DNA of 64,000 nucleotides from Octopus vulgaris. Lineage: Eukaryota. Made by a program: the position numbers and the translations under genes. Of the stretch, positions 1 to 64,000 are shown in pieces (position 1 is the stretch's first letter; each line of letters starts with the position of its first letter). Below the pieces are notes generated by a model, which saw only the letters and a list, made by a program, of their open reading frames with translations, made no database searches and was not told the origin of the DNA. The stretch spans positions 76,384,001 to 76,448,000 of the forward strand of contig OX597815.1 of the NCBI GenBank assembly GCA_951406725.2, in the 5' to 3' direction.

Positions 1-2162
1 ATTTCCAGCACATCTATCTATGTGTCCGCTGACCGGTATTTTGCGGTAATCAGGGTTTCTAATTTGTGATTTATGCACCGCCATCCTGTTATGTAAGCTA
101 TTTTTTGTATGGCCTATATACTGCCTATTGCAGCCTGCGCATGTTATGATGTAAATTAAGTTTTCTGATGCGCAGGTGAAGTTTGTTCTAATGGTGAACT
201 GGTGGCCTTGTTCCAGTATAAATTCTGATCCTTCTTTCAAGATGACACAGATTCCACAGTTGGGCCTTCCACATTTTCTAACTGCTGGTTTTGTGGTTGA
301 TGTTGAGTGCAGTGTAGCTTGGGTTAAAATCCTTTTCAAGGATTTTGGTTGCCGTTTACTTTTAATGATGGTGTGTGTTTCGAGGATCCGGTTCATCTTT
401 GGGTCTCCCTTTAGTAGGGCTGTGCTTTGTAGTATGGTGTTGAAGGCCTCATTGTTGAGTGGGTTGTGTGTAGAGATGTAGGGAAGGGTTTTTAATTGTT
501 CTTTCTTTTTTGGTTTTGTTTGTCTCAGGTCTTCTATACTTAATTTAAGTACCCATTGGATTGCACTGTCTATTAGGGGCTGTGGATAGTTTCTATTTGT
601 GAGTGTGGTTCTAAGTTCCTGGAGACGTGTGTGTTGGGTGTTTGTGTCTGATATTATGGTGCAAATCCTTCTAGTTAAACAAAAAGGGACATTCATTCTA
701 GTGTGTCGTGGGTGGCATGAATCAAAGGGTAGGTACTGTTTAGAGTCTGTCGGTTTATAGTAGATATCTGTCTCTATTTTGTTGCCGGTTTTCTTAATGA
801 GGATGTCTAAAAATGGTAATTCTTTTTCGTTGTGGTCCATCGTGAATTGTATATTGTCATTTATTCCATTTAATAGTATTTTAAATTCCTCAAGTTTCTC
901 TATACCTTTGTCCCAGATGATGAAACAGTCATCGAGGTATCTTTTCCAGTTGTTATGGATATAGGTGGCGAAGGTGTTTCCATATTTCTCGAGTGTTATC
1001 CGGTATAGTATTTTCTCGAGGTATCCCATCACTAGGTTGGCAAAAGATGGTGCAGTACGCGTGCCCATCGCTGTTCCCGATCTTTGCCTGTAGAAATCAT
1101 TGTCAAAAATAAAATAATTGTTCTCTAAAATGAATCTAAGTCCTTCTATTATAAGGTCTTTGTTTATGCGTGTTGGGAGTTCAAAGGGGTAGTTATTCAG
1201 CCAGAAGGTGATCGCTTCTATTCCTAGGTTGTGAGGGATGTTAGAATAAAGATTAACTACGTCGAATGATACTAGAAGGGTTTTCTCATTGACTGTTTTA
1301 GGGAGGTGGTTGAGCATATCTATATCGTCTCTTACGTAGCTTTTGATGTGTTTTAGGAAAGGTTTAAGAAGTGTGTCTTAAGAAATTGCTGAGGCGGTGA
1401 GTTTCACATGCTGGCCCTGCTATTATCGGTCTTAGTTTAAGATCATTTGGTGAAGGGATTTTGATGAGTGTCGGTGGATGTTTTGCACGTTTCTCTAATG
1501 GTTTGGCTTTTGTGTACCTTAGGGATACCATAGAACAAACTCGATTTGCATTTGAAGTTAGTGATGTATTCATACTCCTTGTTCGTGAGTCCTTCTTGGT
1601 ATGTGTTGATTAATGTCCTAAGGTTATGCATTATTTTTTGCTGGTTATACTGTTGGGCCCTTTCATAATACGTTTCATCTCTTAATAGGGATAGCACTAA
1701 ATTTTTATAATCGTTTGTATTCATTATTACTATCGCGTTGCCCTTATCTGCCTCCTTAATTGTTATTGTTTTGTCTTCTCTTAGTTTGATGAGGTTGTTC
1801 CATTCTCTTTTGTTGAAGTTAGGGCTGTGTTTTTGTTTCTTGATGAATTGAAACGGGAAATTAGTTATGTAGTCACAATAGCGGTCTAAGGCTTTATTCT
1901 TTCCCTTGGTGGGGGTGTAATTGCTCTTGTTTCTAGCTATTGAGTCCTCCTCTATTTGTTTGTCTTGAAATGCCTCGGTGAGTCTTAGTTTTCTGCAAAA
2001 TTCCGAAATATCATCTTTCATTTCATAGTAATTAGAACGTTGTGGGGTGGGTGTAAATTTAAGTCCTTTGGAGAGTATGCTTATTTCGTTAGGTGTAAGT
2101 TCTTTGTTTGAGAGATTGATTATCTTAATTACCTGAGGTTTCTTTTGTTTGTCTTTTGCCAT
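1..2162 (-). pseudogene. PLE RT + GIY-YIG endonuclease ORF with two single-base frameshifts (~1470 and ~1380)
   Basis: Frames 1443-2162, 1364-1573 and 1377->1 join into one RT-EN protein. The last frame is open to the window edge, so it is absent from the ORF track. Confidence 0.9.
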
Positions 2163-2955
2163 CGTGTGTCTCTGTTCCTGTGTGTAAGGTCTAAAAAATG
2201 GTTGGTGTAGTTATGTTCAAAGCTATTATTTATCTGTCTCATGTTGTTATAATTGTCAGAGTGAGTTTGTGGTGCTCTGTTCTGGAGTCTGTTGTTGAAC
2301 CTAGTGTTCCGTCTTAGTTCATCAGGTATATTGTGTTGGTAGTTGTTTCCTCCGTAGTGCATTTGTTGTTTGTTATGGTTGTATGGTTGGTTCCTGGGGT
2401 GGATGTTTGGTAGTAGCGTTTTGGTTTGGTTATGTGGGTTGTATTTTATAGTATTGTATGTTGTGGCTCTTAGGTTCGTGGAATGGTGTGGTGGGACCCT
2501 ATAAGTGTTTTGGGGTTGGTGTAGGTAGTGTGGGGTGCGTTTTAAATGCATTTTTCTGGTGTAGAGTGTGTTTGGATTTCTTGGTGGTTGTTCTGCTCTG
2601 TTGGTATGTCTATTTTCGAACTGGTGTGGTGGGCCTCTGTAGGTGTTTTGGGGTTGGTGTAGGTAGTGTGGGGTGTGTTTTAGGTGTACTTTTCTGGTGT
2701 AGAGTGTGGTAGGATTTCTTGGTGGTTGTTCCGTTCTGTTGGTATTTGGTTTTGATTTACTTAATTTTATGAAGGGGTTGTTGGATATGTGTTCATTTTT
2801 GAAGTTGGTTTCATAATCTAGAAACCAGATGGCGCTCTTTTCCCATCGTTGGAGGGACTTAAGTTCCTCTTTTTCACATTCTTCATTCCATAGTGCTGGT
2901 AATGTTTCAGTATTGATGTCGTCTATTAGTTTGATGACTTCTTCGTTTGATTTTT
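2129..2955 (-). CDS. Upstream ORF of the PLE (N-terminally truncated, >270 aa, P/H/N/T-rich C-terminal half)
   Basis: The frame of track ORF 2129-2551 stays open upstream to ~2950 ([47 protein letters not shown]...) and overlaps the RT ORF. Confidence 0.65.
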
Positions 2956-3066
2956 TATATATATATATATATATAAATATATATGTATATGTATATATAT
3001 ATATGTTTGAATTATGAAATGATATGCGGATGACCTTGCATTTGTTTGTTCAATAACTTTAGTTTG

Positions 3067-3107
<41 letters not shown>

Positions 3108-3135
3108 CATATATATGTATACACATATATATATG

Positions 3136-3183
<48 letters not shown>

Positions 3184-3265
3184 CATACAGAGTAAAAGAG
3201 TATATATATATTATATACATATGTATGTATGTATGTATCTATGTATGTATGCATATATGTACACA
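2956..3265. repeat. (TA)n/(TATG)n microsatellite cluster
   Basis: Directly visible. Confidence 0.9.
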
Positions 3266-3354
3266 TGGTGTGTAAGATATCTGAGGACAGATTTATGTTT
3301 ATAAAAAAACAGATATATAACAAAAGATAATAACTTTATTTATCAAAGAAATTG

Positions 3355-4430
3355 CTATGAGGATAAAAATAAACTTTCTTTTCTATAATGTTATTTGTTA
3401 AAACCACCTTCAGCTTCAACAACTGCTTCTATACGAAATCTAAATCATCTACATGTTCGAATCAAGTGGTCCTGGTTCATTTTGACTATGGCAGCTTTCA
3501 AAAAATCTTTGATGTTATGAACGTGTTCATTGACCTCTCTCTCAACAATGCTCCAATGGATTGAGATATGGGGAATTAGGAGGCCAAATGTTAGGGGTTG
3601 TGTGATCATGAAAATTTTCCGCCACCCATTTCTGTTTTACCAGAGCCATGTGTGATAGTGCAGAGTCTTACTGAAGCACATATGGCCTTCCATTGCATAC
3701 ATTGTCTATCCAGAACTTAACAATTATTTCCAGGACCTCAATGTAGGTGGCAGAATTAACTCTAAAGCCTTGTGGAAAGAAGTAAGGAGGCATCACATGT
3801 CCTTCGTTGCTGACAACCCCTAAAACCCTGACAGTTGTAGGAAATTTTGTATGCATAACACTTGGAAATTCAGAAGGGTCTGCACATAAGCATTTGTCAT
3901 TTCTTGTTAACTTTTTGATCTTGGTTGAAGATTTTCTCATTTGAGAAAAACTAAATCAAATCTTCTGCTGAATTTTTCTGTTTGTTTAAGAGTCTTTTAG
4001 ACCTGATGTAGTGATTCTCTAGCTTTTTCTGACAAAGTCACCTTTCCTCATCATATAAGACTTGTATCTGATGTCTTTGTAAACAACATTTTTGACTGTT
4101 CCTTCTGACACATGGAGATCTTTTGCAATTGACCTCATGGACTTTCTGGGATTGTAATCTATAGTCTGTTGAACTTGCTGGATAAATTCAGGTGTTCTGA
4201 TGATTTCAGAGCATTTAGAATGCTTTCTATGCTTTGATACTGGTGATACATTTCCATCTTCAGTCTCTAGCTCCTTACAAACTTTGTAGACGAAAGATCT
4301 AGCAACTTTTAAAAATTGAGATATTTCTAACTCACTATGTTCAGCCTTTATAACCACAATAACAACATGCCTCTTCGTTTCATGAGTAAGCTGAGGATCT
4401 ACTATTACTATTTTCTGAAGCAAAGATTAT
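3355..4430 (-). mobile_element. Degenerate Tc1/mariner-superfamily transposase, maT/DD37D-like
   Basis: HTH region (NPRKSMRSIAKDLHVSEGTVKNVV), VLGVVSNEGHVMPPYFFPQGFRVNS, LQ*DSALSH and IWPPNSPYLNPL; stops and frameshifts present. Confidence 0.85.
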
Positions 4431-5139
4431 ACAGAGTTAGCAAAAAATACAGTAATGATCCAGTATATGTATACACACACACATTCACACACACACATAT
4501 GGATATGGCTTAGTTTTTAATGCTAAAGAGCAACAAACCACAGTACTATAGTAACATCTGCTACTATTTCTATAGTAATATCACTTCTATAAAGTGTGAT
4601 AGCTAGCAAGCTGTAAAAGAGCTAAACCAACATCAAACAATGAATTCCTGCCAATATTCCATCTATTTTCTCTCAGACAACACCAAGTCATCATCAAGTC
4701 CTGCCATTAAACCTCTTCTACCTTTCACTCCAGCTCCAATGCCACACTTTGGCAATGATCCATCTGTTCACTGACATTATAAAGTATGGTTATGTGAAAT
4801 TAGTGATCTTTAGAAAGAGAAAATATCCCAAGTTTTAAGTGAAGGTGGTCTAAGACAGAGAGAGAGAGAGAGGGGAGGAGGAGACAGGATAATTTATTTG
4901 ATCAAATGAGTTCTTTATCGACCTCTCTCAAGTGTTTCTCAACTGAAGAAAATGATCTTATTTGTTATGCTGACCTTTTCTAATGTTGAGTGGGTCTTCC
5001 CTTCATCTCTTCATTCCATCTCTCTCTATCTCTCTTTCTTTCTCTCACTCCTCCTCTTCCCCCATACCTTCTCAATCTCCGCCCATTGCAACTACCACCA
5101 GTCTCCTCATCATTGTTGATACTGTTGCCATTGACGTCA

Positions 5140-5150
5140 ATTATTGTTAT

Positions 5151-5182
<32 letters not shown>

Positions 5183-5470
5183 GTCATCATCTCCTCATCA
5201 TCATCATTATCATCAACATCATATCATCACTATCATCACTGCTACCCTCGCCATCATCAGCTTCATCATCATCATCATCATTATATCATCACCATCCTCA
5301 TCATCATCATAATCATTGTCATCATTATCATCATCGTGACCATAATTGTCATCCTCCTCCTCATCATCCTTATCATCACCATCATCCTCGTCATCATAGT
5401 CATCCTAATAGTGCTGATGAAGATGAGGATCATCATCATCGTCATCATCATCATGACCACTACCACTAAA
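5140..5470. repeat. Degenerate (CAT)n low-complexity tract
   Basis: Directly visible. Confidence 0.9.
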
Positions 5471-5672
5471 CAACAGCCATTACTTCTAGGAAGTCTGCCC
5501 TACTGCCACCATCACCCTTGTACTGGTGTACTTTCTCTCAGTAATTCTTGTCACTTTTTCTACAGGCATGATGCATCCTACACAGCATTATATATATATA
5601 TATATATATATATGTGCATACAGATACCTCAGTCCTAAGTACCGACCTAACTACACACACATATACACACAG

Positions 5673-6059
5673 ACTTGTTTCAGTCACTAGACAGTGGCCA
5701 TGCTGGAGCACTGCCTTGAAGAATTTTTGGTCAAATGAATTGACCCCAGTACTTACGTTTTAAAACCTGGTACTTATTCTATCAGTCTCTTTTGCCAAAC
5801 TAAGTAACTAAGAGATATAAACACACCAACACCGGTTATCAAATGGTGGTGGGGGATAAACACGGACACAAACTTACTCACACACACTCTCACATATAAA
5901 CTATGGACTTCTTTCAGTTTCCATCTACGAAATCCACTCACAAGGCTTTGGTCTGCCAAAGGCTATAGTAAAAGATACTTGCCCAAGGTGCCATGCAGTG
6001 GGACTAAACTGGAAACCATGCGGTTGGGAAGCAAACTTCTAACCACATAGCCATGCCTG

Positions 6060-6062
<3 letters not shown>
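5673..6062 (-). mobile_element. tRNA-derived SINE, family A
   Basis: Reverse complement of the 12723-13110 element, with A/B-box-like head, CCTTGGGCAAGT core and TGACTGAAACAAGT tail. Confidence 0.85.
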
Positions 6063-6100
<38 letters not shown>

Positions 6101-6315
6101 AGCAAATAACTAACAAGGATGTCAAGGTATTAGAACCTTACAGCCATTTCAGGCAGCTCCATTTAATCAAATAATGCAAGCATTACATCAGTTTGAAATA
6201 CACCACCATCTTCAGATGCATAATACAGGTTTTCAACATACAGGATACACCATTATAATTTTTAGCAAATATTTCATCAGAACAAGAAAATGAAAGAATT
6301 ACATGCTGCTAATGT

Positions 6316-6529
6316 TTTTTTCCTACTGTAGGCACAAGACCCGATATTTTGGGAGAAGGGGCCAGTCGATTAGATCGGCACCAGTATGCAACTGATACTT
6401 AATTTATTGACCCTGAAAGGATAAAAGGCAAAGTCGACCTCGGAGGAATTTGAACTCAGAATGTAAAGACAGACAAAATACTGCTAAGCATTTTGCTTGG
6501 TGTGCTAACATGTCTGCCAGCTCGCTGCC
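6316..6529 (-). mobile_element. tRNA-derived SINE, family B, with ~17-bp TSD
   Basis: GGCAGCGAGCTGGCAGA head on the minus strand; TTAC(A/T)TGCTGCTAATGT at 6299-6315 and 6530-6546. Confidence 0.9.
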
Positions 6530-7229
6530 TTACTTGCTGCTAATGTAGTAGCAGAATGAACTTAGAGAGAAAAAATACTCCAACTAAAATTTGGAGTGGC
6601 AGAAAAGAATAACAATGGGGATCATGAGATGGTAATATAGCTACAATTTTTATCTATCCTCTTATCACCATCAAAAGACCTAACGTAGCTGGTATACTAA
6701 GGATTAAGACCTCTGGGAATTGACAGTTAAGTTTTACCTGCAAATAATAAATTAATTACTGTTAGATAACCTCCCAAACCCTAATTTATTATATCTATAG
6801 ATTCCCTATGATCGCATAAACAAACAAATCTCAGAAAAAAGTCAGTAAGATAGTGGTAAATGCCCAGAAAGAGGGAGGTGATATAAACTATTTTATTATT
6901 ATCATTTAAAGGGGCCTAAAATAGAAAATAAAGTATGTGACAATGAAATCTAAATGGATATTAAGGGTACAGGGTGGAAAATATAACCAAAGTATAGCAA
7001 AATTTATATATTATTATATTTTGTATAATAAAAATAGTAGCTATATTATCATCTCATGACTCCCATTGTTATTCTTTTCTGCCACTCCTAATTATACTTG
7101 GGGTATTTTGTCTCTCTAAGTTCATTCTGCTACAATATTAGCAGCACGTAATTCTTTAATTCTCTAGTTCTGATGAAATATTTGCTAAAAATTATAATGG
7201 AGTATCCTGTATGTTGAAAACCTATATTA

Positions 7230-7315
7230 TGCATCTGAAGATAGCCGGTATTTCAAATTGATGTAATACTTGCATTATTTGATTAAATGGAGCTGCCTGA
7301 AATGGCTGTAATGCA
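7230..7315 (+). ncRNA. Type I hammerhead-like motif with extended stem II (partly decayed)
   Basis: UGCAU-CUGAAGA-[~57 nt hairpin]-GAAAU-GGCU-GUA-AUGCA. Confidence 0.6.
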
Positions 7316-7359
7316 CTAATACCTTCACATCCTTGTTACATATTTGCTTTTATTTACCT

Positions 7360-7589
7360 ATTTCATTATTACCCACAAGGGGCTAAACACAGGGGGGACA
7401 AACAAGCACAGACATAGGTATTAAGTCGATTACATCGACCCCAGTGCGTAACTGGTACTTAATTTATCGACCCCAAAAGGATGAAATGCAAAGTCGACCT
7501 CGGCGGAATTTGAACTCACAATATAATGCAGACGAAATACCGCTTAGCATTTCGCCCGGCATGCTAACGTTTCTGCCAGTCCGCCGCCT
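7360..7589 (-). mobile_element. tRNA-derived SINE, family B, with 19-bp TSD
   Basis: TATTTGCTTTTATTTACCT at 7341-7359 and 7590-7608; B-box-like GAGTTCAAATTC. Confidence 0.92.
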
Positions 7590-7719
7590 TATTTGCTTTT
7601 ATTTACCTTACTTCAAGCTGTGCAGATAATACCGGACTGACTTGGTGCCTCAGCTTAAGTACCTAATTCAACTGAATCTTAATTATTTCATATATATATA
7701 TATATATGTATATATATGT

Positions 7720-8265
7720 ATAAAGGTTCCCATTGAAGATGAAAGGAAGGGTCTATGGGTCTATAGGAGTTGCTACTATGAATGGTGCTTTGGGAAGCCT
7801 CAGAAACCAAAATGCAGAGATAGTCTAGAGTGATCCACTGATTTTCATGCAGCATTTACTCAACCTTCATGACTATCTTGCCGAAAATTGATGGTCACCT
7901 GCTTCCTTCTTCATCATGAATTTCAGTATGACTAGCTGCAAACTCCCTACACCACTTGTGGACAATTTTGACATCCATGCGTGACTCACCATACACTTCT
8001 GTTAATAGGTGATGAATTTCAATTGGTTTAATGCCTTTTGTGTTCAAAAACCGAATAACTGTGTGAACTTCACACTTGGCAATAGCATTAATTGGGAGCT
8101 CCATCAGATACAACTGCCAAGCCAAGACTGAGTGTGGCAGTGAGATGCATGCAGGGGCAGGGACAGGCGCATGCACAACAAACACAACAGTGTTGCCAAT
8201 AGCTGCATGCAGTTTCCCTGCATCCCCAGCACTTTGGAGACCTTACTTTTGGGATTAACCTTGTA
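7720..8265 (-). mobile_element. Internally deleted mariner remnant (N-terminal HTH only)
   Basis: MELPINAIAKCEVHTVIRFLNTKGIKPIEIHHLLTEVYGE...VHKWCREF...DEEGSR; the TA-flanked terminus near 8265 resembles a mariner TIR; the other boundary is approximate. Confidence 0.75.
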
Positions 8266-8277
8266 TATACATATACA

Positions 8278-8323
<46 letters not shown>

Positions 8324-8964
8324 AAATACAAAATGGGACAAGAACGCAACACATCCAGATAGATGATACAAAAAACACAGACGGGTCATTCGAAGCTTTT
8401 TATCGTCAGTCAAGAACCGGATCATCCTTGCAATTTTGGCTGATTAATCTTGAGACCATAAGTCAGGGAGAAGATGCACTCGTATAGTTGTCAGTAGAGT
8501 GCATCTTTTATAGTATCAAATTTCCATTACAGCTGATCTTACCAGCCAGTTTCATGTAAAAAATTAATCTTACCAATCGGTTTACATGAAGCCGATTGGT
8601 AAGATCAACCATGATGGATATTTAATACTACAAAGAATTACATTTTATAATTCTAAATTAATTGCCTTGAATTTTAATGGGCACTTAACTTTAAGATGTT
8701 GCTATAAATTTAGAAAGACATTCAAATAATCTTTTAATTAATTATTATATAATAAAGTTAATTTTGATTAAAGTGCTTAATATAATAAGTAATTAATTAT
8801 AGCAATGTAACGTATCTCGGCTTTGATTAAACATAGCATAGAATTATTATCTATAATTATTATTCTTTAATTATCCACCGAGATCATCAAGAATTGTATA
8901 TATTAATTATAGTAATTTTTCAGTTATCATATGATAATCTTAATTCACATAAAAGCATATAATA

Positions 8965-9160
8965 TTGAGAAAACATGATGACAAAAAAAAACAGTCCTCC
9001 ATACTCTACCAGCATGCCAAGGACCAACATGGAGGCAACCTGGGTCAACTTGACATCCACATCTTATCCAAGCATCCAAAGGACCCAACACTCAGACAAA
9101 TTCAGGAGTACATCCTCATGAAGGAAACTTCCCCAATACTAAATAGGAAATATACATAGT
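8965..9160 (+). pseudogene. C-terminal GIY-YIG fragment of a PLE
   Basis: SSILYQHAKDQH...IHILSKH...LRQIQEYILMKETSPILNRK matches the S..L..H / R...E / P.LN pattern. Confidence 0.65.
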
Positions 9161-9189
9161 AGATATCACCCCCCCCTGTTATGTAGATA

Positions 9190-9745
9190 GATGTATGTAT
9201 GTGTGTGTGTGTGGGGGGGTGTATGTAGATATATGTATATGCACATGTATATAAGCTATGGATATGAAAGTAAATGGATCAACATACAGGCGGATAGGTA
9301 CATAGGTTATATGAACAGACAAGCACACATATGCACACATACTCAATTGAAGACTGAAACACATGACCATATATACACACACACTTTACTTCACACAAGG
9401 ACACATATGGAGACACATGTCCACACATGAAGATGCACATCCATACATACAAACACAGTACATAGTTGCAAATCACACTCACACACACACACACACACTC
9501 AGACATGCACACACAAGGAGAGAGAGGTTAACACACATATATACAAACACACACACACACACAAACACGGACACGCAAACACATGAATATGTAGAATACA
9601 TGCATACAAATATACACACATACATACTTATATACATATGCACACACACACATACATGCATACACACATGCATACATACATACATGTATACATACATACA
9701 TGCATACATACATACATGCATGTGTAGGCACACACACATGTGCTA
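9190..9745. repeat. (CA)n/(TACA)n low-complexity tract
   Basis: Directly visible. Confidence 0.85.
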
Positions 9746-10528
9746 AAACAAACAAGAAGGAATGCAGTGTTAATAATGGACAGAGTCAAAACTATTGAAA
9801 GGTTGCAAGATGCAATAAAAATTTTAGGAAAATAAAAAAGAAATAAGTGTAAATTTTACTGGTGACTGTGTTAAATTATAAGGCACTAAAAGAGAATGAC
9901 TCTCCCCAGACTCAACAGCATATAATATAAACATTAATAGGTATTTAATTATCTTATCCATTGTTTTTATTCTTTAGTTATCTAGCATAGTCATCAATAA
10001 TTGTACATATTAATTATAGTAATTTTCCAATTATTATATAATAAGGTTAATTCCTATATAAGAGTTTATTATAATGAATAAATAGATATTTGGTTGTCTT
10101 TTCTGTAATTTTTATTTTTAATTTTCTATTGAGATCCTCAGTGGACGTATATGTTGTTGAATATAATAATTCTTCACTTATTATAAAACACAGTTAATTC
10201 TTGAGGAAGAGTTTATTATATCAAATAAATAAATAGGTAATTAACTATTGTGACATAAAGTATCAAAGTTTCTATTAAGCATTATGTAGAATTATCATCT
10301 GAAGGTTTTGTTCTTAAGTTATCTATTAAGCAAAACAGAATTCTTGTCTGCAGTTTTTGTTCTTTAGATATACAGAGACATCATCAATTTTAGTAGATAA
10401 ATATACTAATTTTCTACATTGAATTTTTTTACCTTGTGTTTTTGTACATATTATTATTAATTTCAATAATATTATGTATGTGTGTGTGTGTATGCATATG
10501 AATATATATTTATATATATGCATGCATA

Positions 10529-10593
<65 letters not shown>

Positions 10594-10676
10594 ATATTAA
10601 TGCAATTTAAACAATCGTTGGATATTTAAGGTGTGATCTAAAATAAAGATATGACTTTCTTCATACATATCGATTG

Positions 10677-10724
<48 letters not shown>

Positions 10725-10726
<2 letters not shown>

Positions 10727-11799
10727 AAAATCAAAAAATAAAAATCAAAATCAAATCAAATCAAATCAAACCAAATCAAAATAGATGAACATCAATGGAA
10801 TTTGTATCTTTGTGGTACCAGTACCGGTGGCACACAAGAAAACCATCCGAACGTGGCCGTAGCCAGTACCGCATCGACTGGCCTCTGTGATGTGGGCACA
10901 ACAAACACCATCCGATCGTGGCCGTCCGCCAGCCTCATCTGGCACCTGTGTCGGTGGCACATAAAAACACCAACCGAAGACCCGGCAAGACTAGTCAGGC
11001 CATAACCCGTGGCCCCTACTTGGGACGTAGTCAGTCCACCTGTGCATACCTTCCTTCCTTCTTGTGACACTTGTGAAGACCTGTGAAGACCTGTTGAGGC
11101 AAGTGAAAATCAAATCAAATCAAATCAAAATAGATGAACATCAATGGAATTTGTATCTTTGTGGTACCATAATAATAATAATGACGATGATGATGATGAT
11201 GATGATAGAACATCCGAAGACCCGGCAAGACTAGTCAGGTCATAACCCGTGGCCCCTACCTGGGACGTAGTCAGTCCACCTGTGCATACCTTCCTTCTTG
11301 TGACACTTGTGAAGACCTGTTGAGGCAAGTGAAAATCAAATCAAATCAAAACAAATCAAAATAGATGAACATCAATGGAATTTGTATCTTTGTGGTACCA
11401 GTGCCGGTGGCACACAAGAAAATCATCCGAACGTGGCCGTAGCCAGTACCGCATAGACTGGCCTCCGTGCTTTGGGGACGTAACAAACACCATCCGATCG
11501 TGGCCGTCCGCCAGCCTCATCTGGCACCTGTGTCGGTGGCACATAAAAACACCATCCGAGCGTGGCCGTCTGCCAGCCTCGTCTGGCACCTGTGTCAGTG
11601 GCACATAAAAACACCATCCTAGCATGGCCGTTCGCCAGCCTCGTCTGGCACCTGTGTCGGTGGCACATAAAATCACCCACTACACTCTCGGAGTGGTTGG
11701 CGTTAGGAAGGGCATCCAGCTGTAGAAACACTGCCAGATCTGACTGGCCTGGTGCAGCCTTCGGGCTCCCCAGACCCCAGTTGAACCGTCCAACCCATG

Positions 11800-11800
<1 letters not shown>
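10725..11800 (+). mobile_element. Modular, tandemly rearranged 3' region of an RTE-associated repeat
   Basis: Three (AAATC)n-AAATAGATGAACATCAATGG starts, repeated ~62-bp GGCACCTGTGTCGGTGGCACATAAAAACACC units and a GGCGTTAGGAAGGGCATCC tail; homologous to 39075-39625 (-). Confidence 0.75.
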
Positions 11801-11837
<37 letters not shown>

Positions 11838-12722
11838 ATATATATTGTAGCAATAACCATTTTAGCCATTTTGAAATGTGGCGCGAATTGGCAATATGAC
11901 GTAATGTCTTTGCCGAAGAAATATCATTTTCGTTTTTTTCCATTGATTAATATAACTGCTCATATAAAGATTCTAGAAGTTTCGTAAAGAATATCTGTCA
12001 TGAATTTCGATTCTTTTTGAGTTAAGTGAGCAGTTATAAAAACCCTGGATTTTGGAAGATATTTCAGTGTTCGTTCGGTAGTCATTCAACTCCACGACAC
12101 TCACTCTTTTGGAGACATCGGTAAATTTTTATGCCATGTCTACGTTAATCACAAATCTATTTTGATTTGTTGGTTAACGTATTAGATAGAAAAAGAAATT
12201 AGCTAATGAATTTAAAGTCGTTTTTCTTCACGACTAAGTTATCTTTCTTCTTGTAAATAAATATAAAATGTTATATTTATATAAATAAAATAATTAAAAA
12301 GAAAATGTTTCTCTTCACGTTTGTTTTTCAACTGAGCTTAGATAAATATGCATTTCTGTAATCTTTGTTTTATGTTTCTTATAGCGGTTTAAAGGACACG
12401 ATTAAAATATTCAACATATATGGTCGTTGATGTAGTGTTCCATGCGTATATGTCTATATGACATTACAACTGTAGTTAGGGTTAAAGATACAATGATAAC
12501 ACTTTAGTATAAATGATGATAAATCATTATATTCTCCCTAGCTTCAAGAGAAAAGCCTAAATAAATAATATAACCTAAGAGAAAGCTTAAGGTAGAAATA
12601 ACAGAAAACCGCTGTAGGAAAATATAATATTTACATGTAGATATGCATATATTATATATATTATATATATACATACATATATATATATATAAATATATAT
12701 ATGTATACGTATATATTATATA

Positions 12723-13110
12723 GGCGCAGGAGTGGCTGTGTGGTAAGTAGCTTGCTTACCAACCATACGGTTCCGGGTTCAGTCCCACTGCGTGGCATCT
12801 TGGGCAAGTGTCTTCTACTATAGCCTTGGGCCGACCAAAGCCTTGTGAGTAGATTTGGTAGATGGAAACTGAAAGAAGCCTGTCGTATATATATGTGTGT
12901 GTTTGTGTCTGTGTTTGTCCTCACCAACATTGCTTGACAACCGATGCTGGTATGTTTACGTCCCCATTACTTAGCGGTTCGGCAAAAAAGACCCATAGAA
13001 TAAGTACTAGGCTTACAAAGAATAAGACCTGGGGTTGATTTGCTCGACTAAAAGGTGGTGCTCCAGCATGGCCGCAGTCAAATGACTGAAACAAGTAAAA
13101 AAAAAAAAAG
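12723..13110 (+). mobile_element. tRNA-derived SINE, family A, full length
   Basis: GGCGCAGGAGTGGCTGTGTGG (A box) ... GGGTTCAGTCCC (B box), internal microsatellite and A-rich tail; more than 10 copies in the window. Confidence 0.9.
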
Positions 13111-13179
13111 AGAAATGTATATATATATATATATATATATACACATTCTTATCTTCTTTTACTTGTTTCAGTTAGAATT

Positions 13180-13450
13180 TAAGAATGGAGATCATTGTGT
13201 CAAAATGGTCTAAGAGACTTTGTTTCAACCAACATTAGCAGGCTAAGGGGTGCATGGCAAAAGAAAAAAGCAGCTGCAAATATACTGCCTGCACTGACCA
13301 ACAATCCTCATACTTGCAACATCTATGGGTTTCTTTACAAATCATTAGTGAGTCTGAAATGCCACATTTGAGATAAGCATTACGACTAACAAAGAAAGTA
13401 TGGGTTGTTGGATTGTCATATACCGAAACTGAAGGGAGTGTCCATCATAT
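13180..13450 (+). mobile_element. RTE (BovB-like) LINE 3' fragment
   Basis: EWRSLCQNGLRDF...HTCNIYGFLYKSLVSLKCHI*DKH, a decayed C-terminal CCHH finger. Confidence 0.55.
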
Positions 13451-13475
13451 ATCTATATCTGTATTTATCTATCTA

Positions 13476-13523
<48 letters not shown>

Positions 13524-13529
13524 TGTGTG

Positions 13530-13705
13530 ATGCCATGTAAAAGCACCCAACACACTCTGTAAAGTGGTTGGTGTTAGGAAAATCATCCAGCCATAGAAAC
13601 TATGCAAAATCAGACTGGAGTCTGGTGCTGCTCCTCAGTTTGCCAGCTCTGGTCAAACTATCCAACTCATGCCAGCATGGACAATGGATATTAAATGATT
13701 ATGAT
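13530..13705 (+). mobile_element. SINE/RTE-type 3' tail fragment
   Basis: GTGGTTGGTGTTAGGAAAATCATCC...GGATATTAAATGATTATGAT. Confidence 0.7.
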
Positions 13706-13949
13706 ATATATACATATAAAAGCAGATGAGGGCTAGTGACAGGAAGGATATATAGTCTTAGAAATTCTGCTTCAATAATTTTCATCCTACCCATACAACC
13801 ATGGGTAGATGAACATTAGAGTGATAATCTATATGTATTTATGTATATATAGATATTCTTGTGCATGTGTATAAGTTTACTTGCATGTGTATATGTGTAT
13901 ATAGATGTATATGTATAAAGATATATCCATTAATATCTGCTCACCCCCA

Positions 13950-14160
13950 TAAGGCAGAGATTAGCAGAATCATTAGCACACCAGGTAAAATGTTTAATGA
14001 GATTTCATCCCTCTTCATGTTTTGAGTTCAAATTCCACTGATGTTGACTTCACCTTTCATCCTTTCAGGGTCAATAAAATAACTACCAGTTGAGCAATAG
14101 GGTTGATGTAATCAATTTACCCCTACCCAAAATTGCTGACCTTGTGCCAAAATTTGAAAA
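13950..14160 (+). mobile_element. SINE family B, diverged
   Basis: GAGTTCAAATTCC...CCTTTCATCCTTTCAGGGTCAATAAAAT. Confidence 0.75.
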
Positions 14161-14515
14161 CAATATCTGCTCACCTTCACTCTGTATATACATGCACAGT
14201 ATACACATGCATGTATACACACACGCACCACCAACACCACCACCACCACCACCACACATATGCTGTTATCTGTAATGTCTTCTCAGTCCATTGCTTTTTT
14301 CGCCTGTTAATTGTCAATTTTGCACGAATCCTTATGTAGAATGGTTCTCAAAAACACATTCCTTTTCTCTTCTTCTCCTCTCATTTTGTTTTGGACCTTG
14401 TCACTTTCTATCTATCTCCATCCCTTGTGTTTTTACTTATTTAATTTTTTTACTTCTTTACACAGGAATTCTTCATACACCTACCTTTATACACACACAC
14501 ACATATATATATATA

Positions 14516-14907
14516 GGTGCAGGAGTGGCTAGGCGGTGAGCTGGCAGAAACGTTAGCACGCCGGGCGAAATGCTTAGCGGTATTTCGTCTGCGTTACGTT
14601 GTGAGTTCAAATTCCGCCGAGGTCGACTTTGCCTTTCATCCTTTCGGGGTCGATAAATTAAGTACCAGTTACGCACTGGGGTCGATGTAATCGACTTAAT
14701 ACCTGTGTCTGTCCTTGTTTGTCCCCTCTGTGGGTAATAAAGAAATAGGTAAGTAGCTTACTTACCAACCACATGGTTGCAGGCTCAGTCCCACTGCATG
14801 GCACCCTGGGCAAGTGTCTTCTACTATAGCCTCAGGTCAACCAAAGCCTTGTGAGTGGATTTGGTAGACAGAAACTGAAAGAAGCCCGTCATATATATGT
14901 ATATATG

Positions 14908-14965
<58 letters not shown>

Positions 14966-15180
14966 TTTGTTTCTGTGTCTGTGTTTGTCCCCCCAACATT
15001 GCTTGACAACCGATGCTGGTGTGTTTAGGTCCCCGTAACTTAGCGGTTCGGCAAAATAGAACAATAGAATAAGTACTAGGCTTACAAAGAATAAGTCCTG
15101 GGGTCGATTTCATTCGACTAAAGGTGGTGCTCCAGTATGGCCACAGTCAAATGACTGAAACAAGTAAAAGAGTAAAGAGA
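14516..15180 (+). mobile_element. SINE family A interrupted by a family B copy (14531-14747)
   Basis: GGTGCAGGAGTGGCT | family B | GGTAAGTAGCTT... resumes family A. Confidence 0.88.
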
Positions 15181-15181
15181 G

Positions 15182-15254
<73 letters not shown>

Positions 15255-15267
<13 letters not shown>

Positions 15268-15477
15268 TTGTGTGAGTGTGTTTGTCCCCCTAACATTGCT
15301 TGAAAACCGATGCTGGTGTCTTTATGTCCCCGTTACTTAGTGGTTTGGCAAAAGAGACCGATAGAATAAGTACTGGGCTTACAAAAAGAATAAGTCCCAG
15401 GGTCGAGTTGCTCGATTAAAGGCAGTGCTCCAGCATGGCCGCAGTCAAATGACTGAAACAAGTAAAAGAGTAAAAGA

Positions 15478-15480
<3 letters not shown>
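15255..15480 (+). mobile_element. 3' half of SINE family A
   Basis: Repeats 14980-15180 after a (TA)n tract. Confidence 0.85.
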
Positions 15481-15518
<38 letters not shown>

Positions 15519-15707
15519 CATACATACATATATATACATATATACATACATAAAATATTAAAATTTAATTTCTCTGGGTGGGGCTCCTTCCCCTCAAGCA
15601 CCCTTCTTCATTTTGTACATAAGTTTAGGTTTTTTCAATGGCAAGGCTTTTTACATATATAAATAAATGTAAATGCTTCCTCAAATAAAATTGCACTTCA
15701 GTTTTGA

Positions 15708-15788
15708 AGCTCTGATGAAGCTACAGGGTGATACACAAGCACTCATCTCTGAGTACATTGCATCTTATTGCAGAAACAGCTGTGAGTT
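15708..15788 (+). ncRNA. Decayed hammerhead-like motif
   Basis: GCU-CUGAUGA...GAAAC-AGCU-GUG-AGU; the cleavage triplet GUG is non-permissive. Confidence 0.45.
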
Positions 15789-16794
15789 AATGAAGTTCAT
15801 TACATAATTTCTTATTTCCTTGTCATTTATTTCATTTCTTATGCATGTGTGTGTGTGTGTGTGAAGGGGTTGATGTTGTGTGAAGACAAACGTGGCTTTT
15901 CAACCACAGGGACAAGTATCTTCTAATACAGCTTCAGGCCAACCAAAAGCTTGTGGGTGGATTTGGTAGATGGAAACTGAAGCTCGTCGCATATGTATGC
16001 ATATGTATTATCCTGTGGGCAATAAAGAAATAATTATATATGCATATGTACATATGTGCATGTATGTGTGTAGGCTTGGGTGCCTTTGTCTCAACATCAC
16101 ATGGTTGTTGTAAATGAGTGTCACTGTCATACAAACAGTGTCATTCATTTCCAACATTCTGCAAGAACACGTCTAGCCTTGGGGGAATATTACTTTGCTT
16201 CCAAACAGGTGAGGGTGTGCAACGTGAAGGCAACTGCTCAGAGAAAATCTGCTGAGAATAAACTTTGTCCAACCTATGCAAATATGGAAAAGTGGATATT
16301 AAAATGATGTTGATGATGATGATGATGATGATGATGACAACGACAATGATGATAACACACACACACATGTAATTTACATACAGATCTATTCCCATCTTCT
16401 TTCCCCTGTACCTTCCTCTCATACTTGCTCATATAATATAGTATAGCCCTCCACAACTCATCCCATCACCTCTCCTTCATTAACTTTTCCTCTGGAGTTA
16501 GTAAACAAAAAACTAATTATAGTGTTAATTGACTATGGTAACTGTTACTCTTCCTTGACCCCAAATGATTTGTGTCTCGTCGAAAGTAATCCATATTTAC
16601 CAATTATTGCTTGGTTTTTATTCAGACTAGCCAAATTCTCATTAGTTTTTCATTCACACTTTCTGTTTGGTTAGGTTTCTATTCATAATTCAAAATTATG
16701 CCTTTTTGTTTTTAAATAAACAAATTATCTGAAACTGTCTAATTGGTTTAGGTACAGTATTTAATTCTTTTGGTGTGTTTTAAATATTTTCACT

Positions 16795-17080
16795 GCTGAT
16801 ATCATCATCATCATCATCATCACCACCACCATCACCATCATCATCGCCATCATCACCACCACCACCACCATCACCGTCATCATTGTTATCATCATCATGT
16901 TCGTCATCATGATTGTCATCATCATCGTCATCATCATCATCATTGTCATTGTTATTATCATTGTCGTCATCGTATCATCATCATCACCACTGTTGTTGTT
17001 GTTGTCATCGTCGTCAACATCCTCATTGGTTATTGCCATTGACCTCATTGTTATTATCATCTTCATCCTCTTCATCTTTG
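16795..17080. repeat. (CAT/CAC)n low-complexity tract
   Basis: Directly visible. Confidence 0.9.
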
Positions 17081-17488
17081 TTACCTCTAACAAGACACCA
17101 ATTGGTCTGATGATATAGTAGAAGACAATTGCTCAAGGTGCTGCGAGAAGGCACCAGACCCAAAACCATGTGGTTGCAAAGCATACTTCTTATCCACACA
17201 TCTATGCCTGTGATAACACACACACACACACACACGTATATATCTTCCTCCTTATCATTTTATAGAGAGAGACATACAGATAATGAATACAAAAAAATAA
17301 AGAATGGCTATGTTGACTACATTAGTGAAGTGGGCATGAACACCACTACATTACAGAAGCTATGCACAAGGAATAGACAATGGAGTGAAAGGAAGAGCAG
17401 AGGCTAGAATATTGTATGTAAATGAAACAAAATCTATTTTCAGTATTTAAATCAACTGAGTAAACATAGACTTAAAGACAAACTGGTA

Positions 17489-17645
17489 GGCGCAGGCATG
17501 GCTGTATAAGACTAAACTAGAAACCATGTGGTTTTGGGTTCAGTCTCACTGTGCAGCACTTTGAGCAAATGTCTTCTACTATAGCCCTGGGTCGACCAAT
17601 ACCTTGTTAGTGAATTTGGTAGGTAGAAACTGTGTGGAAGTCCAT
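17489..17645 (+). mobile_element. SINE family A 5' portion (another head on the minus strand at ~17110-17210)
   Basis: GGCGCAGGCATGGCTG...GGGTTCAGTCTCACTG. Confidence 0.75.
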
Positions 17646-18615
17646 TATGTACACACACACATGCACACATAGATATATCACACTTGTATAAATATCACAC
17701 ATGTATATATATCCTCCTTTATGGAGAGACATATAGAAGGCCATACAGATAATGAAAAGGAAGATGGTTATGTTAATTATGTTAATGAAGTGGGCATGAA
17801 CACCACGACACTACAGTGTCCTGGTGATCATGCCCACCTCTGAAGACTTCACTTTTATGCAATTCATCAATCTGTCTGAATGGAGTTTGTACTTTCTTAA
17901 ACTATCAATTACAGTGAAATTCACAGCCATGAATATTGTAATTGTTTTTGAGAAGGAAAACAGACAGTTGTGCTGTTTGTGCAATTCCTTATAGATTAAT
18001 GAGGATAAGTGGTATCAAATGGCTCCTGATAAGAATCCAAATCAGTTTCTGCTTTACAATTTTACCAAAATTTCATGACTCTAGTTCTAAAGCAATGAAT
18101 CATGTTCACTAAAGAATTGCTTTCTGCTTTGTTCTTACCATACAGTTAGAGGTTATCCATAAATAACACTGTGTAACATGATTTTTATCTTTGGGTAGCA
18201 ACTGTTATTTCCTATTTGTTTACCCTTAAAAAATATGAAAAATGGCTAATATTTCCTTCAAACTTTGTTTTTGTTACATTTATTTAAACCCCAAAGAATC
18301 CCTCAACATATAGCTGTGATGTTCCCCCACCACTCCTGTTCATGATCAGTCACTAAGGGACATGCTCAACCGGTATTGTCAAGCAGCAGACAAGCAAGTC
18401 TGTGGTATTGAGCAGAATATTTACTATAATGATATTTTCTGCTCCAGCAACTCAGTGCTGAATCTGTCTGAAATGTAATAGGAAAATAGGTCAGTTTCAA
18501 AACATCGATGCCCAGTTGACAAAAGTAAAGTTTGATGGGAATAGTAGTCATTTCCTTTGATTTCTAGGTAGAAGCAAATAAAAGAAATAACACTTACTGA
18601 CAAAAATATTACATA

Positions 18616-18780
18616 GGTGTAGGAGTGACTGTGTGGTAAGTAGCTTGCTTACCAACCACATGGTTCCAGGTTCAGTCCTACTGCATGGCACCATGGGCAA
18701 GTGTCTTCTACTATCGCCTCGGGCTGACCAAAGCCTTGTGAGTGGATTTGGTAGACAGAAGCTGAAAGAATCCCATCGTA

Positions 18781-18837
<57 letters not shown>

Positions 18838-19033
18838 ATATGTTTGTGTGTCAGTGTTTGTCCTCCCCAACATCGCTTGACAACCAATGCTGGTGTGTTT
18901 ACATCCCTGTAACTTAGTGATTTGGCAAAAGAGACCAATAGAATAAGTGCTAGGCTTACAAAGAATAAGTCCTGGGGTCGATTTGCTTGACTAAAGGTGG
19001 TGCTCTAGCATGGCCACAGTCAAATGACTGAAA
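18616..19033 (+). mobile_element. SINE family A, full length
   Basis: Colinear with 12723-13110. Confidence 0.9.
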
Positions 19034-19187
19034 TCTTTTACTGTTTTCTTTTAAACTCATATGCAGAAGTTACTTTTCTCAGTAGCAATGTTAAAGGAAT
19101 CCTGCATAAAATAATAGCAAAAGAGATGCAGTGTCTCCTTGAAAGATCCCTCTCTTGATTCTTAATGTTCTTGGGTTATTATTATTA

Positions 19188-20065
19188 GGCAACAAGCTTG
19201 TAGAATTGTTAGCAATATTTCATCTGTCTTTACATTCAGAGGTCAAATACTGCTGAGATCAACTTTGCCTTTCCTCCTTTCAGGGTCAATGAAATGAGTA
19301 TCAGTTAAACACTGGAGAAGATGTAATCAATTTACCATCTCTCTGATAATCTCAGGCCTTGTACCAAAATCTGATGCAATTTAGCTGGCAGAATCATTAG
19401 CATGCTGAGCAAAATGCTTAGCAGCAATTCATCTGCTTTTATGTTCTGAGTTCAAATTCTGGCGAGGTCGACTTTACCTTTTATCTTTTAGGAGTTGATA
19501 AAATAAGTACCAGTTGAACACTTGGGTTGATATATTTGACTTACCCCTCTTCTGAAATTGCTGGCCTTGCACCAAAATTTAGAATAATAATCATCATCAT
19601 CATCATCATCAATATTGTCATCATCATTATTGCTATCATTATTATGCGATCTAGCAGCTGAACTAAGGGGGTGTGTTCTCTCCAAGTCTTGAGAACTTTC
19701 TAGAGACTCCTTGCACTACCAAGTAATGCTCTTTTCTAGATATACTCTATTTTTTATTATTATGCCAATCTTTTCTAACCAATTATCCATCTCACTGTTG
19801 TTGTCATTGTCGTCATCGTCGTTGTCATCATCTTCATCATCATCAGCATGATCAAGGCAACAAGCTAGCAGAATCATGAGCATGGTGGACAAAGTACTTT
19901 GCAGCATTTCGTCTGTCTTTAGGTTCTGAATTCAAATTCTGCCAAATTCAACTTTGTTTTTCATCCCTTTGGGATCGATAAAACAAGTGCCAGTTGAACA
20001 CTGGGATCAATGTAAATGGCTTGCCCCTCCTAAAATTACTGACCTTTTGCCAAAATTTGAAACCA
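19188..20065 (+). mobile_element. Three diverged SINE family B copies (~19188-19375, 19383-19582, 19855-20065)
   Basis: Repeated GTTCAAATTCTG...CTTT(T/C)ATC...GATAAAATAAGTACCAG blocks. Confidence 0.75.
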
Positions 20066-20084
20066 TTATTATTATTATTGAGTG

Positions 20085-20979
20085 AGAGAGAGTAGTGCAT
20101 ACCATCAAAGTGACGGTGGGTTACAAATATATGAAGCTCAATATACCCATCATGACTACCCATCTGATAAGGGTACACTAGGCACCTGCATCACAAACAT
20201 ATGTGCCCAACAAGATGATCTCATATCAAGATAAACTGCACATGACCTTGCAGGTGGGCCCAATTAGAATTTTCTTCAGGTCAAGTAGCCCATCTCACTC
20301 AAAAGGCTCCTCGATAAGGGTTGTTTAAGGATGTTGAATGAATGAATACAAAATATGTGGTAGTGAGCAGAATATTTACTGTAGCCCATCTTTTATACCA
20401 AGACAAAACATGTACATGATAACACTTCCAATCTGTTAAGATCAGAAGCTATGAGAGCCTGTGTCTGGTAGTTCCACTTGAAAAGGAAAGCGAAGGTAGA
20501 GATGAAAATTCTGCTCCCCAGTATTTTTTCTGAAAGGTGGGTGAATATAGCGAGGATGGTCTCTGTGAATGGGTCTACTATGTACATTTGCCTGTAGGCC
20601 AGAACAGTTGAGGGTAAGAGGGCTGTGTGTCTGAGGTGCTCTTGGGGGTCGGAGTGACCGGGATGTTTGCTGTGCTTTGAACGAAACACCCATGTTTCCA
20701 GAGGTGAATTATTCAAACCCCAAAGAATTCCTCTCAACACATGGCTATGATGCTTCCCACACTACATCTGCTCATGATCAGAGATGCACATATCATCAGC
20801 TGCTAAGGGACATGCTCAACTGGTTAAAGTCAAACAACTGACAAGCAAATCTGTGGTATTGAACAGAATATTTACTGTAGCTCATCTTTTATACCAAGAC
20901 AAAACAATGTACAAGATAACTCTTCCAATCAGCTAAGATGAGAAGCATGAGAGCCACTGTTTGGTACTGCATCAGGGCA

Positions 20980-20980
<1 letters not shown>
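20085..20980 (-). mobile_element. Unclassified interspersed repeat with internal partial duplication (also at ~18285-18445)
   Basis: Shared GGGACATGCTCAAC...TGTGGTATTGAGCAGAATATTTACT blocks at 18355-18425, 20355-20460 and 20805-20960. Confidence 0.6.
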
Positions 20981-21024
<44 letters not shown>

Positions 21025-21404
21025 GTCATTGTTATTTTGTTTGGGAGTGTTTCTTATGTTTTCCAAAAAATTTTTTGGCTCTTTCCTTCCTCCTTTCAAC
21101 AATGCCAAATATGTATTATCTATTAAAAGCCTTTTAGTTCAGACTTCTGGTGTTTCTTTCCTATTTCTAAAAGAGAAGCAACATACCTTAACAACACACA
21201 CCACACACTCACCACCATATTACACCATCCCATGCCTCACCACACTGCCACAACCACCACACACACAAGACCATCACATATATACAACAGTTTTTCAATT
21301 CTCAAAGAGGTGTTTTGACAGCTTTTAAACTGAATATGTTGCTTTCTCCTTTTCTTTCCTATTCCATTATTTTAAGTTTTTCTGGTCAGCAATGAATTAT
21401 AGAA

Positions 21405-21468
21405 GGTGGTGATGGTGCTGGTGGTGTTGGTGGTGCGGATAACAGTGGTGGCGGTGGCGATGGTGCCC

Positions 21469-21533
<65 letters not shown>

Positions 21534-22440
21534 GGTGGTGATGGTGGTGATGGAATGATGATGATGATGGTGGTGATAGTGATGGTGATGGTGGCGGTGG
21601 TGATGGTGGTGGCAGTGGTGATGGTAGTGGTGGCAGTGATGATAATGGTGATGGTGATGTTTATACTGTAGTACAGTGGTTATTGTTGTAGTTGTTGTTA
21701 CACCACTGTACATGGCAAACGAAGACATAACAGCTGAGGTGTTAATGGCATTGGTAGTGGTTGGTAAATACAGATCTGTTAGTACTGATTGAAGTTGGTT
21801 AGTGGTAGTGGTGGTATTGGTGTCAGTTGTGATGGAGTTAGTAGTGTTAGTAGTGGTGGTGTTGATTAGTGGCTGCTTCAGTGTTGATAGTGCTGGTGTT
21901 GCTAGCGTTGATAATAATAGAAGTGGTGGTAGTAGTAGCAGTGGTGTTGTTGGTGGTTGTTGTGTTATGGTGTTGCCAGAGATGTTGTTGGCAGTGGCGA
22001 TGGTGGAGTTGGTGGTGGTAGTCGTGCCAGAGATGATAATGCTAATGGTGGTATCTTTGTTATTTATGTTAGAGGCAGTGGTGGTGACGAAGGTAGCAGT
22101 GGTGGCGATAGTGGTGGTGTTGGTGGTGGCAGCGGTGGCAATGATGGTGGCAGCAGCTGCAGCGGCAGCGGTGGTGTTGGTGGCAGTGGTGGTAGTGGTG
22201 GTGGTGGTGGAGGTGGTCGTGATTAGGATTGTGTTGGTGGTAGTAGTTATATCAGTAAAGGTGTTGTCAGTGGTATTCGTGCTGAAAGTGGTAATGTCTT
22301 TGGCTTAGGTAGTGAAATTAGTTATTTATATTAGAAATGATGATGCTACTGCTGCTGCTGCTGATGGTCATGACAGTGATGGCAGTGTTGGTGGTATTGG
22401 TGCCCGGGGGGGGGGATGGTGGTGGCAGTGGTGGAGGCTT
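21405..22440. repeat. (GTG/GAT/GTA)n low-complexity tract
   Basis: Directly visible. Confidence 0.9.
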
Positions 22441-22982
22441 AATTGTAGGTAATAAATACAGTGTCAGCTGTGACATTAATTCTACTAGTGTAACATGCTG
22501 TTAACATCTATCACCTAATCACCAATGTTGTTGGTGTTACTGTTGTAATCGATGTTTTGATACTGTTGTTCTGCTTACTGCAACAGGTGTGAAGTTATTG
22601 CTATTGTTGTTGTTTAATTCCAGGGCAAGCCTGAAAAAGCAAGCCAATGTCTAAAGCTATTTCAGCTACAACCATTTAAATTTTTTAGGAAGTTATATTA
22701 TCCTGTATTTATCTAGTGTCTATCTATTTCAGTATTTATCTAGTATATATATATCCATTATCTTGTGTAATATACCCAGGGGTACATAATCTATATTTAA
22801 GATGCCAGAGTCTGAGTTGAAGGAAATTTGACTGCTATTTCCAGAGAAATTGAATAACCATGTAGAGACCTCCCTGTTAAAGTTTTTTTAGTGTCCCTTC
22901 CATAAGTAGTTGCAGCAATTGTATTTTTTCAGGCTGTTTGTTCTTGCCGTCATTTTCTGGTTCCACACACCTTGTTTTTATC

Positions 22983-23148
<166 letters not shown>

Positions 23149-23325
23149 ATACCTTAGGAATGAGAACCCAGGTTTAAAATTTCCTGAAAACACCTGAAGA
23201 AGGCTGGAGAGTATATCAGCCAAAACGTGTTAGCAACAAGATGAGGACAAATATCCGCCGAATGTAAATAATGTAAATAATGTAGATAATGTACATAATT
23301 CCTCATCTCTTAAATATAGAACTGT
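23149..23325 (+). mobile_element. pLTR-like fragment with decayed hammerhead
   Basis: AACAC-CUGAAGA-A-GGCUG(gagaguauau)CAGCC-AAAAC-GUGUU; GAAA is mutated and stem III is lost. Confidence 0.5.
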
Positions 23326-23551
23326 AAACCAACATCATCATCATCATCATCATCGTTTAACGTCCGTTTTCCATGCTAGCATGGGTTGGACGGTTCAACT
23401 GGGGTCTGGGAAACCATGAGGCTGCGCCAGGCCCCAATCTGATCTGGCAGTGTTTCTACAGCTGGATGCCCTAGATATCAAATGGTGGCACTAGATATCA
23501 AATGGTGGCACACAAACTGAAACACACACACACACAGACACATACACACAT

Positions 23552-23593
<42 letters not shown>

Positions 23594-23771
23594 ACACACA
23601 CACGTATATATGTTTCCATGTCTGAAATCCACTCACATGGCTTTGGTCAATCTGAGGCTATAGTGGAAGACACTTGCTCAAGGTGCCATGCAGTGGGACT
23701 GTGCCCAGAACCATGCGGTTGGGATGCAAACTTTTTACCACACAGCTAAGCTGTGCCTAATAGCACATAAT

Positions 23772-23836
<65 letters not shown>

Positions 23837-24117
23837 TACACACACACATTTCTATGCAGCTAAGTATATGTCCAGTCAAAGAGTGACCAATGGTTTCACA
23901 TCCATAAAGGGCCTTGCCCCATGTATATGTGCATGTACGTGTGTGTATAGTGTATAGTGTACATACATATCAACAAGGCATTAACAATGGTCATTACATA
24001 TTTTTCTTTATTGTTATAAATTTGACTTACAGCTGTTTCCAGTAATCATTATAGGTTCATTATTGGTAGGATTACTCAATCTGTCCATCAAATAATAGGG
24101 AAAAATTGAACAACATA

Positions 24118-25389
24118 CGAGGGACGTCAATAAGTAATGCCTCTGACCCACTTGCAGTTATTTGATCTAATTATTTATATCTCTATAAATTAAGTGGCAA
24201 ATTACAGCTCTGAACTAATTGTGGTGTCTGATTTACAGGTGTATGAACTGAGTCAAGTGTGAAATGGAGCCTGTTGAGTGTCGAGCAGTGATCCGGTTTT
24301 TGTATTTAAAAGGACGCACACCACGGGAGACTTTTGATGAAATGAAAGTAACTTATGGTGATGATGCCCCATCATATGACCTTGTAAAAAGTTGGCATCG
24401 TGAATTCAAACATGGTCGGAACTCTGTGGAAACAGCTCCCAGATCTGGTCGCCCCCCCTTCTGCCATTGATGAGGCATCTGTCCATCAAGTTGAGGCTGC
24501 CATTTTGGAAGATCGACGCATAACTATTCGCCAAATAGCCGATGAGGTCAAGATTAGTGCCGGGTCTGTGGAAACTATCATTCATGACCATTTGCATATG
24601 CAAAAGGTGTCTGCCAGATGGATTCCCAGGTTGCTCACACCTTTCCAGAAGCAAGAACGTGTCGAGTGCTCGAGGATGAATTTGGAGATGTGCCAAGAAG
24701 AAGAGTCAAAATTTTTCAAAAGACTGATTACACAGGATGAAACCTGGGTCCATCACTATGATCCAGAGACCAAAGCCCAGTCAATGCAGTGGAAGCACTG
24801 TGACTCACCTCCTCCAAAGAAGGCAAGAGTGCAGCCCTCCACTGGCAAGGTCATGCTCACAGTCTTCTGGGACCAGGACGGAGTAGTGATGACAGATTTC
24901 CTGGCAAAGGGTACCACAATTACAGGAGCCTATTATGCTTCACTTTTGAGGAAAGTAAGAGAAGTTATCAAAATCAGGAGGCGGGGCAATATCAGCAAAG
25001 GCATCCTCCTCCTGCAGGACAACGCTCTGGTCCACAACTCGCGTGTCGCCAGATCAGAAGCACAGGCGTGCGGCTATGAACTCCTCTCCCATGCCCCCTA
25101 CTCTCCTGACCTTGCACCGTCTGATTTCACCTCTTCTCAGCCATGAAGTTGTTTTAGAAAGGAAAGCGTTTCCCAGGTGATGCATCCTTGATTTCTGAAG
25201 TCATGTCGTGGTTGGAGGACCAAGCTGGGGTCTTCTACAAAAACGGTCTCCAGAGCTGCATCAAACAATGGGAGAAATGCATAACTCTGGATGGTCCCTA
25301 TGTAGTTAAAGAATAATAACTGTGCCAAGTTTCATTGCTCTACTGCTATGGGAAATGGGCCAGGGGCATTACTTATTGAATTCCCCTCG
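24118..25389 (+). mobile_element. Full-length mariner transposon (~1.27 kb) with TA TSD
   Basis: TA|CGAGGGACGTCAATAAGTAATGCCTCTG ... CAGGGGCATTACTTATTGAATTCCCCTCG|TA. Confidence 0.95.
24264..25316 (+). pseudogene. Mariner DD34D transposase with frameshifts at ~24455 and ~25130
   Basis: RSGRP, ARWIPRLL, ITQDETW, LLQDNA and YSPDLAPSDF motifs. Confidence 0.93.
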
Positions 25390-25737
25390 TAGAACAATAA
25401 TGCTAAGAGATCAATGGGTCAGTTGAGTAAACCTATCAATAATGAACCTATAATGAATACTGGAAACAGCTGTGAGTCAAATTTATTACAATAAAAAAAA
25501 AATATGTAATGACCATTATTTATGCCTTGTCTTGTATATCACTCTGTGTAAAAACCAGTATAACTGGAGCACAGCCATGGATTTACAATATAGAATGGTG
25601 ATGAACTATAGTCTCGAACCATGCCACATGGAGTTCTTTACTAATCTAAACAATATCATTAGCTGGGTGTACTAACAGAGAACTTATAAAGTATTTTGCC
25701 TGGATTGATAATCCCTCAATAATAACTGTTTTAATAT

Positions 25738-25914
25738 TTACATACATACATATATACATACATACATACATACATACACACACACATACATACATACATA
25801 CATACATACATACATACAAACATACATACATACGTACATACATACATACATACATACATACAAACATACATACATACATACATACATACATACATACATA
25901 CATACATACATACA

Positions 25915-25945
<31 letters not shown>
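25738..25945. repeat. (TACA)n microsatellite
   Basis: Directly visible. Confidence 0.95.
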
Positions 25946-25948
<3 letters not shown>

Positions 25949-26100
25949 CTTCATTTTTGTATCTGATTTGCAAGATTCTTTATGCGAATTTGTATGTTGA
26001 AGCAAATTTTGTTGTGTCTGGAATAGAGTCATATTGTTTTAATGCCTTATTATCCAACACACTCACTGGTTCAATTTCTATTAATTTATTATTCATATAT

Positions 26101-26543
26101 CAGAAACCATATTTAAGGGTGCATTGTTGAGAGCATGGATGATGCAATCACTGTTGGACAGGCACTTGTTTATATATTCAGTCTTGGCCTCATTGAGGTA
26201 AAGACCTCCTTATGAGAGCTCAAAATCTCTTGTGGAAGCATCATCCAACCAACATGCAAATATATGGGAAACTACCACCTGTGTCATCTCTTGTGAAAGG
26301 TAGGAGAGTCCAGTTTGCTGGACATTGATGTAGAGCTGAAAACGAGGCAATTTCTACTCTTCTCCTCTGGAAGCCATCTACTCACAACACCAGAGGGTGC
26401 ACACTTTCCTACCCTGATGTAATCTCCAGGGATACAGGCATCCAGCAACAGGACCTCTATAATGCTATGATGGACCGTGAAGTCTGGCGTAGTATGGTAA
26501 ATTCCATTGTCTCGACCATGGTCGAACAATGATGATGATGATG
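26101..26543 (+). mobile_element. 5'-truncated RTE-type LINE with (TGA)n tail and 10-bp TSD
   Basis: IYGKLPPVSSLVKGRRVQFAGH*CR...LLLWKP...MMDREVWRSMV; ATTCATATAT at 26091-26100 and 26544-26553. Confidence 0.85.
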
Positions 26544-26996
26544 ATTCATATATTTTTTTTATATTTATAAAATTTTAAAATATTTAAAAAATATTTATAT
26601 ACATATATTTTATATGTATTTCTTATATTTTTTCTCACACACACACATACACATATATATATATATACTCACACATATAGCAAATATAACAAATTATTTT
26701 GAAAGACACTGTATTCTTCACTTCTCTCTAACCCTCCCTTCTTCCTCCTGCCTCATATTTTTGTGCCCCAGGGCTTGAACATATTGAAGCACTAAAGGTG
26801 CCTTTTTCTCTTCTGTTCTCATAATGCCATTCTTTTCTTTTCTTTCTTTCCTTATTTTTTTCACTTCCACTCTTTCGCTTTCTTTTTCTCTCTCTCTTTC
26901 TTATCAATTTGCCATCTTCCTTCTACAAATTCACTTCTGTCCTTTTACACAAACCTGTTTCCTTTAAAGCCACAAAGTCTGGACTAAGAAACTTTT

Positions 26997-27033
<37 letters not shown>

Positions 27034-27247
27034 CAATAATAATTCTCTAAAAGGGATATAGACAGTAACTGCTCGATAACATAAGGGACTAAAGCCATCT
27101 GAATATGGCTAGGGACAGGGCAGGGTGGTGGGGGTGTTACTGTTGCATTTAGCCCCAGGCGAACATCGACGTCACCAGAAAGGCTCGACACCGTCACGGT
27201 GCCCTTAACCTGCAAAGGGAGGTAATTCCCCGATGAAGCGGAAACCA

Positions 27248-27293
27248 CACACAGACCATGGTTTCAAGGTGTATTGCCTATCATCGGCGTGTG
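27248..27293 (-). ncRNA. Type I hammerhead ribozyme (copy 1)
   Basis: CACACG-CCGAUGA-U-AGG-CAAUACA-CCU-U-GAAAC-CAUG-GUC/UGUGUG. Confidence 0.8.
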
Positions 27294-27606
27294 GTAGGCC
27301 TCCGCTTCCTCGACGAATTCTCACTCTGCAGGATTTTCTTATATAGATTTTCAAGCAAAATACATTTGCTGATTTCGAAAATCTGTTCGAAAGCAATAAT
27401 AATTCTCTAAAAGGGATATAGACAGTAACTGCTCGATAACATAAGGGACTAAAGCCATCTGAATATGGCTAGGGACAGGGCAGGGTGGTGGGGGTGTTAC
27501 TGTTGCATTTAGCCCCAGGCGAACATCGACGTCACCAGAAAGGCTCGACACCGTCACGGTGCCCTTAACCTGCAAAGGGAGGTAATTCCCGATGAAGCGG
27601 AAACCA

Positions 27607-27652
27607 CACACGGACCATGGTTTCAAGGTGTATTGCCTATCATCGGCGTGTG
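27607..27652 (-). ncRNA. Type I hammerhead ribozyme (copy 2)
   Basis: Same motif with a perfect stem I, CACACG/CGUGUG. Confidence 0.82.
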
Positions 27653-28254
27653 GTAGGCCTCCGCTTCCTCGACGAATTCTCACTCTGCAGGATTTTCTTA
27701 TATAGATTTTCAAGCAAAATACATTTGCTGATTTCGAAAATCTGTTCGAAAGCAATAATAATTCTCTAAAAGGGATATAGACAGTAACTGCTCGATAACA
27801 TAAGGGACTAAAGCCATCTGAATATGGCTAGGGACAGGGCAGGGTGGTGGGGGTGTTACTGTTGCATTTAGCCCCAGGCGAACATCGACGTCACCAGAAG
27901 GCTCGACACCGTCACGGTGCCCTTAACCTGCAAAGGGAGGTAGGTTTCCGCTTCATCGGGGAATTACCTCCTTTGCAGGTTAAGGGCACCGTGACGGTGT
28001 CGAGCCTTTCTGGTGACGTCGATGTTCGCCTGGGGCTAAATGCAACAGTAACACCCCCACCACCCTGCCCTGTCCCTAGCCATATTCAGATGGCTTTAGT
28101 CCCTTATGTTATCGAGCAGTTACTGTCTATATCCCTTTTAGAGAATTATTATTGCTTTCGAACAGATTTTCGAAATCAGCAAATGTATTTTGCTTGAAAA
28201 TCTATATAAGAAAATCCTGCAGAGTGAGAATTCGTCGAGGAAGCGGAGGCCTAC

Positions 28255-28300
28255 CACACGCCGATGATAGGCAATACACCTTGAAACCATGGTCCGTGTG
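28255..28300 (+). ncRNA. Type I hammerhead ribozyme (copy 3), predicted cleavage after C28294
   Basis: Stem I 28255-28260/28295-28300, core CCGAUGA (U4C variant) and GAAA, palindromic stem III loop CAUG, GUC triplet; stem I extends via GAAGCGGA/UCCGCUUC. Confidence 0.82.
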
Positions 28301-28316
28301 TGGTTTCCGCTTCATC

Positions 28317-28416
28317 GGGGAATTACCTCCCTTTGCAGGTTAAGGGCACCGTGACGGTGTCGAGCCTTTCTGGTGACGTCGATGTTCGCCTGGGGCTAAA
28401 TGCAACAGTAACACCC
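28317..28416 (+). ncRNA. Unidentified structured RNA motif downstream of the HHR
   Basis: Nested stems UUGCA/UGCAA, GGCACCG/CGGUGUC and AGCC/GGCU enclosing a UCGA-loop hairpin; covaries with the copies at 31415-31515 (-) and 34358-34463. Confidence 0.6.
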
Positions 28417-28468
28417 CCACCACCCTGCCCTGTCCCTAGCCATATTCAGATGGCTTTAGTCCCTTATG

Positions 28469-28540
<72 letters not shown>

Positions 28541-28541
28541 A

Positions 28542-28689
28542 GGTGCAGGAGTGGGTGTGTGGTAAGTAACTTGCTTATCAACCACATGGTTTCGGGTTCA
28601 GTCCCACTGCGTTGCACCTTGGGCAAGTGTCTTCAACTATAGCCTTGTGAGTGGATTCGGTAGATGGAAGCTGAAAGAAGTCCGTCATA

Positions 28690-28775
<86 letters not shown>

Positions 28776-28875
28776 GCCAGCGCTGCCCTGACTGGCTTCC
28801 ATGCCGCTAGCACGTAAAAAGCACCATCCGACCATGGCCGTTGCCAGCTTTGTCTGGTCTCTGTGCCGGTGGCAC
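28542..28875 (+). mobile_element. SINE family A head, (TA)n, then GGCACGTAAAAAGCACC-type repeat units
   Basis: Similarity to 12723-12885 and 11500-11670. Confidence 0.75.
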
Positions 28876-28989
28876 AAAAAAAGTGTAAAGGTTTTTCCGG
28901 AACCCATGCATGGTCCTGGGAAAAACCTTTACACTTTTTTTAAAAACTTAGGATTACCTTAGATTCGAACTTAACCAAAGCTAACTTCC

Positions 28990-29916
28990 TTGATGTACCA
29001 TAAACCAAATGAATCCCTTAGATACATAGACATTAATTCTAACCACCCCAAAAATATACTAGACAACCTAGTGAAAAGTGTCTCCATTGGGATATCTAGC
29101 CTCTCTGCCACCAAAGATATCTTTAATGCCGCAGTCCCCTATTACAACGAGGCCCTGGCCCGCAGTGGCTTTAAAGATAAGATCACCTACATTAGCATAG
29201 CCCCACGCCCACCCAAGAAAAATAGGCGAAGACACATTAGCTGGTACAACCCCCCCTTCAACCGTGAAGTTTCAACACCTGTAGCTAAAATTTTCTTCAC
29301 TCTCTTACAAAAACACTTCCCCACCCAACATAAGTACTATACAATCCTTAATAAGAACACCATTAGACTCTCCTACTCCACCACACCCAATCTAGCTAGG
29401 AACCTAGCCAACAACGTCAAAAAACTTAATAAATCTACTTTTTCCGAAGCCCATCCAGCATCCGACAGCAATTGCAACTGCCCTGATAAGACTACTTGCC
29501 CCCTCAACAACAACTGCCTACAGAAAGATCTCGTCTACATATGCGATGTACGATCAGGCCCCGATGATAAAAGAAAATCGTACATCGGAATGACCTCAAA
29601 TAGTTTTAAGACCCGCTGGTACGCCCACACACACTCGTTCCGGCGACCTGACAAATCTAACCAGACTACTCTCGCCGCCCATATCTGGCACCTTAAAAGG
29701 ACCTCCATCTCCTTCAAGATCAAGTGGAGACTACTCCAGAGAGCGTGTTCTTACACAGGAGGCCATACCTGCTGTGACCTTTGCATTTCTGAGAGCTTGG
29801 AGATCTTATTCGTCAAAGGCCCTCTCCTCAACAAGATCTCGGAACACTCCCCAAACTGTATGCACAAAATCTATGCAAACTACAAAAATTACAGACCCAC
29901 CCGGCAACCCGATTGA
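28990..29916 (+). CDS. PLE (Naiad-type) RT thumb/linker + GIY-YIG endonuclease, N-terminally truncated
   Basis: YHKPN...SNHP, WYNPPF, KHFP, RLSYS, CNCPDKTTCPLNNNC, LVYIC...SYIGMT...FKTRW, CDLCISE, LLNK.SE...C.H. Confidence 0.9.
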   Translation: MMYHKPNESLRYIDINSNHPKNILDNLVKSVSIGISSLSATKDIFNAAVPYYNEALARSGFKDKITYISIAPRPPKKNRRRHISWYNPPFNREVSTPVAKIFFTLLQKHFPTQHKYYTILNKNTIRLSYSTTPNLARNLANNVKKLNKSTFSEAHPASDSNCNCPDKTTCPLNNNCLQKDLVYICDVRSGPDDKRKSYIGMTSNSFKTRWYAHTHSFRRPDKSNQTTLAAHIWHLKRTSISFKIKWRLLQRACSYTGGHTCCDLCISESLEILFVKGPLLNKISEHSPNCMHKIYANYKNYRPTRQPD

Positions 29917-30155
29917 CGACACCCCACCCACAAAACCCCCACCCCCACCGTTCCTTCATCACCCCCAATTACCTTCTCTCCTAAGACTATATACATGTGT
30001 ACAGATGTGTGCATGTGTGTGTGTGCACATATATATAAGTGCATATATGTAAATGTATGTGTGTGTGCATATGTATATGTACATATGTATGTGTAGGCGT
30101 GTATACGTGTGTATGTGTATATGTGTGCATGTTTGTATATGTATATATATGTGTA

Positions 30156-30520
30156 CTAGCAGTATCGCCCGGCGTTGCTCAGGTTTGTAAGGGAAATAAC
30201 TATAAAGCATTTTTAGAGAGTTATAGCCAAAAAATAGCAAAAAAATGGAAAAAAAATTATGGGAAATTTTTTTGAGTTAAAAAAGGTCGAGTTGCGTCCC
30301 CTAGACAGTCTGTGGTTTGTGTTTCTGATTCTCGACCCCATGTCGAATTTATCGATTTTTTTCAGAACTGGGGGAACTTTTCAAAATTTTCGCTACGTTA
30401 GTTTTGAATTATGACATTGGGCTATGTGTGTGTCAAGTTTCATCAGAATCGGTTGAAAGCCGTGGTCAGGGTGAGGGTACAAGCAAACAGACACACAGAA
30501 ACACGCACAGACAAACTGCC

Positions 30521-30530
<10 letters not shown>
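30156..30530 (-). mobile_element. Non-autonomous Helitron
   Basis: 3' end ...GAGCAACGCCGGGCGATACTGCTAG|T shared with 45706-46724. Confidence 0.75.
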
Positions 30531-30566
<36 letters not shown>

Positions 30567-30905
30567 GTATGTGTGTGTGTATATGTATGTATATGTGCAT
30601 ATGTTTGTATGTGTGTGTATGTATTTATGTATATGTGTGCGTGTACACGAGTATATATTTATATGTATGTATATGCATATGTATATGTTTATGTATGTAT
30701 ATATATATATGTGTGCATGAGTGTATATCGATATGTGTGTATGTATGTATGTATATGTGTATATGTATATATATGTATGCATGTATGTATTTATGTATAT
30801 ATATATATATGTGTGTGTGTGTATGTGTATGTATGTGTATATGCATGTATATATTTATGTATGCGTATGTGTTTATATATACATATCCTTGTATATTTGT
30901 GTATG

Positions 30906-30998
<93 letters not shown>

Positions 30999-31321
30999 AT
31001 GGACTTGTATATTTTTGTAGTGGTATATATGTATGTGTATATGTGTAGATATGTATATGTATGTACGTGTATGTATGTGTATGTATGTATAGATGCTTAT
31101 ATATGCGTATGTATATTTATATGCACATATGTTTTTATATGTGCATTTGCGTTTATATATGCATGCATATATTTATGTGTGTGTTTATGTTTACAGAAGT
31201 ATATTTATATATGTGTTTATATATGCATAGTTATATATATGTTTATATGAATGTGGGTACATTTATGTATGTATGCATATGTGTATTTGTATGTGTATAT
31301 ATGTATATATGGATGTATATG

Positions 31322-31364
<43 letters not shown>

Positions 31365-31746
31365 CATAAGGGACTAAAGCCATCTGAATATGGCTAGGGA
31401 CAGGGCAGGGTGGTGGGGGTGTTACTGTTGCATTTAGCCCCAGGCGAACATCAACGTCGCCAGATAGGCTTGACACCATCATGGCGTCCTCTATCCTGCA
31501 AAAGGAGATAATTCCCCCCCCCCCGATGCTTTGTGTGTGTGTGTGTGTGTGTGTGTGTCTGTGTGATTGGAGTAGGGGAGAGAGACAAATAGAGAAAAGG
31601 GAAAATAAAAATAAAAATAAAAATAAAAATAAGGGAGGAAGATGAGAGGAAAAAAATATATATGTGTGTGTGTATATATGGGTATATGTGTATGTGTATA
31701 TATATATGTGCGTGTGTGTGCGTGTATATATGTATATGTATATGTG

Positions 31747-31793
<47 letters not shown>

Positions 31794-31900
31794 ATGTGTA
31801 TTTGTATGTATGTGTGTGTGTTTGTATGTATATACATGTGCGTATGTATGTATATATATGTATATTCGCATGTGTATGTATGTGTGTTTGTATGTATATT
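30525..31900. repeat. Expanded (TA)/(TG)/(TATG) low-complexity region
   Basis: Directly visible; source of the spurious YIC/VCM ORFs. Confidence 0.9.
31363..31530 (-). mobile_element. Diverged ~170-nt partial copy of the 360-nt unit (structured motif + 3' hairpin, no HHR)
   Basis: Identical to the unit over 31363-31452; substitutions in the rest preserve pairing. Confidence 0.88.
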
Positions 31901-32248
31901 TATTTTATATGTCTTTTCATGTATATTTATCTACTTCTTCCCTCCACTTAACAATAACAAACTGAATACCTCCTCTTGACCACCAAAAAGCAATTGTCTT
32001 CTAATTTACCTAAAACCCTACCCCATATATCTGATTCTATTCAATTATTCTATTTATTCATTTATTTACTTTCTCACTGATTCTTCTCATTTCAAAAAAC
32101 TCTCTGGCCTTTTGACCACTCCCCTAAGAACAATAGCCTGTGCCCTATTTATCTCCTAAATACCAACTTACCCAAAAAACGTCCCCCACCACCACCACCC
32201 CATTAAATCTGCCTAAATTTATAAATACCAGACCTTATTTTGACAGCC

Positions 32249-32299
32249 AGCTTCCTGAAGATTTCATCTGAATGAAACAGTTCTAGTCCTGTAGAAGCT
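32249..32299 (+). ncRNA. Type I hammerhead ribozyme, predicted cleavage after A32293
   Basis: AGCUUC-CUGAAGA-U-UUC-AUCU-GAA-U-GAAA-CAG-uucuaguc-CUG-UA-GAAGCU. Confidence 0.82.
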
Positions 32300-32322
32300 C
32301 CTTCTATAAAATAAATATATAT

Positions 32323-32735
32323 AGGCGCAGGAGTGGCTGTGTGGTAAGTAGCTTGCTAACCAGCCACATGGTTCCGGGTTCAGTCCCACTGCGTGGCATC
32401 TTGGGCAAGTGTCTTCTGCTATAGCCCCGGGCTGACCAATGCCTTGTGAGTGGATTTGGTAGTCGGAAACTGAAAGAAGCCTGTCGTATATATGTATATA
32501 TATGTATGTGTGTGTTTGTTTGTGTATCTGTGTTTGTCCCCTTAGCATTGCTTGACAGCCGATGCTGGTGTGTTTAGGTCCCCGTCACTTAGCGGTTTGG
32601 CAAAAGAGACCGATAGAATAAGTACTGGGCTTACAAAGAATAAGTCCCGGGGTCGATTTGCTTGACTAAAGGCGGTGCTCCAGCATGGCCGCAGTCAAAT
32701 GACTGAAACAAGTAAAAGAGTAAAAGAGTAAGAGT
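32323..32735 (+). mobile_element. SINE family A, full length, young
   Basis: Colinear with 12723-13110; CpGs retained. Confidence 0.92.
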
Positions 32736-32742
32736 ATATATA

Positions 32743-32810
<68 letters not shown>

Positions 32811-33427
32811 ATTGACAGGCTTCTTCCGGCAGTTTCCATCTACCAGATACACTCATAAAGTTTTGGTTGGCACCTGGTGGCTTTAGTAGAAAAGACTGAA
32901 CTTGAAAAGTGCAACTGGGAAGCATGTCAATCAATTTCACAATGATAATAATGATGATGATGATGATGATGATGATGTTGGTTATGATGATGATATCAAT
33001 CATGATGACAATGATGATAAAATAACATTTATCTGTTCCCCAATACTTTATCACACCAAAGCCTATCTTCCGTTTTCACTTTTCTAGCCTTTAATCCATG
33101 AAACAGCTGTTGAAGACCTCTTTTGTTTGTAATTCTAGGTTTATACACATATAAACATATATAGGTTTAAAAAGTTATTTGCAAAATAATTAGTAATTAA
33201 TTGATTTCAACCATCTGTTTATACAGATCATATTTCACTGGAAAATTTTATTCACTTGGCCCAAAATTTATGGAACAATAAAATAATATGAACTAATTTA
33301 TTGTGAAAAAGTCAGAAGGCATGAGAAGTGCTAATATTTTTGAACTCTATCTTTTATCTTTCACTTGTTTTAGTCATTGATCTGTGGCCATACTGTGGCA
33401 TCACCTTGAAGAGTTTTAGTTGAACAA

Positions 33428-34260
33428 ATGTGGAAGTTTCTGGAGAAATGTAAACCATACTTCAATAGCAACAGGAAGTGCAGGTTGTGCCTGGCTGAGA
33501 AGAGAGCAGTTTTAAAGGGTACCCAGTGCTTAGATATTTACCTGAATAGCAGAAGTGAAGTGCTTGATCTTTGCCCACATGAAAGGAAGTACACTCTATC
33601 ATATCTGTGTGCCCCATCATGACTACAACCACCAATACCCCAACCTCAGCATTCCACCAATACACTTGAGCCCAGCAAAGAGTTTGACCAGAGCAGACAC
33701 CAATGCACCCACATACATACAAGCATGCCCCAACAAAGCAGACACCTATCAAACAGCTTGTCTTCCACCACTCCCAACATATACCCATACACACACTGCA
33801 CTCTAACATAAAGCTCTCATGACCTTAGCCAATACAGAAAGAAAACAGACTAATGAACACAATTATATATACCTGCACCTCTGGAAAAAATTATACATAT
33901 GAAACCATTACACACCACAAATTACATTCCTACAGAAGCACCACACTTAATAATGTACACATTTCCCACAAACACTACAAGATAACTCTTAATAGCTTTA
34001 CAGTGAATCTAACCAAGGGTCATGACTCCTAACCTAGTCCTCTGCTCATTTTCATTTCACCATCTTTTTTACAGCAACCACAAACTGAATGTGTCCATTC
34101 ACCTCTGACAAGAGAGAGCAGTCCCCATATTCCTTTTGATATTGGCTAACTCTAATAAGTATAGGGTTATTTAATTGATTGTTGCCTAACACTCCATTGT
34201 ATTCCTAGCGAAACCAATTGGTAAGACCAGCCATGATGGATATATAATACTATACATTTT
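33428..34260 (+). mobile_element. 3' fragment of a second Naiad-type PLE with a 3' UTR/pLTR remnant
   Basis: WKFLEKCKPY...KCRLCLAEKRAVL...LNSRSEVLDLCPHERKYTL; GAAACCAATTGGTA HHR-like half at 34210-34223. Confidence 0.75.
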
Positions 34261-34280
34261 AGATAATATATATATATATA

Positions 34281-34499
34281 GCAAGACTTACTACCCTGGA
34301 CTGATGACGAGCAATACACTCAGAAACATATGTCTTTAGGTGCTAGTCCCAGCTGGCGGGGGTGATTGCCTCCCCTTTGCAAATATAAGGACACAGAAAA
34401 TGTGTCAAAGCCGACAGGAAACATCGATGTTTCCTAGGGCTAAATGGCAGTGGTGTAATTCCCTTACAGGACTGTCAAGTTGAGTTGACAGTATACAAC

Positions 34500-34503
<4 letters not shown>
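34281..34503 (+). mobile_element. Diverged relative of the 360-nt unit (HHR + structured motif + 3' hairpin) between (TA)n tracts
   Basis: Same module order; same loop CAAUACA, CCTCCC..TTTGCA, AGCC...GGGCTAAATG. Confidence 0.75.
34295..34340 (+). ncRNA. Type I hammerhead ribozyme, predicted cleavage after C34334
   Basis: CCUGGA-CUGAUGA-C-GAG-CAAUACA-CUC-A-GAAAC-AUAU-GUC-UUUAGG. Confidence 0.82.
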
Positions 34504-34555
<52 letters not shown>

Positions 34556-34574
34556 GCAACAAATTAATTTGATT

Positions 34575-34950
34575 GTTTCTCATCAGTGGTAATGGGTATG
34601 AAGCTGAAAGTGTATCTTGAGTACTAGATTTGCAAACTCCTTATCAATGGTCCATTGATGTTCTCTTTCTTTTTTATTTTGTATTTATCTAATCCCATTT
34701 GTGTCCAGGGGACAACTGATATCCAAAACTGAACATATTTTTTCTTTGTGATCCCACACAACAATATCTGACCAGCTGTGTTTTAACTTGGTAGCTATTT
34801 AAATTTTGATACCCCACCAGTATTCTTTTGACCCATAGGTCTTAATACATGCAATTTTGTTTGTTTTCCATTATTCTGTTTCAGATCAGCCTGACCACTC
34901 ACTGTACCATGCCTCATAGGAAGACTATATCAGGAAGAATTCTCTCATAG
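34575..34950 (-). mobile_element. R4/Dong-like (RLE) LINE fragment
   Basis: LPMRHGTV...EYWWGIKI...KHSWSDIVVWDHKEKICSVLDISCPLD. Confidence 0.7.
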
Positions 34951-35054
34951 TTGGCAATACATACATACATACATACATACATACATACATACGTACATAC
35001 GTACATACGTACATACATACATACATACTTACATACATACATACATACATAATG

Positions 35055-35640
35055 ACATAATGATTTGGGATAGAGAAGAGAAACTGTGTACAGTTGTGGA
35101 AATCAGCTACCCAGTGGATGTTAGCATAAAGACAAAGATCAGCAAAAAAGAAAATACATATGCCAAACAATTGAGAAGTCTACAGTTACTCTACTCAGAT
35201 TACAACTCCAGGTTTATACCAGTAATTATTGGGGAACTAGGATATGTAACACACTGCCTAAATAGCAATCTTGAGAAATTAGGATTCTCAAAACCAGAAA
35301 GGAGAAAGCTGATTTGAAGACTACAGATCCAAACCATCACTGAAACTATAAAATTTTGTAAAACTTTTCAGAAGTTTATCATTTAAGTATATATGAGCAT
35401 ATCTAGATATGTAATTCTATGCATGAGAATATATACATAAAACATACAAATCTGCACATACATACATGCATACATACATACATACATACATACATACATA
35501 CATACATACATACATACATACATACATACATACATACTCTGTTGATATTGTTAAAATTCCAATGAAGGAGCCTTGGATCTATGTTAGAAAGCAGCTCTTT
35601 CTCTATTGGCAAGAAATCTTGAAATAAAACTGAAGAATGA
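35055..35640 (+). mobile_element. R4/Dong-like (RLE) LINE 3' end embedded in (TACA)n
   Basis: IWDREEKLCTVVEISYP...KKENTY...FIPVIIGELGYV...LEKLGF; the 3' UTR is shared with 55875-56230 and 43200-43410. Confidence 0.8.
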
Positions 35641-35709
35641 CATACATACACACATGTATATACATACAAACGTACATACACACACATGCATACATACATG
35701 CTTGTATGC

Positions 35710-35741
<32 letters not shown>

Positions 35742-36131
35742 CTCTCTCTCTCTATCTATCTATATATATATATATATATACATATCCATATATGCATGTA
35801 TACCTGGCACTTTGCATTCTCTTGCACTCTGCTTATGACACATTCCACAATACATTCCATACTTTTTCTTTTATGTTCTATATTTTACTTGTATCAGTCA
35901 TTGGATTGCAGCCATGCTGGTGCACCCCATTTAGGGATTTAGTTGAACATACCATCCCCAATACTTACTTTTCTTTATATCGAGTACTTACCTTATCAGA
36001 CATTTTTGCTGAACCACCAAGTTACAGGGATGTAAACAAACCAACTCCAGTTGTCAATAGTGAATATGAAAATTATTGTTATAGATGCTGTGTTGTGTTT
36101 TTGATTTTATGAGAATGACCATTGTTATATA

Positions 36132-36976
36132 TCTAATCTATAAAATGAAGAAGGCGAACGTGGATACAAATTGGATTTTTATGTAAAAAGGGGTCTAAAT
36201 GGGGCTGGAAGGGGATTCAAATTTACCGGAGGGGGTAACTTGAGGTGAGAAATTGATTGGGAGACGTTTTGGGGTGCCACAGTGGTTGCTTTGCTGTGAA
36301 AATAGGGATTTTATTGATTTTTGGGGACACTTGGGGGTCTAGATTGGACACCTTTTACCTGATTCCAATCAAATTTTCAACATGGTTAAGTGGAAGTGGA
36401 TTTGTAATTTAAGCACAGAAAATGGGTTCGAAATTTTTAAAATTAAGGCAAGATTTTTGAAGTTGAAAAAAATTTCTCATTTTTACATATTTTTGCCTTT
36501 TATTTTTTATTGTTCACAGTTCTCATTTTTTCTGAAAGAGATTCACAGCTGCATGTAGCCCATGTTTAGAGCTTTCATTTGCATGGTCAATCGTAGAAAA
36601 ATTCCCCAAATAAGTACTAAATTTAACAAAGAAATCCTTTTTTACCTTATTTTTAATCGCTCAAATAGTGGCACGTACAAAAGGCAAGTGTGCTTTCCGT
36701 TGTTACTGCCTTGATTGATCTTTCAAAATATTTTCTTTCTCAACTTACTCAAGATCTTTTGTTTTTTATAAATGGGAGAGAAATAGATATAGAAAGATAG
36801 AGAGTAAGAGAAAGCAAGGGAAAGTCCGAGAGAAAAGAAGAGTAAGAGAGTGGGAAAGTGAGAGAGAAAGGAGAGAGAAACAAAGAGGGAGAATGTGGCC
36901 ATAAGAAACAGAAAGGAAGCAACAGAAAGTAGCAACCACACCCTACCTGCGCGTAGAGTGGTTCACCTTAAGCTAG
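36132..36976 (+). mobile_element. Probable non-autonomous Helitron (second family)
   Basis: A|TC start, subterminal hairpin AACCAC..CTAC/GTAG..GTGGTT at 36934-36963, CTAG|T end. Confidence 0.6.
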
Positions 36977-37004
36977 TATATATATATATATATATATATA
37001 ATAA

Positions 37005-37302
37005 AAGAAAATGGAGAAGAAAAAATATATAGTGGATACTTGGTTAAATTTATTAGCATCACAATGAAAAAGTAATACATATAAGATTTAAAATATAAAG
37101 AGACCTGATCAACAAAATGCTGATAATTCAAACCTAAAGGTGGATTGAAACATATGTAGAATTTTGGGGATTGTTTTTTTGGTCCTTTATTTTGTTGATC
37201 AGGTCCCCTTGTATCCTGAATCTTATATGTATTACTTTTTCCTTGTGATACTAGTAAATTTAACCAAGTATCCACTATATATTTCTCTTCTCCATTTTCT
37301 TT
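37005..37302. repeat. Foldback with ~115-bp arms and a decayed HHR in the spacer
   Basis: 37005-37118 vs 37189-37302; spacer CUGAUAA...GAAAC-AUAU-GUA. Confidence 0.85.
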
Positions 37303-37431
37303 CATTATTACTTTTGAACTGCTTGTACATATATGTTGTGGAACCTTGTTTGAATATATTTGATAACACAAGTTGGTATCTGGATTGTTATGAATAATCC
37401 CTTATGAGGAAATTAAATCCTCACTACTTGA

Positions 37432-37482
<51 letters not shown>

Positions 37483-38284
37483 TTGAACACTGTAAAGTTG
37501 GTTAAACTTGAACGCGTTTTATTGGACAAATATAACTGGAACCAAAAAACTAAAACCAATCATTCAGAAAGTATAGAATACATAGATAATATTTATTCTC
37601 AGCTGTGCATGTCACACAAAAAAAAAAAAAAGAAAGAAGAAAAGTAAAAACAAAAGAAAAAAGACACTATTAGTTTTTCTGCTGTCTAAAGATAAAAAAT
37701 TATCAGGTTATTCAACCATTATTAATAAAGGTATCTCTAGCCTTTGCTTTAAATAGAGAGAGGGGGGGGAGAAAGAAAGAGAGAGAGAGAATGCATGTTG
37801 GTCTAACAACAGGATTATAATTTCAACTAAGCAATCAAGCAACATTTTCCACTCTAATTGAGATCAATAACTCAATGATGCATAATTTGTCATGGCGACT
37901 GGATATGGGAATAATTTCCATTTCTAACTTTTGATCAACAGAAGCAGGCCTGGAATAGACAATGGCTGTTTATACTCAACTGACAGGTGCATGAAACCAT
38001 TCCAGCCTATCTCTGTGTAACACAACAGACACTTGTTAACAATCATGTACACTTCGTTTGCAAGCAAGTATTTACAAAATAAACAACAAAAAAAAAAAAG
38101 AAATGGTTTTCTGTGTAATGTTTAAAAAAAAAAAGAAGAAAAAAAGAAACCATGACAGCGTCTATGACATTCAAAGCACCTTTTTTTCCTACCAGCATTG
38201 GTTGTTAGCTGTCAGAACTCTGTATCCTTCAAAAATTCCATGCCTTTTTTTGTAAGGTGATGGTTTTTTTTTCCTCGCTCATGA

Positions 38285-38600
38285 AGGTGCATGGCTTGGT
38301 GGTTAGGGTATTTAGCGCATGATCATATAGTTGTGAGTTCAATTGCTAGCTATGTGTTCTTTTCTTGAGCAAGATGCTTTATTTCATGCTGCTTCAGTCC
38401 ACTCAGCTGGCAAAAATAAGTAGTTCCTGTATTTCAAAGGGCCAGTCTTGTCACATTCTTTGTCACACTGAATCTACCTGAGAACCAAGTTAAGGGTACA
38501 TGTGTCTGTGGAGTGTTCAGCCACCTGCATGTTAATTTCACGAGCAAGCTGTTCCATTGATAGGATCAACTAGAACCCTTGTTGTAATCGATGGAGTGCT
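38285..38600 (+). mobile_element. tRNA-derived SINE, third family (related heads at ~40130-40300 and ~48040-48118)
   Basis: TGGCTTGGTGGTTAG...GAGTTCAATTG...CTTGAGCAAG...GTCCACTCAGCTG. Confidence 0.65.
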
Positions 38601-39074
38601 ATCTTATAGAGTCTCCAAGACTGAAGGCAGGGGAGGAAGTTATCTTCAAACTGGAGAGCTGACCTTCATACTTTCAACAAAGTGACCGCTACTTAAGGTA
38701 CTCAAGATGGTGGTGGTGTTAAATTGGATGATGGATTAAGTTTATGTATGTGTGTGTGTTATGTTAGTATGTGTGTGTAATGCTTTGCTGATGTATATTG
38801 TCAAAAGCTATACACCTATGTGTATATATACATTACATAAACATGGTGTGGCTGTGTGGTAAGAAGTTTGCTTTGCAACCATATGGTTCTAGGTTCAGTC
38901 CAAATGTGTGGCACCTTTATACATACATACATACATACATACATGCATACACATATACATACATACATAAACACACATGCACGCACACATACATACATGA
39001 CAACTGTCTTCTATAGCTTTAGGCCAACCAAAGCCTTGTGAGTGGATTTGGTAGATGGAAACTGAAAGAAGCCA

Positions 39075-39625
39075 CTCATCATCATCATCATCGTTTAACG
39101 TCCGCTTTCCATGCTGGCATGGGTTGGATGGTTCAACTGGGGTCTGGAAAGCCAGAAGGCTGCACCAGGCCCAGTCTGATCTGGCAGTGTTTCTACAGCT
39201 GGATGCCCTTCCTAACGCCAACCACTCCGTGAGTGTAGTGGGTGCTTTTTACGTGCCACCAGCACAGGGACCAGACGAAGCTGGCAACAGCCACGGTCGG
39301 ATGGTGCTTTTTATGTGCCACTGGCATGGAGGCCAGTCGAGCGGCACTGGCTACGGCCACGTTCGGATGGTTCTCTTACATGCCACCGGCACTGGTATCA
39401 TGGCCACAAATTCCATTGATAGATTATGATTTTGATTTTTGCTTGCCTCGACAGGTCTTCACAAGTGAAGTTTTGTGTCCCAAGAAGGAAAGGAATGCAT
39501 AAGTGGGCTGGCTACATCCCAGGTATAAGCCATGGGATTATAGCCTTACTTGTCCTGCCGGGTCTTCTCATGCACAGCATACTTCTAAAGGTCTCGGTCT
39601 CTAGTTATTTCCTCGGTGAGACCTA
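39075..39625 (-). mobile_element. RTE-type LINE 3' end with long 3' UTR and (GAT)n tail
   Basis: LTEEITRDRDL*KYAVHEKTRQDK* followed by the same modules as 10725-11800; related tails at 23335-23470, 41560-41950, 52950-53100 and 60255-60370. Confidence 0.7.
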
Positions 39626-42121
39626 GCTGATTGAATTTCTTCTACCCCAATACATTACAGATACATCATTCAGAACTACAAGGAACTTGAAGGAATGAAA
39701 TATAAAGTTGGGTAAAAACAAACAAACATGTTAACTCATATATACATATATATGTAGTTGACAAAATCCAAAACAAACAATGCACATGCATGTGTATGTG
39801 TGTGTGTGTATACAGGGTGTGATGCATTGTTTGTTTTGGATTTTGTCAACTACACAATATGGTAGGATCAGTTGGGTACCATCTGTGTGTGTGTGTGTCT
39901 GTGTCTTTGTGCCTGTGTTTGTCTCCCACGACTGGTGTTGGTGTGTTTATGTCCCTACAACTAAGCAGTTAGGTAAAAGAGACTGAGAGAATAAGTACCA
40001 GGCTTAAGAAAAAAATAAGTACCGAGGTCAATTAGTTCAACTAAAATTCCTCAGGGTGGTACCCCAGCTTGGCCTTGGTCAAATGACTTAGACAAGTAAG
40101 TGTTGAATAATTACCAGAGCAATAAGAATGTGCATAGCCATGTGGTTAAGGTGTTTGACTCATGATCAAAATGTTGTAGATTCAATTTCTGGACTGGGCT
40201 GTGCATTGTGTTCTTAAGCAAAGCATTTTATTTCATGTTGCTCCAGACCACTCAGTCATAGATGAGTTCCAGTCTACTCAGCTGCAGATGAGTTCAACTG
40301 GATCAATTGTGTGGGTCGTAGAGGGTGTCTATATCTGCTTATGACTACATAGGTACCTAAAGCAAATAGCAAAAGCATGGTGCATATTACCTAGTCATAT
40401 TCATTCGTGGTTGGTGGTTGGCTGTACTAGAATAACAACACAGTGTGAATTATGAATGAATTAACATACAGAATCATATCTATATTCGGTCATGCTGTAA
40501 AATTAAGCCACATCATTAAATTACAGATTAATCTTATGACAGCTGAGGATGAGGATTGAACTGATTAGCTTTATTATTCTTAATGTTTTTCGGAATTCAC
40601 TCACATGTTAGGCAGCAATCTTATTTACATGATAGTATTAGAACATTGGATGAATTTATTCTGATGTCTTATCATCTGGGTTCAAATCTCAGGTCAACTT
40701 TTCCACTCATCCTTCCAGGGTTGATAAATAAATTAACAATCTTAAGTGGTGGATTGGCAAAACTGTTAGAGCTTTAGGCATGCTGCTTTGTGTCTGTTTT
40801 GCATTCTAACTTCAAATATCATTGAGGTCAACTTTGTTATATATTCTTCCAGGGTCATTAAATAAATTAACAAGCTTAAGTGGTGAACTGACAAAATTGT
40901 TGGAGCATCATATGTGATATCTTGTAACATTTGTTCCAGTTCTTGTTTCGTATTTGAAGTTCAAATCCTGCAGTAGCCTACATAGATCTAATCCATTGTC
41001 TGGTTTAGCACCATCAGCTGGCCTTCATTCATGAGTTCCTTTAATACATTCTATTGTAAACATTTTGGTTAGGTTTTGAGTTTGAGGAGACCTCCTTTCC
41101 TCCTTTCTCCCCACTAACTTCAGAGATCATGTAAAAGGTCTCAGCACAGCTCTTGCTCCTGACCAAAAGAAAAAATCAGTTTGGAAGGAAGATGTGAGTG
41201 ACTTCTGATGAGCTATAAAAGAATAAAACTGATCCTTGTTTCACGCTGCCAAGGAAAATTCTGTGGTCAAATCATGGCACTGAGTATTATAGTGTTATTA
41301 AATACATGTAGATATATTTGTACAGTATAATTTTAATTATATATTGTATATATTTATTTCACCATATACAATGGCATAAAAGATACACAGGCATATTGAA
41401 TGCAGCCCAATTTCAGCAGTGCATATTCATTTATGAGTGTCCCAACTTCACTTGTAGAACTAAGGGTAATGTGTTTTGAGGACATGTTTTGGGAAAAAGT
41501 GTCTTATATGCCATTAAATACAGTATATAGTATATATTTATCAATATATCAATGAAATCAAAATCATGGCCATTGCTGATAGCATGATCTTTGAATGTTG
41601 AGTCTCATGGAGGTGATGACAAGTGACTGAGACCATTGGTGATATGTTGTGCTTGAAAAGGCTTGTCGAGCCAAGTGAAGTCATAATTGTAGCCATTGCC
41701 ATTGTGATGTAAATGACACCTGTGAAGTTGTTGTTGTGGCCATTGTCGGTGTCAGGTAAATGGCACCTGTGCTGGTGGTACGTAAAAAGCATCCATTACA
41801 CTCTCAGAGTGGTTGGCATTAGGAAGGGCATCCAGCTATAGAAACCATGTCAAATCGGACTGGAACCTAGTGCAGTTCTCCGGCTTACCAGTTCTAGTTA
41901 AACTGTCTAACCTATGCCAGCATGGAAAGTGGACATTAAATAATGATAACGATGAGGATGAACAATAGTATCATTTATTTCTAGCAGGTCAATTATTAGT
42001 TCATTACATTTTCTACTGTTGAGAGTCATATGGGAGTGTCTGTAATTTAATGCAGAACAAATACTACAGGGACTTTGTAAAATACTCTTTTGTTTTGTTT
42101 TTCTTACCAATATACAATATT

Positions 42122-42201
<80 letters not shown>

Positions 42202-42989
42202 TATATGTTATTTGTATTATTGCTCAGTTGTCTATATGTCAGAAATCAAGAACACTAAAAAAGAAATACTTTTATTTCAAGCTGTATATTACTGTTATGG
42301 CATATAACTAGTCAAAATGTTACTAATGTTTTCACACTGGCTATTGCCCTTGGTAATAATGGCAATTCTTCAGACATACTGGCTGGAAGTACATAGCCTC
42401 TTTTATGATGGAGGTACATGCATAGTCCTGGTTCACTTGGTGATGACAGAGAGAAGAATGAATAAGTGATGAAAAGTTATAATAATATTTTCTGGGAGGG
42501 AAAGAAAAGTTGCCTTCCATAGAACAATATCAGCTGTGGTTGAAGGGGTCAATTATGGGTATGTACAGTTTTCCATTCTTTAGTCTAAAAAAAGAAAACG
42601 AGTATGTTGCCAAAACAAATTTTTGATTATGAGGGCAGTGACTAAATATTTTGCTTTTTGACTTCAGAAAAGCACTCTGATCTCGGGAGTCACTGAATCT
42701 GTGGTCTATAAAGCAGAGGTAAGTTTGTCCAACAACAGCAAACACAACAACAATGGAGGGACACTCACACAAATATATGTTGTGGCAATGGAAGCCCCTT
42801 TAAGGCCAGTTTAAACAGTCTCAGGTCCAAGATGTGCACAATGCTGCAACATCAGTCAGCTATATATGGTAATTAAAAGAGGAATGAACACTGTACAAAA
42901 TCAAATGAAAACTGCTGAAACATCTGAATGAAAGAAGAAGATGCTAGATTTGCTTGGCTGAGAGGAGAATCATTGTAAAGATTCCCACC

Positions 42990-43420
42990 ATCTATGTGTC
43001 ATTCATAAAATCAAAAGGTGAAATATTTCATTGAAATCAGGTGCCTTATTGATGTAAATATTTCTTCAAAAATCAAAGAGAAAGAGGATAACTATAGACA
43101 ACAGTTTTAAAACCTCCAGCTGTTAAACCCAGATTGTAAATTCTCATTTATACCTGTAATAATTGGTGTACTAGGTTTTTCAAATAAATGCGTGAGTGAT
43201 GATCTGGAAAAGCTGGGATTACAAAATCACTAGTCAACTAGCAAACACATGTATTATAAATACAATCTGTAAGCAAAACAGTAAAAATCTGCAACACTTT
43301 TATCAAGTTTAAATAGTAATTTTTTTTAAAGATAGAACTTTGTATCTTCCTTAGAATCCAGCTCTTTCCTCAGAGGAGAATTCAAATAATTAAAAACTGA
43401 AGAGAACATGCATACATAAA
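42990..43420 (+). mobile_element. Degenerate R4/Dong-like LINE 3' end followed by (TACA)n
   Basis: IEIRCLIDVNISSKIKEKEDNY...FIPVIIGVLG...LEKLGL. Confidence 0.65.
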
Positions 43421-43523
43421 TACATACTTATACATTCAAACACATACATACATACATACATACATACATACATACATACATACATACATACATACATACA
43501 TACATACATACATACATACATAC

Positions 43524-44183
43524 ATGATGGCTGCCCCCTCGTTATCGAGTATGACCATTGCACGAGGCTTAACTGTTATTGGTGCTGTGATCGAATGTGA
43601 ATTTTATTTGCTTTTTAAGGCTACAGCCAGCCATTCAGTTGAGACTCACAGCACCATCAACAATCATGAACAATGTTGTTATCGTGCAATGCCTGTGCAG
43701 GAAGATTTTTTTTAAAGTGAGGAAAGGCTGTGCACAGTCAGTCCCACTCACTAATCAACAGCAGCCATAATCCAAAAAGAAGAACAAGTCAACATCATCG
43801 GTAACCACTGAGCCGCAGATTTTATGTCAGAGTTATCTCAGTTACCTTCTCCTAGAACGATGCCCTAACAAGGGCCAGGAGTCCTTCACTTCCAATGGTT
43901 TAACCGCATGATCGGGTATTCAGTCCGATTATTTCTATGTCCCCGCGCATGATACAACCTTAAGCCTTAAGAAAAAAAAAAATTGCACATTTATTGGATG
44001 GTTGTTGACTCCCAAGAGTTCCTCCACCCTTTGACGGGTTTTGTTTTTCATCCTGCAGGGTGTCCAATAAACACCCTCCTCACCAAGCAAGCTTGGTGGT
44101 ATTACCGGTTTAGTTGCCGACGGCCCGACCATGCAACAGGTTGTACTGGGTTACATGCTACCAGTAGCACTCGTAAGTGACCT
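43524..44183 (-). mobile_element. ~660-bp non-coding insertion inside (TACA)n; possibly a non-autonomous RTE derivative
   Basis: Higher GC and sharp borders in the microsatellite; CCTTGTTAGGGCATCGTTCTAGGAGAAGGTAACT recalls RTE 5' UTR motifs (inference). Confidence 0.45.
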
Positions 44184-44789
44184 GACATACATACATACAT
44201 ACATACATACATACATACATACATACATACATACATACATACATACATACATACATACATACCAGTATTGTCGAAAAATCATAAAACATAAGATTTAAAA
44301 TTTAAACTTGCAGTCATGTCTGAATTGATCTAGAAATGACTATCTATCCCCTTTACAGTAAACAATAACTTCCCAGGTATGTGACATCCTAAATTGATAG
44401 CCTTTCTAAATGACACATTTTTGCATTTCTAGGTAAGTGTTAAGTAGAACATAGTAATAACCACTCCTTAAGTTTTTCTTAGTATTGGAATTTGAAATGT
44501 ATACCAGCCAAAAGAAGGTAATATGTGCTTGAGTGAACATTATAAAATAATTAATCATTATTTTTGCATTTGTATATGTTTTGCAACATTCTTAATATGA
44601 CATCATGTGTTGAAACAAACTTTATTGTAAGTTGAGGAAGTTGTTCTGTCTGTGTGCACTAGTTTGCATTAGTTTCACTGACATATGAGAGACCAAACAA
44701 CCAGACTGCCTGCATGTCTATCTACATATCTACACAACTACCTCCTCCTTGTTCTTCTTCTTAGTAGCTGTCTACTGCAGCTAGCAACA

Positions 44790-45330
44790 GATTGGGGAGT
44801 GGTGGCACATTGCTGAAGAAGGATCTGAACAATGGGGGTATGACTGAGCATAAATCTGCTCAACACAGAGTTAAAGATTTTAGTTAAGATGCTTGCCAAG
44901 AAGCTAGAGCTTGTTGTTAGTTGTGTAGTTAGTGACATGCAAGCCTGTGTAATCCCTGGTAGGTCTTCCACTATAACCTCTACCTCATGTAATACATCAC
45001 GGAACAGGTTGGGAATAAATGCAGTTTTGGTGGCATACTGGTCAATTTGGATCAGTCCAAGGCACTTGACTGGGTAGAGCATCTCTATTTGGCAGTTGTC
45101 CTAAGAGCTGTCAATTTCAGCCGTTTTTAGTGGCTGGATCACCATAATGTACAATGGCATCTGCTTGATGGTCAAATGCTGAATTGTATGTCTCTGAAAG
45201 GTGCATTGGGTGGGTTTGCAACAAGGCTATTTGAGAAGTCCATGTTAACCAGTCTGAGGATCCAGTAAAAGTGTTCAGAGTCTGGTTGCCCACAGCACTG
45301 TACCAGCTGCACAAAACTGTTAGGCAGAAA
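44790..45330 (+). mobile_element. Tx1/L1-clade RT fragment
   Basis: INLLNTELKILVKMLAKKL...QACVIPGR...LVNLDQSKALDWVEH; homologous to 49150-49390. Confidence 0.8.
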
Positions 45331-45705
45331 AACAGTTCAAGATTTCAATAGGGGATTAGTTGAGGATAAGAGTGACATGGCCTGAGACAGTCTCTGGAAA
45401 CCGCCATGGTGCATGCAGGGGTGCGAAATCATCCTGTATGCAATCGTTTACTATCTATGCATTAGCAAGATATGGGCTTGTGTTAGACAGCTGATGTCTT
45501 GTATAAAACAAATCCAACTATTTGCCACACGTATAGTGAAGGTCGAGGCACAGCCTTAGCCTGAGCTATAGTAGAAGGTCCAAGGGACTGACCGAGTGGT
45601 CGCAAAGCGGGCTTCTTAAACATACATCTATATCTCATTAAAACATTGAAGACGAATAAAAATATTTCAAATAGCATACAAGATAAATACTTGATTTATT
45701 GAAAA

Positions 45706-46724
45706 CTAGCAGTATCGCCCGGCGTTGCTCGGGTTTGTAAGGGAAATAACTATATAAGCATTTTTAGAGAGTTACTTCCCTTATAGATGCCAATTCGGGC
45801 TTTCTTAGCCATTTCTGTTTTGGTGTCTTCAAGCCATGAAGTCGTTGTTCTAAAAGAAGGCTGGTCTCCTTGACAACGCATTACGACGTTGATTTCTTTA
45901 CACTCCCTTCCCCACAGCTTCACGAGGGAGGGAAGGGGGAGAAGCAAACAGGTGCAGGTGTGACCATGGACGCCAACTCCGCCGCCATTGACACACGAAA
46001 GATTATGCATTAAAATGGAATAAAAAATTATGTTAAATTATTTTTAAAATCGTAGACTCATCGTAGACGCGCGCTAATAACCAGACGGGCTCGATATGAA
46101 TCACGACTATAAGATACCCGAATTTGGTTAAACTGCACCGCAAAATGTGGGAGGAGTTAGGAATCTAAATCGAAGGGGACAGACACTCACACAACTAAAG
46201 TTTTATATATATAGACTAGCAGTATCACCCGGCGTTGCTCGGGTTTGTAAGGGAAATAACTATATAAGCATTTTTAGAGAGTTACTTCCCTTATAAATTC
46301 GGGCTTTCTTAGCCATTTTTGTTTTGGTGTCTTCAAGCCATGAAGTCGTTGTTCTAAAAGAACGCTGGTCTCCTTCACAACGCATTACGACGTTGATTTC
46401 TTTACACTCCCTTCCCCACAGCTTCACGAGGGAGGGAAGAAGGGGGAGAAGCAAACAGGTGCAGCTGTGAGCGTGGACGCCAACTCCGCCGCCATCGACA
46501 CACGATGCATTTTATGCATTAAAATGGAATAAAAAATGATGTTAAATTATTTTTAAAATCGTAGACTCATCGTTGACGCGCGCTAATAGTCAGACGGGCT
46601 CGATATGAATCACGACTATAAGATACCCGGTTTTGGTTAAACTGCACCGCAAAATGTGGGAGGAGTTAGGAATCTAAATCGAAGGGGACAGACACTCACA
46701 CAACTAGAGTTTTATATATATAGA
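45706..46724 (-). mobile_element. Two head-to-tail non-autonomous Helitrons (46216-46724 and 45706-46215)
   Basis: Each ~510-bp unit begins TCTATATAT and ends hairpin (CCCG-AGCAACGC-CGGG)...CTAG; the outer target is A|T. Confidence 0.88.
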
Positions 46725-46876
46725 TATCTTCTTTTTAAGAGAGTAATGATAAAATAACTTCTGACAATTGCGAACAAATTTAAATGAGAAGGGGAGATAA
46801 GTTACATGTAATTCAGGGGAGATAATGCCATACCATTCCGGCAAGTACAATCTGTCTGGAGACAAGAGGGTATATT

Positions 46877-47076
46877 CTTTTCTACTCTGGGTACAAAGCC
46901 CGAAATTTTTGGGGAGGGGGCCAGTGGATTAGGACGACCCCAGTACGCAACTGGTACTTAATTTATCGACCCCAAAAGGATGATAGGCAAAGTCGACCTC
47001 GGCGGAATTTGAACTCAAACGAAATACCGCTAAGCATATCGGCCGGCGTGCTAACGTTTCTGCCAGTTCGCCGCCT
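46877..47076 (-). mobile_element. SINE family B with 15-bp TSD
   Basis: ACAAGAGGGTATATT at 46862-46876 and 47077-47091. Confidence 0.92.
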
Positions 47077-47171
47077 ACAAGAGGGTATATTATATTCCCT
47101 CTTGTCTCCTGATAACATTTTAGAATGACGTAAACGTGATGAAACAAAATATTAGATTATAAAAGGATACG

Positions 47172-47609
47172 GGCGATCTTTCGTCTCTAGTAGACCTTTC
47201 CGTCGATTTCCGTAAAAAAAATTTTTTTTTTTACATATGGGCTTGCGGGAACTTTTGAAGTAATATACATACATATACACATACACCGAGTAAAACATTT
47301 CAGTTATCTCTTTCTTTCACACATTACTCTGTCTCTTCACACACACTAACAGAAGCACTTCACTTACACAACATACTGTCTGACTCCCACACCCCATCAA
47401 ACACACACACACACACGCAAACACACACACACATGTACATCAATGCTTGCCATGCACGGTAACTTCAAAAGAACTTCCCTCGTCATAAAATGGCTTTCTC
47501 TTAGTCTCTTTCGCTCTCATTACTTCAAAAGTTCCCGCAAGCCCATATGTAAAAAAAAAAAATTTTTACGGAAATCGACGGAAAGGTCTACTAGAGACGA
47601 AAGATTGCC
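47172..47609. mobile_element. MITE with ~90-bp TIRs and 8-bp TSD (Merlin-like by termini)
   Basis: AGGATACG|GGCGATCTTTCGTCTCTAGTAGACC...GGTCTACTAGAGACGAAAGATTGCC|AGGATACG. Confidence 0.88.
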
Positions 47610-48118
47610 AGGATACGTATTAAAGTAAAAGAAATTAAATTCTTCCCAAAGGAAATAATTATATTACACAATTTTTATGGAATGTGGATCTCGAAGCATA
47701 CTTAGAGCTATAAATAATAGCTTGCAAATATTGGGTTGAAAAACCATTTTGAATAGAATATTTGAGAATAGTCAAATTAATGGAAACTGAAGGGAAATGT
47801 TAATCTTTGAAAATGTAATGAAACATGAAGCTCTTCCCTCCTCTTTCTTGTTCATGATCTCATCATCATTGTCATCAAGATTATCGTCGTATTATTGCCT
47901 TTATCATTATCGCTGGTGTTGTCATCCTGGTTGTCATCATTGGTGTCCTCCTCCTCCTCCTCATCATCATCAACATCATCGTTGTCGTTGTCGTCATCGA
48001 GCCGCCATCGTCATCGTCATGGTCAAACTATCGTACTTGTTAGGCTGCTCGGCTTGTGATTGTAAGTTCGTTAGTCCAGTTCCTGGATCAATCGGCATGT
48101 TGTATCCTCAGGTATAGT

Positions 48119-51100
48119 ACTTCGAAAACCTGATCAGAAATTTCCAGCTTTCTGACAGGTGTCGACTGGATTTCCCCGATGTACCAGTGTGGATATGGAG
48201 CAATCACAATGGGTCATTCAAATCGTATCTAGATACAGTATTTGTTAGGTCAGCGGATAAGGATAGTATAGGGTGTCTACAATTCAAATTCGTCGGTTAC
48301 ACAGACTACAAATTGCACAGTCGATTTAGATTGGACGCGTAGACAGGGCCCCAGTTACTAGAAGTTGAACGCGTCCTTTACGGCACGAAAAGACTGTAAG
48401 GACCGGATTAGCGAACTAGTCAAGCGGCAATTGACGGGGGCAATTGCTAACAACCCTGAAGAGGCCGATTAGAGCAGAATTGATAGAGTTTAGCCAAGGG
48501 TTAGGCATAGAAAGAAACAGATTAGAGGGAGAACTAGTTAGCAAAATAGAAGAGGCAATTAGTAAAGGCATCGCGACTGACGTCTTAACGGGGAGAATGA
48601 CTCTTGACCATTTCTTTGAGGCGAAACATGAAGGTTGCGTTGTAAGAGCTAAGGAACATGAAAGAACTACAGCCGTCCAATGGGCTCGAACGGTGGAAAC
48701 GCGACGTGGCAGCAAAACCACGATCGGGTCTTTGGCGGATCGGGACGGGCGCGTGCTACATTGTTCTGAGCAGATGTGTGCGACTTTTCAGAAACACTTC
48801 ACGCAATTGTTTGGAGAGAGCGATGGGTCAACGATGGTAGCAAACTTTAGTTCGTATCTAGATGGCCTGCTGCGGCTCTCGGCTGCGGACGCAAGGTTCT
48901 GCGAAAAGCCGATAACGGCTACTGAACTACAAGAAGCGATTAGTGATTGCACAAGTCGCAAATCGCCAGGTATAGATGGTCTGCCCAATGAATTCTATAT
49001 ATTTATGCCAGATTTGTTTGGTGATCTCTTGGCAGACATTTACCGCAACTAGCAACAGAACGGGAGAATTCCCAGTGCTGTTTGTCGGGGTTGTGATGAC
49101 ACTGCTGAAGAAGGACGCTGATAGTGGTGACATACTAGGGAATTTTCGGCTCATAACTCTGCTAAACACTGAAGTTTAAGATTTTGGCAAGGTGTTAGCG
49201 AAAAGATTGGCGACTGTCGTTGGTAGTCTAGTAGGGGAAGCACAAACGTGCGCAATCCTGAACAGGTTTATCCACGACATCCTTCACCTTATCCGATACA
49301 TCATAGAGAAGGCTGGGACTAAAGCTGGTTTCAGTGGGACCCTGGTCAATTTGGATCAATCAAAAGCATTCGATAGGGTCGACCATCGCTACCGTCCTTA
49401 AAGCGGCACCTGCTCGGTGGTCAAAGTAAATGGCCATCTATCTGAACCGTTTAGCATCGCACGCTCGGTCCGTCAGGGCTGTCCGCTGTCACCTCCTCTG
49501 TGCATACCGGCTCTCGAGCCACTGCTGTGGAAGTTGGAATAATTGAGGGGCTTCATTTCGAACTAGAACTTGGAAGAGCAGTGTCTACATACGCGAACGC
49601 CGTTACCGTCATGGTGTCGGACGCCTCCAAAGTGGAAACGGTTGGTTCCATTCTAGAAGAATATGAGTCGGTTGCGGGGGCTAAAATCAATGCCGAGAAG
49701 TCGATGGGCTTGCAACTGGGCACCAGGAGAGGCAGATCGATTCTGGTTTGGTCCCGACCTCCAGTTGGATAAGAACTGGAACAAGGTGACGAACGGGGTG
49801 GCTAGTCTTACCCAGAAATGGGCTGAGAGGAAGCTGTCTTTGAAAGGTCGGGCAGAGGTGGTGAATTACTACATCGCCTCCGTTATCATATATCGTCTGA
49901 CCGTCGTACCTTGCTCCAGTTATTGCTTAATCAAGTTGGAGCGTCCTTTGTTCATGTTCTTGTGGGAGTGATGCGTTCCAATGGTTAGGCAGTCAATTTG
50001 CTGTCAGCTCCCTCTGAGTGACAGCTTAGGCATGCCGTGACTTTTGATGCGCAGACATGCGCCCAGGTTGCGCCACCCGCAACGATTTCTAGAAGGTGAA
50101 CGTATATGGGCTCCGTTTGTGAGGCACGTATTTCCGTAACTCATCTCTTTGACAGAGCTGCGGTCCTGGGTGAAGGACATATCAAGACTGGGTCTCTGGC
50201 ACTTAGAATGTCGTTAGGCGTTCACTGTCCTCTACCAGTCGGGTAATAGGTGGATGTTCCACTTTAGCTATTTATAGACGATTAGCGGTGGGAAGTGCGA
50301 CGACGTCCTCGGGGAGACTCTGGGCGTTGAGGAGGATGAACTGATTAGTCTGTTCCGGAGGACTTTTCGGTCGGGGACTATTATGGATAATTTCCAGATG
50401 TTTTTGGCTTGGCAGTGATACCGGGAGGTGCTACCGGTTCGAGATAAATTCTACAGGCACCGACGTGCTTGTCCAAGAGCGACGAAACTGTCGCATGCAC
50501 TCGTTCAATGTCCGGTAATTGCTGACTTGTGGAATAATGTCAAACAGCTGCTGTCGCGTATAGGACAGATCCGTCCGTCGTCCGAGTCCATAGTAATGAT
50601 TGCTCTGCCTCCCTCCTTTAATCGGGTAGGCAAGGCAATTTTCCTTTGCCTGGTTGTTGTGGCGAAAGCAGTTGTCTGGTGGACGAGGCTGAAAGGAATG
50701 CGGGCAAAGACATTCCTCTTTGGTAAAGCCCCCATCGACATTTTCAAGTTACATTTGAAAAAGGAAAGTGAGGGTGGAGAAGAAGGTGCTGTCCTCGAGT
50801 GAATTTATGAAAAGGAGGGTGAAAGTTGCAAAAATGGCAAGAGTGGATGTTACCACTCTCAGTGTAGACCTGTGAGTTGGAGGAAAAGAGTTGGAAAAGG
50901 TAGTTGTCCGTAGTATTCAGGGTGATCTTGGTTGTTGGGGTTCCTCGATCATCTCTGGAGGTCCTCCTGATACAGGAGGACTCCCCCATCACAATTTTTC
51001 TTCTTTTCTCTCCTTATTGCCGTATACTATGTATACTTCAATTCTTTTAATGTTTACTGTGTACACTTCTTTTTTTTTCTTTTTTCATTCCAATATATGT

Positions 51101-51172
51101 AACCCTTCACACTTTATGCCTGTCTTTGTATTGTCCTCCTCAGTCTTCGCTCTGGTGGCAAATAAAAGAAAT
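48119..51172 (+). mobile_element. 5'-truncated, degenerate Tx1/L1-clade LINE (ORF2 + 3' UTR)
   Basis: APE end (KSYLDTVFV...YTDYKL), SPGIDGLPNEFY, FRLITLLNTE, LDQSKAFDRVDH, SVRQGCPLSP, KLSLKGRAEV, LPVRDK and AATAAAAGAAA end; many stops and frameshifts. Confidence 0.93.
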
Positions 51173-51192
51173 CATTATTACCATTATTATTA

Positions 51193-51375
51193 AGGCGGCG
51201 AGTTGGCAGAATCGTTTGCACGCTGGACGAAATGCTTCGTGGTACTTCGCTCGTGGGTGCGTTCTGAGTTCAAATTTGCCTTTCATCCTTGCGGGGTTGA
51301 TAAATTAAGCACCAGTGAAATACTGGAGTTGACTTATCCCCTTTCGCAAAATTTTAGGCCTTGTACCTATAAGAG
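51193..51375 (+). mobile_element. SINE family B
   Basis: GGCGGCGAGTTGGCAGAATCG...GAGTTCAAAT...GCCTTTCATCC. Confidence 0.8.
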
Positions 51376-51919
51376 AAAAGCTTTTGCTCTTCTTTTTTTT
51401 TTTTCGTTAAATCAAAAAGGAATATATTCATGTTCCTTTTTACTTTTGAGAAAACTTTTAAAATGCTGTTATATTTCGGGACAGTCATTTTTTCCCCTTG
51501 CTAAATAAATATACGCACTACATATTTGTTCTTCACTCGTTTATTATTGTTTTCATTTTATCTTATGTTATTTTATCTTATTTTCTTTTCAGAAAATACA
51601 TTACAGTAGATTACAAATTTCTAAAGATCACAAAGTAAAGGGAACTAACTCTGTATAAACACTGAACATTTCTGTAAATCTTTATTACCTCCCTTACACT
51701 ACTTTGCGAAAATATTAGTGACAAATTGAGAATACGAAATGTAAAGGCAAAACATGTAGAGGTTGGGAAGAAACAAAGGATCACATTGTTTCTAGCGGAC
51801 CAATTTCTGGATGGCCCAAAGCAATACAAGTGTGTGTGGGTGTGTGTGTATGTTTTACTGGATTCTCTAGTGAAATCACTAAATCTTGTTTATTGTAGAA
51901 TGTAAACAAATTTGCCCCT

Positions 51920-51972
51920 TTCTTCTTCTTCTTCTTCTTCTTCTTCTTCTTCTTCTTCTTCTTCTTCTTCTT

Positions 51973-52065
<93 letters not shown>
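51920..52065. repeat. (TTC)n(TTA)n compound microsatellite
   Basis: Directly visible. Confidence 0.97.
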
Positions 52066-52066
<1 letters not shown>

Positions 52067-53559
52067 TCATAATTATTGTTATTCTCTTTCCCCTCCACTC
52101 CATCTGTGTTACTTGTACCCCATCTCAGAATGTGCAAGATGGCTTTCCAGGGGTTTGCAACAAAGAGGGTGGGTGAAGTATACACTTTATTGAAATTGCA
52201 CCTCTTTCCAGCATAAAATTATTAATTAACTCCTTATATAACTACTTTGTTCTATTAAACACTTCTTTGTTCTATTCCACTCAAGTTTTGAAAAAAAATT
52301 AATTAATTAATTATTAGAAAACTGACTTCTACATCTTTAAATATGACATTTTTGTCGGGAGTAGTGGGTGGAAATTGATCAAATATTTCCTAAGGATGCA
52401 GGGGCATAAAGATTGGGATTCACTGAGTGGTAATTATGTAGAAAGTGAGATTTTGGTGATGGGTGAAATGCATTATACAGTATTGGGTATCGGTTACAAT
52501 TACTATGTAGGAGGCTTACAAACATGTCAAATAAATTTACCCGTTTCTCTGTAGATTGAAAACATGACAAACAACCTTAAATGATTTTTGAACCTAACTG
52601 GGTTCTCATCAGTGGTGTCTACATCACTTGACCAATCCCATAAAAATAAGTAACCAATTATACACATCAAATCTTGTAGCTTCAGAGAACTGGGGCTACT
52701 AATTTGCATGCTATGAGTGTGTAACACTTTAAAGACAGAGGTCTGTCAATAAGTAAAAATAATAATGAATGAAATTATTGTATACAGTGCTCAGGTGCAC
52801 TACAACATAATTCATTCCACACAGTATCAAGGTTTGATATAGTAGATGTAAACCTTCATAGTAGACACACAGAGTAAAGTAGTATTTTATTGATACTGTT
52901 ATTGATACACACCATACTTTCTTGATACACACCATACTATATTGATACACAGCCACTACACTCTTGGAGTGGTTGGTGTTAAGAAGGGCATCCAGCTGTA
53001 GAAACCTTGCCAGATCAGATTGGGTTTGCCAGTCCTCAGTCAAACCATCTAACCCATGCCAGCATGGAAAGTGGACGTTAAATGATGATGATGATGATGA
53101 TGACAACGACGACGATGATGTTACTGAGAGTTTCATGCAACCAATCTCTGAGTAACAGTTTGTGAAGTGTTTTCAGTTTAATAAAATATCATTTTACTCT
53201 ATCTTTGGTATTCAGATTTTTACTGGGTGGTGATTGTGTAAATGATGTGTTGTGTGAGTTATTTTAGTGGGTGATTAATATAAAGAGTGTGTGTTTCATG
53301 TGTGTAATTATTGTAATAATATCCTTTTCTCAGTCTTTGCTAGAATAAATATCTCACAATATTTGTTGTGACACTGCATTCTGAGTTCAAACCCCACTAA
53401 GATCAACTTAGCCTATTATCCTATCAAGGTTTATAAAATAAAGCACCAGTGAAATACTGGGCTAATATAATCAACTAATTCCTTCCCCTAAATTTCTGAC
53501 CCCTACTCCAGTCCTTGAAATAGGTATAATGTTAGCAATTTCTGAAAGGCAGGGATTAG

Positions 53560-53777
53560 TTGATATCATTAACTAACTGGCTCTGGAGGAAGGGAGATTC
53601 CAGGAGTCTCATGTTCTAAGGCGGAAGAAATGAGCATAGCAGTTAATAAAGAACCTCAAAGATTGGATGCAACAAAGCTGATGAGAGAAGGAGAGGTGAG
53701 CGAGTCAAGAATGCATGTGTGAAGGGGGTACAGAACCAATCAGCTCTGAGAAACAAAGACTATTGTAGTAATGATAG

Positions 53778-53858
<81 letters not shown>

Positions 53859-54000
53859 AGGATACATTCTTGTGAGGTAGAGGCTGGAGGGATTTTTATG
53901 CCAGTCAGCTGAATGACCTTTTTCTTGATGTAGTTCAGAATGTCTGTATGAGTGCATATGTGTGTAGCAGCATTGTTGTCCCATTGAGGGCCTCAATTGA
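53560..54000 (-). mobile_element. Possible highly decayed CR1/L2-group LINE 3' fragment split by (GA)n
   Basis: YAHFFRLRT*DSWNLP resembles the FF.R....WN.LP motif. Confidence 0.35.
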
Positions 54001-54219
54001 GCTTGTTGTGATTCAGCCTAAGTGTTCTTGGGTATGTACACTGATGTGGCTCCTCTTTTATTCTTCAACTGGATATGAAATTTTAGATTTATAAGGAAGG
54101 GGAGGCAAAAATAAAAACATTAACATTTATTCTTTTCAAAAGAACATTTATGATATAATAGTGAAAGGTAACTGAAAGAAGCCTGTTCTATACACACACG
54201 CATGCACACACATAGATAC

Positions 54220-54542
<323 letters not shown>

Positions 54543-55549
54543 AATGATTGAGATTAAAGCATTCCTTGCTGAATGGGATACCAGTCCATCATCTACAGCT
54601 GAGTGAACTGAAGCAATGTGAAACGAAGTCTTTTGCTCAAGAGCACATTGTACTGCCTAGTCTGGGAATTAAAACCGCAATCTTTGCAATCATGAGTGCA
54701 ATACCTTAACATTAAGCCACACAACTTCACTATTTGCTCAGTAGAATGAATAAGGAAAAAAAGAAAAGAAAAAGGAAAAAATCATTTTCAGTTTAGACTA
54801 ATGTATCCTTGAAAACACATGCAATACAGAATCAGTGTAAAAATTATTACATAATTCACCAGCACAAAGTACTATTCTCCATTCTAAGTACCAATGTTTC
54901 CTCTGCCACTTGACCGAATTACTAATATGTATGTAAGTTAAGAGAGGAGTTCAAGATCATTTCTTTCTTAATATATTTTACTTTGACTTTTTAATGAGCT
55001 ACTTTTCTTTTATAAATATAATATAAATATAAATTTAGTTCCTGTGGTATATGTTTTGTGGTACTATGGAAGCCATTGATTATAATCATGGCTAATATTA
55101 TCAAATTGTTAATGTTATCAAAATTAAAGGTCTCAAATATGCTCAGGATATTGATATATTTTCAGCTGGTTATTGTTAACTAAATGGCTCCATCCAATGT
55201 GATTACAATAAACAGCTTTCACTGTGCATATGTTGTAGATATAGTTGTGTGGTTAGGAAGATGGCTTCTCAACCATATGATTTCTGGTTCAGTCTCACTG
55301 TGTGGTGCCTTGGGTAAGTGTCTTCTACTGTAGCCTTGAACCAATTAAAGTCCTGCATGTGGAAATAGCGAAAGGTAACTGAAAGAAGCTTGTTCTATAC
55401 ACACACACACACACACACACTCATGCATGTATACATGCACACACTCTTGCATGCATGCATGCACACATGCATGCACGCACACATGCATGCACGCACACAT
55501 GCACACATGCATGCACGCACACATGCACATAGATAGATAGATAGATATA

Positions 55550-55812
55550 TTTCTTTATTAGCCACACAGGGCTGGACACAGACGGGACAAATTACAAAGT
55601 AGAGCTTTTCTTTTTGGGGAGAAAAAAAAAGATGGGGTAGGTTTTCGATCAAAAGGGATCATAGAAAGGAAAAAAAAAAAGAAAAGAAAAGAAAGAAAAA
55701 AAGAAAAGAAAGAAAAAAAAGAAAAGAAAGAAAAAAAAGAAAAGAAAAAAATTATCAATAGGGATTGTGTATCACAGAAATGTCATGATGTAAAGTGTAA
55801 AGGGGGAAGCAG
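55550..55812 (-). mobile_element. Probable LINE (Tx1-like) 3' UTR fragment inserted in (GATA)n
   Basis: Ends ...CCCTGTGTGGCTAATAAAGAA on the minus strand; flanked by GATA repeats. Confidence 0.45.
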
Positions 55813-55874
<62 letters not shown>

Positions 55875-55875
<1 letters not shown>

Positions 55876-56230
55876 GCTTCTCAAAACCAGAAAGGAGAAA
55901 GCTAATTTGAAGACTACAGATCCAATCCATCATGGGAACTGTAAAAGTCTATAAAATTTTCCAGAAGTTTATCATTTAAATATATATGAGCATGTCTAGA
56001 TAATCAACTATATGCATGAGAATACATACATACATACATACATACATACATACATACATACATACATACATACATACATACATACATACATACATACATA
56101 CATACATACATACATACATACATACCCTGTTGTTGATATTGAAATTCCAATGAAAGAGCCTATGATTTAGGTTAGAAACCGGTTTTTTTCTCTATTGGCA
56201 AGAAATCTTGAAATAAACTGAATAATGACA
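55875..56230 (+). mobile_element. R4/Dong-like LINE extreme 3' end followed by (TACA)n
   Basis: Close match to 35283-35640. Confidence 0.8.
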
Positions 56231-56589
56231 TGCATGCATGCATACATACATACATACATACATACATACATACATACATACATACATACATACATACATA
56301 CATACATACATACATACATACATGTATGTATGTATGTATGTATGTATATTTATGGGGTGTGTGTGTGTGTCTTTGTCGTGACAGTACATGATAGTCATAA
56401 ACAGACCTCAGACTCATTCAAGAGATGTTCCTTGTTTTCAGTTTTCTATGAAAACTTGTCCTGCCATGGGGAAATATTTGCTGGTTTGCTAACAGTTGAG
56501 GGTTAATTATGTGAAGAGCATCTGGTTGCAGAAAATCCACTTCAGTGGATTCTGTCTGACACATGCTAATATAGGAAGGTGGATACTAA

Positions 56590-57063
56590 AAGTGATGACT
56601 GTGATGATAATAATGTTGCTGATGCTGATGATGATTATGATGAATATGATGACAACACTACCATGACAGTGACAATTGCAATGGTGATAATTATGATGAT
56701 GATGATGGCGACGACGATGATGATGACACTGATGACAATGATGATGATAATGATGCAATGATGACAATAATGATGACGATGATGAAGATGATGACGATGA
56801 TGACAATGACAATGACGACTGTGATGGCGATAATGGTTATGGTGATGATGACGACGATGATGATGATGATAATGATGATAATGACATTGACGACAATGAT
56901 GATGATGGTGATGAAGACAACGAAGATGACAATGATAATGACGATAACAGCAATGATGAAGACAATGAAGATTACAATGATGGTAATGATGATGATGATG
57001 ATGATGATGATGACGACGACAATGACAATGACAACAATGATAAAGATGATGATGATGATGATA

Positions 57064-57102
<39 letters not shown>

Positions 57103-57105
57103 TTT
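56590..57105. repeat. Degenerate (GAT)n tract
   Basis: Directly visible. Confidence 0.92.
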
Positions 57106-58139
57106 ATTTTACACCTATTTATTTGGAAACAGTTAAAGAAAATAAGGTCACCTAATAAAAATAAGATCACCCTCTTGAATGAAGTGAGAAGAGTACTTTA
57201 TATTGCAGTAGTGCAAAACCCGAGACAAGTGGTGTAAAGTATCTCAACAAAGGTCATCATGTACTGTCAGCAGTGAGGTTTGAACTCCAAAACGCCAGTT
57301 CCTTATCTACTTAGTCACCATAGATGATTACATAAAATATATTACATTTTTTTATAGTAATGTTAAGAAGGAGGATGAAACCAATATAACTCTGAATGGA
57401 TGAAAGAGACTGTGGTTAAGTTTTAAAAAAAATTAATTAGTCTCAAGAGGAAGAAGAGAAGGAAGAGAAAGAAGAAGAGGAAGGAGAGAAGGAAGAAGAT
57501 GAGGAGGTGGAAGATGGATGAGTGTTCCTGCTCTTTCCAAGACCATTTGGGTTAAGAGGTAAAGATAACTAAGAGTATAGATAATGAAGTTGTTAAGGGT
57601 AGCAGTCAAACACCCAACTGATTTACTGGTTCATATCCTGTCTCGGGAGCTGCAAGCATTAAGTCCCAGACACTTGGTTCTCGACAGTCTAATCCACTTT
57701 ATCATAAGTACAGTGGTTCTAAAACTGACATTGCTAGTCTCACTATCCAACTTCATCCCACCACAACCCACTGAAATGTGGTGAAGATTTTTGCCACCAC
57801 CGCTGCCACGAGCAGCAGCAACAGAAGCAACAGGAGCAACAGCAGCAACAGCAGCAGCAGCAGCACCATCAGCTCTGCCACTGCCAGTCTTTATTACTGA
57901 AAAAACAAAATGAAGTTTACATCCATGTTATTAGCCATGTAGCCCCTCTATAGCAAGAAACCTGTTCTGCTCTGGTCTCTACTCTAATGCTTTTATCCCT
58001 CATCTCTTAGCATAAAGTTGACCCCTCAAGTTATGTGGTTCATACCCTTCCCTTTGTACATTAACCATTTTGTTACCATATTTCTGTTGAAATACTCTAT
58101 TTTTGTTTCAGTTGATTTTAAAAATAATCTTTTATCTTG

Positions 58140-58330
58140 TGTCTTTTATCTGTTTCTGTCATTAGACTGTGGCCATGCAGGGGCACTGCATTGAATCTTT
58201 AGTTGAATGAATTGACCCCAGTATTTATCTATTTTTTTAAAGCCTGGTACCTATTCTTTATCAGTCTCTCTTGCTAAACTGCTTTGTTACAGAAATGTAA
58301 ACACACCAACACCAGTTATCAAGCAGTGGT

Positions 58331-58364
<34 letters not shown>

Positions 58365-58525
58365 ACAGACTTCTTTCAGTTTCCGTTTACCAAATTTACT
58401 CACAAGTCTTTGGTTGGCCTGAGGCTATAACAGTAGTGGACACTTGCCCAAGGTGCCACACAGTGGCACTGAACCTGGAACCATGTGTTTGGGAAATAAG
58501 CTTCCTACCACACAGCCATGCCTAT
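58140..58525 (-). mobile_element. SINE family A (further partial copies at ~23620-23760, 38840-39070, 39900-40100, 55240-55395, 58944-59090 and 62990-63190)
   Basis: Similarity to 12723-13110. Confidence 0.82.
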
Positions 58526-60148
58526 GCCTATGAAAATGTTAGCAAAACAATTTTTGTCATGATTACATTTAGAATCTAAATTTACATAAAATTTCGATGT
58601 AAGGTTTTAATTTAAATCACTATAAACAGGAAATTTATATCATAGACCCTGGGTCTGTCTTAGGTGGGGTTGTTATCAAAAGCGTTAATGGCAGGAATGC
58701 TGTTATTTCTAATCTCTTACTTCTCTTTACTACTCTTTATTTTTTTTGTAACACAGGCATCATTCACATATGATTTTTACAATTTTCACCAGATATGTAC
58801 CACTTCCAATTAGAAGTATTTTGAAAATATTTCCCAATGTTTATTTGACAACCTAATCTCATTCAACATCCTCTCCAAACAAACTTTTGCTTTCCATAGT
58901 CAGAAACCTGTATTATTCACAATCAAAATTTTACAAAACATCGGGCATGGCTGTGTGGTTAGGGAGCTTGCTTCCTAGCTACATTGTTTCGGGTTCAGTC
59001 CCACTGCATGGCACTTTGGGTAGGTGTCTTCCACTATAGCCCCGAGCCGACCGGAGCTTTGTGATTGCATTCGGTAGGTGGAAGTTACTGCCGTGTGTGT
59101 ATGTGTGCGTATAGCTGCTCAGTGCCTCTCCGAAAGAGAGAGAGAGGGAGGTCTAACAATATCAGACAATCATTCATTATGGTTACATATGAAAAAACAT
59201 GACCAAAACTGCATCTCAAAAAAAAAAAATTAAACTTCCTCTCCATGTCATATAATATTTCAATGCTGACCAGTTCCATGTAATGCAAAAATGTAAAGAT
59301 ATGATTCATATTACCCTAGATACATATCACCCTTGGTTTTTGATTCAGTGGGGAGTAAGATTTGGCTGCTTTTTCTAGAAGATCAGTCAGCTGCAGATAA
59401 GCTTCTTTGTTGTGTTGTTGTTGGTGTTTTTAATAATTCCATTGTTAATTGTGTCAATGAGAAATATAATCAAAATACAGAATTAAGTGTTCATTGTGTG
59501 ACTTTAAACTACATCCAATAGTGGGGGCCTGGTTCAGGAGTTTCGGGGCTTTGAGGAGTGTGGAACTATCTCTTAGGCACTATTGTTCCCAGTTCTATTC
59601 TAACCTGGAATAGTAGCACTTGTCATGGTTCTAGCTATGGGTTTAGTAGCATGTCATGGAATTGCTTTCAGAAAAGAGCATTCACAGATATTCTAATGGA
59701 CCCAGGGCAGATGAGGTCCTTCAGCTCTTTAGCTGCTCATCAAACAGAACATAACTTCATACAATTCTTGCATCCTGATGACTATTGCATTTGTGGCACT
59801 TGTTGCACCAGACCAGTACAAGTTTGATGGAAAAGATAAAATGGGACTTACTCTGTACAAACCATGCCTACTGTAATAATAAAATCCTGCTGCTTTGTGG
59901 GGTAATTTATTGAATATTTAAAAAAGGTTAAGGATATAAACGTCTACAGAAAATCCAGAAAGAAAGACCCTAAAGCAAATATGTTTGTCATATTCAACCA
60001 ATACCTGGTATCCCTTGCAGCTCTATGGATGCTGAGAACATATTGGTTTGTCTTTCCTTCTTGGCATATCCACGAGTGGATAGGTGGTAAATGTACTTGC
60101 TTCTTGAAATAGCCCAGGCATAGCAGAGGTGGTTAAGTCACTGTCTCT

Positions 60149-60490
60149 TTCCCTACAGTGTAACATTTTCATTATAGTGATGATGTAATCTTTTTATTTA
60201 TTTTTTTTTTTTACTATATTGCTCAATTCTGTGGTTGATCTTTTTAAGCATTCATCATCATCATCGTTTAATGTCCGCTTTCCATGCTAGCATGGGTTGG
60301 ACGATTTGACTGAGGACTGGTGAACCAGATGGCTGCACCAGGCTCCAATCTTGATTTGGCAGAGTTTCTATGGACATAAAACGATGATGATGATGAATGC
60401 TTAAAAAGATAAACCACAGAATTGAGCAATATAGTAAAATAAAAAAAAGATTACATCATCACTATAATGAAAATGTTACACTGTAGGGAA
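60149..60490. repeat. Inverted duplication (60149-60276 / 60372-60490) around a SINE-tail fragment
   Basis: Arms are near-perfect reverse complements. Confidence 0.9.
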
Positions 60491-61182
60491 GGTTTTTTTT
60501 TATCTTCTAGTGAGGAGGAAGGCAGTATCTATAACTCTTCAGAGAACCCCTGAGATTATTGGGAGGGAGTAAGATATCCTCAAACCAGAGAGAATGGATT
60601 CTGCTATAGATGCCATAGATGCCAGTTTTAAAATGCGTGATAGATTAAGTTTCCCACTTAAGAGGATCCCATGGAATTTGAACTGAGAATGCAAAGAGCC
60701 AGAATAAATACTTCAAAAGCATTTGGTTTGATATTCTTACAGTTCTGCCAGTCCCCATCCTGCTTAGATTGGTACATTTTTTTATATTGACCCCCAAATG
60801 ATGAAAGTTAATGTTGGTGGGATTTGAGCTCAGACCCTCAAGTATTAGAACAAATACCATGTGTTACTCTACCCAACACTCTAATGATTCTGCAAATTTG
60901 TCACATTCCTGTATTTATGAAAATATTTGTAACAAAAGTTAAGAGATTTGTATTTAATCAGAAAACAAAACCAGAGAACATTTGATTTGCTGAGAGGAAC
61001 TTAGCTTAATTCTTGTTTAACTATTTAGACAAATTATCATGATAACTAAACTATTGCAGGTTTTTGGGATCTGACGATACACCATAAAGCTAAACCCTTT
61101 TTTGATAGGAAACCTAAGGTAATCCCATATACTGGCCTTCCCCATTTTTAATATTTACTATATATATATATATATATATATA

Positions 61183-61450
61183 AGAAATAATTGAGATTCA
61201 GTTGAATTAGGTACTTAAGTTGAAGCACCAAATCAGTGGAGTATTAACCATGGAACTCAAAGTAAGGTGAATAAAATCAAAATAAGCAACAGGATATTAA
61301 GAGCTGATGCAGTACGACCGTTTCAAGTGGCCACATTTAATTGAACAATGCAATCATTACATCAATTTAAATGCAGGGCTATCTTCAGCTGCATAAATAA
61401 ATAGAATTTTTAATCAGTTGGACACATTAATATAATTTTACTCAAATTCT
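61183..61450 (-). mobile_element. pLTR-like repeat homologous to 7170-7690
   Basis: Shared CTTAAGTACCTAATTCAACTGAATCT terminus next to (TA)n. Confidence 0.75.
61307..61394 (-). ncRNA. Type I hammerhead with extended stem II
   Basis: AUGCAG-CUGAAGA-[~57 nt hairpin]-GAAAC-GGUC-GUA-CUGCAU. Confidence 0.72.
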
Positions 61451-61499
61451 CTAATAGAGCAAGAAGAGGGAAAAAGTCTGATATACCTTTAATGTATAT

Positions 61500-62930
61500 A
61501 TCAGGGCTGACCTTCTTGTAGATAACATTGTAAATAGTCTTTGCAAACTATATTATGTCTCAAGAGTAGGTAGTATTTCATAGACATTTTGGGGCAGCTG
61601 CTGATGATGTGGATGATATCTTCCACACTGGTATAGCAGAGCTGACATTTTCTATCACAATGTGGAAGTTTGATGGCATCTTTGTCTCTCTTGTTCCTGG
61701 ATAATGAAGGTATCTCCTTCTAGGTGGGGTGTAATGTATCTATCACGGCTCCAGGAGAGGCTACTCTTCCTGATAATGCTGTTGTTGCCCTCTGGCTGTG
61801 GGGTGTAATGTATCTATTACAGCTCCAGGAGAGGCTACTCTTCCCGTCAATGCTGTTGCTGTTCTCTGGCTTATAAGATATGTATCTATGCATTGTTTTT
61901 TGTTGGTATGATGCCTGCTTCTCTTCCAGATTTCTGTTTAGATATGTCAGTCCAGCCTCCTTTGGGTTACATGAGACAGTTGTATTCTTAGAGTACCAGC
62001 ACAATAGCTCTTCTCCAACTCTGAAAATGTTGTTCTCACTTTTGAGAATGTACCTATTTCTTTCTTTACTGTTCAGAAGGTGTTGTCTGAGTAGTACAAT
62101 GCAACATTCAAAGGCTATTTGGACTGACCTTATGCTTCTACCACCATCACTTCATCTCTCAATGATCCTATCGGTATTGCTGATAATGTGGCAGTTGCCA
62201 GTGGAGCACCAGTCAACATCATTTAGAGTCTTTTCTGGTTTTGATGTCTAGTGTCCGGCTAATATCTCAATATCTAGTGTGTTGATACTGGCCTCTACTG
62301 CTATCACTTCATCTCACATAGATCCTTCCAGCATCACTGTTAATGTAGATATTGCCAGAGGTGGTAAGTACCTTTCTGGTTTTGATGTCTAGGTTGTGTA
62401 TCTCAAATGTTAGTTGTACATCCCAAATGTTAGTCCTAACACTAGCACTGCAAAAGCATTGAGTGATATAGTTTTGTTAAATGCAGACAACTCTGGATTC
62501 TATATTTTCTGGGGTCTACAGAAGTACTCTTTTGTTATTCTGGCTTTAGTCACAGCAGCAGTGTATACAGCAATCTCATTGATTTCAAAGTACTTGTAGT
62601 TTTCAGCATTAGAGATAGGGGAGATAGACAAGCTGTTGACGTGCATGTCCTCTATCGGGTTGACAATCTTTCCTTGGTTGACTATCATGTATGAGTTTTT
62701 ATCTCGCCCAAACTCCATCGTGAGAATGTTGTGAATAGTTCTAATTTTCTCTTGATGTTGATCGTATTACCAGAATATAACTTTAGGTCATCAACAAAAA
62801 ATATGTAATTGACATTAACTTCATTCTTTCCTACATATCCCAGCATGTAGTCTTGGCATTTTGTTAACAAGGCTAATAAGGGGTTCACTGCCAATATAAA
62901 CAACATTACAAATAAACTAACACCCTAGAA
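61500..62930 (-). mobile_element. Degenerate R4/Dong-like LINE RT region
   Basis: LFILAVNPL...NYIFFVDDLKLY...MEFGRDK...YKYFEI...ELSAFNKTISLNAFAV...DIKTRKTL...GGRSI. Confidence 0.82.
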
Positions 62931-64000
62931 TATGTCTGTCTATCTGTCTGTCTGTCTGCCTCTCTGTATGTATGTATGCATGTGTGTGTCTGTGTTTGTG
63001 TTTGTGTCACCACCATCACTCAACAACTGTTTTGGTTTGTTTATGTCTTTGTAACTTAGCAGTTTGATGAAAAAGACCAATAGAATAAGTACCAGACTTA
63101 TAAGGATATGTACTGGGGTTGATTTTTTCCAACTAAACCCCACTAGGCAGTGCCCCCTGCATAGTTGCTGTCCAATGATTGAAACAAATACGGAAAAAAA
63201 AGAGATTAAAAAAATCTATATAATCTAAATTTCTGTTTTGCAACCATACCCCACCACCTCAAAATGACTATAGTTTTCCACACAGGGTCATCAATGTGGA
63301 TGCCAGTGGAGCACCAGTCAACATCATTTACAGTTGGAACTATGGTGGTATCTGATTGTCTTCAAACCTCTGACTTTTGCTCTTGATTGAGGAAAATGTG
63401 CTTGCTGAGGGAGATTTAGCAGCTATTTCTCATGGACCAAGCAATCATGTAGATGTTCCTTCATTGCCTATTTATGTTAAATGTCAAAGTGGATAGAGTG
63501 TTAGACAAGTAACTTCAATGTACTAAATTCAAATATGTTGTAATCTGTTAAGTCTTCTAGTCGGACATTTAATTGAATTTGCTTTTGTTTGTCCGGACGC
63601 TGACAATGAAATACCAGATATTTTGGAAATGTTATCTGCAGTAGCTTGACATGCTATCCAGAGAAAGATGTATCTCAGAAGCACTTAATACTGTAGTGTG
63701 GGTGGGTTTAATATCAGCCTGATGATCTCTTATAACTCACAAAGACTTCTATTTATATAATCTAGAATAGCTTGACAATGATTGGATGAAAATAATGTTA
63801 TCTATCTGGAATTGCAGACAACTGATGGGTCAAAGTGACAAGGTGGTGGTTGTAATTTATTTGTTTATTATCATCTTTTTTTTTTTTAATTATTACATCC
63901 TGTTAAGAGAATGAACTTCTTTCATTTTACTATTAGCAAACCCAAATATACTGTTTTAGTTCTAGTGGTGATCTTTAGCAGCGAGCTTTCATTGTTTGCT

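Follow-up and report, generated by a model that had tools for sequence, protein, structure and literature searches.

We find that a 100-nt stretch of Octopus vulgaris DNA, which a sequence-only reading had taken for a structured RNA motif beside a hammerhead ribozyme, belongs to a larger fold that spans a whole tandem unit. The unit has the anatomy of a Penelope-like element (PLE), with inverted arrays set in (TA)n runs and a tail at one end, and five helices of its fold (S, A, B, P4 and H3) covary. Hairpin A and arm B, the two elements recognised at the outset, are two branches of this larger fold; the feature is real but had been mis-folded. Covariation demonstrates structure, not a binding partner. 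As to function, we lean towards the view that the whole 355-360-nt monomer fold of this non-coding PLE-type retrozyme is a scaffold that binds and positions a PLE reverse transcriptase (RT) supplied in trans. Neither the class of element nor its hammerhead or two-site tail is new; we found no description of such a fold in the literature searched, a set that lay outside subscription papers, repeat libraries, figure images and bioRxiv supplements.

The window, meaning the whole 64,000-nt stretch analysed, comes from a microsatellite-rich genome of 2.8 Gb. The flagged 100 nt sit inside a 360-nt unit that carries a type I hammerhead. The features of this locus, in window positions, are as follows.

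27032..28470: family-A1 insertion, in which 360-nt units form an inverted tandem array flanked by (TA)n runs
27032-27942: minus arm of the A1 insertion, ending at site 2, tail included
27943-28470: plus arm of the A1 insertion, ending at site 1
27646 and 27287: additional hammerhead cores in the minus arm of the A1 array
27972-27979 with 28216-28223, plus strand: helix S pairing in the internal plus copy
28045-28052 with 28119-28126, plus strand: P4 pairing in the internal plus copy
28110..28156, plus strand: 47-nt tail spanning site 1 to site 2 (P4 3' strand 28119-28126, hairpin H5 28132-28144)
~28156, plus strand: site 2
28164..28210, plus strand: long hairpin H7, the last branch ahead of helix S closure (from the fold)
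After H7: TATA-like run, a possible internal promoter
28255..28300, plus strand: type I hammerhead with core CCGAUGA from 28261 and palindromic helix III (from the sequence)
After 28294, plus strand: predicted hammerhead cleavage point
28332..28342, plus strand: 5' strand of long-range helix S (UUUGCAGG..)
28345..28361, plus strand: hairpin A, a branch of the multiloop
28363..28400, plus strand: arm B (AGCC/GGCU, internal loop, inner stem; 28363-28397) plus invariant CUAAA
28405..28412, plus strand: 5' strand of helix P4, whose partner lies in the tail
28437..28456, plus strand: hairpin H3, loop YAUUNAGW, 13-16 nt upstream of site 1
28460..28470, plus strand: site 1, the array end joined to (TA)n and putative first RT start
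31360..31517, minus strand: subfamily-A2 copy, 5'-truncated, ending at site 1 in (TA)n
34280..34503, plus strand: family-B copy that carries a hammerhead (core at 34301) and stops at site 1 in (TA)n

Other loci share the plan of the window array (inverted units, (TA)n, an extension on one arm), and tandem arrays reach at least eight units on one strand, with a hammerhead in each unit. This anatomy agrees with published accounts of Penelope-like elements (10.1101/2021.04.23.441226) and of non-LTR retrozymes (PMC7229834; bioRxiv 10.64898/2026.07.22.740005).

The unit is abundant and diverse. A two-block pattern has at least 7,329 exact matches genome-wide, against 0 for the reversed control, and searches of its own genome resolved 13 subfamilies, which fall into groups A, D, C, B and E, with groups G and H also seen. 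Covariation was counted with one natural copy per row over 13 subfamily rows. Three loci (L179 40-295 (+), L313 and L314) represent more diverged subfamilies of the unit in which arm B has undergone further compensatory changes, as judged by eye; of these, L313 alone entered the main counts. Matches to the pattern in metagenomes (27) and viruses (4) were treated as chance, since they bear no likeness outside the pattern. At least half of the unit's words are contained in 20 sequencing runs from nine studies and five organisms, none of the listed runs being from an RNA source. A contig closes the unit on itself in all four runs examined, where a circle and tandem DNA look alike.

Hammerhead cores vary between families: CUGAUGA in B and E, CCGAUGA in A1, UUGAUGA in A2 and UUGACAA in D. 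In several families the core is altered (C4, or U3 with G8). The UUGACAA-type U3-A8 covariant is known from PLEs (PMC4209133). The helix III loop switches among palindromes, CCAUGG and CCUAGG, with CUGCAG in C and CAUAUG in B (L192-L221, compared with window 28287-28294), as expected if the hammerhead acts as a dimer.

When the 100-nt piece was folded alone, the flagged copy was no better than its shuffles (z -0.42), and the other two copies in the window gave -1.66 and -2.49. Whole monomers, each tested against 40 shuffles, fold below them in five of five cases, with z from -4.3 to -13.1. Helix S forms in the complete monomer only: UUUGCA and the linker that follows it pair with a segment ~250 nt downstream, just ahead of the next hammerhead. 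This helix closes a multiloop, and the stalk below it runs into hammerhead helix I. Six of its 11 pairs (5 and 7-11) changed on both sides, in an ungapped count from both ends over ten monomers; the seven pairs aligned by MAFFT are 97.4% paired, a value that 0 of 500 shuffles reached. Helix S duplexes are also stronger within a family than across families when A/D, B/C and E are compared.

P4 joins the strand after GGGCUAAAU to the PLE tail. Six of its nine pairs are two-sided and the helix is 88% paired over the rows; RNAalifold recovered it unprompted. The same fraction, six of nine, was two-sided in nine later-fetched copies (the eight tail-bearing copies that passed the filter among 20 new stretches, plus L313, added by hand), in alignments that were anchored on the helix start and therefore lean towards the helix, and in which families A and E share CAGUA at this place. 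Calculated duplex energies agree within families: the B 5' strand gives -17.8 kcal/mol with B tails and -6.7 with A tails, and A strands with B tails give -2.2. H3 has three two-sided pairs among six, and H5 and H7 are further branches of the multiloop, which is five- or six-way with variable linkers. Across families the unpaired letters CUAAA, GAUG and the H3 loop are invariant. For the most part, the two-sided cells reflect a small number of splits between lineages (A/C/D, B, E and G), not many independent events.

Unconstrained folding yields the full architecture for the A2, A2b, A3, D3 and C1 monomers and departs from it in P4 or arm B for A1, A1b, D1, D1b, C2 and an incomplete E copy. 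One family-B monomer gives an alternative partner for the P4 strand, and another gives P4 itself. For A1, the youngest family and that of the flagged copy, the minimum-energy fold is without P4 and hairpin A, and the comparative fold lies 5.8 kcal/mol higher. RNAalifold run on whole-length MAFFT alignments missed S and P4 owing to small indels.

Part of what had been read from three copies holds across the subfamilies. The letters quoted are present in all three copies at the positions given for them; the structured RNA beside the hammerhead is conserved, and it is without an Rfam match. In hairpin A, 89.7% of 78 cells are paired and two of six pairs changed on both sides (two family-E rows are misaligned), and for arm B RNAalifold draws nine pairs, all of them paired in 13 of 13 rows and three changed on both sides. 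The blocks CUCC, UUUG, AGCC and GGGCUAAA are likewise kept. However, the outer stem proposed to enclose these elements (GGGG..UUAC/GUAA..CCCC with UUGCA/UGCAA) has 75.1% of 169 cells paired, a level matched by 222 of 500 shuffles, and just one of its 13 pairs is two-sided. We set it aside; both of its strands have better-supported long-range partners. The three-way junction built on that stem and on a CUCC-AGG pairing is superseded by the whole-monomer fold, which extends beyond the 100 nt first marked out. The G-C to A-U double change reported for hairpin A at 31415-31515 proved private to the window copy, occurring in 1 of the 100 matches listed among 221; in the same listed matches the subfamily of that copy carries G.U where the window copy has A-U. 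The A-U is not a lineage change and fits a private CpG transition.

Two further local pairings were abandoned. A 5' hairpin, GGRGG/YCUCC, is seen in the motif folded alone and disappears in whole monomers, where its bases join the stalk; it may be a folding intermediate. A UUUG/UAAA pairing was dropped in favour of helix S.

The kinds of substitution in these helices bear on whether the conserved blocks work as RNA or as DNA, for example as an internal promoter or an endonuclease recognition site. Each unit has a TATA-like run in its sequence, and the tail of Drosophila Penelope is required for endonuclease recognition (cited in PMC11167929). However, compensatory changes link strands up to 250 nt apart, and G.U types outnumber A.C types by 12 to 2, which points to single-stranded RNA on one strand and places the fold on the hammerhead strand. 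We therefore regard a DNA role as improbable.

The sequence-only reading had offered three functions: RT recognition or priming, dimerisation, or a new ribozyme-associated RNA class. The first gained support, since most arrays stop at one of two points whose place in the fold is constant (see below); the other two did not. Dimerisation would make arm B a kissing-loop signal for a dimeric hammerhead or for two-ended priming, and it draws on the self-complementary GUCGAU of A1 and B, on palindromic helix III loops in A1, A2, B and C, and on the use of two templates' worth of ends by insertions. Yet families C (310 matches) and E amplified without the arm-B palindrome, and its CG core gives way to wobble pairs in A2 and D, so that a kissing-loop signal conserved across lineages is not found. 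Nor is the perfect palindrome of the copy at 34358 typical, most family-B copies reading GUCGAU. Hence, we consider a kissing loop quite improbable.

A second ribozyme, acting in cleavage or ligation, could account for an invariant unpaired CUAAA next to a helix junction. However, the domain matches none of the ribozyme models in Rfam, the multiloop is five- or six-way with variable linkers, and the 5' ends of copies have no peak; we judge this reading very improbable, and a new ribozyme is left without support. Targeted scans for HDV-like, twister, twister-sister, pistol, hatchet, hairpin and SECIS models were blank at E<=10 in three family copies and at E<=2 at three more loci, though these scans also missed the evident hammerhead. 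Over the whole window at E<=5, the best 150 of 220 Rfam matches are almost all microsatellite-driven miRNA models, none of them on the flagged stretch. Attempts to match HDV-like, pistol, twister, hatchet and VS topologies by eye, against their consensus structures, failed across families. A tRNA-derived SINE was also discarded: ARAGORN reports 0 genes in 26900-34600, and the targeted Rfam scans gave no tRNA match.

We examined where copies stop. Among 210 distinct downstream contexts, 34 continue into another unit and 176 end, and 159 of the 176 arm ends fall at two homologous sites, in four family groups (end positions are local-alignment ends, D copies being scored against the A1 reference). 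Site 1, with 94 ends, is 13-16 nt downstream of H3, and the 3' strand of P4 follows 6-9 nt later; site 2, 44-55 nt past site 1, accounts for 65; and 17 ends lie elsewhere. On the fold, site 1 lies just after H3 in the loop closed by P4, and site 2 lies beyond P4 and H5. The distances of both sites from H3 and P4 are preserved even between families that differ in their P4 letters. Where both arms of a locus run out into (TA)n, the arms split sites 1 and 2 between them in 20 of 21 rows and, counted by distinct insertion, in 19 of 20, as in PLE-type inverted or partial-tandem insertions with a tail at one end. Most two-site ends run into (TA)n, an AT-rich microsatellite target of the kind expected for PLE mobilisation; for ends at the modal A-group positions the counts are 29 of 33 and 21 of 23.

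These ends match a published two-site signature. Purified PLE protein nicks both strands of AT-rich DNA (Frangieh et al., PMC11167929); reverse transcription begins at two internal positions, both 3' of the hammerhead and one within a stem-loop, which mark out the tail, and both strands are extended, with a dimer predicted and a protein-binding region inferred near the starts (PMC11167929). On the strength of that match we infer that the two array ends are RT starts. The 5' ends, by contrast, spread evenly round the unit: 10 of 128 lie within 8 nt of the cleavage site, where ~6 are expected (an approximate figure, from 151 loci). There are 44 arms longer than one unit, the longest of 2,571 nt. 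Even 5' ends and multi-unit arms argue that the template is not mainly a linear cleaved monomer; since helix S requires the whole monomer and arms run through the hammerhead again and again, the template would be a circle or an uncut multimer.

A fold of this kind might instead have been selected for RNA processing or survival, through hammerhead folding, juxtaposed ends for host ligation or a nuclease-resistant circle, with the RT starting from a short local sequence or an AU-rich junction. Whole monomers are far more stable than shuffles, helix S exists only in the complete monomer, any retrozyme circle should form a stable rod, and extensive self-pairing has been described for the circles of metazoan retrozymes (PMC7229834). 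Stability, however, needs no invariant unpaired letters such as CUAAA, GAUG and the H3 loop, and it leaves unexplained why ends keep their spacing to H3 and P4 in families with changed P4 letters. We think selection for processing or survival alone rather unlikely. We take the multibranch head for a probable RT scaffold because the ends are fixed relative to H3 and P4 while helix letters change and unpaired letters do not.

Under the scaffold reading, the unit would be transcribed, probably from the TATA-like run inside each repeat, and monomers or circles would fold as a hammerhead-capped stalk with a multibranch head. A PLE RT-endonuclease, probably dimeric, would bind the head, nick both (TA)n strands and prime them from different sites, one strand from site 1 and one from site 2. 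Copying round a circle or along an uncut multimer would then give two outward-facing tandem arms, one bearing the tail. Counting against this picture are the lack of an autonomous partner at the loci searched (see below), the minimum-energy fold of A1, the small number of lineages that carry the covariation, the rod shape to be expected of any such circle, and the altered hammerhead cores. In A, B, C and G the P4 5' strand could, as judged by eye, pair alternatively with letters at site 1, and we speculate that this forms a two-state switch between the two starts. PLE RTs are the closest eukaryotic relatives of telomerase, and how they recognise RNA and choose two internal starts is at stake, as is whether animal retrozymes really move via PLE machinery. 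With a helix-level map that includes natural compensatory changes, and starts placed from 176 ends, break-and-repair mutants can test both questions.

We looked for an autonomous partner. A PLE open reading frame is joined to the unit at 0 of 147 motif loci, and no terminal repeat is shared with an autonomous RT/GIY-YIG element among these loci and 30 GIY-YIG loci (the 30 fetched after scoring 150 of 6,136 candidates). The sole motif match among the 30 is a separate, opposite-strand insertion, not a partner. An abundant 781-aa RT/GIY-YIG PLE family, presumably Neptune-like, ends in a different repeat. A frameshifted copy of this family, which has 781-aa open frames elsewhere, occupies window 1-2300 (minus strand); its terminal repeat holds a degenerate hammerhead, and the motif was not found in it. 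At 28870-29985 (plus strand), 400 nt from the flagged array, is a 313-codon C-terminal fragment of a different PLE-like clade with WYNPP and YIGMT motifs. It has no Pfam match at cut-off and has a short inverted 5' end; a similar frame occurs in L138 1-620.

Other repeats touch the units. In seven of 64 family-B/E hammerhead copies a foreign 3' end containing AATAAA lies ~25-30 nt ahead of the core, and these ends are of three or more kinds (L101/L102, G000:C1:33389497-33394567; L047/L052/L100; L036, L058, L072, L138, L284 and L286). One kind contains a broken frame encoding a CCHC zinc knuckle (a sub-threshold PF00098 match, E 0.001) and is flanked in L101/L102 by a ~20-nt duplication. This looks like a target-specific LINE, which we take to be Tx1-like, inserting into retrozyme units, the composite then being moved by the PLE route. 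Separately, the dispersed repeat D19, of at least ~146 nt and probably a SINE, has eight copies in the window (12744, 14750, 17505, 18637, 28563, 32345, 55254 and 58960).

Among known systems, the unit would work like a PLE terminal-repeat template, and by its sequence features it falls within the non-LTR retrozymes, defined as non-coding tandem units of ~170-400 nt with a type I hammerhead in each; ours are 360 nt. Those of animals (PMC7229834; bioRxiv 10.64898/2026.07.22.740005) are likewise non-coding ~350-360-nt tandem units with a type I hammerhead, proposed to be PLE-mobilised circles. As far as their accessible text goes, those papers give minimum-energy folds or sequence trees, whereas here five covarying helices and two ends are mapped on one fold. 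Penelope is listed among the expanded repeats of coleoids, with hammerheads unmentioned in the accessible part of that account (PMC8967140).

With the pLTR and tail of PLEs, and Anolis PAc in particular (PMC11167929; 10.1101/2021.04.23.441226), the unit shares inverted and partial-tandem insertions into AT-rich or (TA)n DNA, with a tail on one side, and, as we read the array ends, two RT starts 3' of the hammerhead. Judged by eye from its letters, PAc RNA (PMC11167929 Fig. S1B) also has a long-range helix, CAUGGCC/GGCCAUG, around an AC-rich stretch. Unlike PAc, the unit is non-coding, site 1 lies ~175 nt after the cleavage site rather than ~85-90, and the tail is 44-55 nt rather than 30-40.

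PLE, TERT and DRT10 are stated to belong to one RT clade (PMC12632851). The likeness to the telomerase RNA template region and to the DRT10 ncRNA (PMC12632851) is one of geometry alone, in that a single strand to be copied follows closely on the 3' side of a stem-loop. Unlike in those systems, copying has to pass through H3 and take in the entire unit, with no short repeat template or realignment; a telomerase-type template domain was accordingly rejected, as copies run through H3 and over several units. A bolder proposal, which we put forward tentatively and with considerable doubt, is that PLE RTs read a telomerase-RNA-like scaffold, in which a helix-enclosed strand after a stem-loop sets one start and a second RNA state the other, one RNP priming both target strands on circular RNA. 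If true, this would provide the first covariation-defined model of a PLE recognition RNA and would link retrotransposon templates with the RNAs of telomerase and DRT10.
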